Assembly (NCBI GenBank): GCA_963525915.1
Contig: CAURKX010000003.1
Coordinates: 29,427 to 93,426, forward strand
Length of the DNA: 64,000 bases
Source of the DNA: an uncultured Candidatus Saccharibacteria bacterium
Lineage (GTDB): Bacteria > Patescibacteriota > Saccharimonadia > Saccharimonadales > Saccharimonadaceae
Direction of reading: 5' to 3'
In this document: one piece after another, positions 1 through 64,000 of the stretch
How positions within the stretch are numbered: the stretch's first letter is position 1
Layout: every line of letters starts with the position of its first letter
Position numbers and translations under genes: made by a program
Notes under the pieces: model-generated
Seen by the model: only the letters and a program-made list of their open reading frames with translations
Databases searched by the model: none
What the model was told of the DNA's origin: nothing

Positions 1-18
1 TAGTATAGCACAAGCGTT

Positions 19-1617
19 TTAGTTATTGGTACGCTGTGCCGCAATATATTTGTGGACGATTTGAGCACGCGACTGGCCAATCACCGACGCTAGGTCATCT
101 TCTGTGGCGCTAACAATGTTACGGAAGCTGCCAAATTTTTTTAGCAATTTAGCGCGGGTTTTTGGCCCCACACCAGGAATTTCCTCCAGCTGATTTTTCG
201 TTTGTTGCTGGCGTTTGAGCGCCGTATGATAGCTCACGGCAAAGCGGTGCGACTCGTCACGGATGCGCTGGAACAGTTTGACGATGTCGGTTGTTGCGAG
301 AGCATTCTCATCCGTCTTCGAGCACTCTTTATGATTTTGCTCAGTGCTAGCTCGCAAGTTTTTTGAATGCGAGCCGGCATTACGCTGACTTGGGTGTAAA
401 TTCACCACATAAACATCACCGTCTTCGTGAATAGCGATATCTGCCCGTGGCTGCGACCGAATATACTTGATGAACGCCGTATCAATTTGCGAACCAATCT
501 TATGCACTAGCAGTTCTTCCTCGCGCTTGGCGATGCTGACGATTGGCACGGTGACGCCACGCTCATCACGTGCTTTGATGGCTGCTGCTAGCTGACCTTT
601 GCCGCCATCAATGAGCAGTAGATCGGGACGGCCCCAGCTTTTTAGATGACGCTCGCTCAGACGGCGAAAAATTGTCTGATAGATATTGCCGGTGTCATCA
701 TTTTTCTCACTGACTTTGAATTTGCGATACTCCGCCCGGTCGCTCGCGCCATTGGTAAATACCACCATACTGGCGACCACTTGCCGCCCGCTCATGTGCG
801 AAATATCATACCCCTCGATGCGCACTGGAATACCTTTTAGACCCAACAATTTTGCCAAATCAGCCAGCGCCTTGTCTTTAGAAATATCCAAAAACTCTTT
901 GTCGCCAAAACAAACCCGCCGTTGTAGTTCCTGCATGGCGCGCAGCTTATTGCGAAGATCAGCCGCCCGCTCAAAATCATGCAGCCTAGCTGCCGTTTTC
1001 ATGTCGCGCTCCAGCTCGGCGGCGATAGCTTTACGATTACCCTTTATGTAGCTGATGAGTTTGCGTAGATTAGCTTTGTAGACAGCTGACCCATCGCTTA
1101 GTCGTGGACTCAAACCTAAATCTTCATCCAACTTCGACTGCCCTGGTCGCCGCTGTCTGGTCAAATAGGGGAACACTCGCCGCAGATAGCGTAAAGCTTT
1201 TTTCAAAGCAAAGCCATTATAAAACGGGCCAATGTATTCTGCGCCGTCATCAGCTGGATTGCGCGTAAAGCTGACGGTCGGCCACTCACTTTTCATGTCG
1301 ATTCGCACATACATCTGCGATTTATCATCGCGTAGCAGCACGTTGTATCGCGGCATATAGCGCTTGACCATCTCGCTTTCCAGAAACAAGGCATCAACTT
1401 CGCTTTCAGTCTCAATCCAATCCGTATCAGCGATTTCCTCCACCAACGCCATGGTTTTATTGTCCCGCCCACGCGAATCTTGAAAATACTGACGCACGCG
1501 GTTTTTCAGCACCGCCGCCTTGCCCACATAAATAATCTCACCGCCGGCTGACTTATGAAAATAAACGCCCGGGGTACGTGGTAGAGTTTTGAGCTTGGCT
1601 TTCAATGATTGATTCAC
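19..1617 (-). CDS. uvrC: Excinuclease ABC subunit C
   Basis: N-terminal GIY-YIG (PGVYF...IIYVGKA..LKNRVRQYF), UVR domain, RNase H-like domain (IEGYDISH, LIDGGKGQL, RIRDESHRFA), C-terminal HhH (IPGVGPKT). Confidence 0.97.
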   Translation of the reverse strand: MNQSLKAKLKTLPRTPGVYFHKSAGGEIIYVGKAAVLKNRVRQYFQDSRGRDNKTMALVEEIADTDWIETESEVDALFLESEMVKRYMPRYNVLLRDDKSQMYVRIDMKSEWPTVSFTRNPADDGAEYIGPFYNGFALKKALRYLRRVFPYLTRQRRPGQSKLDEDLGLSPRLSDGSAVYKANLRKLISYIKGNRKAIAAELERDMKTAARLHDFERAADLRNKLRAMQELQRRVCFGDKEFLDISKDKALADLAKLLGLKGIPVRIEGYDISHMSGRQVVASMVVFTNGASDRAEYRKFKVSEKNDDTGNIYQTIFRRLSERHLKSWGRPDLLLIDGGKGQLAAAIKARDERGVTVPIVSIAKREEELLVHKIGSQIDTAFIKYIRSQPRADIAIHEDGDVYVVNLHPSQRNAGSHSKNLRASTEQNHKECSKTDENALATTDIVKLFQRIRDESHRFAVSYHTALKRQQQTKNQLEEIPGVGPKTRAKLLKKFGSFRNIVSATEDDLASVIGQSRAQIVHKYIAAQRTNN

Positions 1618-1632
1618 TAGATATATTACAGT

Positions 1633-2255
1633 CTAAAAATCATATTTATGCAAGTATTCTTCCAGAAACTCGCTCCACTCCGGCACATTCTTCTCGCGGA
1701 AATAATGGCGTAAGAAATCAACCATAATTTGCTGGCGGTTTTCTGCTTCTGCTCGTCCTGGTAGCGTCAGCATCAAGCCTTTTAGTTTCAGCAGCTTTTC
1801 AAAGAAATAATTGATGAAGCCGTCGGTATCATGTGTATTGCCGTCAGCATTATACTCATGCGCTGCCAGATTAACATTTGGCCAAACCGCGGGATCAAAA
1901 ATCCGCCCACCATGATGGCAAGCATAAACCAGCGCCCGCTCAATCCCAACTACACCAATAGCGTCACACATGTCGGTGTCAGACACAATTTGACCCGCCA
2001 GCCGCTACGGTTGCCTGCCGTTCAGCCGTTTACTATAACCAATCGCTGCAATGTTTTCCAGCACCGCCTGGCTTAGTCTGTCAAACACTTTTGCCTGCGT
2101 CATGATATTTACTGCGTTCGTTAATTCCTCTGCCTGCGCCTTGCCGACCAATTTGTAATCATCAACGTCGTGCAGCCAAGCCGTCAACAGCACTTCTTGC
2201 AAATCCACTGGCTCGCTGCACTCGCTAGCAAAACGCTCTGCCAGCAGCGCCAGAA
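1633..2255 (-). pseudogene. HD-domain phosphohydrolase, 5'-truncated and interrupted by an in-frame TAG at 2005-2007
   Basis: ORFs 2005..2301 (WLHDVDDYKL) and 1633..1986 (SDTDMCDAIG, FFEKLLKLK) are in the same frame, separated only by TAG (CAA CCG TAG CGG CTG GCG GGT CAA ATT GTG TCT GAC); the 5' end runs into flavodoxin sequence. Confidence 0.8.
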
Positions 2256-2616
2256 CCGGCGTGGGTATTGAACGGAATGATTGTTTTGCCGACAAAGTCA
2301 TACTTTTCTAAAAAAGTATTGATGATCATCGGCGGCTCGCCCCACCAAATCGGATAGCCCAAGAAAATAGTATCATGAGCAGACAAATCTACCTTGCCCT
2401 GGAATGCTGGCCGCGCGTTTTCGGCTTTTTCACGCTTGGCAACTTCAGTACATTCTTGATAATTATCCGGATACGGATTCACCGGCTCCAGCTTGAAAAC
2501 GTCGATTTTATCGCCGAAATAATCCTTGATATAACCAGCAATTACCTCCGTATTGCCAACTTCAGTGTCATCAACACCGTAATTTTCGCCCGCCCGCGAG
2601 AAAATGTTAGTAGCAT
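2225..2616 (-). pseudogene. Flavodoxin-like protein, frameshifted near the start and 3'-truncated
   Basis: SD AAGGAGG + ATG at 2616 (MLLTFSR), then a frameshift into AGENYGVDDTEVGNTEVIA...PYPDNY...IFLGYPIWWG...KTIIPFNTHAGSG; homology stops after GSG. Confidence 0.8.
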
Positions 2617-2667
2617 ATTATACCTCCTTACGTAACCATTATAGCACTACGTAGTGTGCGGCACGAA

Positions 2668-3015
2668 TCACCGCTCTAACCACTGCTGCAGCACTACCGC
2701 CTGATTATGCTCGATATCTTTAGCACTGTATAACAGCGTAACAACTGGATGTTTTTGCCATTGTTGTTTAAGAGTGGCGGCTACAGAACTAGCATCCAGC
2801 TCTTTGGTATAACGCGACATAAACCCTACAAATTTTTCCGGATCATGACCGAACCATTGGCGCAACTCGTTAGTCGGTGCGATATCTTTTGCCCATTCGT
2901 CTAGCGCTGCTCGTTCTTTACTGATACCGCGCGGCCATAATCGGTCAGCTAGCACGCGGTAGCCATCGTCCGATTCTGGCGATTCGTAAATTCGTTTAAT
3001 TTTATAAACTGTCAT
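2668..3015 (-). CDS. DUF488 (YeaO-like) family protein
   Basis: KIKRIYE..DDGYRVLADRLWPRGISKE...WAKDIAPTNELRQWFGHDP signature. Confidence 0.9.
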   Translation of the reverse strand: MTVYKIKRIYESPESDDGYRVLADRLWPRGISKERAALDEWAKDIAPTNELRQWFGHDPEKFVGFMSRYTKELDASSVAATLKQQWQKHPVVTLLYSAKDIEHNQAVVLQQWLER

Positions 3016-3593
3016 GACAGCACCTCCTTAACTATCGTTTGTAGAACTGGAATAACGTCCGATTCAAACCATGGGTTGCGTTTGCGCCAGCCAATATTGA
3101 GCGGTGATGGATGAACCAATGGAAAATAATCTGGCAAATACATATTAAAGTCCGCCACAGTTACTGTCAAATTATGCCTGGCGCAGCGATCAAGATAATA
3201 TTTTTGCGCATACGAACCAACCAAAATTGTCAATCGCACATTCGGCATCTGCGTCAATAAGCACGGGTGCCATTTCCTAGCAAAGTCCAAGCGCGGCGGC
3301 AAATCACCGTGCGCTCCCCTGCCTGGATAATAAAAATCTATCGGCATCAACGCAAAGAGTTCAGGATTGTAAAACTGCTCGTCCGTTACGTTCAGCCATC
3401 GCCGAAGCAAGCGACCACTCGCATCATTCCACGGCTTTAGCGTCTGCTGGGCAATTCGGCCTGGCGCCTGCCCGACCAGTACAATTCGCGAACTTGACGA
3501 AGCAGAATACACAGGCAACCAACCTCTATTAGCAAAATCATCATTCATCGGATCGGCTGCAATCTGATCATATAAAAGCGGTTTAGCCTGCAA
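3012..3593 (-). CDS. Uracil-DNA glycosylase superfamily protein
   Basis: IVLVGQAPG, WNDASGRLLRRWL, FYYPGRG, LVHPSPLN motifs. Confidence 0.9.
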   Translation of the reverse strand: MQAKPLLYDQIAADPMNDDFANRGWLPVYSASSSSRIVLVGQAPGRIAQQTLKPWNDASGRLLRRWLNVTDEQFYNPELFALMPIDFYYPGRGAHGDLPPRLDFARKWHPCLLTQMPNVRLTILVGSYAQKYYLDRCARHNLTVTVADFNMYLPDYFPLVHPSPLNIGWRKRNPWFESDVIPVLQTIVKEVLS

Positions 3594-3628
3594 TGTAATA
3601 TACTTTCGTTTGTAATCCGAGTTAATAA

Positions 3629-4024
3629 CTATTCTGTCGTCACACCATCAAAATCTTCTTCGTTGACTTCCGCTTCTTCGCGTGTCGCCCGAACAATGCC
3701 ATCTTTGTGATGTGCTGGACTATAAATCGTGTAGAGCTTAAGTGGCTCTTCGCCAATATTTATCACATTGTGCTCAGCACCTGCTGGCACGATAATAGCA
3801 CTGCCGTCAGATACAGCATACTCATTGCCATCAATCAAAACCTTACCCTGACCTGCTTCAAATCGGAAGAATTGATCATTCTCCTCATGAACCTCTGAGC
3901 CAATTTCACCGCCAACTGGCAGACTCATCAATACCAATTGACAGTGCTTCGCCGTATAAAGCACCTGACGAAAATTATTATTCTGCACCGTCAATTCTTC
4001 AATATTTCCATTAAAACCCTTCAT
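3629..4024 (-). CDS. Cupin domain protein
   Basis: EIGSEVHEENDQFFRFEAG...VPAGAEHNVIN cupin metal motifs; SD AAGGAGG. Confidence 0.9.
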   Translation of the reverse strand: MKGFNGNIEELTVQNNNFRQVLYTAKHCQLVLMSLPVGGEIGSEVHEENDQFFRFEAGQGKVLIDGNEYAVSDGSAIIVPAGAEHNVINIGEEPLKLYTIYSPAHHKDGIVRATREEAEVNEEDFDGVTTE

Positions 4025-4049
4025 AAAAATCCTCCTTTTAACTTAATTT

Positions 4050-4379
4050 CTACTTTGCAGCTTTCTCTAAAGCATCGATCAGCGTTTGCTTCGGTTTCAT
4101 GCCAATCAGCTCCTCAACAATTTCACCGCCAACAAAAACCTTCATATTCGGAATACCTTGAACACGATAGTCCATAGCCAACTGCGCGTTCTCTTGGCTG
4201 GCTTCAGTGTCAACCTTGACGACATCAAACTCGGTTTCTTCAGCAATTTGATGTAAAATTGGCGCCATCGCTCGACACGGCGGACACCACGGCGCCCAAA
4301 AATCAACCAACACAGGTTTGCTGTTTTTCAATACCTTTTCTTCAAATTCTTGTTTTGTTGTAATCTCATATAACGCCAT
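4050..4379 (-). CDS. trxA: Thioredoxin
   Basis: VLVDFWAPWCPPC active site, 109 aa. Confidence 0.93.
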   Translation of the reverse strand: MALYEITTKQEFEEKVLKNSKPVLVDFWAPWCPPCRAMAPILHQIAEETEFDVVKVDTEASQENAQLAMDYRVQGIPNMKVFVGGEIVEELIGMKPKQTLIDALEKAAK

Positions 4380-4451
4380 TATTTTCTCCTTTGTTCATCA
4401 TATATTATACATCAGTCCCGTAGCATCAAACAACGAAACTACCACATATTC

Positions 4452-4481
4452 TTGACTCATGGCGTAACTATATCATATACT
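4452..4481 (+). promoter_or_regulatory. Putative sigma70 promoter of the ABC exporter
   Basis: TTGACT (4452-4457), 18 nt, TATACT (4476-4481). Confidence 0.5.
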
Positions 4482-4598
4482 TACCTAACATGTATGAACT
4501 TACTGGAGAAGGTGAGTTCCTCTAAAACCTCACGTTCGCAATACTCAACTTCAAAGCGAACCACTGAACACCGAAACATAACCAAAGGAGTATTTAAT

Positions 4599-6368
4599 TT
4601 GAAAAATATATCAAACAAGGAAATTTTAGGTCTGTTCTGGCGCATATCACGCCCCTATAAACATCGGCGAAATTTGACCATCTTTTTTGCAATCATCACC
4701 CTGGCTATAACAATTTTTATCGGCCCACTGATTATTGCTGAATTGCTTAACATCATCCAAAACGGGCAACTAGACAATGCAGAAAAACTATGGAAATTAG
4801 TCGCGCTCTACGGCATAAGCGAATTATGGTCAAATGTTATCGGCTGGCGCTTAGTCCTGTACCTCGCATGGACATTTGAAACTGCCCTACAACGTGATCT
4901 ATACGCACGGTGTTTTAGCAAACTAACCAACCAAACAATGTTTTTCCATGCCAATAAATTTGGCGGTTCACTTGTCAGCCAAACCAATAAATTAAACGGC
5001 GCAGTTGAACGTTTTTGGGACACGATCATTTGGTCAATTTTACCGCTAGTGATTTCCCTGGTTGGTTCCATCATCATCTTATCAACTCTACTGTGGCAAT
5101 ACGCCGTATTTCTCCTACTCTTCTCAATCATATTTAGCATTGTTGTCTACTTTGGCTCTCGACCGATGGCCAAACTGAACGAGAAAGAAGCCAAAGCCAG
5201 CAACAAAGTAAGCGGACAATTAGCCGATGCTGTTTCAAACATTTTGGCAGTAAAATCATCTGGTGCCGAGGCGCTGGAACAGCAACGCTTTGCAAAGACC
5301 GTTACATCATGGCGCGGCGCCAGCCTGGGTACCATGCGCGGGCTCCTAAAAGTCAGTACTGTGTATTCAACCATCAATATAACGATAAAAATTGGCGCTA
5401 TCGCCTTTGCGATATACGCCGCCCAACATAATATCGTATCAGTGGCAGCGGTTTATCTCATCATCACCTACACTGGTAGTGTGGCGCATGAATTATGGAA
5501 TATGAACAGTATCATGCGTAGTTACAACCGCATCCTTGGCGACGCTCACGATATGGTGGAAATTCTGACCACGCCGACAACACTGGTCGATCAAAGTGAC
5601 GCAAAGCTTGCTGTTAGGCGCGGCAGTATCACCATGGATAATGTAACCTTCACTCATGATGAGGGCGCGGGTGACACACTGTTTCATGATTTTTCTCTTC
5701 GCATTCAGCCAGGTGAAAAAATTGGTTTGGTTGGATCGAGTGGATCTGGCAAAACTACCCTCACCAAATTATTGCTACGATTTGCCGACATTGACTCAGG
5801 AGAGATTGCTATTGACGCACAAAATATTGCCGAAGTTACTCAGGCAAGCCTGCGCGAGCAAATCGCCTACGTGCCGCAAGAGCCGCTACTGTTTCACCGT
5901 TCGGTGCGTGAGAATATCGCTTACGGCCGACCTGACGCGACTGATGCTGAAATTGAACATGCTGCTAAGAAAGCTGGTGCCTATGATTTCATCATCAAAT
6001 TACACGATGGCTTTGACACCATGGTCGGTGAGCGCGGCGTGAAACTATCAGGCGGACAACGACAGCGCATCGCCATCGCCCGAGCCATTTTGAAAGATGC
6101 ACCAATCCTGATTCTTGATGAAGCAACCTCAGCCTTGGACTCAGAATCAGAAGCGCTAATCCAGCAGTCGCTGGAGACATTGATGAAAGACCGAACCTCG
6201 ATCGTCATCGCTCACCGCTTGTCGACCATCGCCAAACTGGATCGCATCATTGTTCTAGAAAATGGACGCATCATCGAAGACGGTTCACACGAGCAGTTGC
6301 TTGCCAAAAAACGTGGCGTTTATGCCAAACTGTGGGCACGACAGTCCGGCGGATTTATCGAAGATTAA
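4599..6368 (+). CDS. ABC exporter, fused permease/ATP-binding (MsbA/MdlB-like); likely start TTG 4599, alternative ATG 4494
   Basis: Multiple TM helices, Walker A GSSGSGKT, LSGGQRQR signature, ILDEATSALD; SD AAGGAG before the TTG. Confidence 0.93.
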   Translation: MKNISNKEILGLFWRISRPYKHRRNLTIFFAIITLAITIFIGPLIIAELLNIIQNGQLDNAEKLWKLVALYGISELWSNVIGWRLVLYLAWTFETALQRDLYARCFSKLTNQTMFFHANKFGGSLVSQTNKLNGAVERFWDTIIWSILPLVISLVGSIIILSTLLWQYAVFLLLFSIIFSIVVYFGSRPMAKLNEKEAKASNKVSGQLADAVSNILAVKSSGAEALEQQRFAKTVTSWRGASLGTMRGLLKVSTVYSTINITIKIGAIAFAIYAAQHNIVSVAAVYLIITYTGSVAHELWNMNSIMRSYNRILGDAHDMVEILTTPTTLVDQSDAKLAVRRGSITMDNVTFTHDEGAGDTLFHDFSLRIQPGEKIGLVGSSGSGKTTLTKLLLRFADIDSGEIAIDAQNIAEVTQASLREQIAYVPQEPLLFHRSVRENIAYGRPDATDAEIEHAAKKAGAYDFIIKLHDGFDTMVGERGVKLSGGQRQRIAIARAILKDAPILILDEATSALDSESEALIQQSLETLMKDRTSIVIAHRLSTIAKLDRIIVLENGRIIEDGSHEQLLAKKRGVYAKLWARQSGGFIED

Positions 6369-6373
6369 CATAA

Positions 6374-6400
6374 AAAGCGGCTACATGAGATAGCCGCTTT
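6374..6400. terminator. Bidirectional intrinsic terminator between convergent genes
   Basis: AAAGCGGCTA-catgaga-TAGCCGCTTT inverted repeat. Confidence 0.75.
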
Positions 6401-6423
6401 ATTATTGAGCTGTGACAGCTGGT

Positions 6424-9400
6424 TTAGCGTCGGCGTTTGATGATTATCCAGGCGCCAGTAGCAACGACCGCGATGGAACCGAGAGCGATTACGATGGCGT
6501 TACTACCCGTGTCAGCTAGTGCATTTGATGCTTTCTTCGCAATCTTAGCAACTGGGTTGTTGCCGCCACTATTGGCATTTTGGTTACCATTCTGAGTAGC
6601 GTCCTCTTCTTCGTAAATACCAACTGGGTCGATGATAGTGCCGTTTGCTATACCGTCACCGTCACCAAAGCCGCCGTCAGTCAAATCATAAGCAATAGTG
6701 GTGTATTTGCCATCTGGCGTATTACCAAAGGTAACTCGGCTGGTGATGTCTTGATATACTCGACCATTCATTATCTTACCAATTGTCAGACGGTTCGTGT
6801 TAGCATAGCGACGACTTAATGTTAAGGTCACGCGAGCCGTGAAGCCAACCGCAGGAGCTTGATTGTTACAGTTAATGGTGAAATCCACTCCTTCGCGAAG
6901 CACACGGTTATTATAGCGATCCGGCGTTGAAGCTGTCTGTGCTGTCGCCAAGTTGTAACAAGAGTTTCCAGATGTCTCTACTGTCAAAGAACGGTGATGC
7001 GGCTGGGCAATAGTCATCTTGTTCCGTGGATCCTGAGGCCCTGGGATGACAATTGCATTCAACCGATTTTCCAGTGCAGTTCTCTTAGCGGTATCCTGTA
7101 CGTTTGCCACCAAAGCTCTTGCGGCATTCACTGCAGCTTGAGTTTTGTTACTTTCAGCCTGAGCAACTGCTTGTTCAGCGGCTGTCTGGGCGTCGGCTTC
7201 TTTCTTCTTGGCGTTAGTTACTGCCGTGTTGAGGTCGCTGGCTGCTTTCTGGATGGCAGTAGCAGTTGGGTTTGGTTGCTTCTCTACTTCTTTGGCTTTG
7301 GCAAGAGCTTGCTTGACGGTAGCGTCATTGGTAATGTAGGCCGGTTCTTTCTCGGCGTTGGCGATGGCGGTGCGGAGGGCAGATAGGTCAGGACGAAGGG
7401 CGTCAAGTTTTGCTTGCAGAGCTGCTTTGGCAGCGTTGAGTTCGGCAACAGAAGCACCGGCGTTGGCGGCGACTTGCTCTGCTTGGGTAGCTTGTGCAGC
7501 CACGGCGTCCTTGGTTTCTTGGGACATGCCGGCAGTGGTTGCTGGGTCTTTGGCCTTGGTTATCAGGGCGGAGAGAGCGTTGCGAGCAGCGGTGACGTTA
7601 GCGGTTACCTGGTTGAGGCGATCCTGGAAGGCTTGCTTCTTAGCTGGGTCTTGGACGGCAGCTACCTTGGCGTTGGCGCTGGTAACGTCGTCTGGATCCT
7701 GGTTGTGTTCAGCCTGAGCAACTGCTTGTTCAGCGGCTGTCTGGGCGTCGGCTTCTTTCTTCTTGGCGTTAGTTACTGCCGTGTTGAGGTCGCTGGCTGC
7801 TTTCTGGATGGCAGTAGCAGTTGGGTTTGGTTGCTTCTCTACTTCTTTGGCTTTGGCAAGAGCTTGCTTGACGGTAGCGTCATTGGTAATGTAGGCCGGT
7901 TCTTTCTCGGCGTTGGCGATGGCGGTGCGGAGGGCAGATAGGTCAGGTTTTGGCAACGTTGCAGTTACGTGCAATGTTCCGGAGAAAGCAAACGGCTTAC
8001 CATTAACAGTTATCTGTTTATTCCAGTTGGCCTGCAGTGCGTGTGGTTGACCATCATATACTGGTGCCGCCACTTTTAATTTACCAGCTGCTTCATTAAC
8101 CAAAGTAGCTGTATTTTCAATAGTAACTGGTGCGCCAGACGCATCCTTTAACGGTGAGTTAAATACCTCAGACTCAGTAGTCATACTACCCTGCTGGTTT
8201 TCTAGCTTCAAAGAAGTAAGGTGGTTCAAACCCGCGAGAGGCTGTGCATTCATGACCGTACTGTAGTCTAACCGCAGTTCAGTAAGTTGAGTCATTCGTC
8301 CAATTGCAGTAATCTCATCCTCGCTCAATTGTCCCCCAGTCAAGCGCAAAGAGGTCAGAGCCGGTGCACCAACAAGAGATTGAACATTGACAACTTTAGT
8401 CTTTCGGCCATAGTCATAGAAAGAGATTTTCTTTAGCGAGTTTTTACTACCTGCAAATGTTGATAGGTCTAACGTCTGATTGGTACCGCTCATCGAGATT
8501 TGCTCGAGCTTGTTCAGAGATGACAAAGGACTATAGTTCGCAACAACATTTTCCGACAAGTTCACACTACGCAGCTCAGACAAGCCAGCCAATGGCTGAA
8601 TATCAGCAACCTTATTGCCTGACAGCTGCAATGCGCGCAGCTTAGTGAGACCAGCGAGCGGCTGCAAATTAGTAATTGCGTGATTACCCAGTGATAGTTC
8701 AGTTACATTTTTAGCGTACTCCAGACCAGTCAAATCCTTAATTCTCTGGTCTTCTGTAATATTACCGGTATTATCAACATACATGCGATCAATGGTTAGC
8801 ATTTCTTGAGCAGTAATCGCTTGAGTATCGCTGCGGGCTTTTCCTGATATTTCAGCTAACCTCTTGTTCAACAACTGGCGCAACCTGGCATCAGGGATAT
8901 TAACACCCTGCGCTGCCGGAGGTTGTGGAGGTGTCGGAGAATTGGTTGAGTCCATGTAGGCATTTACTAAAGCACCTCGGTTTACTGCCACGCCAGGTTT
9001 CACGTACTGACCGCTCGGGTCAATTGCCGATGCAACCTCAGCTGACAGTGGCTTACCTGAGCTAATCGCTGGACTGCCTGGCTTCAAGTTGTAGTTACTC
9101 TTGCGATAGTCAGTGTTCTGTTCAGCTTCTTTGATGAAGTATGGGTTATTGGCACGTGTACCAAACAGATCAAGAGAATGTGCGTCACGACCATCAATTG
9201 ACGACCGAACGCGACTGTCCTTGGCGATGTCTTTCACGTTGGCAAACAGAATATCAAGACGATTCGGCACATCCGCTAAGTCCCAGGTCATAATCGTGCC
9301 TTCATTTTGCAAACTGCTGCGGTAGTAGGCGTTGTAGTCAAAGCCTTTGAACATGTCATTGGTATAGGTGCCAGGACCAGTATGGTTCGGCCCACCAGTA

Positions 9401-11043
9401 CTTCTGACAGGGTAGGACCAAAGTGGCGCGCCAGTGTCACCAGAAATGACTGCGCGAGAGGAAATGATGTTATTGTACATCTCCAGGCCAGTCAGATTCC
9501 AACTCAAACCTTTACCAGCAGACCATGATTCAAGCGATTTACAAATTTGTGGGTTGTGAGCATCTCGCTCATTACAACCGTCCGTACGAGCATCCTCATT
9601 TAGCATGATCGGTCGGTTAGTTCGAGAGATGGTGTTGTTGTACACTTTGGAATTTGAACTACTTGAGACGCTAATACCAGCACCCGAGCCTTCAATGATG
9701 TTTGACGCGATGATCGTACCGTCTGAAACCTCATCAAAGATCGCGGTAGTTGTGTTGATGAAGAAGTTATTGACGATTTTCGCCTTAATACAACCTTCAT
9801 CGCACCAGACACCTGCTGTACCATTGCGCACATAATAGTCGTTACCAGTTGAAGCAGGATTCTTTGAGTTATCAACCACATTACCTCGGAACGTAAAGTT
9901 CTCAATGTGCGTCACTTTTATCTCAGAAACAGTACACCATGCCAAACAGACTGAACCATTGGTCAGATAATTTGCTGCGTTATTCTCTGTAAAGATGTTA
10001 TTTTCAAATGTTGTATTGTGTGCACGGTTAGCTCCTGCGCCATTACCACCATTGCCGATAAATTTGTTATTAACGATGCGCGCACCTTGTGCATCAGTAT
10101 TGAAACCAACTGAGGAGCTTTGCGTAAAGATAGAGTCTTGGACGACTGAGCCACGACCATTTACCACGATCATACTGGTCCCAACCTGATCTTCGGCCAA
10201 GTCACGATCCCAAGACCAACTCTGTACTGGTGAGTACTGTGCAACATTGATAGCTTTCATCGTGAAATTAGAGCCATCATCAGCCTGACGACCACCAACA
10301 GAGAAAGCGCGTGCTCGGTTGGTAATCTCTGTAGTACCACTAGATGGGTCAGAACCAACATAATATGTCAAATCATCTTCTGTGCCGACGTTAAAGCCTG
10401 CTCGATTATTGGTAGGGTCTTTTAGGGTAGTTGGGTTCTTGTCTTCAACATAGAATTTACCAGGGCCAACCTTGTTTTTTGCATCGACTTGTTCCAGTGG
10501 TTGATCGTCGATAAACATCTGCTCTGGGTAAGCAGCCATACCTTCTTTGGATGGGTTAGGGTTGACCGTACAAACACGACAGAAATTACGGAATTTACCC
10601 GTAGTCTTCCACATGTTACCTTCTTTAGTCCATCGATCTGCCGATACAATATCGCTACCCTTCATCCAGACTTCAGCATGAGGGGCAGCCTGGAAGGTAA
10701 TATTTTTCTTCGTGACAAAGAAATGAGGCTCTCGGTAAGCGCCACTCTTGGCTACAACTGTTCCTCCATCAGAAACGGCCTGTAAGCCTCGCCGAAAGGT
10801 CGCGAACGGTCGCGCTTCGGTACCATTCCCAGAATTGTCATTACCATCTGGCGAGATCCATGCCACATTGGTTGTCGGCACTGGATAATTGGTATCCATC
10901 GCTTTATATTTTTTGTGGACACTAGCCGCTTGTGCCATAAATGGATGTGTCAAAACCAACGCAAAAACTATTACAGCTGCGGCTGCCGGTATTGCTAGTT
11001 TAGCGACACGTTGATTCCTTTTTGATATACGAAGACGTACCAT
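6424..11043 (-). CDS. Large cell-surface protein: signal peptide, right-handed parallel beta-helix, internalin-like LRRs, duplicated Ala-rich helical repeats, C-terminal LPXTG-like (LADTG) anchor
   Basis: Signal peptide ending AQA; WISPDGNDNSGNGTEARPFAT; Asn-rich beta-helix repeats; LRR consensus (LQPLAGLTKLRALQLSGNKVADIQPL); LADTG + TM + KRRR tail. Confidence 0.85.
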   Translation of the reverse strand: MVRLRISKRNQRVAKLAIPAAAAVIVFALVLTHPFMAQAASVHKKYKAMDTNYPVPTTNVAWISPDGNDNSGNGTEARPFATFRRGLQAVSDGGTVVAKSGAYREPHFFVTKKNITFQAAPHAEVWMKGSDIVSADRWTKEGNMWKTTGKFRNFCRVCTVNPNPSKEGMAAYPEQMFIDDQPLEQVDAKNKVGPGKFYVEDKNPTTLKDPTNNRAGFNVGTEDDLTYYVGSDPSSGTTEITNRARAFSVGGRQADDGSNFTMKAINVAQYSPVQSWSWDRDLAEDQVGTSMIVVNGRGSVVQDSIFTQSSSVGFNTDAQGARIVNNKFIGNGGNGAGANRAHNTTFENNIFTENNAANYLTNGSVCLAWCTVSEIKVTHIENFTFRGNVVDNSKNPASTGNDYYVRNGTAGVWCDEGCIKAKIVNNFFINTTTAIFDEVSDGTIIASNIIEGSGAGISVSSSSNSKVYNNTISRTNRPIMLNEDARTDGCNERDAHNPQICKSLESWSAGKGLSWNLTGLEMYNNIISSRAVISGDTGAPLWSYPVRSTGGPNHTGPGTYTNDMFKGFDYNAYYRSSLQNEGTIMTWDLADVPNRLDILFANVKDIAKDSRVRSSIDGRDAHSLDLFGTRANNPYFIKEAEQNTDYRKSNYNLKPGSPAISSGKPLSAEVASAIDPSGQYVKPGVAVNRGALVNAYMDSTNSPTPPQPPAAQGVNIPDARLRQLLNKRLAEISGKARSDTQAITAQEMLTIDRMYVDNTGNITEDQRIKDLTGLEYAKNVTELSLGNHAITNLQPLAGLTKLRALQLSGNKVADIQPLAGLSELRSVNLSENVVANYSPLSSLNKLEQISMSGTNQTLDLSTFAGSKNSLKKISFYDYGRKTKVVNVQSLVGAPALTSLRLTGGQLSEDEITAIGRMTQLTELRLDYSTVMNAQPLAGLNHLTSLKLENQQGSMTTESEVFNSPLKDASGAPVTIENTATLVNEAAGKLKVAAPVYDGQPHALQANWNKQITVNGKPFAFSGTLHVTATLPKPDLSALRTAIANAEKEPAYITNDATVKQALAKAKEVEKQPNPTATAIQKAASDLNTAVTNAKKKEADAQTAAEQAVAQAEHNQDPDDVTSANAKVAAVQDPAKKQAFQDRLNQVTANVTAARNALSALITKAKDPATTAGMSQETKDAVAAQATQAEQVAANAGASVAELNAAKAALQAKLDALRPDLSALRTAIANAEKEPAYITNDATVKQALAKAKEVEKQPNPTATAIQKAASDLNTAVTNAKKKEADAQTAAEQAVAQAESNKTQAAVNAARALVANVQDTAKRTALENRLNAIVIPGPQDPRNKMTIAQPHHRSLTVETSGNSCYNLATAQTASTPDRYNNRVLREGVDFTINCNNQAPAVGFTARVTLTLSRRYANTNRLTIGKIMNGRVYQDITSRVTFGNTPDGKYTTIAYDLTDGGFGDGDGIANGTIIDPVGIYEEEDATQNGNQNANSGGNNPVAKIAKKASNALADTGSNAIVIALGSIAVVATGAWIIIKRRR
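7153..7392. repeat. 240-bp direct repeat, copy 1
   Basis: Identical by eye to 7708-7947 (offset 555 bp = 185 codons); encodes 80 aa PDLSALRTAIANAEKE...AVAQAE. Confidence 0.95.
7708..7947. repeat. 240-bp direct repeat, copy 2
   Basis: Identical by eye to 7153-7392. Confidence 0.95.
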
Positions 11044-11162
11044 CCCTATTTTTCTCCCTCTCCTCAGTTGTGTGTATTAAAACTACCTGCCACCAGTGTA
11101 GCATGAGCGATTTCGTCCTGTCAAATTGTCAACTACTGTTTTTTGTCCTATAATGATTATCC

Positions 11163-11837
11163 ATGATGCACGCTTTTGTAGACTTTATTATTCACTTTGG
11201 CATTATCGCCGTTTTATTTGTTGTATTTGCCGAGTCAGGTCTATTGTTTGGGTTTATTTTCCCTGGCGATAGTCTACTATTCACTGCTGGTTATATGATA
11301 CAACAACACATTTTGCCAATTGACATTGCGATATTCGTGCTTTTACTTATCATCGCGGCCATTGCCGGAGACTCAGTCGGTTATACCTTCGGTCACAAGG
11401 TAGGCCGGAAATTATTTGAGCGAAAGAACTCGCGCTTATTCAAACGTAAGTATCTCATCCAGGCTGAGAAGTTTTATGAAAAACATGGTGCCATCACGGT
11501 GATCCTAGCGCGATTTGTACCAATTGTGCGCACATTCGCCCCGATCGTAGCCGGTGCAGGCAAAATGCATTATCGAACCTTCTTATTATTTAATGTTATT
11601 GGTGGCATCTTATGGGCGTCGCTATTTACCTACCTGGGCTTCTTTGCTGGCAAAGCGCTGACTGAAGCTGGCATCAACGTCGAAGTTGCTGCCCTGATCA
11701 TCATTTTCCTATCAGTCCTCCCAATGATCATTCACGCGCTCAAACAAGAATCCACCAAGGCAGCCATTAAAAAACAATTGTCTGTTCTATTTTCAAAGAA
11801 CAAACAGCCGAAGTCGGCTACTAAAAAGCGCAAATAA
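11163..11837 (+). CDS. DedA/VTT family membrane protein
   Basis: FAESGLLFGFIFPGDSLLFTAG, LARFVPIVRTFAPIVAG. Confidence 0.93.
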   Translation: MMHAFVDFIIHFGIIAVLFVVFAESGLLFGFIFPGDSLLFTAGYMIQQHILPIDIAIFVLLLIIAAIAGDSVGYTFGHKVGRKLFERKNSRLFKRKYLIQAEKFYEKHGAITVILARFVPIVRTFAPIVAGAGKMHYRTFLLFNVIGGILWASLFTYLGFFAGKALTEAGINVEVAALIIIFLSVLPMIIHALKQESTKAAIKKQLSVLFSKNKQPKSATKKRK

Positions 11838-11862
11838 CATTCTTGCATCTAACGAGGCTGTT

Positions 11863-14679
11863 CTATTTCAGTAGCGGCTTGAGGTACTTACCGGTAAATG
11901 ACTCTGTGTTCTTGGTAATGTCTTCTGGCGTTCCGCTAGCAACCACCGTACCGCCACCCATACCACCTTCTGGGCCCATATCAATGATCCAGTCTGCCGA
12001 CTTGATGACGTCCAAATTATGCTCAATCACAATCATGCTATTTCCACCTTCAACAAGCTTGTGTAAAATCCCCAACAATCGCTTAACATCAGCCGAATGC
12101 AACCCGGTGGTTGGCTCATCCAAAATATACATAGTTTTGCCTGTTGAGCGTTTTGATAACTCAGTCGCTAATTTGATGCGCTGCGCTTCCCCGCCAGAGA
12201 AGGTGGTTGCTGGCTGGCCCAAACGAATATAGCCCAGACCAACCTCCACTAACGTCTCAAGCTTCCGATGAATAGATGGGATACTGTCAAAGAATTCGGC
12301 AGCTTGTTCCACCGTCATTTCCAGCACATCAGAGATGGTGCGGTCTTTATAGGTAATTTCGAGCGCCTCACGGTTGTACCGCTTGCCCTTACATTCGTCA
12401 CACATCACATATACGTCTGGCAAAAAGTGCATTTCAATTTTTATCACGCCATCACCCTGACAATTTTCACAGCGACCGCCCTTGACGTTAAAACTAAACC
12501 GACCTGCTTTGTAGCCACGAACATTCGCTTCTGGCATGGCAGCAAATAATTCACGAATTGGCGTAAATATACCTGTGTAGGTGGCTGGGTTTGAGCGCGG
12601 CGTGCGACCAATCGGCGACTGGTCGATGACGATGGCTTTGTCTAGTAGCTTAATGCCGTCGATGCGGTCGTGTTTACCTGGCACAACCTGTGAACGATTG
12701 AGTCGAGCCGCTAGTTCTTTAGCTACAATGTCATTAACCAGCGTCGATTTACCACTACCAGACACACCAGACACCACTGTCATCAGTCCCAACGGAAACG
12801 CCACGTCAATATTCTTCAAATTATTTTCCCGAGCACCACGTACAATCAGTTGCTGACCCTGGTTTGGCTTTCTGCGCTTTTTTGGTACTGCAATTTTTTC
12901 TACGCCGCTCAAATAGCGACCGGTGATACTGTCTGGATTTTTCGCTACTTCTTCAGGCGAACCCATGGCGACGATTTGCCCGCCTTTCGAACCAGCACCC
13001 GGCCCCATGTCGACCAAAAAGTCACTTTGGCGGATGGTATCTTCATCGTGCTCCACCACCAGCACTGTATTGCCAAGATCACGCAGACGCTTCAGAGTAT
13101 CAATCAGCCGATCATTATCTCGCTGATGCAGGCCAATGGACGGTTCATCCAGGACATACAGCACACCCTGCAAACCCGAGCCAATTTGTGTCGCTAGTCG
13201 AATGCGCTGAGCCTCTCCACCACTCAAAGTGTTAGCCGCTCGTCCCAGCTCCAGATAGTTCAAACCAACATTACTCATGAAGCCCAACCGCGCGTTGATC
13301 TCCTTTAATATCAGCCGCGCGATCATCGTTTCCTGTTCCGTCAACTTCAGCTTGCGAGTAAACAAATCCAACGCATCGTCAACGCCCAAATCACAAATAT
13401 CAACAATATTCAGCCCATGAACCGTCACCGCCAAGACCACTGGCTTGAGACGAGCGCCTTTACAAAGATAACAGGCTCGTTCGCGCATAAATCGTTCAAT
13501 GTCTTTACGCATAAATTCGCTGTCAGTCTCACGATGTCGACGCTCCAGATTCGGAATAACTCCCTCGTAAGTCGTATCATAATGCCGGCCATTACCAAGC
13601 TCAATGCGATATTTCTGCGCCCCCGTGCCGTACAAAATTTTCTGTTTAGCCTCATTTGACAGTTTCTTAACAGGAGTTCGCATACTAAAATCATGAGCTT
13701 CTGCAACAGCTATGATTTTTTTCATATAGAAATTGTCGACATTGACGCGGTTGTATGGTCTGATGGCGCCTTCGGCGATGGTCAAATTGTCATTAAACAC
13801 CAACTCCGGATCAATCTCCATGCGGCTACCCAAACCAGTACAGCTCGGGCAGGCTCCTTGTGGCGCATTAAAACTAAACAGTCGCGGTTCCAGCTCAGGA
13901 ATATCTTCTTCGGGATGATCAACACAGGCATATCGCTGCGAAAACGTTCGCACCTGATCATCATCAGCGTCCAAAACCTCCACAATTCCCTGACCCAAGT
14001 CCAAGGCTTGCTCCACACTCTGAGACAACCGACCAGTCAATTCACTGTTCAATGCCAAGCGGTCAACCACCAGCTCAATCGAGTGCTTGTAGCTCTTTTG
14101 CAGCTCTGGAAATTCGTCCAGGGCATACACCACGCCATCAACCCTAACACGAGCATAACCCAGCCGACGGTACTGCTCAGGGATGTGCGCAAATTCACCT
14201 TTTTTATTTTTAACAATTGGCGCCAGCAGTAAAATCCGGTGCCCGTCATACTGCTTGATGATTTCTTGGATGATGGCTTCGGTGGTGCGCCGCGACACTG
14301 CTTTGCCGCAAATTGGACAGTGCGGCACGCCGATGCGCGCAAACAACAGTCGCAAATAGTCGTAAATCTCAGTCACTGTCGCCACCGTCGAGCGTGGGTT
14401 ACGGCTGGTTGATTTTTGATCAATCGAAATAGCTGGACTCAAGCCATCGATGCTATCAACATCAGGCTTATCCATCGTTCCCAAAAACTGCCGAGCATAC
14501 GAGTTCAAGCTCTCCATATAACGGCGCTGACCCTCAGCATAAATCGTATCAAACGCCAGACTTGATTTGCCTGAACCACTCAGGCCAGTGATGACCACAA
14601 ACTTATCACGCGGCAATTCCACGCTGACATTTTTCAGATTGTGCTCGCGAGCACCTTTGACTCGAATAACCTCCGGCAT
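11863..14679 (-). CDS. uvrA: Excinuclease ABC subunit A
   Basis: GAREHNLKN, two ABC ATPase sites ([18 protein letters not shown]), LSGGEAQRI, zinc fingers. Confidence 0.98.
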
Positions 14680-14801
14680 AGCCGCTCTATTATACCGGTT
14701 TTTTATCTTTTTTTCCAGACATTACCTAAATATTGTATTATACATCACCACATATTGCTTATGATTGCAAGTCAAGCTTTTATCTGTTACAGTTACAATA
14801 T

Positions 14802-15185
14802 ATGCGAAGGTTGAGTATTTACTTACTGCTAATTATTGGTGCGGTTTTCATCACACCGATACTTTTTGACCAGCTTTGTATGTTCGTGTTTCTTGGCAAG
14901 CTTCCGTTTCTGAACGTTAATTTGTCAGCTACCTCCATGATCATTTTCTGGCTCGCCCTTGTGCCAATCTACCGCATTTTGCGAGCAGCCATTCCGGTAT
15001 CATTTGACGATATCAAAGAACTCATCCAATGTATTTCTCAAAAACGCCTCAACAACAGTGTGTTATGTCAAGACCATGACCTAACCTTGTTGTTTATCTA
15101 TCTGGCGCATGAAGCTAAGAAAGCAAAAATGAGTGAACCAGACACCCGTATGGGCGCCCAAAAGCTTGCTCCATCTTTAACCTAA
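14802..15185 (+). CDS. Hypothetical membrane protein (start likely ATG 14802)
   Basis: ORF with hydrophobic segments filling the gap between uvrA and sbcB. Confidence 0.55.
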   Translation: MRRLSIYLLLIIGAVFITPILFDQLCMFVFLGKLPFLNVNLSATSMIIFWLALVPIYRILRAAIPVSFDDIKELIQCISQKRLNNSVLCQDHDLTLLFIYLAHEAKKAKMSEPDTRMGAQKLAPSLT

Positions 15186-16594
15186 ACGATAGGCAGCACC
15201 GCCTCCGCCCACAACTGTAGTTCCTGCAAAATGAACTGCTGTTCGTCAGTCGCTGTCGGCGCTAACCGCTGCAGAGACGCCATAAATTGTGGTAGTTGTG
15301 TCTGCAGGTGTTGGGCCCGCCATGCTTCCCACTGCGCCAGATCATCTTCGCTGAGCGAGCGTGGAAAGTTACGCGCTTTGTAGTGCAGCAGCAATGGCGC
15401 CAACCGTTCGTCCTGGAACTCTGGATGAAAATCAGCTAGCTCGCGCTCATCGGCATTGCGCACCGCCTCAACTCGCAAGCGGTCGCGGTCATTCAAAAAG
15501 CCGTCGTATAATTGTGCTTCTGGGTCAGGCAATTTCTTAAATGCTGGCTTATTTTCAAAAATACCACGCAATTTTTCAGCAAAATCTGGATATTTCAACA
15601 ACATATCTTGATGCTTCTGTACCGTCGCCAGATCAAGCGAAATTTTCTGCCAGCCATCACCCTGTTCCAGCACACCCAGCGGTGCCACTGCTGGACAACG
15701 ATTGTACTGTAATTCTTTGACTGGTAGTTTAACGAAATCCTCAGCTTGCCGCTCCTCCCAGGAAGCAAAGATTTTCTTGGCCAACTCCTCTTGGCTCAGC
15801 CCAACAAACGGCGTCGGATCATAACGCAGGTCATAGACAACCACACCGCCATTTCGACTGGTCGTCAGTGGAAAGGCCACTGTAGTTTTAGTAAACTCTT
15901 TGTCGTACCGCCCGCTGGCATAAACAAACGGTTTTTTGTCGTCGACATTGACCAGTTGCTGGATTAATTTTTTGTCACGCATTTTCAGCAAGTAATCATA
16001 CAGCTGAGGCTGTTTTTGCTTAATCAATTTCGTCACGGCAATCAGCGCCGTTACGTCTGCCAAAGCGTCATGAGCATTTTCATGCGCAATGCCATTGGCG
16101 CTAGTGATCAGTTCCAGGCGGTTGCTTGGCTCACCCTTAGCATCAAGTGGCCAATTAATTCCTTCTGGCCTGAGCGCCCTGGTCAGTCGCACTACATCGA
16201 GTATATCCCAACGCGATCGACCTTCCTTCCAGCTCCACTCATACGGATCATGAAAATTACGCCACAACAAATGGCGAATAAATTCGTCGTCAAACCGAAT
16301 ATTATTAAAGCCAACCGCGATAGTATCCGGCGTAAAAATCTCCTTGCTGAGCATCCGTGCAAACTGTGCCTCGGTGTAACCTTCCTCGACCGTTTTTTGC
16401 GGCGTGATGCCAGTCACCATCAGCGCATCAGGACTCGGCAAGGTATCATCATTGAGCGTCACCAGCAGATTATACGGCTCACCAATTGGTTCCAGGTCCA
16501 TGTCCGTCCGCTGTCCAGCAAACTGCATAATGCGGTCTTGCCGCGGATTCAGTCCGCTGGTTTCCAGGTCGTAGAAGAAAAATGTTTGCGCCAT
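15182..16594 (-). CDS. sbcB: Exodeoxyribonuclease I
   Basis: FFFYDLETSG...QFAGQRTD, GFNNIRFDDE, NAHDALADV (DEDDh), NRCPAVAP. Confidence 0.95.
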   Translation of the reverse strand: MAQTFFFYDLETSGLNPRQDRIMQFAGQRTDMDLEPIGEPYNLLVTLNDDTLPSPDALMVTGITPQKTVEEGYTEAQFARMLSKEIFTPDTIAVGFNNIRFDDEFIRHLLWRNFHDPYEWSWKEGRSRWDILDVVRLTRALRPEGINWPLDAKGEPSNRLELITSANGIAHENAHDALADVTALIAVTKLIKQKQPQLYDYLLKMRDKKLIQQLVNVDDKKPFVYASGRYDKEFTKTTVAFPLTTSRNGGVVVYDLRYDPTPFVGLSQEELAKKIFASWEERQAEDFVKLPVKELQYNRCPAVAPLGVLEQGDGWQKISLDLATVQKHQDMLLKYPDFAEKLRGIFENKPAFKKLPDPEAQLYDGFLNDRDRLRVEAVRNADERELADFHPEFQDERLAPLLLHYKARNFPRSLSEDDLAQWEAWRAQHLQTQLPQFMASLQRLAPTATDEQQFILQELQLWAEAVLPIV

Positions 16595-16599
16595 GATTA

Positions 16600-17496
16600 T
16601 TAATCATTGTTAATTGCCGCTATCGCTTCTCGAGCAAGGAACCGTTGAGGACCAGGCATGCGATCTTTTTCTCCGTGCAACAAATCGTACACATCCAGTT
16701 TCAATGCCTTCGCAGCATCCGAGCGCGTATCATCTCTCCATTCCCTAATGATAGGTGAACGAAGAGTCTCGTCCACTGATGCCTGAGGGTCAACCGACGC
16801 TTCTTTCAGTACCTCTTCTGGCACATGAATCCTACCGTCTTCCCAGCGCAATTTCAGATGGTTTAATGCAATCAACTGTTCAACGTTCTCCCCAAAATAA
16901 TCAGATACAGCAGGAGTGCGCAGCTCAGCACCCGCCAGGGCTAAATGTACATTGTACGCCCCGCCCAGTTTATGATAAATTTTCTTCAATTCTTCCGCGC
17001 TCAACGCAGGTTGTTCCTCTGGTCTCACATAGTCGGCCTTCGTTGCGTCAAGCCAGTCAGCATAATATCCAGCCGCCTTTTCAGAACCAAACTGTTTCTT
17101 TTTAAGGCCAGCCAATACATACTGTGTCAATTTGCCAACTGGCCCATCGAGCAGTGACTCAACATTTCCCTTACGAACTTGTGCTGCCAAGCGTTCAACA
17201 TATTCTTTAGGCTGACTTTTTAAATAATGATCACCACTGAGCGGCTCCTCACCCCGCAACGCTCTGAGAATATCGTTCTGTGCGCACTTAAAAGCCACAT
17301 GCTTCTGGACGTTGGGGCCAAAATGATAACGACGTACCGCAGGAGCAAACATAAGCTCCAACGAGGTCAACCCGACAGCCCCAACCGCCCCTACGGTGGC
17401 CTCTCGATTTGATTTATATGCAATTTTGTTTTCCAGTCGCCCGATCTCCCAATAGCTCGGTACAGTCATCTGCCGCTCTGTGTTACTACTACCCAT
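16600..17496 (-). CDS. Hypothetical protein, weak similarity to the squalene/phytoene synthase fold
   Basis: SD GAGGAGG; segments ADY...LSAEELKKIY and NHLKLRWEDGRIHVPEEVLKEASV; no DDxxD motifs. Confidence 0.55.
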   Translation of the reverse strand: MGSSNTERQMTVPSYWEIGRLENKIAYKSNREATVGAVGAVGLTSLELMFAPAVRRYHFGPNVQKHVAFKCAQNDILRALRGEEPLSGDHYLKSQPKEYVERLAAQVRKGNVESLLDGPVGKLTQYVLAGLKKKQFGSEKAAGYYADWLDATKADYVRPEEQPALSAEELKKIYHKLGGAYNVHLALAGAELRTPAVSDYFGENVEQLIALNHLKLRWEDGRIHVPEEVLKEASVDPQASVDETLRSPIIREWRDDTRSDAAKALKLDVYDLLHGEKDRMPGPQRFLAREAIAAINND

Positions 17497-17556
17497 GATA
17501 CCTCCTCGTCTGATTAGCGATTTATACCTAATTATACCACTATTGACGATGTCAAG

Positions 17557-18939
<1,383 letters not shown>

Positions 18940-20058
18940 TTAATGAATATAATTATAAGCGCCTGGGTTGGTCAGCTCACGATGAGTGATGACATTATAG
19001 CCAGCAAAGTTCATGTCGCTCACAAATACCCGACCGTTCTCAACCCGATCAACAATTCCAACGTGTCCATAGTAGCCACCTGAGCTCTGGAAGATAGCAC
19101 CCGGAGCTGGTGTCTTATTGACCGTAAAGCCAGCAGCGCGCGCACTTGCTGCCCAGGTATTGGCGTTACCCCAGAAGCTACCGATTGGACGACCAAGTGC
19201 TAAACGTCGCTCATATGAGTACCACGTACAGTTACCTGGTGCGTATCGGTTACCAACAGAAGCAGCAACGTTACCGTAACTTACGCCACTATAACCAGAA
19301 TGACTATTACTGCTTCGTCCACCGCGCGGTGCGACATACCCTGGACGCTCATTTTCTGGCAGTTCACCACCAGGCAAGACGATGCGCGTATTTACCGTTG
19401 GCTGTGCTACGCGGTCCAGCGAGTTATACAATAAGACTCGCTCAGCATCAACCTTATACTTTGAAGCGATGGCTGCGATGGTATCGCCTTCCTTGACAGT
19501 GTAAACCACACCATCGACTTGTGGCACTAACAGCGTCCTACCTGGTTCAACAGCGTCAGAGGTCATATTGTTCGCCCAACGCAGTGTCTGGGCTGAGATT
19601 TTGAACTTAGCAGCAATTTTAGCTAAATCATCACCCGGCTTAGTAACATATTCGGTAATACCACGCTGAGATGATGTTTCCGGCTGGATAAGCTGCGGTT
19701 TAGAGATAACCTCTGCGTCAGTTTGAGCTAACTGCTTCTGGATTTGCAAAGAAGTAGTTGCTTCGCGCAAGTCACCAGCAGATGGTAAATCAGTAGCCTC
19801 TGCTAAACTAGCGACGGCGTCAGCCACCTCTAATTGATCGACTGACATTTTTTCCTTACTTGTGGTTGTAGACTTTGGATTTGGGTTAGCAACCTGAGAC
19901 TCTTGGGCAGAAACCTCCACTCCAGTAACCCCGGTCCCCTGATGATAATTATTAATAGTCAAAAATGAAACAATAAGTGCAAATAGGGCTACATAGATAG
20001 AAGCTGACCGTACTCGCGCTAGACGACTCTGTCGAGTCTTTGATGTGTTACGAATAAT
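18940..20058 (-). CDS. LysM-LysM-CHAP peptidoglycan hydrolase; probable non-canonical ATT start at 20058/20055
   Basis: Two LysM domains (YVTKPGDDLAKIA, YTVKEGDTIAAIA); CHAP domain (GNCTWY, WGNANTW, YGHVGIV); frame open upstream of TTG 19962 through a hydrophobic segment to AGGAG-aacg-ATTATT. Confidence 0.88.
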   Translation of the reverse strand: MIRNTSKTRQSRLARVRSASIYVALFALIVSFLTINNYHQGTGVTGVEVSAQESQVANPNPKSTTTSKEKMSVDQLEVADAVASLAEATDLPSAGDLREATTSLQIQKQLAQTDAEVISKPQLIQPETSSQRGITEYVTKPGDDLAKIAAKFKISAQTLRWANNMTSDAVEPGRTLLVPQVDGVVYTVKEGDTIAAIASKYKVDAERVLLYNSLDRVAQPTVNTRIVLPGGELPENERPGYVAPRGGRSSNSHSGYSGVSYGNVAASVGNRYAPGNCTWYSYERRLALGRPIGSFWGNANTWAASARAAGFTVNKTPAPGAIFQSSGGYYGHVGIVDRVENGRVFVSDMNFAGYNVITHRELTNPGAYNYIH

Positions 20059-20261
20059 CGTTCTCCTGCATTGACGTTACCGCCAGTGCTACTACCATAA
20101 TGAGTCTTTCTTCTCGCAATAGAACAGGATACGTTGTCGACCTAATAATTAGTGATATTTCATAAACGATTAGTTTTGTGCTGTATCCGTACGACCGTTT
20201 TGGTAGGCTCAACCTCAGACAGCCAAAACAAAGTTAACTGTTCATGGTTAAGCTGACATCT

Positions 20262-20290
20262 ATTATAGTCTATATTGACATTTAAGTCAA
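20262..20290 (-). promoter_or_regulatory. Near-consensus sigma70 promoter for the LysM-CHAP gene
   Basis: TTGACT (20290-20285), 17 nt, TATAAT (20267-20262). Confidence 0.8.
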
Positions 20291-20314
20291 AACATTTTTA
20301 GAAAATACATTTTG

Positions 20315-21379
20315 TCAAGATTGCTGACATTTTTGATGACAATGCGCCTTGGTATTAGCAGTGTGCTCGGCATCTGTTTTAGCAAAATAGGTTACATTAT
20401 CATCGCCACTGAGGAAAAAGAGGTAATCTGTCTGTGCCGGGTCAGCAACCGCATTCAGTGCACTTAGCCCGGGAGTAGCTACCGGTCCCGGCGGCAACCC
20501 TTTGTGCACGCGAGTATTGTATGGGGAATCAAGCTGCGTATCACGAGTGACGCCCATCTTGTCAGCAGCATACTGATAGGTCACATCCGACCCTAAGTTC
20601 ATACCTGCTTTCATCCTATTATAAAATACGCTAGCAATCTTTCGCTGATCTTCACAGATTTCAGTGCCTACACCGCAGCCGATTGACTCTTTCTGAACGA
20701 TGGAAGCGAGCGTTATGCCCTGATACAGCGTCAATCCGCGTTTTTTGAACTTTTCTTCCAAATTATTTTTTCTGGCTACTTGATCAAACTCTGCTAATGC
20801 TCGCTGAATTGCTGATTTGGCGGTTGCATCACCGCTCATAAAATACGTATCACCATAAACAAACCCTTCAAGATCAGCTCCTGCCGGGCGTGATTTGAAG
20901 ACATAGCTATCGTAGTCAGCCTTAAAGGCGGATTCAATATCGGCGTCGTTATATCCAGCTTTTTTGAGAGCGCTTTCGACTGAGCGGTAATCTTTTCCGC
21001 GTAACGTACCGTCAGGGTAGAAGCGAACAGCCATCTCATCAGATTGACCATTGATCAGATGTTTGATGATCTCAGGTGTTGACTGCGATGGCTTAACAGC
21101 ATACACGCCGACGTTAAATCGAGCATCAATTCGCTTCAATTTGATATAGCCCAAAAATGCGTACCGACTGCGGATAAGTTTCTTTTCTTCCAGAGCAGAC
21201 GCTACTTGAGGAGCTGTCATGCCGCTGGTGATATTGACCCGCGTTACTGTCTGGTCGCCTGTGTTTACCGCCGAAAGATTGTATATATACCAGCCAGCTC
21301 CAGCCGCAGCAGATAAACCGAGCACTGCCACTAAGCCAGCTACCACAATCATCCATTTTCTCGACTTACGAATCTGCAT
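20315..21379 (-). CDS. mltG: Endolytic transglycosylase MltG (YceG); start likely ATG 21379
   Basis: N-terminal TM; LEGFVYGDTY, TLASIVQKE, SVFYNRM, SPYNTRVHKGLPPGPVATPG; SD GGAGG. Confidence 0.93.
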   Translation of the reverse strand: MQIRKSRKWMIVVAGLVAVLGLSAAAGAGWYIYNLSAVNTGDQTVTRVNITSGMTAPQVASALEEKKLIRSRYAFLGYIKLKRIDARFNVGVYAVKPSQSTPEIIKHLINGQSDEMAVRFYPDGTLRGKDYRSVESALKKAGYNDADIESAFKADYDSYVFKSRPAGADLEGFVYGDTYFMSGDATAKSAIQRALAEFDQVARKNNLEEKFKKRGLTLYQGITLASIVQKESIGCGVGTEICEDQRKIASVFYNRMKAGMNLGSDVTYQYAADKMGVTRDTQLDSPYNTRVHKGLPPGPVATPGLSALNAVADPAQTDYLFFLSGDDNVTYFAKTDAEHTANTKAHCHQKCQQS

Positions 21380-21776
21380 AGTGTACCTCCAAATAATCCT
21401 GCAAAATGATACTGGCAGCCTCAGCGTCAATCTCACCTTTATCTTTAACACGGCCCAACCGGCGCTCAGCTTCAACACTACTGAGCGACTCATCTTGATA
21501 AACCAGCTCAGCATCAAGCTCAATCTCAGAAAAACCATCAACAAACTGCTCTACAAAAGCTGTCTGTTTGGTTGGTTCGCCCGACTGATTGCGCGGATAG
21601 CCGACAACGATGATATCAATATCATGACGTAATACTGTTTCCGCCAGTTTGGTAAAAATCTCATCGTTATTCTCCAACCAACCAAACGGCACAGCGATTC
21701 TGACTGAGGTATCAGCCATAGCCAAACCAATTCGTCGTTCACCGACGTCCAGTGCCAGCAAATTCTTACCGGCCAT
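21366..21776 (-). CDS. ruvX: YqgF/RuvX family nuclease
   Basis: LALDVGERRIGLA, IVVGYPRN, QDESLSS, IDAEAASIILQDYL. Confidence 0.93.
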   Translation of the reverse strand: MAGKNLLALDVGERRIGLAMADTSVRIAVPFGWLENNDEIFTKLAETVLRHDIDIIVVGYPRNQSGEPTKQTAFVEQFVDGFSEIELDAELVYQDESLSSVEAERRLGRVKDKGEIDAEAASIILQDYLEVHYADS

Positions 21777-23391
21777 TATCCAACTTAAATTCTATACTAA
21801 TATGCTTGTCATTGTTTGGCACGGTGCGCACCCAAAACGGTGAGAATTTCGTGTCAACATCTTGCACGCCTTCGATTGATTCAAGGCTCGACTGAACGTC
21901 GCCATAATTCCGACCTTTTACCTGCTCCTTGACTTTGTGCTCATCAATCTCTGGGCCAATCTTTGCATTTGCTGTTAATCGAACTTGCACGGCATTGTTG
22001 CGCTCACTATATTGCGCAAATTTTACCTCATTTGACCCATCATTATAGATCTTTTGGTTCTTCTTGCTACCAATTTCTTTCTTGAGCGTATCCTCCAAGA
22101 ACTGCTTCATATCAGAGCGATCAATACCCTGCATGCTGGCTGTCACTGTTGTTTTCAACTGAACCGTACCGCTGGCTTCATGGTCAATCGCCACTGAAGG
22201 CGTAGGGTTTGAGCGAGCCTCTTGGTAGCTTTCATTGATGACGATGCTTGAAGATGGGAAGAGTGCCTTGACTGCTGATTGCAGTGAAGTGTCTTTTTGG
22301 GCGTCAAGCTTAACTTTAGCTTTGGCAACATCATCAGCCGACACCACAGTCACTTCCCGACTCGAGCCGCCACTCATTGCGGTGCCCGCCGCCGAAAAGC
22401 CGCTCACATTTGAAGAGTAGCTTCGTGACGACAGATTGTATTCACTACCAACCTGAGTTGCTTGCACCTTGACGGTTGCCACCGATTGGATGACACCGCC
22501 AGGACCAATTGAGGTGCCCGACAAGCTGGCTGGCTCTGTGCTGACAAACGTATAATCGCCCGACGAGAAGGACGTTCCAGCCGGAATTGTTAGCGTCAAG
22601 CTTGATACCGATGTTCGAACAAGGTGCATTGTACCACTTGCTTTTTCACCAACTTTCTTCTTACCCGTAGGGGTGAAATCGACGGAAATATCTTTCTTTT
22701 GTTCTTGGTGCAACGACTTGATGACGTTGTTGGCAGCATCAACCTTTCCGTCCTGTTTTAACGTAACGGACTTATCAACCGTAGAGGTGGTCGTTTTAGC
22801 TGTAATCACGACTGTGGCATGCGGCGCAAACCAAATCGCCCAAACCATGAACAGAACAAATAGAACGATGCCGCCGCCAATCAAGACCAATTTTTTACGG
22901 AAAACATTAAAATCTGGAACTTTTGGCTTACCTTTGCCAGCCGACTTAGCTGGTTTTACTGGTTTTGATGGCTTTTCGTCTTCGGCTATTGCTGCATCGA
23001 TAGCATCATCAGCCTTATTTCGTGCTTTTGGCGTCGCCTTATCAGCCAATTCACCGACCGGTATCTCACTACCGTCAATCACATCGTCACCGTCATCAAC
23101 ATCGATGGCTGGAATTTCCGCAATCTCTGGGCGAGACTGCAATGTCTTGGCCACTGGGATGCGGGCTGCGGCTGCCAAACCACTGAGCGCCTGGTCACTG
23201 GTGATCAACACGATGCGCTTCTCGGCATTCTCCGCCGCACGATTTAACAATCTCATATTGACCGCGCTCTGCAATATACCAACCCGTTTAGGAGGCACCA
23301 ATGCAACGATACGTGCCTTTGAATCTTTTATCTTGCTGACGATGTTGGTGATATCGTCTTCAACATCGATATAGATAACGTCTTTGTTCAT
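21766..23391 (-). CDS. Hypothetical bitopic membrane protein with baseplate-J-like extracellular region
   Basis: Cytoplasmic N-domain (IYIDVEDDIT..LVPPKR..LQSAVNMRLL), one TM, beta-rich region (KASGTM...IPAGTSF...VQATQVGSEYNL...MSGGSSR). Confidence 0.65.
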   Translation of the reverse strand: MNKDVIYIDVEDDITNIVSKIKDSKARIVALVPPKRVGILQSAVNMRLLNRAAENAEKRIVLITSDQALSGLAAAARIPVAKTLQSRPEIAEIPAIDVDDGDDVIDGSEIPVGELADKATPKARNKADDAIDAAIAEDEKPSKPVKPAKSAGKGKPKVPDFNVFRKKLVLIGGGIVLFVLFMVWAIWFAPHATVVITAKTTTSTVDKSVTLKQDGKVDAANNVIKSLHQEQKKDISVDFTPTGKKKVGEKASGTMHLVRTSVSSLTLTIPAGTSFSSGDYTFVSTEPASLSGTSIGPGGVIQSVATVKVQATQVGSEYNLSSRSYSSNVSGFSAAGTAMSGGSSREVTVVSADDVAKAKVKLDAQKDTSLQSAVKALFPSSSIVINESYQEARSNPTPSVAIDHEASGTVQLKTTVTASMQGIDRSDMKQFLEDTLKKEIGSKKNQKIYNDGSNEVKFAQYSERNNAVQVRLTANAKIGPEIDEHKVKEQVKGRNYGDVQSSLESIEGVQDVDTKFSPFWVRTVPNNDKHISIEFKLDNGR

Positions 23392-24654
23392 TTATATTTT
23401 AAGTAATCGATTAATTTTATCCATTAAGCCATTAGCATCTTGGCCACTTACCATTGTATCATATCCTACGCGCAGCAAGCCCATCGCTGTCACAAATGTG
23501 TGGTCGGTGATATCACCTGTTGTATCAGTAATACCGACCACCTCAGACGGTTTGATGCGCTGCACCACTGGTTTTTTCGTGAATGGTAGCTCTTTGTACC
23601 ATGGTTCATTACCCAGGGCGTCAACCAATTTTTCCAAGCTGGCGCCTCCGCCACACAGTAAAATCCTATTTGGCAAATGATCAACACTATCAAATTCGCT
23701 CAACGCCAATTCTACTCCAGATAGCCACACATCAAGCGTCTTATCAATCGCGCTATCAAGCCGCTTCTTGACCGACGGCTTCACGTACTCATGACCAAGA
23801 TTGAGTTTTAATTTTTCAGCATCTTTATAACTGAGATCAAGCTCCGTGGCAATTGTTCTAGTGAAACTGCGACCACCGATGCCAAACATTCTGGTGCCTT
23901 CCACGCCACCGTCATTGACCACGGCAATGTCGGTCGTTCCACCACCAACGTCTGCTAAAATTGCAGTGAATGAACTATTGGCATCTGTTCCCAGCACGCT
24001 TCTACTGACCGCAAATGGCTCAGCCGCTACCGCTATCAGCTCTAACGCCAACTCATCAGCCACCTTTTCCAGCGCACCGATATGCACCATTGGCGCAAAC
24101 GCCGTATAGATCTGCACTGCCACGTCTTTGCCCTGAAAACCGATTGGATTTGACACCTTATAGCCATCAATGTGTAAGCTCACCAGGGCCGAGTTGACCA
24201 ATTTCACTTCGACGTCTTCATTGCCAGTTTCCAGCGCGATCTGTGCTTGAGCTTTGCCTTGTGCTCGCTCCTGGACTTTTTCGATGATAAATTCCATCTC
24301 GGCAACGTCCAACGCTCGTTCTGGCTGCGGACGACGATAGCGGATGGTGTTCGTCATACCTTTGACCAATTCTCCAGCGATGCCAATCACGACGCGTCGC
24401 GCTTGGACGCCCGCCTTTTCCTCAGCTTCCGCCAAGGCTGCTTCACAGTTGGCAACTACGCCAGATATGTCAGCGATTGCTCCAGAATGCATATCACCCA
24501 ATTCTTGCTGCTTGCGACCAACACCAATAACTTCGATGGCATCATTTCGCACTTCAGCGATCAAAGCCTTAACTGCCTCTGTACCAATATCTAGACTAAC
24601 TAGTAGATCTCGTTCTTCTTTGTCAGTTTTCTTGAGCAAGTCTTTTAGTACCAT
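23392..24654 (-). CDS. FtsA-like actin-fold protein
   Basis: SLDIGTEAVKALI, IGIAGELVKG, AAEPFAV, LADVGGGTTDIAV, GIGGRSFT, LCGGGA. Confidence 0.85.
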   Translation of the reverse strand: MVLKDLLKKTDKEERDLLVSLDIGTEAVKALIAEVRNDAIEVIGVGRKQQELGDMHSGAIADISGVVANCEAALAEAEEKAGVQARRVVIGIAGELVKGMTNTIRYRRPQPERALDVAEMEFIIEKVQERAQGKAQAQIALETGNEDVEVKLVNSALVSLHIDGYKVSNPIGFQGKDVAVQIYTAFAPMVHIGALEKVADELALELIAVAAEPFAVSRSVLGTDANSSFTAILADVGGGTTDIAVVNDGGVEGTRMFGIGGRSFTRTIATELDLSYKDAEKLKLNLGHEYVKPSVKKRLDSAIDKTLDVWLSGVELALSEFDSVDHLPNRILLCGGGASLEKLVDALGNEPWYKELPFTKKPVVQRIKPSEVVGITDTTGDITDHTFVTAMGLLRVGYDTMVSGQDANGLMDKINRLLKI

Positions 24655-24700
24655 ACCCTAAATTATATACTGCTGACGCTTTTTGAGCAAACTTTATAGC

Positions 24701-26605
24701 CTATTTTAGTACGGCTTTTACGCGTCGCACACCGGCAGAGCTGGATTCTTCTTTGATTATCTTAAATCGTTTACCGTTTGGCGTACCGTCATCATCTTGT
24801 GCCAACTGACCAGTGTGATCCACGTGCGGGCCGCCGCAAATTTCGAAGCTGACTCGCTGGTCACCCTCTCCCATCTGATAAACCTTGACAGTATCGCCGT
24901 AGCGGTCACCAAAGGCACCAACCGCGCCCATGTTGAAAGCTTCCTCAGTTGGGTATTCAGTATAGCTAACAGGCAAGTCAGCCTCAATCCAAGTGTTAAC
25001 TAGTCTCTCCACCTCGTCCAGCTGTTCACGCGTAACCTTGGCGTCATTGTTAAAGTCAAACCGCAGACGTTCAGCAGTGATATTACTGCCGCGTTGCATG
25101 ACGTGGTCGCCCAATACTCGCCTTAGTGCTGCGTACATCAGATGATTCGCCGTATGCAGTCGACGGTGTGCCATAGTCTGACCTTCCAGCCCACCTTTAA
25201 ATGTACCTTTGGCAGCAGTTTGAGAACGCTTACGCTGCTCCGCCATACAGGCATCAAATTCCGCCTTCCAATCTGCCGCGAGCTGAATATGATGACGCTT
25301 GGCAATTTCGACACTCAGTTCATATGGGAAACCATACGTATCATGCATAGTAAAGATTTCTTGACCCGTCAATCCGTCAGCAATAAAGCTCAACAAATGC
25401 TTCGTACCCTTAAGTAACGTGCGGGCAAAGGCTTTTTCTTCCTTCATCAGCGTGATGATGATCTTATCGCGCTGTTCGGCCACCTCTGGGAAATCTTGAA
25501 TATACAGATCAGCGATGACTGGCACAATTTCCTCAAAAAACGCATCCTGAATGCCCAATTCATGCGCAAAACGAATCGCCCGGCGCAATAAGCGGCGCAT
25601 CACATAGCCTTGCTCTTTGTTGCTCGGCACGCAGCCATCAACCGCCAGAAACGTCGCCGCTCGCAAATGGTCAGCGATCACCCGCATAGCTTCAGTATGC
25701 TCTTCGTATGTTTTGCCACTCAATTGCTCTAGTTTTTCAATAATCGGCCACATCAAGCTAATCTTGAAAACGTCTGGATCATCGATAGCCGCTGCCGCGA
25801 TGCGCTCCAGGCCCGAACCATGGTCGATATTTGGCTTCTCTAACGGCTCAAACACGCCATCAGCCACCTTTTTGTAGGCCATAAAGACATTGTTGCCAAT
25901 TTCCATAAAGCGACCACAATCACAGTTTGGATGGCAATGCTCGCCAAATCTTTTATCATGCTCAACCGAGGTGAACTCATAAAACATCTCGCTATCCGGC
26001 CCACATGGATCCCCAATTGGCGTAGTTTCCGGCCCGCCATTGCGACTCCACCAGTTTTTGCTGCCGTCATAGTAAAAAATCCGCTCACCTGGTTTAATGC
26101 CGCGCGCATAACCAGCTTCTTCTGAACCAATATCAGCTTGGCCGCTACTCAAGCCTGCTTTTTCGTATAGTTCCGCCCAAATTTCCGCCGCCTCAGTGTC
26201 TTTCGGGATATTATAGCGCTCATCACCGATGTAACAGGTGACATAAATGCGGTTCATGTCTAGTCCAACCTCTTCCGACAAGAATTGCCACATCCAATTG
26301 ATCTGCTCTTTTTTGAAATAATCACCCAAGCTCCAGTTACCGAGCATCTCAAAAAACGTCGTGTGACGGTTGTCACCAATGTCATCGATATCTTGGGCGC
26401 GCAAACATGTCTGGCTGTCAACGATACGATTGCCCTCAGGGTGCTTGGCCTCGCCCAACAAATAACTAATCATCGGCTGCATACCAGAGCCGGTAAATAG
26501 CGTGGTTGGGTCGTTGTGCAACACCAGCGGTGCTCGATTGACAACAGCATGACCATTGCTTTTATAAAAATCGAGGTATTTTTTGCGGATATCTTGAGCT
26601 TTCAT
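24701..26605 (-). CDS. alaS: Alanine--tRNA ligase (short form lacking C-Ala)
   Basis: DPTTLFTGSGMQP, HTTFFEMLGNWSLGDYFK, GYVMRRLLRRA, HTANH and EICGGPHV editing motifs. Confidence 0.97.
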   Translation of the reverse strand: MKAQDIRKKYLDFYKSNGHAVVNRAPLVLHNDPTTLFTGSGMQPMISYLLGEAKHPEGNRIVDSQTCLRAQDIDDIGDNRHTTFFEMLGNWSLGDYFKKEQINWMWQFLSEEVGLDMNRIYVTCYIGDERYNIPKDTEAAEIWAELYEKAGLSSGQADIGSEEAGYARGIKPGERIFYYDGSKNWWSRNGGPETTPIGDPCGPDSEMFYEFTSVEHDKRFGEHCHPNCDCGRFMEIGNNVFMAYKKVADGVFEPLEKPNIDHGSGLERIAAAAIDDPDVFKISLMWPIIEKLEQLSGKTYEEHTEAMRVIADHLRAATFLAVDGCVPSNKEQGYVMRRLLRRAIRFAHELGIQDAFFEEIVPVIADLYIQDFPEVAEQRDKIIITLMKEEKAFARTLLKGTKHLLSFIADGLTGQEIFTMHDTYGFPYELSVEIAKRHHIQLAADWKAEFDACMAEQRKRSQTAAKGTFKGGLEGQTMAHRRLHTANHLMYAALRRVLGDHVMQRGSNITAERLRFDFNNDAKVTREQLDEVERLVNTWIEADLPVSYTEYPTEEAFNMGAVGAFGDRYGDTVKVYQMGEGDQRVSFEICGGPHVDHTGQLAQDDDGTPNGKRFKIIKEESSSAGVRRVKAVLK

Positions 26606-26629
26606 ATCTGTTAATTATAGCACAACATA

Positions 26630-26654
26630 AAATCGCCCCAAAACGAGGCGATTT
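26630..26654 (-). terminator. Intrinsic terminator after rpsP
   Basis: AAATCGCC...GGCGATTT inverted repeat. Confidence 0.65.
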
Positions 26655-26670
26655 CAAATAGCTTATATGA

Positions 26671-27033
26671 TTATTCAGCGGATTCTTCTACTGGCTCTTC
26701 AGCTGGAGCTTCTTCCTTTGGCTGGTTTTTACGCAACTTTTCTGGGTTACGAATGGCTTTGTGCTTGTCGGCAGCCGGTTCTTTGACCCACTTTGGTAAT
26801 GTGACACCAGCTTCTTTCAACAACTTAACAACACGTGGTGTTGGCTGAGCACCATTGTCCAAATATTTTTGTGCCAATTCAACCTGAATATTTGCTACTT
26901 TTGTGTGTGGATTGTAGCTACCAACATAGGCGACAACACGGCCGCTTGATGGATGGCGCTGTGCTTCCTGTACAGCCAGACGGTAGACTGGGTAGCCCTT
27001 GCGACCCAAACGTTGCAAACGAATTGCTAACAT
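26671..27033 (-). CDS. rpsP: 30S ribosomal protein S16
   Basis: MLAIRLQRLGRKGYPVYRL...GSYNP...NGAQPTPRV. Confidence 0.97.
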   Translation of the reverse strand: MLAIRLQRLGRKGYPVYRLAVQEAQRHPSSGRVVAYVGSYNPHTKVANIQVELAQKYLDNGAQPTPRVVKLLKEAGVTLPKWVKEPAADKHKAIRNPEKLRKNQPKEEAPAEEPVEESAE

Positions 27034-27111
27034 ATAATTATCTTATTCCTTCTCTTACACTCTTAGGTTAATTCTTATTCTGTACCAGTGTACACTATTT
27101 TCCTCGATGCG

Positions 27112-28164
27112 TCAATCTGTTTGGATAATCCCGCCGCCCAAACATTCCTCGCCGTCATATAGCACGGCTGATTGGCCTGGTGCGACGGCACGCTGCGGCT
27201 CAGCCAGCTTCACCGTCACCTTCTCGCCAGCATCGTTCATGCGCGCAACTTCCGCATCAATCAATGGCGCTCGGTGTCGCACCCGAACCTGATAGGCGCC
27301 GTCTTTTGGTGGTTCACCAATCCAGTGAACATCAGCTAAAGTTAACTCTTTCCGCCAGAGATTTTCATTATCAATTGAGCGTGACACGTAAACCTCATTC
27401 TTTGCCATGTCCTTACCGACGACATAATACGGCAAGCCGCCACCAATATCCAACCCATGTCGCTGTCCTAAAGTGTAAAATATCGCCCCGTCGTGCCTGC
27501 CAACAACTACACCTGTTTGTTGATCGATGATGTCGCCCGGACTCGTCTCGACATATTCTGACAAAAACTCGCGAATCCCCACCTGTCCAACAAAGCAAAT
27601 GCCCATCGATTCCTTTTTACTAGCAGTCCACAACCCCCGCTCTTTGGCCATCTCGCGCACCTCAGCCTTGGTAAAATCACCCAGCGGGAACATGGTCTTT
27701 GCGAGTGCCTCCGACGTCACCCGGTAGAGGAAATAGGTTTGGTCTTTGTTGTCATCGTGCGCCCGAAGCAAACGCCCCTCGCTCGTCCTGGCATAATGTC
27801 CCGTCGCAATATACTCCGCACCCGCTGCCAACGACGCCTCCAAAAACAACTTAAACTTGACCTCTTGATTACACATCACATCAGGATTTGGCGTGCGACC
27901 TGTTTGGTATTCGCGGATCATATAGTCAACAACATTTTGCTTGTACTCTTTCTGAAAATCAAACACCTGAAAATCAATCCCCAGCCCCACCGCCACGCGC
28001 TTGGCGTCAGCCACATCTTCTGCCCACGGACAGTGCATACCCGGCAAATCTTCCGACCAGTTTTTCATATACACGCCAGTTACCTCGTGGCCTTGCTCGA
28101 CCAATAGCGCTGCCGCTACCGACGAATCAACGCCGCCCGACATACCGACGAACACCCGAGCCAT
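27112..28164 (-). CDS. mnmA: tRNA 2-thiouridylase MnmA (start ATG 28164)
   Basis: VGMSGGVDSSV, TPNPDVMCN, ATGHYA, KDQTYFL, ESMGICFVG, AVAPGQ. Confidence 0.97.
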   Translation of the reverse strand: MARVFVGMSGGVDSSVAAALLVEQGHEVTGVYMKNWSEDLPGMHCPWAEDVADAKRVAVGLGIDFQVFDFQKEYKQNVVDYMIREYQTGRTPNPDVMCNQEVKFKLFLEASLAAGAEYIATGHYARTSEGRLLRAHDDNKDQTYFLYRVTSEALAKTMFPLGDFTKAEVREMAKERGLWTASKKESMGICFVGQVGIREFLSEYVETSPGDIIDQQTGVVVGRHDGAIFYTLGQRHGLDIGGGLPYYVVGKDMAKNEVYVSRSIDNENLWRKELTLADVHWIGEPPKDGAYQVRVRHRAPLIDAEVARMNDAGEKVTVKLAEPQRAVAPGQSAVLYDGEECLGGGIIQTD

Positions 28165-28760
28165 CAGCGTGTTCCCCCAATGGTAAATAACCCAATTTTG
28201 ATCAACTCGCCAACTGCTAGCCACCAACCCCACGGTGTCAACCACCAGAGATCACCCCAATGTTTATCACGGCTGACTGGGTGCGACAGTACTTCCACCC
28301 CAGGCACCTGCGCCGCAAACTCAGACCGAGCTCGTTGCATGTGATAACCACTGGTGACTAAGATGATGCGCTTCATTTTGCGGGCAGTGATAACTGATTT
28401 TACTTCAACTGCATTCTGTTTTGTCGTCTCAGAATGGTCTTCGATGATAATATGCTTATCTGGTACGCCCTGCGACAATGCACGACGCTTCATGGCCTCA
28501 GCATTGGACAACCCCGTCTTATCAGCTGCCGCACCCGACATGATGAGTAGTGAAGACCATTGTTGCTTATATAAACGAATCGCTTCGTCAGTCCGTGCAT
28601 CAGTGTCTCCGCCAGAAACCGCTACGATGGCATCAGCCGCCGCGCACTCACTAGTTCCAGGACCAGAACATTTTGCCAAATCATCTGGCGCTAAATACAT
28701 TGTCAAACCAATGATAATCACCACAACAACAACAGCCAGTCCAATCAATCGATGAATCAT
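28164..28760 (-). CDS. YdcF/DUF218 family protein
   Basis: N-terminal TM; DAIVAVSGG, SNAEAM, EDHSETTKQNA, LVTSGYHMQRA. Confidence 0.88.
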   Translation of the reverse strand: MIHRLIGLAVVVVVIIIGLTMYLAPDDLAKCSGPGTSECAAADAIVAVSGGDTDARTDEAIRLYKQQWSSLLIMSGAAADKTGLSNAEAMKRRALSQGVPDKHIIIEDHSETTKQNAVEVKSVITARKMKRIILVTSGYHMQRARSEFAAQVPGVEVLSHPVSRDKHWGDLWWLTPWGWWLAVGELIKIGLFTIGGTR

Positions 28761-29914
28761 CGCATTCTCTCCTGCTCTTTTCGGACCGACTGAATGATGA
28801 ACTCAGCTGCTCGAACAACCATTGCTTCATCATTTAACCTTCCAAGGGTGATGCGCAAACTGCCATCAATATCTGAGTCGCTCAAACCAATAGCCGATAG
28901 CACATGTGAACGTGTACCGGAGTTGGCCGCACAGGCACTGCCTGTTGCCACCATCACATCATGCATTTCCAACAAGAAGACCAGTCGTTCAGCATCCAAA
29001 CCCGGAAAAGAAATATTCAAAAAATTCGCCAACGATTTTTTACGATCAGACGAAATGATCATTTCAGGTAGCTCAGCTTTCATCTTCCGAATCATAGCAT
29101 CGCGCAATCCCTGCAGTCGCTTCACTTCAGCTTTGCGCCGTTTGGCAGCCAGCTCCAAAGCCTCAGCAAAACCAATTACACCAGCGACATTTTCCGTGCC
29201 ACTGCGAAGACCTAGTTCCTGCCCACCTCCCATAATGGTTGGTGCAATATGCACGCCCGGGCGCACCCACAGTAAGCCAACTTGTTTTGGTCCGTAGACT
29301 TTTGCCGCGCTGAGCGTCAATAAATCCACGCCTAATCGTTTCACTTTTATATCCAACAGCGCTGCTGCCTGAGACGCATCAGTGTGGAACAATAGCGGCG
29401 TACTCTCCCCGGCAGACCGGCGGCGTTCGCGCTCTGCTTGAATGACACGAGCAATATCTTCAATTGGCTGCACATACCCCAGCTCATGATTTGCCAGGGC
29501 GATTGACACAAAACCAACCTCTGGCGTAAGAGCTTCCTTCACTGCTTCTGGAGAAATTCTCCCCTTATGATCCGGCTGGATCAACACTGGCTTCGCGTAA
29601 CGTCCAGCAGCCGACAGAACCGATGCGTGTTCAATGGTCGCAACCGCACGGACTGTTTGCTCTGCCGCCTGAAACGCCAAATTGACTGACTCCGTGGCGC
29701 CAGCTGTCATCACCAATTCATCCGCAACAACGCCTAAAACCTGCGCAATGCGAGCCTTGGCTGCTTGATAGTCACGCTTCACTGAAACACCAGCTGCATA
29801 TGGGCTGGATGGATTGAAAAATTTCTCAGAAAAATAGGGCTGCATCGCCTCAACCACCAACGGGTCCATCGGCGTTGCCGCCGCATGATCAAGATATATC
29901 AACTTATCATTCAC
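28757..29914 (-). CDS. iscS: Cysteine desulfurase (IscS/NifS)
   Basis: IYLDHAAATP, FHTDASQ, SAAKVYGPK (PLP Lys), RSGTENV, TGSACAA; upstream of mnmA. Confidence 0.92.
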   Translation of the reverse strand: MNDKLIYLDHAAATPMDPLVVEAMQPYFSEKFFNPSSPYAAGVSVKRDYQAAKARIAQVLGVVADELVMTAGATESVNLAFQAAEQTVRAVATIEHASVLSAAGRYAKPVLIQPDHKGRISPEAVKEALTPEVGFVSIALANHELGYVQPIEDIARVIQAERERRRSAGESTPLLFHTDASQAAALLDIKVKRLGVDLLTLSAAKVYGPKQVGLLWVRPGVHIAPTIMGGGQELGLRSGTENVAGVIGFAEALELAAKRRKAEVKRLQGLRDAMIRKMKAELPEMIISSDRKKSLANFLNISFPGLDAERLVFLLEMHDVMVATGSACAANSGTRSHVLSAIGLSDSDIDGSLRITLGRLNDEAMVVRAAEFIIQSVRKEQERMR

Positions 29915-29923
29915 TGCTATCTA

Positions 29924-30367
29924 TTATACCACTTGTAGGGGCTTGCCTGTGTCTGGATCTTGTTTATACAACTTGCGCGAAACACGCTCATAATACTCTT
30001 TAACCGCCAACACAAAGTTGTGAAGTTCTTCGCCCTCCAGGTAGCTGTATTGGTAGTTTGGTTGAACCTTCAATACGCCTTTTTCTTGGATTTCATATTT
30101 GGTTGTCAATTCTTGCACTTTGCCATCAGCGCCAACCACTTCTTCGTACCAAATCCACGTTTTCTCATCCAAATTGAAAAATTCTCGGCGCTGCACATGT
30201 TCGGGCTTGTCACCAAAAATCGTCGCACCAATTTGGCTCTCCATCTGAATCAATTGTCGCTCGGTCAGCGGCTTAGTTGGTCGGTCTTTACGCCGGATTC
30301 GCATCAACGGCTTCACCGACTCGTCTGCAAAAACCAGGCTTGCAGCTTTTTTAAGAATCTTACTCAT
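29924..30367 (-). CDS. Hypothetical protein
   Basis: 147-aa ORF with SD AAGGAGG, co-oriented with neighbours. Confidence 0.7.
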   Translation of the reverse strand: MSKILKKAASLVFADESVKPLMRIRRKDRPTKPLTERQLIQMESQIGATIFGDKPEHVQRREFFNLDEKTWIWYEEVVGADGKVQELTTKYEIQEKGVLKVQPNYQYSYLEGEELHNFVLAVKEYYERVSRKLYKQDPDTGKPLQVV

Positions 30368-30380
30368 ACGCCAAACCTCC

Positions 30381-30746
30381 TTATGCTGCTACATCAAAAT
30401 CAGGGTTAATTACAGAGTCAGTCTGTCGCATCTTGGCCAGATACTCACCAATTTCCTTAGAATATCGCACTGCTTCAACAGGATCTTTGGGGTGTTTAGG
30501 AAATTCAATCAATAATGTCTGTGGAGCTTCCATTGACTTGGCTAAGCTTGATGCTTCACTCTCGCCTGTACTGCCACGCATAGCAGCACTTGATAGTGAA
30601 CGAGCATCAGCAGTTTGATGCGCAGCAAGCTCGTCAGCACGACCAACAGGAGTAGTCTCAAAATTCAGCGTGTTTGCCTTTTCCAAGGCAGCTTCCAACG
30701 CCGCATTAACTTCTTTGTCGTACGTACCCGTGTTGTTCTCTCGCAT
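30381..30746 (-). CDS. Hypothetical protein
   Basis: 121-aa ORF with SD GGAG, co-oriented between tatD and the next gene. Confidence 0.6.
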   Translation of the reverse strand: MRENNTGTYDKEVNAALEAALEKANTLNFETTPVGRADELAAHQTADARSLSSAAMRGSTGESEASSLAKSMEAPQTLLIEFPKHPKDPVEAVRYSKEIGEYLAKMRQTDSVINPDFDVAA

Positions 30747-30758
30747 ATTTCTCCACTT

Positions 30759-31577
30759 TTACAAGCCAAAAAGTTTTACCGTGTTATCGGTCGCTGCTTT
30801 TTCGAGGTCGTGAAGCACTAGCTTGCGCTCCGCCGCCCAATACTTTGCCACCAACTCCACATATTCTGGCTTATTCATCTTACCACGAAATGGCTTTGGT
30901 GTCAAGAATGGCGCATCGGTTTCTAGTAATAATCGCTCCAGCGGGACAGAAGCGAATAATTCTCGCTGCGTTTGGTCTTTGGTAAACGTGCTAATGCCAT
31001 TCAAACCAACATACAACCCACGAGCAAATCCCTTCTCCAAATTAAGGCGCGTATCAGTAAAACTGTGTAGTACACCGCGCACGCCATGGAAATTATCAAA
31101 AATCGGCCAAAAGTCATCCCACACCGACGGCTGGTCGGGCGCGCCATCGCGAATATGAAAACTAACAGGCACATCATAGTCCACCGCCAGCTGCAGCTGC
31201 GCCTCCAGCGCCTGAATTTGCACCTCGCGCGGGCTGTGATTGTAATAATAATCAAGGCCAATCTCACCAATCGCTACAATTGGTGAATTCTCCGCTCTAT
31301 TCTTCAACAATTGTTCTATCTCACCCCAGCCATCTTTGCTGTCGTGCGGATGAACGCCAACTGCCGCCCAGGCAAAGTCGCGATTTGCGGCAAACTCCAC
31401 GGCTTGCTGACTACTGCGCTGGTCAGTGCCAACACAAATCATGCCAATGCCCGCTGCAATTGACTGCTGGTATAGCTCCTCATGATTATCCGCGAAAAAC
31501 TCAGTGTCGTGCACATGACAATGCGAATCGATCAAACGCAAAGTTGTCGCTGTATTATTCTCTACTACCGGGCTCAT
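30759..31577 (-). CDS. tatD: TatD family hydrolase
   Basis: IDSHCH, GVHPH, AIGEIGLDY, FHIRD, GVLHSF, LLETDAPFLTP. Confidence 0.95.
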   Translation of the reverse strand: MSPVVENNTATTLRLIDSHCHVHDTEFFADNHEELYQQSIAAGIGMICVGTDQRSSQQAVEFAANRDFAWAAVGVHPHDSKDGWGEIEQLLKNRAENSPIVAIGEIGLDYYYNHSPREVQIQALEAQLQLAVDYDVPVSFHIRDGAPDQPSVWDDFWPIFDNFHGVRGVLHSFTDTRLNLEKGFARGLYVGLNGISTFTKDQTQRELFASVPLERLLLETDAPFLTPKPFRGKMNKPEYVELVAKYWAAERKLVLHDLEKAATDNTVKLFGL

Positions 31578-31579
31578 CG

Positions 31580-33091
31580 TTATTTACCTTGAGTTGCTAC
31601 TTTTGGCGCCCGCGGATCAGGTGTGTGCAGGTATTTACGCGGGAACAGTGGTGTCAGCTCTGGTGGCACAACGCCACTAGCAAACATGTCGTGAATCTTC
31701 TCAGCAGTTTGTGGCATGAATGGGCGCAGCATATCAGACACTTGTAGCAATGTACCGCAAGCATACGCCAAGATCTCGCCTAGGTGTGCTTCAGCTTCTG
31801 GGTCTTTGGCCCGTTTTTTGGCAACCTGCCACGGCTGGACGCGCTCGATGTACTGGTTCAATGAACGGATGATTTGCCAAATCTCATCCATGGCTTGGTT
31901 GAAGGCAAAGCTTTCCATGGAGTGGCGATACGGTCCCATGTCGTGTTCAGCTTGTGGCGCATCGCCAATGACACCTGCCTGATATGACTGCACCATCTTA
32001 GCCACGCGCTGCACCAAATTACCGAGATCATTGCCCAGCTCACCGTTGTACGCGGCTTCAAATTTCTCCCACGTAAAATCGCCGTCGTCCTGAGTTGGCA
32101 CGTGGCGCAGGAAATAATAGCGAAATGCCTCGACACCGTAGTGCGGGATGATGTCGGCTGGACCGACGCCGTTACCGAGACTCTTACCCATTTTGGCGCC
32201 ACCAACATTGATAAAGCCATGCACCAATAACACCTTTGGCAGTGGCAAGTCCAGCGCCATCAACATCGCTGGCCAAATTCCAGCGTGGAAACGAAGGATA
32301 TCCTTGCCAATCACCTGCACATTTGCTGGCCAAAACGCCTGCCATTCCTCTGGACGATCAGGATAACCAATGACCGTGATGTAATTGCTCAGCGCATCCA
32401 ACCAGACATACATCACCTGCGTATCATCGCCTGGCACCGGCACGCCCCAGCTAAGGTTCTTGCGCGGACGCGAAATTGACACATCCTTCAGGCCATCTTT
32501 CATCAATTCCAAAAACTCTTTTTTACGAAATTCAGGCACAATTTTCATCTTGTTTGATTCAATTGCCTGGCGAATGTTCTCCGAGAATGCGCTGGTTTTG
32601 AAATAATAATTCTCTTCACTCAGTCGTTGGTATGGCGACTGGTGGTCAGGGCAAATGCCATTATTTTCAGCCGCCTCCTTGTCAGTGACAAACGCCTCAC
32701 AGCCTTGACAGTACCAGCCCTCGTACGTGCTTTTGTAGATGTAGCCAGCCGCAGCCAACTTCTGCCAAATATACTGCACCGCGCCAACATGATGCGGATC
32801 AGTGGTGCGGATAAAGTCCGTCGCCGAAATATTCAACTCGGCAATCATGTTCTGGAAATTGCCATGCATTTGGTCAACATAGGCTTGCGGCGTCTGGTTT
32901 TGACTGGCAGCCTTGGCGGCAATTTTATTGCCATGCTCATCCACGCCCGTCTGGAAACGCACCTCACGGCCATTTTGCCGCTGATACCGCGTCCATACAT
33001 CTGCTAGCATATAGTCCATGGCGTGCCCGATGTGCGGCAAACCGTTGACATAAGGAATAGCGGTAGTGATATAGGCGTGTTGTTTAGTCAT
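31580..33091 (-). CDS. metG: Methionine--tRNA ligase (start likely 33091 or 33100)
   Basis: YITTAIPYVNGLPHIGH, GVDEHG, YVWLDAL, IGKDILRFH, KMGKS. Confidence 0.96.
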   Translation of the reverse strand: MTKQHAYITTAIPYVNGLPHIGHAMDYMLADVWTRYQRQNGREVRFQTGVDEHGNKIAAKAASQNQTPQAYVDQMHGNFQNMIAELNISATDFIRTTDPHHVGAVQYIWQKLAAAGYIYKSTYEGWYCQGCEAFVTDKEAAENNGICPDHQSPYQRLSEENYYFKTSAFSENIRQAIESNKMKIVPEFRKKEFLELMKDGLKDVSISRPRKNLSWGVPVPGDDTQVMYVWLDALSNYITVIGYPDRPEEWQAFWPANVQVIGKDILRFHAGIWPAMLMALDLPLPKVLLVHGFINVGGAKMGKSLGNGVGPADIIPHYGVEAFRYYFLRHVPTQDDGDFTWEKFEAAYNGELGNDLGNLVQRVAKMVQSYQAGVIGDAPQAEHDMGPYRHSMESFAFNQAMDEIWQIIRSLNQYIERVQPWQVAKKRAKDPEAEAHLGEILAYACGTLLQVSDMLRPFMPQTAEKIHDMFASGVVPPELTPLFPRKYLHTPDPRAPKVATQGK

Positions 33092-33148
33092 GCTACCCAT
33101 TGTATCATTATCTGGAACAATTTTCACCGATATACATTCGACGAGGGC

Positions 33149-33889
33149 TCACCCGCGCATCATTGCTACCACTGCAATGCGCCCCGCTGTATCACCCGAT
33201 GAGTGCGAAAAATAATTTGGATTGTCCGCTGTATCGATTGGCAAAATGAAAATGTTATCATCAGGAACGCCCGCCTGGATGGCTAGCGAACGATTGAACC
33301 CTTGCATATCCAGACAAATTCCATCAGCCGTTTGGCGGCAGAAATTGTGCCAATTCGTATCATTTGCATGATCAAAATAATCCATACGATAATTTTTCTG
33401 CGTGATGCTTGGCGACATCCAAATTTGTAAATCTTTTGCCTGACTACCCCGCCTGACAAAATACTGCACCGCCTGAGACATTAACTGCGCAACCGTCGAA
33501 TGCCGACCCAAATGCGCCAGCATAAGCGCCCGGCGTTTTGGATCATATATAACGGTGGCGATACAGTCCGCCACTGGTAACAACAAGCCGACGCCAGCCA
33601 TTTCGGTATAGAGCGCGTCAGCAAAAATCCCCTCGTTGTTGTATTTCACTGTGTCAGTTTCAGCAACTTCGACGGTAGCATCAAACGTTTGTGCTTGGTC
33701 ATATGAAATCACGTGATAGACAACGTCGTCGTAATTAATGCCAAGTTGATTACAAAACCGCCGCCGATTCTCCAGTACGTCGGCTACGTGACGACCACGA
33801 ATACGATCAAGCATGGTGCCGTCGTCTTTCGACGAAACCGCAACCAACAGGTCAGACGGAAAACACGTCGGCTGATCTGCTGCAATCAT
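33149..33889 (-). CDS. YfiH/PgeF (laccase-domain) family protein, divergent
   Basis: ADALYT...LPVADC..VIYDP...LAHLG...SPSI...YFSH; ATG overlaps the rsmA stop (ATGA). Confidence 0.8.
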   Translation of the reverse strand: MIAADQPTCFPSDLLVAVSSKDDGTMLDRIRGRHVADVLENRRRFCNQLGINYDDVVYHVISYDQAQTFDATVEVAETDTVKYNNEGIFADALYTEMAGVGLLLPVADCIATVIYDPKRRALMLAHLGRHSTVAQLMSQAVQYFVRRGSQAKDLQIWMSPSITQKNYRMDYFDHANDTNWHNFCRQTADGICLDMQGFNRSLAIQAGVPDDNIFILPIDTADNPNYFSHSSGDTAGRIAVVAMMRG

Positions 33890-34674
33890 CGCGCCCGCCA
33901 TTCTTTGAGCAACCGCTGCCAATCGTTAATTGCCAAATCTTCAGCACGAGCATCGGGTGAAATGCCAGCCTTTTTTAGCAACTGTTCGGCAGCACCTTTA
34001 CTAATAGCTAGCCCGCCGCTCAAGCTAGAACGCAACTTCTTACGCTTAGCAGAAAAACCAGCCTTAACAACACGGAAAAAATCTTTTTGATCTTCAGAAG
34101 CGACTAGTGGTTCGGTGTGAGTCCTCAATACCACCACCTGCGAATCAACTTTTGGCGGTGGCGTAAAGAATTGCCGTGGCACTTCAATGTCTAGTTCCGC
34201 CTCGGCAAACAGCTGCGCGCTGACCGCTAAAATGCTCATTTCGCCAGGCTCCGCCGCGATGCGCTGGGCGACCTCTTTCTGTACCAACAGCACCGCCAAG
34301 CTCGGCTTATTTTCCGCTGTCATCAACTTTTCAACAATTTTGCTGGTAATGTAGTACGGCACGTTGGCGACTACTTTATAGCCAGTTGGTAATTGATTTA
34401 AGTCAAATTGCAAGATATCTTCATTGATCACTTCCAGGTTTTTGCCAGGAAATTGCCCCGGTAACTTGCGCGCCAAATCCGCATCAAATTCTACTGCCAC
34501 CACGCGCCCGGCTCGCGCCAACAACCGGCTGGTCAACGTGCCAAGTCCTGGCCCAATCTCCAAAACCACATCATCTTTGCTCAGCTCCGCCGCCTCAGCA
34601 ATCTCTGCCAAAACCTCTGGGTCGCGCAGCCAGTGCTGGCCTAATTCTTTTTTCGGCCCACGCGCTGACGCCAT
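33886..34674 (-). CDS. rsmA: 16S rRNA dimethyladenosine transferase
   Basis: KKELGQHWL, LEIGPGLG, VANVPYYIT, QKEVAQRI, FTPPPKVDS. Confidence 0.97.
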   Translation of the reverse strand: MASARGPKKELGQHWLRDPEVLAEIAEAAELSKDDVVLEIGPGLGTLTSRLLARAGRVVAVEFDADLARKLPGQFPGKNLEVINEDILQFDLNQLPTGYKVVANVPYYITSKIVEKLMTAENKPSLAVLLVQKEVAQRIAAEPGEMSILAVSAQLFAEAELDIEVPRQFFTPPPKVDSQVVVLRTHTEPLVASEDQKDFFRVVKAGFSAKRKKLRSSLSGGLAISKGAAEQLLKKAGISPDARAEDLAINDWQRLLKEWRAR

Positions 34675-35376
34675 CTAACGTCCGTCCCCGTTCGTCCAGT
34701 CAGTCGCTAGGTCAAACCCATGTGGATGTCGCACGGCAAAACCGCCGGTATCATACACCTTGCCAGGACCCATGCTGGTTTCCACTACCGAGCAGCGCGG
34801 ATAATTACCATAATTTGCCGCCACCAAAATGTAGCCATCCTTGTCCACTTTAGCGCCGTCTGCCCGCACGGTATAACCACCGCCGCCGCAGGCATTGATG
34901 ACGACATTCATCGGCAGGTCATAGTAGGTTTCGCGGTGTGATATGCCCCGTGAGTCGGTAAACTGCTGGGTACTTTTGGCTTTAGTTAAAGCATTAGGCA
35001 ACCTGGCACCAACAATCTCTATCTGTGCCACAGGCTGATTGGTAATTTGTTCAGCAACTTTATTTTTTGCAATTTCTGTGCCGTCACCCTTCACTTTCAC
35101 GCTATGTGTGACTTGCTTAGAGCCAACAGCACCCGCCTGTTGCACCTGCTTAAAACCAACGGCGTGTGCGTAACTTTTTGCTGATTGTACCTCAAACTGG
35201 ACCGGCTCTTCGGTGATGACGGTATATTCGTGAACTGATTCTCTTTCAGTATTTTGAGCGAGTTTTCTTTGGACTGACGATACCGCCAAAAAGACAGTCA
35301 ATGCTGTTGCGGCCATTAGCCCTGTTACCATCACTGCTACTTTTGGAGTTCTCAGTAAAAACCAATACCGCTTCAT
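34675..35376 (-). CDS. Membrane-anchored G5-domain protein with small C-terminal (3D/DPBB-like) domain
   Basis: TM; G5-like QQAGAVGSKQVT...PVAQIEIVG; C-terminal SVVETSMGPGKVYDTGG..FDLA. Confidence 0.7.
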   Translation of the reverse strand: MKRYWFLLRTPKVAVMVTGLMAATALTVFLAVSSVQRKLAQNTERESVHEYTVITEEPVQFEVQSAKSYAHAVGFKQVQQAGAVGSKQVTHSVKVKGDGTEIAKNKVAEQITNQPVAQIEIVGARLPNALTKAKSTQQFTDSRGISHRETYYDLPMNVVINACGGGGYTVRADGAKVDKDGYILVAANYGNYPRCSVVETSMGPGKVYDTGGFAVRHPHGFDLATDWTNGDGR

Positions 35377-35400
35377 GTACTTCCTAGAGATTACCTGACG

Positions 35401-36606
35401 TTACCGATAGATATCCTGTAGACCCATCCTTACCTTACAACTTGGCCATGGTTGCCAACCGCGGGCTTTGTATGTCTGCCATGCTTTTTCGTCCTGCACT
35501 GATGGCGGAGCCTCAGAAGCTACCGAATAACCACCAAAGCCTCCCCATGTGCGCTTGTCAAATTGATAGGCGCCATAATAGCCGTTTCCGGTGTTTGATG
35601 TATAACTTCCTTCACAACTTCTCAACCGTGCCAAGGCCTCAGAAAAACTACCAGAGAAGGTGTTGGCACTCTTGGCGCCCACCACCTCAACTCGCTTCTT
35701 TGGCTCAACAGTTGTAACACTGGCAATGATCCGGCGCGAGACTTCCTGCCCATTTCTCATCTCAATCTCATAGGTAACGTTCTTTTTACCTGGTGCACCA
35801 GCTTCCTTGACCTGCTTGAAACCAGTCTCTCGATTGGCATCTTTGACCTGCTCAACAGGGGCGGCAATCTCTTCTTCAACAGTAACCGTCTGCTTACCAT
35901 TACGCCAGACACTGAGGTGCATACCAGCGGTAATAGGCGTTGATTCGGGGACGGACAAGCCGTCATCCTTCCCGAGCATCACGTTTTTCTCGCGCAATAA
36001 TTCTCCGACTGTGCGAGCCATCGTTCTCACCTCTGTAGTTTTACCATAAAGCGTCAATTGCAATGGTGTAGCTCGGTGAATTTTCAAAATAACATCAGCG
36101 CCGTCCAACAAAAAATCGCTTGGTGGTTCAATGGTTGTTTTATCTTCAGGATAAATGGTCACACCCGCGGCTTGCGCTATCAGTGGCGTGGTCTGCTGAG
36201 CGGTCACCACACGAACTCGATGTGTGCCGTCCGCTACTGTTACTGGCCGTGCACGATAGATATTAACGTTATATTTCGTGGACACCAACTGAGTGTCAAG
36301 GCTCGGTTCAACAACATCATGCTTTTCATCAACCGAAATATCGGCCGCCTTCAGGGCTTCTTTGACGGTCCCAACAGTAGTGACGATGGATCGTTCTTGG
36401 CCCCGGTCATGAATCGTTACTACCTTTTCGCCATTTGGAGCAGCCGTATTTGATTCCTGAACCTGATCCCGAGCTAGAGCATTGTCGACAAGCTTTACGC
36501 TCGCAATTCCAAAGACAGCAATCGCTACGACTATCATCATTCGAGCTGTATTGTGGTGAATTTTCAGTCCAAATTTCATACTCATAGCGAAAAACGCTCT
36601 ATTCAT
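35401..36606 (-). CDS. RpfB-like resuscitation-promoting factor (DUF348 repeats, G5, Rpf transglycosylase); exact start uncertain
   Basis: DUF348-type repeats (TVGTVKEALKAADI, TVGELLREKNVMLGKDD); G5; Rpf domain LRSCEGSYTSNTGNGYYGAYQF..TW...QGW-like RGWQPWPSC. Confidence 0.88.
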   Translation of the reverse strand: MNRAFFAMSMKFGLKIHHNTARMMIVVAIAVFGIASVKLVDNALARDQVQESNTAAPNGEKVVTIHDRGQERSIVTTVGTVKEALKAADISVDEKHDVVEPSLDTQLVSTKYNVNIYRARPVTVADGTHRVRVVTAQQTTPLIAQAAGVTIYPEDKTTIEPPSDFLLDGADVILKIHRATPLQLTLYGKTTEVRTMARTVGELLREKNVMLGKDDGLSVPESTPITAGMHLSVWRNGKQTVTVEEEIAAPVEQVKDANRETGFKQVKEAGAPGKKNVTYEIEMRNGQEVSRRIIASVTTVEPKKRVEVVGAKSANTFSGSFSEALARLRSCEGSYTSNTGNGYYGAYQFDKRTWGGFGGYSVASEAPPSVQDEKAWQTYKARGWQPWPSCKVRMGLQDIYR

Positions 36607-36637
36607 TATAGCAGAACTCGCTCATATTAGCAACCGA

Positions 36638-38743
36638 CTAGCACTTTTCTAATCGAGCAAACTCAACATTGAGCTTTTTGGTTTTACCATTTTCAAAAGC
36701 CACCACCACTGCTAAGCCATCAACTTCCATGATCTCACCAACACCAAATTGTGGACTGCGCACCCTGTCGCCAACATCCAAACCAATTTCATCACTGTAA
36801 AATTCAGGTTCGGGGACAAAACTCGACGAAGCAGGCTTGTCCAAGCCGCCGCTCAAAATACCCATCTCGTCTAAGAATCGTGACGGCAAATTGTACGCTA
36901 TTTGTCCAAATTGCGTCCTGGAGCTAGCACAGGTGATGAATAATTCTTGGCGAGCACGCGTGATACCGACATAGCAAAGCCGCCGTTCTTCTTCGACGTC
37001 CTCAGACTTACCGCCATCAAACACCCGGGAGTGTGGTAATATCCCTTCCTCCAAACCAGTCAGAAATACCACTGGAAATTCCAAACCCTTCGCTGCGTGC
37101 AGCGTCATCAGGGTGATTTGCTCGTTCGCTTGGTCATCACTAGCAGACATCAACGCCATTTCTTCCAGGAAGGTCGGTACATCAATATACGCCTTGGCTT
37201 CAGCCACCAAGACGCCCAGGTTTTCCATTTTTTCTTCTGATTGCACGCTGCCGTCATTGATGAATATGCCATACCCTGTTTGATCAATAATTTTTTCAAT
37301 CACATCGGCTGGCGCCTCGTCAATCGACTCTTGTAAACTACTGAGTAGCGTCCCGAGCTCATGCAGCGAATACTTGGCGCGTGGTGTCAGTCCCTGTGCC
37401 TCATTGACCGCCAACAGCCCATCAATGACAGTCGTCCCTTGTTCATCATTCCACGCCAAAAATTTAGCCACACTCACCGCGCCAATACCTCGTTTCGGCA
37501 GGTTAACAATTCGTGAAAAACTCATCCTGTCGCTGGGCTGATATAGCAGCCGCAAATACGCCAAGACATCTTTGACAACCGCTCGGTCCAGGAACCGCAA
37601 CCCGCCCATAATTTTGTACGGCAAATAGTTTTGGCGCAGCGCCCGTTCAATTGCGTAACTTTGTGCATTGGTCCGATACAACACAGCGACGTCATCCGGT
37701 GAGCGCCCAACACTCAGCTGGCGCCGTATCTCATTGGCGATCACCTGAGCTTCCTCGGCCTCAGAATAGAGCTGCCACAGCTGCGGTTCAGCGCCGTCAC
37801 CGCTATTTGTCCAAAGATTTTTATCAGTCCGATTGACGTTGTGCTGGATGAGATTATTCGCCAAATTCAGAATTGAGCCAGTCGAGCGGTAATTTTGCTC
37901 CAACTTAATGACCACCGCTCCAGGAAAATCTCGTTCAAAATTGAGGATATTGGTATAGTCAGCGCCGCGAAAACTATAGATTGACTGAGCATCATCGCCA
38001 ACTACTGAAAGATTTCGCTCTGGCCCAACCAATAATTTAATCAGTGTGTATTGTACCGTGTTCGTGTCTTGGTATTCGTCAATCAGAATATGCTGAAATT
38101 GCTGCTGCCATTTTTGACGAATGCCAGGATGCGTCTTAAACAGTTCGACAACTTTCAGCAACAAATCATCAAAATCAAGCGCCGCCGCCTGACGAAGTGC
38201 CTTCTCATATGCTTGAAACAGTGCGCCAATTCGCTGCTGGACGGGGCTTGACGCTGACGCCACATATGCCTCCGGATCTATCATGTCATTTTTTGCATGA
38301 GAGATGGCAGACAACACCGAACGTGGCTTAATGTCACGGTCAGTCAGACCTTGCGCCTTCATGATTTGCTTGATCAAGCTCAATTGGTCGTCTGTATCAT
38401 AAATCACAAATCGTTTATCCAGGCCCAACACCATTCCATCCATGCGTAATATACGCACACAGATACTATGAAATGTTCCCATCCACGGCATAAACCGACG
38501 GTCGTCTGGATTTTCATGCAGCAACACCGCCAGTCGCTGCCTCATTTCTTTGGCAGCCTTGTTCGTAAATGTCACTGCCAAAATATGACTTGGCCAAATA
38601 TTCTTCTGCGACACCAAGTAGGCTATTCGGTGCGTCAGCGTCTTCGTTTTGCCACTACCAGCACCAGCCAAGATTAACAATGGCCCAGACTCATGCTTAA
38701 CCGCCCGGAGTTGCTCTGGATTCAGTTCTGTCAATATGTCCAT
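36638..38743 (-). CDS. pcrA: ATP-dependent DNA helicase PcrA/UvrD (start likely 38743)
   Basis: LAGAGSGKT, TFTNKAAKEM, IDEYQDTN, VGDDAQSIYSFRGA, TLHAAKGLEF, EERRLCYVGITRA. Confidence 0.96.
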   Translation of the reverse strand: MDILTELNPEQLRAVKHESGPLLILAGAGSGKTKTLTHRIAYLVSQKNIWPSHILAVTFTNKAAKEMRQRLAVLLHENPDDRRFMPWMGTFHSICVRILRMDGMVLGLDKRFVIYDTDDQLSLIKQIMKAQGLTDRDIKPRSVLSAISHAKNDMIDPEAYVASASSPVQQRIGALFQAYEKALRQAAALDFDDLLLKVVELFKTHPGIRQKWQQQFQHILIDEYQDTNTVQYTLIKLLVGPERNLSVVGDDAQSIYSFRGADYTNILNFERDFPGAVVIKLEQNYRSTGSILNLANNLIQHNVNRTDKNLWTNSGDGAEPQLWQLYSEAEEAQVIANEIRRQLSVGRSPDDVAVLYRTNAQSYAIERALRQNYLPYKIMGGLRFLDRAVVKDVLAYLRLLYQPSDRMSFSRIVNLPKRGIGAVSVAKFLAWNDEQGTTVIDGLLAVNEAQGLTPRAKYSLHELGTLLSSLQESIDEAPADVIEKIIDQTGYGIFINDGSVQSEEKMENLGVLVAEAKAYIDVPTFLEEMALMSASDDQANEQITLMTLHAAKGLEFPVVFLTGLEEGILPHSRVFDGGKSEDVEEERRLCYVGITRARQELFITCASSRTQFGQIAYNLPSRFLDEMGILSGGLDKPASSSFVPEPEFYSDEIGLDVGDRVRSPQFGVGEIMEVDGLAVVVAFENGKTKKLNVEFARLEKC

Positions 38744-38747
38744 GCTA

Positions 38748-40316
38748 CTATTGTACCAGCAAGAAGTAATATGCGGCAGCTCCGCCACCAGCACCCAACA
38801 GTAGCAAAATCAAAATGATGATAAAGCTCATCACTCCAGATGGCTTCTTCTCTTCGACAGGTTGCGGTTGAGCTGCAGCCGCTTCAAACATCGGAGCAGG
38901 CTCTGGTGTCGATGTCTCTACTGGCTCGTTTGAACTCATCACTGAGGCTGCTGCTTGCTGCTTAAACGATGGCGCCGATTGAGGAGTATTCTCGCTTTCT
39001 ACCTCCGCCGCAGGCTGTTCATGTCCCACAGCACTCTCTTCAGGGGCGTCCGCCTGAGCAGCACTTAATTCATTAGTCAGTGAGTCTAGTTCAGCAACCG
39101 TAGCAGCCACTTCTGGCGTTTGCTCTTCTTCAGGAGCTTCACTGTTAGCATCAGCCAATTCACCCTTAATCCCCATTTCCAAAGCCATGAGCTCTCGGTC
39201 GAGGTCAGAATTCATGCCAACTGACTCTTCAGCTGCTACCTCTGAGCTTGGCTCAAGGCTCAGCCGTGGCTTACCGCCAAGGTCATTTTTCTCTGGCGCT
39301 GGACGCGCATCATCCGTCGCTTCAGTACCCATCAAGTCTGGGCTGACCATGGAGACTTCGCCATTCTCATCAGAAGTATTACCGGCGCCATATGAGCCCA
39401 ATGGACGCTTTTCTATGGTTGCGCTAGCATTGCTCAAAAACGGTGAAGCCAACGATGACGAGGTTGGCTGCCCTGCCGCTGTTTCGCCAAAGCTTGATGT
39501 ATCTGCCGACTGGTCGGTTGATGACAATGACTGAGAAATAGCATTTGCCAACTCTGTGGTATCTAAGGTCGGCGCTGCCGTCTCAGCTGGCGTGTTGCTT
39601 GACGCTGACTCGTGGCCGCCAGACGCATCCATGCGCGGTGCCCGTACTGGGTTGACCATTGGATCAGCCACCACTGTGTTGGTGCGAGCTGCTGCCGATG
39701 CTGGACGCGTGCTCATAGCAGCTGCACTCATTGACGATGGCGCTACCACGTCCATGACACGACCCGTGTGCCGTGGAGTGACTGGTGGAACAAACACTGG
39801 TTTCTCCGTCTTGTCTTCAGCTTCGGGCGCTGGGGTTTCATCAGTAGCCTGATCTGTCACAGCTGCCTCTGATGGCTCCGGCTGAGCTGGCTCTTCTACA
39901 ACAAACCCTGGCTGGGTGTTGGTAGCTTCAGGACTGTGAGTAGCTTCTGATTCAGGTGTGATCTCAGGCTTCACTTCAGGCACAACCTCGGGCTTTGCCT
40001 CAGGCGCAATGAAAACATGACCAGATGTTGACACTGGCGCCGTCGGTTCTTCAGCTGGCGCTGGCTCTTTAGGTTCATTACTCTCAGATATAGGTTTAAT
40101 CTCAGTTTTCTCAACCTCAGCCGTAGGAGCAGCATCAGCCGCCTGGCTGTCAGCTACCGAAGTTGTCTCAGGTTTTTTATCATCAGCCACGGAAGCTATT
40201 TCGGTCTTTTTGTCATCAGCCGCTGGACTATCTGAAGCACGGTCGCTGTCCTGCCGGCGCTGATTCATCAGTGAATTCACCGCCCTGTCCAGTTCCTCAA
40301 AGTCAATATCTGTCAT
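38748..40316 (-). CDS. Hypothetical acidic, Pro/Ala/Ser/Glu-rich disordered protein with C-terminal TM anchor
   Basis: 522-aa low-complexity ORF ending FIIILILLLLGAGGGAAAYYFLL; ATGA overlap with the tpiA stop. Confidence 0.75.
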   Translation of the reverse strand: MTDIDFEELDRAVNSLMNQRRQDSDRASDSPAADDKKTEIASVADDKKPETTSVADSQAADAAPTAEVEKTEIKPISESNEPKEPAPAEEPTAPVSTSGHVFIAPEAKPEVVPEVKPEITPESEATHSPEATNTQPGFVVEEPAQPEPSEAAVTDQATDETPAPEAEDKTEKPVFVPPVTPRHTGRVMDVVAPSSMSAAAMSTRPASAAARTNTVVADPMVNPVRAPRMDASGGHESASSNTPAETAAPTLDTTELANAISQSLSSTDQSADTSSFGETAAGQPTSSSLASPFLSNASATIEKRPLGSYGAGNTSDENGEVSMVSPDLMGTEATDDARPAPEKNDLGGKPRLSLEPSSEVAAEESVGMNSDLDRELMALEMGIKGELADANSEAPEEEQTPEVAATVAELDSLTNELSAAQADAPEESAVGHEQPAAEVESENTPQSAPSFKQQAAASVMSSNEPVETSTPEPAPMFEAAAAQPQPVEEKKPSGVMSFIIILILLLLGAGGGAAAYYFLLVQ

Positions 40317-41086
40317 TTCCCCTCCCGATTGCTGTTATGTGCTTTTTCTATAATATCGATAAATTGATAGGCGTCCAAACTAGCACCACCGATCAACAAA
40401 CCATCGATTCCATCAATACGCAAATAATCACTTGCCTTTTCAACCGTTATGCTACCGCCGTACAAGATTCTCACCTCAGTTGCAGCTTTTTTGCCAAATA
40501 GCTGCTGAATTTGACGACGAATCGTCTTAATGGCTCGTCGCACGTCAGCTGGATTGGCACTTTCTCCGGTACCAATTGCCCAAACTGGCTCATAGGCGAT
40601 CACGATGCGGTCAAACTCATCAGCTGTCACATTTGCCAAACCGCTCAGCAGCTGATCGTGCAGTGCATCAGCCGTTTCGCCAAGGGTTTTTTCTTGTAGC
40701 GTTTCGCCAATACACAGGATTGGTTGCAAATGATTACGCAGCGCGGCTTGAACTTTCAATCTGATGTCGCGGTCACGCTCCTGGAAAACATAGCGCCGCT
40801 CCGAATGTCCAACAATGACATAATCAACCAGCCCGCGCAGATGAGCCGCTGGCACTTCGCCGGTGTAATTACCATAGTCACGCCAGTAACAATTCTGAGC
40901 TGCCAGCTTGATGAGTCGGCGATTTACTTGTAGACTCAGGCTCTGAAGCGTCAAAATCGTTGGCGCGACTACCGTTTCTACATCACGATGCGACGAAATC
41001 ATCTTCATCAGCTTGTGCAGATAAAGACTTGCTTCTTGCATAGCTAGGTGCATTTTCCAGTTGCCAACGATTAACTTCTTGCCCAT
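40313..41086 (-). CDS. tpiA: Triosephosphate isomerase
   Basis: IVGNWKM, VGHSERR, AYEPVWAIGTG, LYGGS, LIGGASL. Confidence 0.98.
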   Translation of the reverse strand: MGKKLIVGNWKMHLAMQEASLYLHKLMKMISSHRDVETVVAPTILTLQSLSLQVNRRLIKLAAQNCYWRDYGNYTGEVPAAHLRGLVDYVIVGHSERRYVFQERDRDIRLKVQAALRNHLQPILCIGETLQEKTLGETADALHDQLLSGLANVTADEFDRIVIAYEPVWAIGTGESANPADVRRAIKTIRRQIQQLFGKKAATEVRILYGGSITVEKASDYLRIDGIDGLLIGGASLDAYQFIDIIEKAHNSNREGK

Positions 41087-41104
41087 ATATTCCCCTTATG
41101 CTTT

Positions 41105-42346
41105 TTAGTGTACCACTCCAAGCCCATATGCGTCTAGTAAACTCTCGATTCCTGGCAGTTTTTTTCCAGCCATTAGCGCCAAACTAGCCCCACCACCTGT
41201 GGAAACATGACTAAACGCTGCGCCGTCATGACCATCCCATTTCAGTACAAAATCAGCCGTATCACCGCCACCGACTACTGAAATCGCCTGCTTGTTTTGG
41301 GCGATCGCTAAACTGAGACGAGCAGAGCCAATGGCAAAAGTCGATTTCTCAGCCAAACCAACTGGGCCATTCCAGATGATCGTTCCCGCGTGGGCTAGTA
41401 CTGTAGTGTAGCGTTCAATGGTTTGCATACCTATGTCGAGTGCCATGTCATTGACACCAATATTCGCCACACTGACTTCACGCCGCTCTTGACTGTCAGG
41501 GCTTTCAGCTACTGCAACGTCTGTTGGCAGCAACAGAAAATCATCCACATGTTCACGACCAACTTTTTGTTCCACTGCTTGATAAATCTGGCGAATGACG
41601 TCGTGCTGGCCTGGCTCAACGCGGCTTTTCCCCATATTGTACCCCTTGTATTCCAAAAAGGTATTTGCCATGGCGCCGCCGATCAAGATCTGATCAGCCT
41701 TATTGATAAACTCATGAATCATGCCGATTTTGTCAGAAACTTTGGCACCGCCGACGATGGCGACTAGCGGCCGCTTGGGACTAAGCATGGCGCGAGTGAT
41801 GGCGTCATATTCAGCACGAACCAAGTCACCCGCCACCCCAGGTATATACATGGTAATTTCGTGTGTACTGGCGTGTTTTCGGTGCACCACTGCAAAGCCG
41901 TCTTGCACAAAATAATCAGCCTGGCTAGCCCGAGCAATTGAGCGCGCAAACTGCGTGTCGTCAGCTTCTTCTTCAGGATAAAACCGCAAATTTTCCAACA
42001 AAATGATTGCACCAGAAGATCGCCGCACTGTTTGACGAACCTTGTCGCCCACACAATCATCAACAAATTTCACTGGATAATGCAACAATTCTGACAAGCG
42101 CACAGCGACTGGTGCTAAACTATATTTTTCGTCTCGACCTTGCGGGCGACCCAAGTGACTGATCAGCACAATCTTACAATGCTGCGACAACAGATATTTC
42201 AAGGTAGGCAAACTGGCACGAATTCGTAAATCATCAGAAATCTCGCCATTTTCAAGCAATGGCACATTGTAGTCAACGCGCACCAACACTGTTTTATGGC
42301 GCAAGTCAACGTCATGAATCGTCTGTTTGAAAAATCGTTTGCCCAC
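41105..42346 (-). CDS. pgk: Phosphoglycerate kinase
   Basis: VRVDYNVP, SHLGRP, LLENLRF, GGAKVSDK, HVSTGGGASL. Confidence 0.98.
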   Translation of the reverse strand: MGKRFFKQTIHDVDLRHKTVLVRVDYNVPLLENGEISDDLRIRASLPTLKYLLSQHCKIVLISHLGRPQGRDEKYSLAPVAVRLSELLHYPVKFVDDCVGDKVRQTVRRSSGAIILLENLRFYPEEEADDTQFARSIARASQADYFVQDGFAVVHRKHASTHEITMYIPGVAGDLVRAEYDAITRAMLSPKRPLVAIVGGAKVSDKIGMIHEFINKADQILIGGAMANTFLEYKGYNMGKSRVEPGQHDVIRQIYQAVEQKVGREHVDDFLLLPTDVAVAESPDSQERREVSVANIGVNDMALDIGMQTIERYTTVLAHAGTIIWNGPVGLAEKSTFAIGSARLSLAIAQNKQAISVVGGGDTADFVLKWDGHDGAAFSHVSTGGGASLALMAGKKLPGIESLLDAYGLGVVH

Positions 42347-42372
42347 CCTTTGATATCCTATGTACTAATCAT

Positions 42373-43794
42373 TTACTCCAGTGTCAAAACACGTATCGTA
42401 TCAGTTTTTCCAGCGCCCGGACGATGACCATTGACCAGTACTAACGTTGCTACGCCGTCACCAAAGTAGCCTTCATTTTTCAAATCACGTGCCAAATCAA
42501 CACCGTGACAGTTCTCTGGTGGACGCATGTACACACGAGTTGCGTAGTTCAATGCCAGCTTTTGCGCTATCTTGAGGTTGTCTGTCAGGCTGATGATCGG
42601 CATATTTGGACGAAATGCGCCAATATTGACTGCTGTAGCACCAGTGTCTGTTTCCGCCACGATGGCGTCCGCGTTGAGGTCACGCGCCAAACGAGCGGCT
42701 GTGTAGCTGATGACGGCGTCATTTTTCTGGCGAGATTCGCTCTTCGCCACTGGCATGACGTCACTGTGTTCCTGAGTATAGAGAATGGTTTTTCGCATTG
42801 ATTCAACAGCTTCAATTGGATATTTACCATTGGCAGTCTCATCAGACAACATCACCACGTCAGCACCCTGAATGACAGCATTTGCCACGTCGCTCACTTC
42901 AGCGCGGCTTGGCTCAGGATTGTCAACCATACTACCCATCATCTGAGTTGCCACGATCACCATCTTGCCATGTTTGCGACACAACGTGATAACCCGGCGC
43001 TGCACGACTGGCACAATCTCAGCACCAGCTTCCACCGCCAAGTCTCCTCGCGCCACCATGACACCATCGCTCAACTGCACGATCTTTTCCAGGTTTTCTG
43101 GAGAGATGGCAGATTTTGTCTCAATCTTGGCGATGATCTGTGCTTCAGAACCAAACGTCAACAAACGCTGACGCAAATCAACAATGTCAGATGCTGACTG
43201 CACGAAGCTCAAAGAAACATAATCAAAGTCTCGGCTAGCCCCCCACTCAATATCTTCTAGGTCTTTCTGGGTCAAAATATCACCACCAAAATCAGTGTCA
43301 GGCAAGTTCAGACCTTTTCGACTCATCAAAAAGCCGTCATTCTGAATCTCAACCTCGATGGCAGTTTCGCTGACGATTTCGCGCACAATTGAACGAATTT
43401 TACCGTCAAACATGTACAGCGGTTCGCCAACTTTCATCTTGCTGGCCAAGTTGTACTGCACTGGAAGATTGAAACTTCCGTCATGCTCAGCAATTTCCGA
43501 ATCCAGCACTAACATATCGCCGGTTTTCACTTCCAACATATTGTCTTTCAAAATGCCCAGACGAATTTTTGGACCTTGCAAATCTTGCAAGATTGCGACT
43601 GGCTTGTCTTGCTCGCGACTGGCAGTACGAATCCACTCGATTTGTTGTGTGCGCTCTTCGTAGCTACCGTGACTAAAGTTTAGGCGAAAGCCATTGGCGC
43701 CAGCGGCCATCAGCTCCGATACTTTTTCCTGGCTCATGGTCGCAGGACCAATTGTTGCCAAAATCTTGGTACGTTTAAAAATAGGTTTACTCAT
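42373..43794 (-). CDS. pyk: Pyruvate kinase
   Basis: RTKILATIGPA, RLNFSHG, DLQGPKIR, IAKIE, MVARGDLAVE, ATQM, PSRAEVSDVANA. Confidence 0.98.
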   Translation of the reverse strand: MSKPIFKRTKILATIGPATMSQEKVSELMAAGANGFRLNFSHGSYEERTQQIEWIRTASREQDKPVAILQDLQGPKIRLGILKDNMLEVKTGDMLVLDSEIAEHDGSFNLPVQYNLASKMKVGEPLYMFDGKIRSIVREIVSETAIEVEIQNDGFLMSRKGLNLPDTDFGGDILTQKDLEDIEWGASRDFDYVSLSFVQSASDIVDLRQRLLTFGSEAQIIAKIETKSAISPENLEKIVQLSDGVMVARGDLAVEAGAEIVPVVQRRVITLCRKHGKMVIVATQMMGSMVDNPEPSRAEVSDVANAVIQGADVVMLSDETANGKYPIEAVESMRKTILYTQEHSDVMPVAKSESRQKNDAVISYTAARLARDLNADAIVAETDTGATAVNIGAFRPNMPIISLTDNLKIAQKLALNYATRVYMRPPENCHGVDLARDLKNEGYFGDGVATLVLVNGHRPGAGKTDTIRVLTLE

Positions 43795-43909
43795 TTTTTA
43801 AATTATATCACGAAATAACAGTGATGGAAAATGGTTGTACTATGCAAGAAAATTTCTCTCATATTCATGATAAGCAGTTCTACTGAGCCCACGCTGGGTA
43901 ACGGCATGC

Positions 43910-43993
43910 TTATAAATAACAGGCGGCGATCAGATTTTTTAAATCAACGTACGCCAAGGCTGATAAGCTTAAGTACTCAATGGTTTTTACCAC
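43910..43993 (-). pseudogene. 5' remnant of a lipase-like gene (MVKTIEYLSLSALAYVDL...)
   Basis: SD GAGGAGGG + GTG overlapping the end of the 274-aa gene; 27 codons then stop. Confidence 0.5.
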
Positions 43994-44811
43994 CTATCGC
44001 CCTCCTCTACTGGCATATTTTTTGACGTATCAATACAACCTTTTATCTCATTAATTGATAGCAGCTTATCGCTACTACAATATCCTTTTGAGATAAGCTT
44101 ACTTCCTTTTGATAGATACATATCCACAGATATATCTTTGGGGCTAACTCCCATGCTCTTCGTATACTCTATCATCTCATAAACACCGCTAGCAAAACGA
44201 TCCTCGTCTTTAATACTACCGTCATATTTAAAATCTAATCCATAAGCTAAATTGCCACGCTGCCCGACTTTATTTTCAGCCAAAAACACCTCCTCAAAAG
44301 TTGGTTTTTTCAGAGTGAAAGTACGCTCTACGTCTGGATCTATTACGCCTAGTCTAACTTTGACATCAACGGGCATGTCTTTAAATATTTCTCTGACTTT
44401 GGGCTGAATTTTGGCAGTTTGTTCTTTTTGCCAAGTTCTTACTACATAGTCGTCGCTGTACTTCGTCTGGTTATCCACCCGAGAAACATGTATCTTTATA
44501 CTTTTATCTGATTTAGGGTAGGCATCAGCAGACCATACGCAAGAGATACCAAAAGCACCGCCATCGCAACTAGGTTTTTCTACATCAAAATCTTGATTGT
44601 ATTTATTTTTTAGATAGCTAGTTATATTAGCCTGCTCGATCGTATCACTAACCGAACGTTTATTAATTTCTCTATCTACTATAATTCCACCTACGATATA
44701 CACTACCGTCATTATCACAACTATCGACGACAGGATAATTAAAATAACTTGCCAGGCCTTTTTATTATTTATGCGTGATTTGTTAGTCCTTTTGCTTTTA
44801 CCCTTCGCCAT
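43987..44811 (-). CDS. Island paralog A: membrane-anchored protein, YLKNKY-x-DF family
   Basis: Basic N-terminus, TM, YLKNKYNQDFDVEKP..GGAFG..WSADAYP, C-terminal Cys pair. Confidence 0.8.
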   Translation of the reverse strand: MAKGKSKRTNKSRINNKKAWQVILIILSSIVVIMTVVYIVGGIIVDREINKRSVSDTIEQANITSYLKNKYNQDFDVEKPSCDGGAFGISCVWSADAYPKSDKSIKIHVSRVDNQTKYSDDYVVRTWQKEQTAKIQPKVREIFKDMPVDVKVRLGVIDPDVERTFTLKKPTFEEVFLAENKVGQRGNLAYGLDFKYDGSIKDEDRFASGVYEMIEYTKSMGVSPKDISVDMYLSKGSKLISKGYCSSDKLLSINEIKGCIDTSKNMPVEEGDRW

Positions 44812-44861
44812 ACAATGCAGCCCCCTTATTGCCTAGTTATTTATGATTTTCTCTTAAGCAT
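44809..44861. repeat. Cassette-upstream repeat, copy 1
   Basis: catacaatgcagcccccttattgcctagttatttat (36 nt identical) plus near-identical tail ending ttaagcat; matches 46357-46409. Confidence 0.9.
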
Positions 44862-44895
44862 GAGCTAGTACAGCACTAGTGTATTTCATGACGTA

Positions 44896-45627
44896 TTATT
44901 CTCCCATCTTAACAATGCACGACTCTATATCGTCTTTACTGCCCAATTTATTTTTATTAAAAAATATTTCGCATCTTATTTTCGAGTTATTATTTCTATT
45001 TACATCTACATCTACACTATACACACCCTCTTCTCGCAGCTTCTCTACAATTTTAAATATATAAGAGGCCTTTTGGCTGTCATTCGGAGCGTCTATTATT
45101 AATCTATACAGGAAGCCTTTGTCCTTGGTTTTATTGTCTTCATATTTAGATTGTTTATTCACAGAATCTACCAAATCTTCAGATAAGACAATTTCTGCCC
45201 GTGCACTATCTGCTTTATAGCCATTGCTATTAGCGTTAACTTCTTTGACAATAGATTCTAACTCCCTGCTGGCTTGGACTGACCAGATGGCGGCGATGTA
45301 TTGGTCGCTACAGTCAGAGGGGTTCAAATAGCTGCAATCGATGTCAAATTTTAGTTTTGGGTTTGACACTAGGTATGCTTGCGACATCCATATACCGTTG
45401 ACCCCAAAACCTCCGTGTTTATACTCGGGTCTTTCGACCTTAAAGTCTTCTTTATATTTATTGTTCAGATACTCAGACATCCCATTCTGGGCATTAGATA
45501 TTTTATTTTCATTTTTGATATGTAAGACAATCGCTATGGCAACAATCAATATAACCAGGCTACAGAGGGCTATCAATAATTTGTATACTTTATGCTTCTT
45601 TGTCTTACTGACTTTCTTTGCCATCAC
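44896..45627 (-). CDS. Island paralog B: membrane-anchored protein, YLKNKY-x-DF family
   Basis: MSEYLNNKYKEDFKVERPEYKHGGFGV..W..AY..SNP.LKF; SD GGAGGGGG. Confidence 0.8.
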   Translation of the reverse strand: MMAKKVSKTKKHKVYKLLIALCSLVILIVAIAIVLHIKNENKISNAQNGMSEYLNNKYKEDFKVERPEYKHGGFGVNGIWMSQAYLVSNPKLKFDIDCSYLNPSDCSDQYIAAIWSVQASRELESIVKEVNANSNGYKADSARAEIVLSEDLVDSVNKQSKYEDNKTKDKGFLYRLIIDAPNDSQKASYIFKIVEKLREEGVYSVDVDVNRNNNSKIRCEIFFNKNKLGSKDDIESCIVKMGE

Positions 45628-45801
45628 CCCCTCCGGTTACTTTATAGATTATTTATTATTTTAGTTTAAGCACGACCCATACACAAGAGAGCGCTGCTAT
45701 ACAATCCTAGGTTATAGGCTGTGAAGTTTCACCTTCCAGGAGCAGATAGGGTTAGCCCCTTTCTTAAAGGCAGAGAGCTAAATATCTGATGAATCAAAAC
45801 C

Positions 45802-46236
45802 TCAGAGGCTATTCAGCTGATTAATAGATCCGACTACTGAGGCAATACCCCATACTGTCCCATTCATATAAATTATTTCTTGATACTCCTTAGGATCTCC
45901 TAGGTCATACCCACAATGCTGTAGTTCATATTTACCGTCGTATATCTTTCTGCCACATAAGTCTGGTTTACCGATAAGCTCCTCGACCGTATCCCTATCC
46001 ATGCCGATCTGGACGTCGCTCATCTTCTCATAGAACTCGTCCTTAGTTGACCAAGGCCTACTGTTAGTATCGGAGCTAGCATTAGTATCAGAGACAGTAT
46101 TAGGGCGAGGAGTGTGCTGCTGTAGATATAGGATTGTTACGATTCCAGCGGTAAAACATATAGCTACGTAAACTAGCACAATAGCCACGAGCTTAATTAA
46201 CTTTTTATCTTTATAAGGATGACCGTTGTTTACCAT
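45802..46236 (-). CDS. Membrane-anchored protein with BLIP/SmpA-OmlA-like domain
   Basis: TM, then VQIGMDRDTVEELIGKPD motif typical of that fold. Confidence 0.65.
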   Translation of the reverse strand: MVNNGHPYKDKKLIKLVAIVLVYVAICFTAGIVTILYLQQHTPRPNTVSDTNASSDTNSRPWSTKDEFYEKMSDVQIGMDRDTVEELIGKPDLCGRKIYDGKYELQHCGYDLGDPKEYQEIIYMNGTVWGIASVVGSINQLNSL

Positions 46237-46314
46237 AAGCTTATTCTATTACGTTATACTGGACAGTTCAATCTACTTGAATATCTAGAAATAGTTGGAA
46301 GCTCACCAGGTTTT

Positions 46315-46359
46315 TTATTTACGCGCGTTTTTCGTCCTTTTACTTTTACTCTTCGTCAT
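46315..46359 (-). pseudogene. 5' stub of a fourth island paralog (MTKSKSKRTKNARK*)
   Basis: Homologous to the start of paralog A (MAKGKSKRTNKSR) and preceded by the same upstream repeat. Confidence 0.7.
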
Positions 46360-46409
46360 ACAATGCAGCCCCCTTATTGCTTAGTTATTTATTATTTTAT
46401 CTTAAGCAT
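46357..46409. repeat. Cassette-upstream repeat, copy 2
   Basis: Matches 44809-44861 (offset 1548). Confidence 0.9.
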
Positions 46410-46512
46410 AGGCACGATACAGCATGCCAGTGGTCTTATTTGTAAAAGTAACTCTGAGGTCAGTAATTGCTTTGAAATTAGTGTCAGATGTTCTAGAGTA
46501 TCTAATACCACA

Positions 46513-47211
46513 CTAGCTCTCCTTTAAACACTGTTTTATAATTCCATAATTTAGTTGCGGAACTACATCATAGCCAGCCACACATGTATAGACTCTCCTA
46601 TCCCTGGTAACAAGAGTGTAATCTATGGTTATTTTAGATACTCCTTGGCTATATATCTCTTCAATTATAGATGCTACTTTATTTGTAATATCATCTCTAT
46701 TGTCTGCTTCGACTATCTTAATGCTCAACTTATATATAGGATCATATCTTCGTTTTATATCGCCTAAACTACTGCTTTTTGTGATTTCACTTAAAACTTC
46801 ATCCTTAATAATCAACCGTATTGAATAGTCTGTCACTCCTATGGCTTTCATAGACGATTGTAGTCGATCATATTCTTGTCTTGAAAAATACAAATCCAAA
46901 TATTCATCATTACATTCCTCTACACACCCTATATAAAATCTTAGTTGAGGGTTTGAAATAGGATAAGCATGAGATTTCCACGAGCCGCTAACCCCAAAAC
47001 CTCCATGTTTATATTCAGGCCTCTCTACCCTAAAATCTTCGTTATATTTATTTTTTAGATATTCAGACATCTTACCTTGAATACCGGCTAATCTATTTTC
47101 ATTTCGAATATATAAACCAGCCAAGACAACAATAAACAATACTGCCAAGCCACCTAGGAACAGTAATAATCTATATTGCTTGTTCTTTTTCCGGTTGCGC
47201 TTCTTGGACAT
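46513..47211 (-). CDS. Island paralog C: membrane-anchored protein, YLKNKY-x-DF family (start ATG 47211)
   Basis: MSEYLKNKYNEDFRVERPEYKHGGFGV..WKSHAYPISNPQLRF; SD GGAGG. Confidence 0.8.
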   Translation of the reverse strand: MSKKRNRKKNKQYRLLLFLGGLAVLFIVVLAGLYIRNENRLAGIQGKMSEYLKNKYNEDFRVERPEYKHGGFGVSGSWKSHAYPISNPQLRFYIGCVEECNDEYLDLYFSRQEYDRLQSSMKAIGVTDYSIRLIIKDEVLSEITKSSSLGDIKRRYDPIYKLSIKIVEADNRDDITNKVASIIEEIYSQGVSKITIDYTLVTRDRRVYTCVAGYDVVPQLNYGIIKQCLKES

Positions 47212-47275
47212 TAGATCCTCCAACAGTCTTATCTTTATGCTTTCATTGTAACCCAACCACAAGCAGTATACAACG

Positions 47276-47307
47276 AAAATATAGACAGCTAAAGCTGCCT
47301 ATATTTT
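47276..47307 (-). terminator. Intrinsic terminator after tRNA-Glu
   Basis: AAAATATAGACAGCT-aa-AGCTGCCTATATTTT inverted repeat. Confidence 0.75.
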
Positions 47308-47320
47308 GATAATTTCTCTG

Positions 47321-47395
47321 TGGTGACCTTACCGGGAATCGAACCCGGATTGCCAGGATGAAAACCTGGTGTCCTAACCGTTAGACGATAAGGCC
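47321..47395 (-). tRNA. tRNA-Glu (TTC)
   Basis: GGCCTTA...CCAGG-TT-TTC-AT-CCTGG...GGTTCGATTCC...TAAGGTC-A-CCA. Confidence 0.96.
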
Positions 47396-47499
47396 AACGT
47401 CACGAATTATAGCAAATTATCAGTCAGTTGTCTACAGGTGACTGGTGTAATTTTTCGCTCCATTTCTCATTTGGTGTCGTTTCTTATATAATAATATCC

Positions 47500-47712
47500 A
47501 TGGCAAAGCAAAAGAAGAAACGCAACAAAAAGTACACTGGTGTTGACGCTGCCACCAAGCGACCGTCAATCACCCGCGTTAGCGCGGTCAATCGCTCACG
47601 GTTTGGTCAGTGGCGTCATGATCACCAACGACAGCTCAGCATTGCCCGTACTGTCGCCATTATCATCGTTGCGCTTATCATCATTGTTTCGGGTGTCATG
47701 AGCTTATTCTGA
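47500..47712 (+). CDS. Small basic protein with C-terminal TM
   Basis: MAKQKKKRNKKYTG...TVAIIIVALIIIVSGV; TATAAT shortly before the ATG. Confidence 0.7.
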   Translation: MAKQKKKRNKKYTGVDAATKRPSITRVSAVNRSRFGQWRHDHQRQLSIARTVAIIIVALIIIVSGVMSLF

Positions 47713-47718
47713 CGCCAT

Positions 47719-49011
47719 CTACTTCACTGGCAGACGAAACCCAAAGGTACTGCCTTTACTCTCTTTTGATTCAAATACCATCTGACCGCCGTGCGCCAGG
47801 ACAACCTTGCGTGCCAAAAACAGCCCGATTCCCGTACCATCTGGGCGTTTTTTGCGAGCATTTGAGCCACGGAAAAACTTGCTGAACAAATTTGCCTGCT
47901 CAGCGTCAGGAACGCCGATGCCAGTGTCTTTGACGGTAAATACCACGTCGCCACCATCTCTGGTCAGCTTTACTTTGATGGTCGTGTCGGGTTTTGAATA
48001 GTACAGCGCATTTTCAATCATGTTCATCATCACCTGTCGCAATTTTTCACCATCCACCATGGGTTGCGGGATGTCTTTGTCGATGTCCACTGCTATTTTG
48101 ACATGTCGCTGTTTGGACATGGTTTTGAGGAATGCGACCTCATCCTTAACCAGCTGCACCAAGTCAGTCGCTTGACGATTGATGACGAATTTACCCGTTT
48201 GCAACCTGGATACACTCAAAAAGTCGCCAATCAGCTGCACCATTCTTTCACTTGAACCAAAGGCTTCGGTCAATACGGTGCGCTGCGTTGCGTTGATCGG
48301 CCCCAGGTCACCCTCCAGCATCATATCCAAATAACCCTTGATGCTGGTCAGTGGGGTCCGCAGCTGGTGTGATGCCATGGAGATGAATTCATCTTTGGCG
48401 GCGTCCAGTCGTTGTAGTTGGCGATTGCTAATCCTGAGTTCCCTCGTTGCATCGATGATTTTCTGTTGCAACGTCTCGTTGAGCTGCCGCACCTCAGCCA
48501 TGGCGAGTGAATTTTTGACTGCTACCACCAATTCACCACTCATGGTTTCCAGGAGAGAAATGTCTCGCCGTGTGTAGCGCTTGGCTCGTCTGCCAAACAA
48601 CACACAACCAACGCATTCATGGTCCATGGCCAGTGGCAAAATGACTTCAATGTGGTACATCGCCAAACTTTGCTGCAACGATTCATCCGCCAAATCTTTG
48701 ACCAATATCACTTCATTGTAGCGATAGTGCCGATGAATATGCTTCGTTAATCGCGCTACGTCAATTGCCGGAAGAACTCGCTTGCTGGTGCTTTCCAGCC
48801 TGAAGCTGTCACCAATTTTCACCGCCAGCGTCACAGACTCTGCCCGAAATGACCGCCGCAAAAAACACTTCATACGCTTCAAAAATACGTCCAAATCAGT
48901 GCTGCGCAGTAACAACATACCCATCTCAGCAAAAAATTCTTGCTTGCGCATGCGACTGGTTTTTAAGACATTAGTCGTTTTTTTCAGAGATTGCCCATAG
49001 TCCCTATCCAT
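47719..49011 (-). CDS. Sensor histidine kinase (GAF-like, HisKA, HATPase)
   Basis: EFISMASHQLRTPLT H-box, NMIENALYY N-box, DTGIGVP, GTGIGLF. Confidence 0.93.
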   Translation of the reverse strand: MDRDYGQSLKKTTNVLKTSRMRKQEFFAEMGMLLLRSTDLDVFLKRMKCFLRRSFRAESVTLAVKIGDSFRLESTSKRVLPAIDVARLTKHIHRHYRYNEVILVKDLADESLQQSLAMYHIEVILPLAMDHECVGCVLFGRRAKRYTRRDISLLETMSGELVVAVKNSLAMAEVRQLNETLQQKIIDATRELRISNRQLQRLDAAKDEFISMASHQLRTPLTSIKGYLDMMLEGDLGPINATQRTVLTEAFGSSERMVQLIGDFLSVSRLQTGKFVINRQATDLVQLVKDEVAFLKTMSKQRHVKIAVDIDKDIPQPMVDGEKLRQVMMNMIENALYYSKPDTTIKVKLTRDGGDVVFTVKDTGIGVPDAEQANLFSKFFRGSNARKKRPDGTGIGLFLARKVVLAHGGQMVFESKESKGSTFGFRLPVK

Positions 49012-49070
49012 GCATATAAATATAAGCGATTTAGACCTTCTCGTCCAGATATCTGTGCTATAATGAGACT

Positions 49071-49436
49071 ATGAAGAAGATTGCCATTATCGAAGATGAT
49101 CCAGCCATTAGCCAGATGTACCGCATGAAATTTGAGGCTGATGATTTTGACGTACGACTGGCAGCCGATGGCAAGGTGGGCGTCGAATTAGTTGAGAAAT
49201 TTACCCCAGATATCATTTTGCTTGATTTACAAATGCCAGAGATGGACGGATTGACCGCCTTGAAAAAAATTCGTTCTCACGCGTGGGGCAAAACCGTGCC
49301 AGTCATCGTTCTGACGAATTTGAGCGAAGAAGAAGCGCCTGACGAACTGCGAGATCTCAACATTCACAGCTATATTGTCAAAGCAAACTTGACACCACGC
49401 CAAGTGGTCAGCAAAGTCAAAGACGTCATCGGCTAA
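49071..49436 (+). CDS. Single-domain response regulator
   Basis: IAIIEDD, ILLDLQMPEMDG, VIVLTN, YIVK. Confidence 0.93.
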   Translation: MKKIAIIEDDPAISQMYRMKFEADDFDVRLAADGKVGVELVEKFTPDIILLDLQMPEMDGLTALKKIRSHAWGKTVPVIVLTNLSEEEAPDELRDLNIHSYIVKANLTPRQVVSKVKDVIG

Positions 49437-50248
49437 TTTACCTGTTGTTTTTGCCGATTGGCAATGGCGAGGCAGGCATTGATCAAATTGTCAAACAACG
49501 CCGCCACTGTTAGCGGTCCAACGCCGCCTTTTTCGGGCGTAATCGACACGTCGTGTCGGTCACGCACTTCACTGGCAACATCACCAACTATTTTACCCTT
49601 GTCAGACGCAGTGCCGGCATCTACCACGATAGCACCAGGTTGCATCATGTCAGACGAAATAATACCGGGGCTACCCGTGGCGGTGACGATTACCTCAAAA
49701 TCCACTAACTCTGCCAGATCATCTCCCATGTCAAAGACCACCGGTTGCAAACCAGACCGACGCCACATGTCCGCCAATGGCGCGCCCACCAGTCGACCAT
49801 GTCCAACCACAGCGATGCTTTTTTTTGAAAGGTCAATGCCATGCCCTGACAGTAGCCAATTAATAGCCGTTGGCGTTGCCGCTTCAAACGACGAACGAGG
49901 GTTCAGCCCGTCAACGTCTTTTTCTGGTGCGACCGCAGCCAATATTTCGTCCGTCTGAGTTGGATCTTTCAACGGCAGTTGGACGATGATTCCCTGTACA
50001 TCTTCTCGCACATTCAGCTGCTGAACCGTCTCCAATACATCTTCCACGTGGTGAATTTCTGTATCGATCAGAATATCCGCGCCATAGTTACGCTTCAGGC
50101 GCATATACGTTTCAATCACTGGATTATCGGTATTGGTGACAATTGCCAGACGCGGCTGAATATGCCACGCTTGGCGCAATGCGCGAACTTGCTTGGCTTG
50201 ACGTTCTTTGATAAAACTTGCCAAATCTGTACCAGTGAGTATTTTCAT
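49433..50248 (-). CDS. folD: Methylene-THF dehydrogenase/cyclohydrolase
   Basis: GIIVQLPL, EKDVDG, GHGRLVGAP, VVDAG, TPEKGGVGPLTV. Confidence 0.93.
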   Translation of the reverse strand: MKILTGTDLASFIKERQAKQVRALRQAWHIQPRLAIVTNTDNPVIETYMRLKRNYGADILIDTEIHHVEDVLETVQQLNVREDVQGIIVQLPLKDPTQTDEILAAVAPEKDVDGLNPRSSFEAATPTAINWLLSGHGIDLSKKSIAVVGHGRLVGAPLADMWRRSGLQPVVFDMGDDLAELVDFEVIVTATGSPGIISSDMMQPGAIVVDAGTASDKGKIVGDVASEVRDRHDVSITPEKGGVGPLTVAALFDNLINACLAIANRQKQQVN

Positions 50249-50321
50249 CTCTATCATTCTACCAAATGAATCTGCTTGAGTACAGGTATCAGCTATGGTA
50301 TAATGCTAGAAGCTTGCGCAT

Positions 50322-50399
50322 GGCGGATGTAGCTCAGTTGGTTAGAGCGCTGGATTGTGGCTCCGGAGGCCGTGGGTTCGACCCCCATCATTCGCCCCA
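50322..50399 (+). tRNA. tRNA-His (GTG) with encoded G-1
   Basis: G-GCGGATG...CTGGA-TT-GTG-GC-TCCGG...CATTCGC-C-CCA. Confidence 0.95.
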
Positions 50400-50441
50400 A
50401 GCATTGATTTGTGGCATAATATATGCTAGAATCACACGTAT

Positions 50442-50518
50442 GGGCCAGTAGCTCAGCTGGTTAGAGCACCTGCCTCTTAAGCAGGGTGTCGAGGGTTCGA
50501 GCCCCTCCTGGCCCTCCA
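50442..50518 (+). tRNA. tRNA-Lys (CTT)
   Basis: GGGCCAG...CCTGC-CT-CTT-AA-GCAGG...CTGGCCC-T-CCA. Confidence 0.95.
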
Positions 50519-50553
50519 AAAATAACCTCACACACGTGTGAGGATTTTATTTT
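50519..50553. terminator. Terminator after tRNA-Lys, probably bidirectional
   Basis: CCTCACAC-ac-GTGTGAGG hairpin flanked by A and T tracts. Confidence 0.7.
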
Positions 50554-50556
50554 GCC

Positions 50557-50973
50557 TTATCCATATGGGTTATACCGACGGGAAGACGGTTCGTGAAATG
50601 ATGACCTTGGTCTGTTGAGTCCCATCGGGCGAGCGTTTGTATCTGAACACGGGCGATTAAGGCTATCTCCCTCGGTCACCTGCGGCTTCCTATTTGACAA
50701 GCTCTGTCCAGTTGATTGGCTTGCTTGATATCTATTTTCAGAAGACACTACCCCCATCTCCGTTCCAAGGCGACGCACGTGGTTATGCCCATTAGCCATG
50801 GTCGAACTTTGATAATTATTGATGTATTGGCGGTCTGAATTTGCCCGATGTTTTCTGTTGATACTTCGTCCTGTGTGTCCGTACGCAGTAAAACCGTCAA
50901 TCGACCCTCGTCGAGGATCAGATAGTCTCATCATCATTTCTCGAGACATGCGTGGTTTTCGACTCGCATCCAT
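50557..50973 (-). CDS. Hypothetical Arg/Ser/Asn-rich protein
   Basis: 138-aa ORF filling the space between tRNA genes; no recognisable motif. Confidence 0.45.
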   Translation of the reverse strand: MDASRKPRMSREMMMRLSDPRRGSIDGFTAYGHTGRSINRKHRANSDRQYINNYQSSTMANGHNHVRRLGTEMGVVSSENRYQASQSTGQSLSNRKPQVTEGDSLNRPCSDTNARPMGLNRPRSSFHEPSSRRYNPYG

Positions 50974-50993
50974 ACTTGATACTCGTAATACTA

Positions 50994-51070
50994 TGGCGCC
51001 CCGAGTAGGATTCGAACCTACGACCTTAGGCTTAGAAGTCCTCTGCTCTATCCAGCTGAGCTATCAGGGC
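50994..51070 (-). tRNA. tRNA-Arg (TCT)
   Basis: GCCCTGA...GAGGA-CT-TCT-AA-GCCTA...GGTTCGAATCC...TCGGGGC-G-CCA; anticodon stem imperfect. Confidence 0.88.
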
Positions 51071-51113
51071 GTATTCACATTATAGCATCTTTCTGCTATA
51101 ATCATACAAGCTT

Positions 51114-51188
51114 GCGGGTGTAGTACAGCGGTTAGTATGCAAGTTTTCCAAACTTGAGATCGGAGTTCGATTCTCCGCACCCGCACCA
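51114..51188 (+). tRNA. tRNA-Gly (TCC)
   Basis: GCGGGTG...CAAGT-TT-TCC-AA-ACTTG...CACCCGC-A-CCA. Confidence 0.95.
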
Positions 51189-51221
51189 ATTTTAAGATAA
51201 TTCTCATCCATAAAGGGCATC

Positions 51222-52979
51222 ATGGATCCATATTTTTACACAGAAAAACCAAGGTACCGACCACACGACATCGAAGATGCCTCTGAATTTTATGACATCA
51301 TTGAACGTAGTAGCTTGACTCATCAACTGTCTAACTCCAGGCCGTACATCTACTGGACGATGGAAATTTACGACAAAGCCAACGGCATCAAAGGTGGTGG
51401 CGGCTTGGGCGTGCTAGCGGCAGACACGCGGCGGGTGGCTGAAAAATTAGACGTGCCATTTGTGGTAGTGACGCCATTTTACCGCAGTGAATCGCACCAA
51501 AAAATTACCAACCTGGCGCAGGAAGAGTTTTCAGAAACTGTCTCACCACAAGACTATGGCTTTGAATACATCGACGAGGTGTCCATTAGTTCACGTGGGT
51601 TTCCTGATGCCAGTTTGAGTATTTTCAAAAAGGTACTCGGCTCGACGCAATTCGTCACCATCTCAGAGCCAAACTTTGGACAGTTGTACGAAGGTGAAGG
51701 CTCGGGTGATCACCGACTCTACCAAGAAGTAGCCCTTGGATTTGGGGGCTATAAAGCGCTGAAGCTACTCGGCATCAAGCCAGCTGTCATCCAGCTCAAC
51801 GAAACTGCGACCATTTTTGCAGCACTAGCTCGGCTGGATGAACTATGTGCCAACGGCATGAATCTGTATGAAGCAATCGTCTACGTGCGCAAACACACGC
51901 TCTATACCAACCACACGCTACTCCAGGCCGCTGAACCAGAATTTCACCGCTCACAATTTGAAAAATTAGTACTGCCAAATATCAAAAGTAACGCGGTGCG
52001 CTGCTGGCTGATGGAGCAATTTCGTAACGATCGCTTGCGGCCGAACTTGTTGGCAATTGAGCTGACTGAAGCCAAAAATGGTGTCAGCAAACTGCACGCA
52101 CGAGTGGCAAATTTCCGCGACCGCAACAACGACAAAGTCAAATTCCACGCCATCACCAACGGCATCGACCTGGAAACATGGGTGCTACCGGAAATCATGC
52201 AGCTCTACACTGAAAGCGGGATTATCGATAAATTTGGATTGCCAACAGATAATTTTCACGCCAAGATTGATACATTAACTGCGTCAGACCTCCGCGCCAT
52301 GCACCGCGCTGGTCGCGCCGCCTTAAACCGTGTACTAGAGCACCGCAAAGATCAATACAACCATCCTGTGCAAATACCAGAGAATGCATTGTTGTTTGAC
52401 TTTAAACGGCGCTTTGCTAACTATAAGCGGCCATACATGCCGTTTACTAACCCAAAGGCTCTGCGACAGATTTTGGTGGATTATAATGCGCATTATATCT
52501 TGGCGGGAAAAGTCCATCAAGGCGACACTGTGATGTATCAACGGCTGCTTGAAATTTTACAATTGGTAGACGCTGACCCCATCTTAAAAGAGCGCGTTCA
52601 CTACATCCAAGATTATGACGAGGAGCTGGGCCGGGCGCTGGCAGTTGGCTCAAACATCGCCATCAACGTGCCGGAAGTTGGTTGGGAGGCTTGCGGTACC
52701 TCATGGGAAAAAGACATCGCCAATCTCAAATTGCTCATTTCAACTAGCGACGGTGGCGTGGCAGACATCAAGCCAATCGCCTGCCTAGAAGTTAGTGGCA
52801 AAAACTACGACGAAGAAGTTCGTTCACTGTATCTCAACATGCACAAAGCCGCACGCATCATGCAAAATGATTCACTGCTGGAAAAATTAACTCATCGCCA
52901 GCTCAAAGCGTACCTGCCGATCATCTCTGGCGCGCGCATGATGAAAGATTATCTCCACTTTTTGTTCCCAAAGCAGTGA
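51222..52979 (+). CDS. glgP: Alpha-glucan (glycogen/starch) phosphorylase, GT35, compact form
   Basis: GGGLGVLAAD, RLYQEVALG, YTNHT, NGVSKLH, ITNGI, RRFANYKR, AGKVH, EACGTSWEK. Confidence 0.85.
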   Translation: MDPYFYTEKPRYRPHDIEDASEFYDIIERSSLTHQLSNSRPYIYWTMEIYDKANGIKGGGGLGVLAADTRRVAEKLDVPFVVVTPFYRSESHQKITNLAQEEFSETVSPQDYGFEYIDEVSISSRGFPDASLSIFKKVLGSTQFVTISEPNFGQLYEGEGSGDHRLYQEVALGFGGYKALKLLGIKPAVIQLNETATIFAALARLDELCANGMNLYEAIVYVRKHTLYTNHTLLQAAEPEFHRSQFEKLVLPNIKSNAVRCWLMEQFRNDRLRPNLLAIELTEAKNGVSKLHARVANFRDRNNDKVKFHAITNGIDLETWVLPEIMQLYTESGIIDKFGLPTDNFHAKIDTLTASDLRAMHRAGRAALNRVLEHRKDQYNHPVQIPENALLFDFKRRFANYKRPYMPFTNPKALRQILVDYNAHYILAGKVHQGDTVMYQRLLEILQLVDADPILKERVHYIQDYDEELGRALAVGSNIAINVPEVGWEACGTSWEKDIANLKLLISTSDGGVADIKPIACLEVSGKNYDEEVRSLYLNMHKAARIMQNDSLLEKLTHRQLKAYLPIISGARMMKDYLHFLFPKQ

Positions 52980-52981
52980 TA

Positions 52982-54505
52982 TTATTCGTTGATCACTTCA
53001 ACTTGTGCACCCAATCGATTCAGACGCTGTGCCAGATCTTCGTAGCCACGGTTGATGGAATACACGTCACGCAGGACTGACTGACCTGGCGCTGCCAACA
53101 TTGCCAAAAAGACGACAACACTTGGTCGGAGCGCTGGTGGCGCGACGACGTCGGCTGGCTTCCAGTTGGTCGGACCGCTGATATATACCCGGTGTGGATC
53201 GACCAGCTCAATTTGTGCATTTAGCTTACTTAGCTCAGTGAAATAAATCGCCCGGTTTTCATAACTCCAGTCGTGCACCAAGGTCCGACCCTCAGCCATG
53301 GTAGCTATAAGCCCCAAGAACGGCAAATTGTCCATGTTGATACCAGGAAATGGCAGTGCATGAATCTTGTCTTTTGGCGCAACCAGTTTGGAGTGTTTCA
53401 GCGCGATGTCCACCAAACGAGTGCGGCCATTGTTGGCTGGGTATTCCTCGCTCAACTCGTACCGCAGACCCATCTCAGCCAGTGTTGCTAGCTCAATTTC
53501 CAAAAATTCAATTGGTGCTCGGCGCACTGTGATCTCCGAATCAGTCACCACGGCTGCTGCGATGAAGCTCATGGCCTCAATTGGATCTTCAGACGGCGCA
53601 TATTCAACATGTTGGTTGATCGATTTTTTACCGGTGATGGTCAACGTGGTGGTACCAATGCCTTCTATCTTCACGCCCAATTTTTCCAAGTAGAAACAGA
53701 CGTCCTGCACCATGTAGTTTGGACTAGCGTTGCGGATGATGGTCTTGGTTGGCGACAATGCCGCTGCCATGATGAGATTTTCCGTCACCGTGTCACCACG
53801 TTCAGTCAGAACAATAGTGTGATCACCCGTCGTGGCATTAACTGTCGCGTGATAGCTGTCTGGTTCTGCCTCTACCTGCATCCCAAAATGTTTCAGACCT
53901 GACAAATGAGGCTCTACGGTGCGCTTACCGAGATTACAGCCACCAGCAAATGGCAACCGAAAGTCATGGTATTGATGCAGGAGCGGACCGAGAAACATTA
54001 GCACAGTGCGAGTGCGCTTAGCAGCCGTGATGTCCATATCCTCCAACTTCAGCTTAGCTGGCGGCGTGATCTCCAGGTCATTGCCTGTCAGCCACCTCGT
54101 TTTAACACCGATGGAGTTAAGCACTTCGATGATGCGGTTGACTTCTTCGATACGAGACACTCGCCGCAATGTCGTTTTGCCTTTGTTTAACAGACTGGCG
54201 CACAGCAAAGCCACTGCAGCATTTTTACTCGTTTTAACGTCGATATTACCAGATAGTTTGTGTCCACCCGAGACGCGGAAATTAATCTTGCCAGTTTTGT
54301 TAAGCAGCATGATATTATGGCTCAATACTTCCGAGATACGCGACAACATTTCGAGACTCAAGTTTTGTTTGCCGCTTTCAATACGATTGATTGCACTCTG
54401 AGACGTCCCCAAAGCGTCAGCTAATTGGGCCTGCGTCAGATTTTTTCTTTGACGGTTTTCCGCAATGAGCGTACCGATCTTTTGGATGTATCGATCTGTA
54501 TTCAT
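52982..54505 (-). CDS. murA: XRE-HTH fused to UDP-N-acetylglucosamine 1-carboxyvinyltransferase
   Basis: N-terminal LTQAQLADALGTSQSAINRIESG; MurA SKNAAV, AGGCNLGKR (active Cys), DPIEA, INRGYEDL. Confidence 0.92.
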   Translation of the reverse strand: MNTDRYIQKIGTLIAENRQRKNLTQAQLADALGTSQSAINRIESGKQNLSLEMLSRISEVLSHNIMLLNKTGKINFRVSGGHKLSGNIDVKTSKNAAVALLCASLLNKGKTTLRRVSRIEEVNRIIEVLNSIGVKTRWLTGNDLEITPPAKLKLEDMDITAAKRTRTVLMFLGPLLHQYHDFRLPFAGGCNLGKRTVEPHLSGLKHFGMQVEAEPDSYHATVNATTGDHTIVLTERGDTVTENLIMAAALSPTKTIIRNASPNYMVQDVCFYLEKLGVKIEGIGTTTLTITGKKSINQHVEYAPSEDPIEAMSFIAAAVVTDSEITVRRAPIEFLEIELATLAEMGLRYELSEEYPANNGRTRLVDIALKHSKLVAPKDKIHALPFPGINMDNLPFLGLIATMAEGRTLVHDWSYENRAIYFTELSKLNAQIELVDPHRVYISGPTNWKPADVVAPPALRPSVVVFLAMLAAPGQSVLRDVYSINRGYEDLAQRLNRLGAQVEVINE

Positions 54506-54572
54506 GCCGGCAGTATATCACAAATGATATAATAGTACAAATGGTATAATGGGTCATATAGGAGAAATTGAC

Positions 54573-55841
54573 ATGGAAGATCAAGCAATTGAACGACTCA
54601 TCGCTGCGGAAATTGAGCGACAGCAAACGGGACTGGAGCTCATCCCCAGCGAAAACTACGTTTCACCAGACGTACTCAAGGTGCTGGGTAGCGTGTTTAC
54701 CAACAAATACTCTGAAGGCTACCCTGGCCGACGGTACTATGGCGGGCAGCATAATACTGATCAAATTGAACAGCTGGCGATTGATCGCGCTAAAAAACTG
54801 TTCGGCGCTGACCATGCCAATGTCCAGCCGCACTCTGGCGCCCAAGCCAACGAGGCGGTGTATTATGCATGGTGCGAGCCAGGCGACACCATCCTGGCGA
54901 TGGATTTGGCACACGGCGGACACCTGACGCATGGCGCACCAGTCACCCGCTCAGCCCGTGAGTATAACTTTGTCCGCTACGGCATCAAAGATATCGAGAC
55001 TGGTGAAATTGACTATGAAGCAATTCGCGAGTTGGCACTGAAACATCGGCCAAAAATCATCTTAGCAGGCTTTTCGGCTTATCCACGGGAGCTGGATTAT
55101 GCCAAGTTTGCCGAGATTGGACGCGAAGTCGGTGCCATGCTGATGGCGGATATGGCGCACATTGCTGGACTAATCGTCGGTGGTCAAGCCAAAAATCCGT
55201 TTGACTACGGCTTTCATGTTATCACCACTACCACGCACAAAACCTTGCGCGGCCCACGCGGTGGCTTGATTTTATCAAAAGGTGTGGTCGGCAATCCTTT
55301 GAAGCGACCAGAAAAAACTTTGGAAAACTTGCCAACACTCATCGACCGGGCGGTCTTCCCTGGCACTCAAGGTGGTCCGCACATGCACACCATCGCCGCC
55401 AAGGCAGTGGCCTTTGGTGAGGCGTTACGCCCAGAGTTTGCAGCGTACGCTCAGCAAATCGTAAAGAATGCGGCCGTGCTGGCAGACGGACTGAAACGCG
55501 GCGACCTGAAATTGGTAACAGGCGGCACCAGTAACCACTTGGTGCTGGCAGATGTTTATGGCAGCTTTGGTATCGACGGTAAAACTGCTCAGGAGCGACT
55601 GGAGGCCAGCGGCATCACCGCCAACGCCAACGCCATCCCGAACGACACCCTGCCGCCTTTCCGCCCAAGCGGTTTGCGGCTGGGCACACCAGCAGTGACA
55701 ACGCGCGGTATGAAAGAAAATGAGATCAAGCAAATTGCTGAATGGATCATTACGGCAATTCAAACCGATGACCCAAGTGCTCACGCTGAAATCAAGCAAA
55801 AGACTGAATCTTTAGCGAAAAGCTTTCCACTTTTGTACTAA
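54573..55841 (+). CDS. glyA: Serine hydroxymethyltransferase
   Basis: LIPSEN, NKYSEGYPGRRYYGG, NVQPHSG, GGHLTHG, TTTHKTLRGPRGG, SGLRLGTP. Confidence 0.98.
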   Translation: MEDQAIERLIAAEIERQQTGLELIPSENYVSPDVLKVLGSVFTNKYSEGYPGRRYYGGQHNTDQIEQLAIDRAKKLFGADHANVQPHSGAQANEAVYYAWCEPGDTILAMDLAHGGHLTHGAPVTRSAREYNFVRYGIKDIETGEIDYEAIRELALKHRPKIILAGFSAYPRELDYAKFAEIGREVGAMLMADMAHIAGLIVGGQAKNPFDYGFHVITTTTHKTLRGPRGGLILSKGVVGNPLKRPEKTLENLPTLIDRAVFPGTQGGPHMHTIAAKAVAFGEALRPEFAAYAQQIVKNAAVLADGLKRGDLKLVTGGTSNHLVLADVYGSFGIDGKTAQERLEASGITANANAIPNDTLPPFRPSGLRLGTPAVTTRGMKENEIKQIAEWIITAIQTDDPSAHAEIKQKTESLAKSFPLLY

Positions 55842-55882
55842 ATTTATACCAGACTCAGCAATAGATATTGGAATACTTTATA

Positions 55883-55914
55883 AAAGACCCCCGCCTTACA
55901 ATGCTGGGGGTCTT
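55883..55914. terminator. Bidirectional terminator between glyA and the pilin gene
   Basis: AAGACCCCC...GGGGGTCTT inverted repeat. Confidence 0.75.
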
Positions 55915-55936
55915 CTTCGTATCCGCTATACTAAGA

Positions 55937-56362
55937 TTAGCAGTTACCCGCCTTAATAGATTCCCTCTTAGCGTTCTTCTCTTCACTCCAAGTGACAATT
56001 TCAACACCAGAAACAGGAGTGCCACAAGTCTTTACCTGAATCCTATCTTTTTCTGCGGCATTTGCACCACTAGGCTCGTCAGCCGTTACCCGACTTAAAA
56101 CATCAGATGGCACCTTTATTGTATTGAAGGTCGCGAGTTTACTTGTGGCGTTTGTAGCATCAAGCCACTCACCCTGATCCGCATGATATGATGAAATTGC
56201 GCTCAATACATTGCGCGCATCTGAAGATCGCTTATCATCTCGTGCTTTTAGTGTTACACCGTTGTAGGCAACGATTGAGATTGCTGCCAAAATCGCGATA
56301 ACAACGATCACGATCAAGAGCTCAACAAGTGTGAAACCTTTAGTTTTGTTTGAAGAAATCAT
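55937..56362 (-). CDS. Type IV pilin (probable major pilin)
   Basis: KG|FTLVELLIVIVVIAILAAISIVAY prepilin motif; C-terminal Cys pair. Confidence 0.92.
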   Translation of the reverse strand: MISSNKTKGFTLVELLIVIVVIAILAAISIVAYNGVTLKARDDKRSSDARNVLSAISSYHADQGEWLDATNATSKLATFNTIKVPSDVLSRVTADEPSGANAAEKDRIQVKTCGTPVSGVEIVTWSEEKNAKRESIKAGNC

Positions 56363-56444
56363 TTCTGATTTGCCCCCTATTTTTTGGTTAAGTTATTAAC
56401 AATTTTGATTGTATCAGAGCAGTTTTAAAAACACAAGCATTTTA

Positions 56445-57059
56445 TCATTGTGCGTTGAGCGACCTGGCATACATGATGCCGGTGTAGCTGATTTCGCTAC
56501 CTGCGACTTGGCGTTTAGCAGTCAATTTTATCCTGACAGCGCTCGGTTCAGAACTGGAAATATTGATATAATCAATCTGTAAATCAGTTGCAGAATTTGA
56601 CGACATCACGGTTTCTGTCTTTGGACGCTGCCAAGTATTTGGCGACGTTTGACATGCATTCATGGAGACTTTTCTCATGAGCTTTGAGCCAGAAACTGAA
56701 TACTCCAGGTTGTATGACAAGGCTTCTTCGAGCAGTAGCCCAGCGCTCGCCACTGAACAATCCTTTTTGACCAGTCGCCGGTCGGTTGCTAGTGGGTTCT
56801 TATTGGTGACAAAATTATTGGTACTTAGCGCAAATGATGAGTCAGGATTGATAACCAGACTGGTGCGCACATCCTCCTCCATGCGGTCCAGCACCGCCTG
56901 CACTTCGTTCTGCAGCTGAGAACGAGCAGTTGTGCGCATGGACTCCGTCGTCAAACTGATGACGATGCCGACAATACCCGCCAAAATGATGATCACCAAT
57001 GGCGATATCACCAACATCTCCACCAACGTGAAACCACGCTGAGGCTTACTGTGAGACAT
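56445..57059 (-). CDS. Type IV pilin-like protein (minor)
   Basis: RG|FTLVEMLV motif. Confidence 0.85.
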   Translation of the reverse strand: MSHSKPQRGFTLVEMLVISPLVIIILAGIVGIVISLTTESMRTTARSQLQNEVQAVLDRMEEDVRTSLVINPDSSFALSTNNFVTNKNPLATDRRLVKKDCSVASAGLLLEEALSYNLEYSVSGSKLMRKVSMNACQTSPNTWQRPKTETVMSSNSATDLQIDYINISSSEPSAVRIKLTAKRQVAGSEISYTGIMYARSLNAQ

Positions 57060-57420
57060 AGACCGCATGAGAAACTTCCTTTACTGGGTTGTCATATTTG
57101 GCAGTAGCCGTCACGCGCATCACGCCAACGTTTGGCTGAACACGGCAACGCTTGAGCGTGATGTTTACGGTTCCGAGCAGCGCATTGGTACGAGTGATGG
57201 TCTGTTCAGGGTGAGATGAACCAAAGCAGAGTTGCGATATCTCTTGATAGGTGCCTTCAGACCGCAGTACTTCGTACGCCAAAGTACTCGCCTCCGATAA
57301 TTTGCGAGCATCACTACCACGAAACACTACTACCTGGTACAGCTGGTAACCACTGATGATGAAAAGTGACGCAACAAACAATGTAATCATCAGCTCAACA
57401 ACCGTAAAACCTTTTTTCAT
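57046..57420 (-). CDS. Type IV pilin-like protein (minor)
   Basis: KKG|FTVVELMI motif; TGATG coupling with the upstream pilin. Confidence 0.85.
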   Translation of the reverse strand: MKKGFTVVELMITLFVASLFIISGYQLYQVVVFRGSDARKLSEASTLAYEVLRSEGTYQEISQLCFGSSHPEQTITRTNALLGTVNITLKRCRVQPNVGVMRVTATAKYDNPVKEVSHAVYVSQ

Positions 57421-58010
57421 CACCTGCTCTTCTCCACTACTTTCCACTCAAGGGGCTGCCCCTCGAGATGATACATAATGATATAGCCCTGGCATTCGTC
57501 AGTCAGTGTGATGCAGCGGTTGCCTGAACGGTTGATGGCAAAATATGCATAAGCACCGTTGGCATGGCCTGATGGTTTGTGCGTATTATAATCACTGGTG
57601 TAAGACATAAGTATTGAACGATTCAGCGGTGTTGAGTGCGATCCGTACTGCAAAACACCAGCGGAGACAAACTTTTCTCCTGGCAGCGGACCCTTTTTTG
57701 CAGCGTCTGGCAACTCGGAAAATATCTGATCAAAGAGTGCGTCAGTCATGGTGCTACCACCTGCACCATTGACCACATGCGCTGGATAGCTACCAGCTGA
57801 TTTGATGATATTATTTGATGAATCACGCAGTTCGCGAGGATATAATGATTCCAAATAATTTTGAATAGTCGCGATATCACCCTCACGTGTTTTGTCGCGG
57901 GTCGAAACTTGATACGACCGAAAACTAACGGTACCGATGGCTAACAGAATAGCCATGATAGCCATCACGATAATCACTTCCACAACCGTGAAACCAGTTC
58001 GTCGACTCAT
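57420..58010 (-). CDS. Type IV pilin-like protein
   Basis: TG|FTVVEVIIVMAIMAILLAI motif. Confidence 0.87.
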   Translation of the reverse strand: MSRRTGFTVVEVIIVMAIMAILLAIGTVSFRSYQVSTRDKTREGDIATIQNYLESLYPRELRDSSNNIIKSAGSYPAHVVNGAGGSTMTDALFDQIFSELPDAAKKGPLPGEKFVSAGVLQYGSHSTPLNRSILMSYTSDYNTHKPSGHANGAYAYFAINRSGNRCITLTDECQGYIIMYHLEGQPLEWKVVEKSR

Positions 58011-58047
58011 AGTATAAGCATAACCAGAAACCGGCGTCAGTGCAAGC

Positions 58048-59067
58048 CTATAATTCTAACGGCTCTTGCTCAATGTGGACGTGGAATTGATCATAGACTG
58101 CCTGAATGATGGCTTGACGAGCACATTCGAGGTCATGGTAGGTTGCGGCATGAGGATTGGTCAGTACCAACGCGTTTTTGTCATGAATTTTCATATTGTG
58201 AAGCTCTTTGCCACGGAAACCTGCTTGATCGATCAGCCAACCAGTCGGAATTTTATAAGTCCCATCTGGCATAGCGTAATTTGGTACATCAGGGTGAGCT
58301 TGACGAATCGCGTCCAGCGTCTCTTGACTGACCATGGCATTCTTAAAGAATGAGCCGCTGTTAGGCGTCACGGTTGGATCAGGCAATTTATCGTGTCGAA
58401 TGGCAATTACCGCTTGGCGAATGGCTGCCGGGGTGTAATCGGTGATGTGGTGCTCATCGAGATATCGCTGCAAACCAGCGTAAAACGGCGGCTGTGGAGC
58501 GCGGCGCGACAAACGAATGGTGATGGCCGTGATACAGTAGCGACCCATCTGTGAGCCACGGAAAATACTGTGACGATAAGAAAAATGACACACCTCAGCA
58601 GGCAAAACAACCATGGCGTCTGTAGCTGAATCATACGCTTCAACTTCCACTAAGGTATCTGCTATCTCCTGCCCGTACGCACCAACATTCTGCACTGGCG
58701 CAGCTCCAGCCGTACCAGGGATAGCAGACATTGCTTCAATCCCGCTCAGACCCATGTCTACCGTTCGCGCCACCACTTCGTCCCAAACTTCACCAGCGCC
58801 AATTTTAAGCGTTACTGATTCCTCATCTTCTGACACAACCTCAAAACCCTTAATACGATTGAGTAGTAAAACGCCCTCAAAACCTTCGTCTTTGGCGATC
58901 ACATTACTGCCGCCACCCAACACAAAAACTGGCAACTGGCGCGACTGGGCATCGTGATATATCTGTGGAATCTCCTCCGCTGTCGTGGCCTCTGTCAAAA
59001 AGCGTGCGCTACCGCCCACTTGCATGGTGGTGTATTGTTTGAGAGAAATATCTGTGGAAATATTCAT
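58048..59067 (-). CDS. murB: UDP-N-acetylmuramate dehydrogenase
   Basis: LGGGSNV, IPGTAGAAPVQNVGAYG, FSYRHSIF, NSGSFFKN, HDKNALVL, EP. Confidence 0.96.
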   Translation of the reverse strand: MNISTDISLKQYTTMQVGGSARFLTEATTAEEIPQIYHDAQSRQLPVFVLGGGSNVIAKDEGFEGVLLLNRIKGFEVVSEDEESVTLKIGAGEVWDEVVARTVDMGLSGIEAMSAIPGTAGAAPVQNVGAYGQEIADTLVEVEAYDSATDAMVVLPAEVCHFSYRHSIFRGSQMGRYCITAITIRLSRRAPQPPFYAGLQRYLDEHHITDYTPAAIRQAVIAIRHDKLPDPTVTPNSGSFFKNAMVSQETLDAIRQAHPDVPNYAMPDGTYKIPTGWLIDQAGFRGKELHNMKIHDKNALVLTNPHAATYHDLECARQAIIQAVYDQFHVHIEQEPLEL

Positions 59068-59144
59068 ATGGTGATATTATACCACCCTTGATATACTGTG
59101 TCATTTTCATCAAATGATAAGTATGGTATAATTTAACTCGGTAT

Positions 59145-59221
59145 GCACCCGTAGCTCAGCGGATTAGAGTACTTGGCTTCGAACCAAGGGGTCGCAGGTT
59201 CGAATCCTGCCGGGTGTACCA
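59145..59221 (+). tRNA. tRNA-Arg (TCG)
   Basis: GCACCCG...CTTGG-CT-TCG-AA-CCAAG...CGGGTGT-A-CCA. Confidence 0.94.
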
Positions 59222-59271
59222 TGTTCGTCATAATCATATTTACATTGATATCTTTGATGACGAGTTGACAC

Positions 59272-59348
59272 GCCCCGTTAGCTCAACTGGATAGAGCATC
59301 GGTTTCCGGTACCGAAGGTTGCAGGTTCGACTCCTGTGCGGGGTACCA
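59272..59348 (+). tRNA. tRNA-Arg (CCG)
   Basis: GCCCCGT...TCGGT-TT-CCG-GT-ACCGA...GCGGGGT-A-CCA. Confidence 0.94.
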
Positions 59349-59362
59349 CGAACGATACTCAC

Positions 59363-59392
59363 ACCTCTGCGAACAGACTGCAGAGGTTTTTT
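59363..59392 (+). terminator. Intrinsic terminator after the tRNA-Arg pair
   Basis: ACCTCTGC...GCAGAGGT followed by T-tract. Confidence 0.75.
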
Positions 59393-59405
59393 GATACCGC
59401 AGCAT

Positions 59406-61832
59406 CTAGCTAATCTGACGGTCGCTCGGGGCCTCACCTACTGCCGCGCGAATCTGCTCAGCAGTGATGATGGTTGTACTGCCTGGCGCAACCGTGCCCG
59501 CTAACAGCTGCTTGGCAACAGTATTTTCGACAGCGCGCTGCACAACGCGTCGCATAGGTCGCGCACCAAGGCGTGGATCGTATCCAGCATCAACGAGTAG
59601 CTGCTTGCCCTCGGGCTCGACGGCAACTTGAATTTTCTGAGGCTCAAGCGTACGGTTAACTCCCGCCAAAATCAAGTCGATGACTTGCAATAGTTCAGCT
59701 TTGCCTAGAGGACGGAACAACACAATTTCATCAAATCGGTTCAAGAACTCGGGACGGAACAAATTGGCATTGATCAGTTCATTGATGAAAGTTTGTTCAA
59801 ATTGCTCCAGCTGATAGCCACGCTCAATGTATTCACGGATGCGGTCAGCACCAGCATTTGACGTCGCAATGACGATACAGTCGCGAAAACTAACTTCCCG
59901 GTTCTTCTCATCACGCAGAATACCTTCATCCAGCAGCTGCAGCAACGTCGTCAGTACTTGCGGATGCGCCTTTTCTATCTCATCAAGCAACACTACTGAA
60001 AACGGCGCTTTTTGTACCTGAGCTGTTAAGCTCAGCGGATCATTTGCGCCGTCAGCGATCAAACGAGCAACGTCTTCAGCGCGAACAAATTCGTTTAGGT
60101 CCAGTCGCACCAAATTACCCTCGCCACCAAAATACACTTCCGCCAAAGCCTTTGATAATTCAGTTTTACCAACACCAGTTGGTCCCAAAAACAGGAAAGT
60201 ACCGATGGGGCGGTCGAGGTTTCTCACGCCAGCTCGCGCTCGACGGATGGCATCGGATACTACTGACACGGCACGTGATTGGTTGATCATGCGCTGGTGA
60301 ATCAATGATTCAAGGTTTAACAATTTTTCACGTTCATCACCACCAGAAGCCGCAGCGATCTTGATGCCCATGGTTTTTTCCGCCGCATCATCAACTGACT
60401 GAGCAGTGATGAGACCACCCTTGGAGATGCTGGCGGTTGATTCCAATACTTTCAGCGCTCGCCCTGGCATAGCCAAATCTTGGACGTAGCGATCACCAAC
60501 TCGATACGCTTCATTGAGTGCCTGCAACATGTACGTCACGCTAAATTGATGTTCAAAGGAAATCAATTGGTCGCGCATAATTTTCATGGTTTCAACACGA
60601 TCCGTCGGCTGGACTGCTAGCGTATTTAACGCATGAGCCAGCTGGGTGTTACGTTGAGAAATTTGCAAAAATCGCTGCTGATCCAGAGACAAAATGATAC
60701 GCAGGCGACCAGCTTCCAAAACGGGCAATAGCAAATTGCTCATATCCACCGAACCAACGCCCTCTTCAAAAAACAGCTGAGCATTCTCCAAGCACAAAAT
60801 AACATTTTTTGAGGCAAACGCTTCATTGAGCAGCCTCGTTACTAACTGCTCCAATTCACCACGACCGCCTGCCACAGAAATCAACGCCGACGCGTCAAGC
60901 AAGAACACTTGCTGATACAGCAAATTAGACGGCACTTCCTTGTGCCCATCGATCAGCATTTCTGCAAACGCCGCAATGAGCGTACTCTTACCGACGCCAT
61001 CTGGACCAACCAAGGCAACATTTTGGCGACCGCCCGTATTGAAAATTTGTAGCATCTGATCTAGCACATCAGTATGTGCGTCCAAACGCGTCATGATCGT
61101 ACCGCCCGACACTTGCTGGCTCAGGTTTTGAGCAAATCGGCTCAGCAGCGGCGTGTAACCAAACGACCAATCCCGCGCTATACCGCCAGTGCGCAGCGGC
61201 TTTTCTTTAAAATCTTCAACCAGTGCCTTTAGCCGCTCATACCAGCGAATTCCCTCCAGCACATCCTGAAAGTCCAGCTTCAAACTAGCCAAAATAGCGT
61301 CGTGGCTCGGGAAGACTTTAACGATGGCTGCCGCTACGACTGCGCCCGTCACCTTGGGACTATTGGTTTCCTGCCAGATGTCAATCGCCGCTTGCCAGAT
61401 GGCGTCGGTCATCCGTGGATCATCGGACGCAATGTTACTCAGGAAGTTCGGCGTCAGCCCAAGGCGCACCGCCAAAAATTGACCAGCCCGAGTTTTTGAG
61501 ATAGCCATCACTAATTCTTGTGGCGTTGGGTTTTTGCTCAATTGGCCCAACAAATCTGCAGCCATGACATCATCAAGTGTTGTCGGATGCTTGCTCACTT
61601 CAGCGGTTTTGAGATCACCCTGCCACCAAATCGTCAGCATCACAAATGGACCGCTCATACCCACCAACAACCAACCGATTGGCCCGTGATGAATCACTGA
61701 CCAGCAGCCCAACAAGATCATCGCTAGACTACACAGACCCAGTAGTAAATGCCAAACATCACCAAAACGAACCGAAAATCGCGCCTTTTGCGACCGCTGG
61801 CTATCATAGCGAATTATCGGCTCGATATTCAT
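59406..61832 (-). CDS. Membrane-anchored ClpA/ClpB-family AAA+ ATPase (start likely 61832)
   Basis: Two N-terminal TMs; D1 GPDGVGKS; D2 FLFLGPTGVGKTEL, LLDEIEKAHP, FRPEFLNRFD, GARPMRR. Confidence 0.88.
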   Translation of the reverse strand: MNIEPIIRYDSQRSQKARFSVRFGDVWHLLLGLCSLAMILLGCWSVIHHGPIGWLLVGMSGPFVMLTIWWQGDLKTAEVSKHPTTLDDVMAADLLGQLSKNPTPQELVMAISKTRAGQFLAVRLGLTPNFLSNIASDDPRMTDAIWQAAIDIWQETNSPKVTGAVVAAAIVKVFPSHDAILASLKLDFQDVLEGIRWYERLKALVEDFKEKPLRTGGIARDWSFGYTPLLSRFAQNLSQQVSGGTIMTRLDAHTDVLDQMLQIFNTGGRQNVALVGPDGVGKSTLIAAFAEMLIDGHKEVPSNLLYQQVFLLDASALISVAGGRGELEQLVTRLLNEAFASKNVILCLENAQLFFEEGVGSVDMSNLLLPVLEAGRLRIILSLDQQRFLQISQRNTQLAHALNTLAVQPTDRVETMKIMRDQLISFEHQFSVTYMLQALNEAYRVGDRYVQDLAMPGRALKVLESTASISKGGLITAQSVDDAAEKTMGIKIAAASGGDEREKLLNLESLIHQRMINQSRAVSVVSDAIRRARAGVRNLDRPIGTFLFLGPTGVGKTELSKALAEVYFGGEGNLVRLDLNEFVRAEDVARLIADGANDPLSLTAQVQKAPFSVVLLDEIEKAHPQVLTTLLQLLDEGILRDEKNREVSFRDCIVIATSNAGADRIREYIERGYQLEQFEQTFINELINANLFRPEFLNRFDEIVLFRPLGKAELLQVIDLILAGVNRTLEPQKIQVAVEPEGKQLLVDAGYDPRLGARPMRRVVQRAVENTVAKQLLAGTVAPGSTTIITAEQIRAAVGEAPSDRQIS

Positions 61833-62203
61833 GACGCTACTCCCATCTGCCAAAAGATGATGCCTATCAGTGGCGCCAGTGGTAGCAGCAGCCAAGCCGC
61901 AATGATCAGCACGCTCCACAACATTCTAACCAGAAGGCAAATAAGCCCAACTGCAATCAAGATTGTCCGTAGGAATGCGCCAAACACTCTGGAAAATGAT
62001 CTGTCGAGGAACGCTCGAAATTGTTCTGGCAATCCACCTTGGACCACACCAGCAGATATTTGCCGAAATGGATTGAATAAGGTTTTGAGCAATAAGCCAA
62101 TTGAGAAAAAATCAGCTGTTTTTAATAGACCAACATAGACTTGCCTGACGTGCTTATATAGTCCAGTTCCATACCACCACTGAAAGATTCCCACCAAAAA
62201 CAT
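61829..62203 (-). CDS. Hypothetical membrane protein, translationally coupled to the Clp ATPase
   Basis: WWY...FFSIGLLLKTLFNPFR...SRVFGAFLR + TMs; ATGA overlap. Confidence 0.75.
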   Translation of the reverse strand: MFLVGIFQWWYGTGLYKHVRQVYVGLLKTADFFSIGLLLKTLFNPFRQISAGVVQGGLPEQFRAFLDRSFSRVFGAFLRTILIAVGLICLLVRMLWSVLIIAAWLLLPLAPLIGIIFWQMGVAS

Positions 62204-62251
62204 ATTATCAGTATATCACGACTCGAGCGGTTGGTGCTATAATATCTCTAT

Positions 62252-63514
62252 ATGATTCGACACATAGTGACAACCGCCATCGGTAAAGCTGTCCGTGGCG
62301 GCATGAGATTACGCGGCGGTGGCTCGGCCCTGCCAGGCCTGGTGGTAGAAAAAATTGACTCAGGCTTCATCCCTCGCGCCCTGCAAGATTTACCTTACGG
62401 TGTCGTTGTAGTGTCAGGAACCAACGGCAAAACTACGACAACAAAAATCGTCGTCGAGCTACTGGAAGCGACAGGCCTGAAAGTCTTCACTAACCGCACT
62501 GGTAGTAATTTCTCTCGTGGTGTGGCGGCAGCACTGTTGGGCGAGGTCAACCAGCGAGGCAAATTGGACGCTGACATCGCAGTCCTGGAACTAGACGAAG
62601 CCTGGGCTGTTAAATTTGTACAACAGGTGCAGCCAAAATATTCGCTACTGCTCAACGTCATGCGTGACCAGCTAGACCGATTTGGTGAAATAGACACTGC
62701 AGCCGGTTTTTTGGAAAAAATTGCAGCCGCTACTACTGACCGCGTGGTCTTAAACCGTGACGATCCACGGGTCTTTCGCATCCATGAAAAAACCTCAGCG
62801 GCAGCAACGTATTTTGGTTTGACGACTGACCTGTTGCGACTGATGCCGACCGATGATTCCCTGAAGACTGGTGATGCTGTAGCTAATGAATCGGTACCTG
62901 CAGAAGTGGTACTCACAGCTGTAGCGGAACAAGGCGCTGAGTTCTTGATAGATGGCACACGTCACAGAACTGAGGTCGCGCTTAGTGGCGTATATAACCT
63001 GTTGAATGCGGCGGCGGCCTTGGCGCTCGTTCGAGCCATCGTGCCAGAAGCACCAATTCCTGTCTTACTGGAGGCACTATCAAAAGTCAAACCAGCGTTC
63101 GGTCGCGGCGAGACCATCACCTATAACGGTACGTCCATTGATTTACTATTAGTGAAAAATCCCAGCGGCTTTCGACTCAGCCTCCTGTCATTTAGCAAGC
63201 GACAACGCCAGACTATGATCGCCATCAATGATAACTATGCTGACGGTCGCGACATGAGTTGGCTGTGGGATGTTGATTTTTCTGTACTGGAAGATGTCAG
63301 CGTCGTTAGCGGTGTTCGAGCCTATGACATGGCACTGCGGCTAAGCTATGACGAAGTGGTCGTTGGTACTGTCGAACAGGATTTGGCAAAAGCGCTGGAT
63401 GAATTTTTAGCACACGAGCCGACGGAGCCAAAACAAATTTTCTGTAGCTATACTGCCATGACCACCCTACGGCGATTGCTCAGCGAAAAAACAGATGTGG
63501 AGGATATTTCATGA
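62252..63514 (+). CDS. murT: Lipid II isoglutaminyl synthase subunit MurT (Mur ligase + DUF1727)
   Basis: GGSALPG, SGTNGKTTT, ELDEA, RDQLDRFGEI, LVKNPSG, NDNYADGRDMSWLWDVDF. Confidence 0.9.
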   Translation: MIRHIVTTAIGKAVRGGMRLRGGGSALPGLVVEKIDSGFIPRALQDLPYGVVVVSGTNGKTTTTKIVVELLEATGLKVFTNRTGSNFSRGVAAALLGEVNQRGKLDADIAVLELDEAWAVKFVQQVQPKYSLLLNVMRDQLDRFGEIDTAAGFLEKIAAATTDRVVLNRDDPRVFRIHEKTSAAATYFGLTTDLLRLMPTDDSLKTGDAVANESVPAEVVLTAVAEQGAEFLIDGTRHRTEVALSGVYNLLNAAAALALVRAIVPEAPIPVLLEALSKVKPAFGRGETITYNGTSIDLLLVKNPSGFRLSLLSFSKRQRQTMIAINDNYADGRDMSWLWDVDFSVLEDVSVVSGVRAYDMALRLSYDEVVVGTVEQDLAKALDEFLAHEPTEPKQIFCSYTAMTTLRRLLSEKTDVEDIS

Positions 63515-64000
63515 CAACGATCACCATCATCCAATTATACCCTAAGGACATGAATCTCTACGGCGACTGGGGCAATACCTTGGTGCTCAAAAAAAGGCTA
63601 GAGTGGCGAGGCTTTCGTGTCGAAATCATCGACCACAACCCAGGAGACACAACTGACTTTTCAACTGGAGATATCTTTGTCGGCGGCGGCGGACAAGACG
63701 CTGGGCAGCTGGCAATTCAAGACGACTTGTTGTCACGCGGTGAGGAATTGAAAACTCTGGCGAATGACGGCGTTCCCATGCTGCTCATCTGTGGTATGTA
63801 TCAGTTGTTTGGGCGACAATTTGTCACCAATGACGGCGCTGTCATCCGCGGCATTGGCGTACTGCCCGTGGAAACGACTGCCGGAGAGGAACGACTCATC
63901 GGCAATATCACCCTGGAGAGCGAACAGTTTGGCACAATCGTTGGCTATGAAAATCACAGCGGCCAGACGTTCCTGGACGACACAGTTCAGCCACTAGGCA
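63511..64000 (+). CDS. gatD: GatD/CobQ-like glutamine amidotransferase, cut by the window end (absent from the ORF track)
   Basis: MTTITIIQLYPKDMNLYGDWGN...GGGGQD...LICGMYQLFG...GYENHSG; ATGA overlap with murT. Confidence 0.9.
   Translation, partial: MTTITIIQLYPKDMNLYGDWGNTLVLKKRLEWRGFRVEIIDHNPGDTTDFSTGDIFVGGGGQDAGQLAIQDDLLSRGEELKTLANDGVPMLLICGMYQLFGRQFVTNDGAVIRGIGVLPVETTAGEERLIGNITLESEQFGTIVGYENHSGQTFLDDTVQPLG

Follow-up and report, generated by a model that had tools for sequence, protein, structure and literature searches.

What keeps three diverged, membrane-anchored paralogs intact in a short island between tRNA-Glu and pyk when the genes that follow them have shrunk to a few codons? 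The question is raised by the window, a 64,000-nt stretch of DNA from an uncultured Saccharibacteria bacterium. A sequence-only reading had proposed a library of surface immunity proteins against lipase-type effectors in a CPR epibiont, and our data support it. On each of three points that might have told against it the outcome was favourable: homologs stand directly before lipase genes, no named family claims the proteins above cut-off, and the locus varies strongly among strains. Sequence comparison and modelling make it probable that the array consists of orphan immunity genes from a polymorphic lipase system with reverse orientation and type I secretion; immunity itself we infer from context, selection and a predicted complex.

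The island and its paralogs

The features of the island, with loci of other genomes given as L numbers, are as follows.

43795..43838, minus: right junction, 38–44 nt before pyk; common with armed strains just downstream of hlyD
43926..43993, minus: lipase-RTX 5′ stub after A, in frame for ~17 codons and out of frame after that; 95-nt alignment to L096
43987..44811, minus: paralog A, 274 aa; likely immunity protein
44876..44894, minus: degenerate lipase-RTX start after B, first ~7 codons; DNA match to the L018/L011 junctions, 91% over 35 nt
44896..45627, minus: paralog B, 243 aa; likely immunity protein
45730..45777, minus: probable remnant of lipase residues ~48–63, behind D; tblastn with the L017 lipase, weak DNA alignment
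45802..46236, minus: gene D, 144 aa, with one membrane segment; resembles BLIP/BamE (a lead)
46315..46359, minus: A-type paralog stub with leader, 14 codons; same stub position in L132
46497..46511, minus: lipase-RTX start after C, first ~5 codons; matches the L023 junction as DNA (91% over 34 nt)
46513..47211, minus: paralog C, 232 aa; membrane anchor plus cystatin-like and alpha/beta domains; probable immunity protein against the lipase
47321-47395, minus: tRNA-Glu(TTC), whose 3′ end borders the variable hotspot and adjoins the island

The island spans 3.5 kb and holds the three intact paralogs, the 14-codon fourth copy and the BLIP/BamE-like gene. It is AT-rich, as first noted (GC 0.370 versus 0.494 and 0.486 in the 10-kb flanks), and does abut the tRNA 3′ end. 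Across relatives the tRNA-Glu-to-pyk interval ranges from 220 nt to 10.7 kb, with other cargo in some and almost nothing in others, while the right junction is 95–100% identical in L011–L013, L016–L018 and L022–L024. No duplicated tRNA 3′ end of at least 9 nt lies within the island, so nothing speaks for an integrase-type element. Promoter-like sites occur at chance level (18 versus 15 ± 5); one 11/12 promoter-like site lies upstream of the tRNA. The 100-nt spacer preceding A-type genes (46396–46500) matched only the same spacers in relatives.

The paralogs are 25–36% identical in pairwise comparison (E 1e-17 to 1e-41). Their reading frames and residues bear out the earlier description: a single hydrophobic segment, a basic N-terminus (net +5 to +7) and two C-terminal Cys residues (A 245/259, B 219/237, C 210/228) are common to all three. 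The shared motif is likewise as described except in A, which reads GGAFG where B and C read GGFG. The fourth copy is real and A-type, with 97 nt at 85% to the leader and 5′ end of A. The model of paralog C has a pLDDT of 96. Searches of Pfam and NCBIfam placed none of the four window proteins above cut-off. For gene D, the gene and its membrane segment stand, and the BLIP/SmpA-like label becomes a lead only (Pfam BamE E 0.017, below cut-off; Atlas BLIP/BamE cluster 0.88). D has a dN/dS of 0.37 and adjoins family genes in L082, L085, L086, L121, L126 and L132; judged by this placing it travels with the system, its role being no more than a lead.

Lipase partners in relatives and their remnants in the window

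Twenty loci have a pyk at least 98% identical: 7 are armed, 10 are unarmed arrays of 2–3 genes, and 3 are cut or partial. Armed loci run from one or two family genes to a lipase-SPM-RTX gene (SPM, self-processing module), hlyB and hlyD, and the same paralog types recur in them. Paralog C is 96% identical to the gene directly upstream of an intact 2056-aa lipase-RTX gene product in L023; B-type genes (79–85%) lie directly upstream of intact lipase-RTX genes in L018, L013 and L006; and in L096 an A-type gene with the same C-terminus as A precedes an open lipase-SPM gene. L132, 95% identical over 2 kb of C-stub-D, also carries B′, lipase-RTX, hlyB and hlyD. Gaps in 30 family–lipase gene pairs range from -58 to +26 nt. 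The gene maps of L012, L018 and L023 show the RTX gene followed by HlyB and HlyD, without HlyC or TolC, and HlyB and HlyD of armed loci score above NCBIfam cut-offs. Four genomes are HlyD-positive and family-negative: three of their loci (L118, L022, L134) are cut by contig ends, and the fourth (L119) has an RTX gene without a lipase.

When whole, the RTX protein is ~2,060 aa long, with an N-terminal GHSLGG lipase, an Asp-Pro site and an FrpC-type self-processing module. The lipase has a class 3 lipase fold (model pLDDT 71); S162 is invariant and D223/H321 nearly so in 24 sequences. The L017 partner matches Lipase_3 (E 2e-10) and carries RTX repeats; the L023 and L018 lipases gave no Lipase_3 match at E 0.01. 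The module aligns with that of FrpC (6SJW, E 3.8e-35, D457–P458), and the DP motif is present in 22 of 33 long partners, missing from the 10 of a second lineage and from L091. Mean identity among the relatives' proteins is 0.54–0.65 over the first 500 columns and 0.80–0.99 beyond: a conserved trafficking part joined to a variable, putatively toxic part, a layout found in relatives and not in the window. The lipase domain is N-terminal, unlike the toxic domain at the C-terminus in classical polymorphic toxins, and as in reverse Tsl toxins. The FrpC-like partner with its self-processing module and its own HlyB/HlyD had escaped the sequence-only reading, as had the occurrence of the family in Bacillota type VII loci.

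In the window the partner is reduced to fragments. The earlier claim of a collapsed gene after each paralog holds in that remnants lie behind A, B and C; what survives, however, are 5′ stubs only, those after B and C recognised by DNA match alone. The stub after A scored 21.9 bits against the lipase protein profile (control maximum 5.8), and those after B (~7 codons) and C (~5–10 codons) scored 0. The probable remnant behind D was found with the L017 lipase as tblastn query (E 0.004), the island alone being searched. The window's genome gave no effector match and no HlyD match beyond lipase 5′ stubs of 5–17 codons; the rest of the lipase-RTX gene, hlyB and hlyD are absent from the locus. The strain has thus lost the lipase and exporter genes and kept its likely immunity genes intact. 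Because the loss spared three whole paralogs, these were likely kept as shields against relatives' lipases.

The association extends well beyond these strains. The unnamed family matched 138 representatives at 50% identity. A lipase start comes next after 136 of 187 Saccharibacteria family genes, a count that takes in kin and some duplicate loci, and after 0 of 364 control genes. Of 36 clusters at 50% identity, 21 include a gene immediately upstream of a GxSxG lipase, against 0 of 500 controls; in the loci examined, 4 of 8 Bacillota clusters and 11 of 28 Saccharibacteria clusters lack any gene immediately upstream of a whole lipase. The locus set is biased, since it was drawn with a single peptide pattern (80 of 83 matches kept). 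Another Saccharibacteria lineage has arrays of up to five family genes with a lipase-RTX gene at their end. Within type VII loci of Bacillota a family gene precedes an N-terminal lipase (EssC above cut-off, Mbeg1-like lipases), and in Clostridium L094 one lies beside RTX/HlyB pieces. Orphan family genes and toxin fragments, varying between strains, recur across the loci compared. An order-wide search matched at least 8 of 401 genomes, all in the window's own taxonomic family; at most six candidates were scored per genome, so this result does not show absence elsewhere.

The distribution bears on a different ecology for the same inhibitor biochemistry. Saccharibacteria are not known to have lipid synthesis, and the lipase could be a feeding tool turned on the membrane of the host bacterium, the anchored protein protecting or regulating on the producer's surface and orphans guarding against collateral damage from neighbouring epibionts. 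Saccharibacteria are described as obligate epibionts taking resources from hosts (PMC13622651), and with a self-processing module the N-terminal part can become cross-linked to surface proteins (PMC5233953). We nonetheless consider this unlikely. Of 100 genus genomes only 26 gave an HlyD match, so type I export is not a core feeding route, and type-specific N-terminal segments with arrays of up to five diverged partners fit strain antagonism better. Half of the family-positive genomes (22 of 44, single-contig genomes included) had no match to the HlyD query.

Specificity, selection and a possible mechanism

To each paralog type belongs a distinct lipase N-terminus of ~40 residues, even where the lipase bodies remain 98% identical. 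In the second lineage, N-segments are 0.97 identical within a family type and 0.36 between types, against 0.97–0.98 for the body in both. Most of this co-variation can be put down to neighbouring DNA being physically linked, and the genomes are kin. Specificity is moreover an assumption, since a single broad inhibitor might be enough for lipases whose bodies are 98% identical from type to type.

A predicted complex of paralog C with the lipase scored a median of 0.80, against 0.00 for the best of three controls, for one near-cognate pair (96%) and with no non-cognate paralog among the controls. Of solved pairs 116 of 157 reach the mark applied, of mismatched pairs 2 of 215; these rates are only roughly valid for the alignments used here, and close cousins also pass, a known caveat of the method. 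At least 75% of contacts were common to the runs (partner pLDDT at least 85). Paralog C is placed on the variable N-terminal segment and the catalytic Ser/His (lipase 13–46, 90–94, 161–163 and 318–324; partner 68–79 and 93–106). A, B and C are likely surface immunity proteins, predicted to block the lipase active site.

Predicted binding would fit any binder, and the family could instead anchor the lipase-RTX protein at the surface or help it fold, either in the role first proposed for FrpD or as a Lif-type chaperone, with orphans as spare parts or recent relics. Membrane-anchored lipase foldases exist. Gene order and self-processing module match frpDC, and FrpD binds the FrpC N-terminal domain tightly (PMC5233953). 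That reading is improbable. In the predicted complex the catalytic Ser and His both lie under the interface; the orphans, under purifying selection, are still whole, while the lipase stubs have dwindled to a few codons; lipases with two unrelated routes of export have partners from the family; and FrpD has itself been proposed as an immunity protein (PMC6759196).

Orphan dN/dS is 0.18 for A and 0.16 for B (0.05–0.27 in all three regions of both), values that may in part record time spent beside an intact lipase. Of the family domain matches, 201 fall in intact ORFs and 4 outside. The decayed fourth copy counts against the immunity reading, and protection must be dispensable for many, since the family is without a match in 56 of 100 genus genomes. 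In an expression look-up, word shares were at most 0.15 in holders; all four runs were contigs, and the sole recorded RNA run was a single 211-nt contig. That the array consists of silent variation cassettes or decaying leftovers, without present function in this strain, is very improbable. The AT-rich hotspot, variously filled or nearly empty in relatives, would suit such an origin, as would the decayed copy and the lack of an expression signal in those few runs. But the low dN/dS throughout A and B argues otherwise, as do the absence of an exporter and the stubs behind B and C, which are too short to carry the variable N-terminal segment.

If the array does provide immunity, the system might work as follows. 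HlyB/HlyD would export the RTX protein, which calcium would fold, triggering Asp-Pro self-cleavage as in FrpC. Once cut loose, the lipase part of ~457 aa would attack nearby membranes. Immunity would come from the anchored partner, which would take hold of the lipase's variable N-terminal segment and lay a conserved GG(F/L)G loop of its own across the catalytic Ser/His. By recombination, the unit of immunity gene plus lipase 5′ end would probably be moved onto a common lipase body, giving new specificities and arrays of orphan immunity genes with stubs. The likeliest attackers and targets would be other Saccharibacteria on the same host cells. The full proposal – strain-specific Saccharibacteria warfare by a reverse-oriented, type I-secreted, self-cleaving RTX lipase, whose ~40-residue N-terminal tag sets specificity and is swapped with a new immunity family, unarmed strains stockpiling immunity genes – seems to us evenly balanced between right and wrong. 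If true, it would be a working interbacterial toxin–immunity system among CPR epibionts, backing the idea of FrpC-like RTX proteins as antibacterial effectors with upstream immunity genes.

Comparison with known systems

We found no description of the locus or family in Saccharibacteria in the literature searched, mostly open-access texts without the supplements where such loci could be tabulated. The finding points to competition between ultra-small epibionts, in a field so far centred on epibiont–host relations, and suggests an unusual mode of toxin variation in which a short segment beside the active site changes and the enzyme body stays constant. It also gives the unnamed family a testable role. 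Its best fold match is the DUF5037 protein RUMGNA_01148 (PDB 4GL6; Foldseek E 6e-6, profile E 0.0025; VIA structural comparison Z 10.7, rmsd 5.1, 193 aligned, next match 6.9). Atlas neighbours at 0.91 carry YfjL_N (PF25425) in 36–43% of members, and DUF1672 (PDB 4QPV) is a weak fold match (E 0.04). Over 116 family members, Pfam found YfjL_N in 2 and DUF5037 in 0, with the window proteins below cut-off. The records examined give no function for RUMGNA_01148, YfjL_N or DUF1672, and the present locus offers a lead for DUF5037/YfjL-like proteins.

Among known systems, Staphylococcus aureus TslA/Til1 (DUF576) and TslM/Til2 (DUF1433) are described as reverse lipase toxins with their immunity proteins (PMC10730906; PMC13560087). 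As those accounts have it, they share with the present system an N-terminal lipase toxin domain (GxSxG, Ser-Asp-His), membrane-anchored extracellular immunity proteins (here predicted) in variable tandem arrays, orphan immunity kept after toxin loss, and shuffling by recombination. The immunity families differ, DUF576/DUF1433 matching 0 of 116 family members at E 0.01. Tsl proteins are reported to have an LXG-like domain and type VII export, whereas Saccharibacteria partners end in the module and RTX repeats with HlyB/HlyD, and Bacillota homologs adjoin EssC. The host here, moreover, is a CPR epibiont.

Filifactor alocis ftxABD, from an oral monoderm, has a similar layout: a ~2,000-aa RTX protein with an FrpC-like module, then HlyB and HlyD only, and, upstream, an unexplained hypothetical gene (PMC7692872). 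FtxA, unlike the present partner, was studied there as a host-directed toxin and has GxSxxG at 412–417 within the SPM-like region, versus a separate N-terminal lipase here. The likeness is one of layout; named FtxA was not among the 120 matches listed of 342.

An architectural parallel is Neisseria meningitidis FrpD/FrpC, where a membrane-anchored partner gene lies directly upstream of an RTX protein with an Asp-Pro self-processing module, and the partner binds the N-terminal part (PMC5233953), as is predicted here. Calcium-dependent cleavage and cross-linking would follow from the match to the FrpC module, and tight partner binding from the predicted complex. The present system differs in having a recognisable class 3 lipase as its N-terminal part, a partner with a transmembrane anchor and DUF5037-like fold, and exporter genes within the locus, without TolC or HlyC. 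FrpD is not among the fold matches listed for the family, an absence that does not exclude a link. For FrpD an immunity function has been hypothesised (PMC6759196), and the locus adds, with a recognisable enzyme, a case to the open proposal that FrpD/FrpC-type pairs are toxin–immunity pairs. By analogy, then, the system appears to work like Tsl/Til and to be built like FrpD/FrpC, with an immunity family different from DUF576 and DUF1433.

The island between tRNA-Glu and pyk

The AT-rich island (37% GC, flanks 49%) holds three intact paralogs – A, B and C – of an unnamed membrane-anchored family, along with an interleaved, tentatively BLIP/BamE-like gene, D.

Features of the island
43987-44811, minus strand: paralog A
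44896-45627, minus strand: paralog B
45802-46236, minus strand: gene D
46315-46359, minus strand: A-type stub of 14 codons
46513-47211, minus strand: paralog C
47321-47395: tRNA-Glu, island border

The paralogs are 25-36% identical, and in each of them a basic tail and a single membrane segment are accompanied by a pair of C-terminal Cys residues; none reached a Pfam or NCBIfam cut-off in profile comparison. The same arrangement of tRNA-Glu, family gene and pyk occurs in Nanosynbacter records (L090, L098), which places the window's genome in Saccharibacteria.

The tRNA-Glu 3′ site is a general variable hotspot: nearly empty in three loci (220-480 nt; L038, L039, L050), it holds other AT-rich cargo elsewhere (L046:15287-17376, L049:2350-5806, L010:7339-10070, L017:164-1254, L008:1646-5548), and the cargo of relatives resembles, as judged by eye, DNA methylase/restriction or other defence genes. 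The gap separating paralog C from the tRNA 3′ end contains a near-perfect 15-bp inverted repeat (window 47276-47307); kept in relatives that are armed (having lipase-RTX, hlyB and hlyD), this repeat is possibly a terminator or processing hairpin. Gene D and its leader of ~76 nt (window 45802-46312) stand behind different family genes across strains and recur in another lineage (L082, L085, L086); they may form a second protective cassette. Elsewhere in the window (38748-40316), 3′ of a triosephosphate isomerase-like gene, lies a 522-aa ORF, acidic and Pro/Ala/Ser-rich with a hydrophobic C-terminal tail.

A lipase-RTX partner, present in relatives and lost here

The gene order, the domains and the loss in the window's strain emerge from comparing stretches upstream of pyk in 40 of 100 genus genomes, plus 10 further loci. 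Among the 20 loci, the window included, with pyk at least 98% identical, 10 hold two or three family genes but no other component of the system, seven combine one or two family genes with an RTX gene (split in two of them, L011 and L016) and HlyD, and three are cut or partial. Directly 3′ of the family gene, the whole partner (2056-2063 aa) comprises an N-terminal GHSLGG domain, Asp457-Pro458, a module resembling the FrpC self-processing module (SPM; 6SJW, E 3.8e-35) and RTX repeats. Its N-terminal domain matches Lipase_3 in L017 (E 2e-10) and L012 (E 0.004), the search returning no match for the L018 or L023 partner; a predicted model (pLDDT 71) has a class 3 lipase fold, and across 24 aligned sequences S162 is invariant and D223 and H321 nearly so. 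HlyB and HlyD, both above NCBIfam cut-offs, follow; gene maps of the armed loci contain neither TolC nor HlyC genes.

Over C, the stub and D, locus L132 and the window share 95% identity; L132 then continues with B′, lipase-RTX, hlyB and hlyD. Neither effector nor HlyD has a match anywhere in the window's genome. Lipase 5′ remnants persist: behind A stand ~17 codons, which match L096, and C and B are each followed by 5-10 codons that show solely at the DNA level, in matches to the junctions of L023 and L018. A 145-aa protein, P0158, starts like the family and ends like a lipase N-terminus; it is probably a deletion product.

A lipase start follows 136 of the 187 Saccharibacteria family genes, a count that takes in kin and some duplicate loci, and none of 364 controls; after 50% clustering a member precedes a GxSxG lipase in 21 of 36 clusters (controls 0/500), and a lipase or stub in 27 (3/500). 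The family occurs in 44 of the 100 genus genomes and the HlyD query matched in 26 (both in 22, family alone in 22, HlyD alone in four); a scan of GTDB genomes gave at least 67 loci. Arrays in a second Saccharibacteria lineage consist of two to five family genes and end in a ~860-aa lipase-RTX gene without SPM, or a fragment thereof. Clostridium locus L094 combines hlyB with family, lipase, SPM and RTX pieces. The type VII loci of Neobacillus, Fredinandcohnia and Paenibacillus have family homologs with a lipobox-like Cys directly before N-terminal lipases that are Mbeg1-like.

Several arrangements vary. The second-lineage array and lipase-RTX of L053-L055 and L088 lie downstream of a cluster that encodes a VirD4/TraG-like coupling protein, and these loci show no hlyB/hlyD within the stretches examined. 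Other genus members have a second system copy 3′ of tRNA-Pro (L124:7028-15081, L125:6741-13484, L130:5199-12387, L122, L129) with no hlyB/hlyD alongside; in L121, L126 and L127 these stand separately at tRNA-Glu. HlyB in a 774-aa form, extended at its N-terminus, lies with HlyD away from the RTX gene in L024:2835-5159, L082:806-3130, L119 and L121.

Selection and the unit of exchange

A rival reading of the array is that it comprises functionless relics. The orphan genes – those without a lipase partner – are, however, under purifying selection: dN/dS (pairwise Nei-Gojobori, the copies coming from kin and not independent) is 0.18 for orphan A (n=9) and 0.16 for orphan B (n=6), alongside 0.13-0.28 for five second-lineage types and 0.02 for pyk. 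Domain matches fall inside intact ORFs in 201 cases and outside in four, whereas lipase stubs erode in many ways.

What is exchanged is evident from 12 second-lineage pairs, in which lipase segment ~16-55, after the first helix, is 97% identical within family types and 36% between them, the lipase body being 97-98% identical in both comparisons. In the window's genus the N-segment likewise tracks the family gene (r 0.85; body, r 0.39). What is swapped, then, is the family gene together with the 5′ end of the lipase gene; since linkage alone would yield such tracking, this establishes the unit of exchange and not co-evolution. Mosaic paralogs, in which a single B-type C-terminal half occurs with no fewer than four distinct N-terminal parts (L005:6715-7488, L018:11259-12065, L015:2609-3382, L017:2873-3646), show recombination inside family genes.

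Predicted mechanism and known systems

In the model of paralog C (pLDDT 96) an anchor helix is accompanied by two domains, one cystatin-like and one alpha/beta; the best fold match is 4GL6, a DUF5037 protein (Z 10.7, rmsd 5.1, 193 aligned). Two weak signals, one of fold between C and a DUF1672 protein and one of L023:5020-11187 (residues 84-227) with the S. aureus SA1320 family (E 1e-4, well short of the cut-off), possibly indicate a distant staphylococcal counterpart.

In a rival reading the family protein is an anchor or foldase. Co-folded with the L023 lipase part, C scored 0.80 (runs 0.59, 0.83, 0.80; best of three controls 0.00), with at least 75% of contacts common to runs and partner pLDDT no lower than 85. 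The mark, attained for 116 of 157 solved pairs and 2 of 215 mismatched ones, is roughly valid for this pair. The predicted interface joins C, through its GGFG loop (68-79) and residues 93-106, to lipase variable segment 13-46, RGT loop 90-94 and catalytic 161-163 and 318-324. Paralog C is thus predicted, for this single near-cognate pair, to cover the lipase active site, and the lipase stretch that the model singles out, independently, is the one exchanged along with the family gene.

Calcium-driven cleavage would free the lipase part, by analogy with FrpC (portion examined of PMC5233953); that part would be toxic to membranes, and the family protein would inhibit it and protect in trans, as for Tsl/Til in the portions examined of PMC10730906 and PMC13560087. 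Of these steps, the target is the one proposed with least certainty. Because near-identical relatives encode the lipase variants that would match A, B and C, attack most likely comes from other Saccharibacteria; feeding on host lipids is a rival role for the lipase.

In the portions examined, FrpC/FrpD is proposed as an antibacterial effector-immunity pair (PMC6759196), a 2012 polymorphic toxin survey names RTX in passing alone (PMC3482391), and, for Saccharibacteria, one note concerns an Rhs-type toxin beside an immunity neighbour (PMC6031116), while a preprint dealing with type VII defence in hosts leaves lipase and RTX unmentioned (PMC13622651). The article texts searched yielded no account of the tRNA-Glu/pyk family-lipase locus. 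In build this locus resembles frpDC and, in the portion examined of PMC7692872, ftxABD; in working it resembles the staphylococcal reverse lipase systems, from which its putative immunity family and export route differ.
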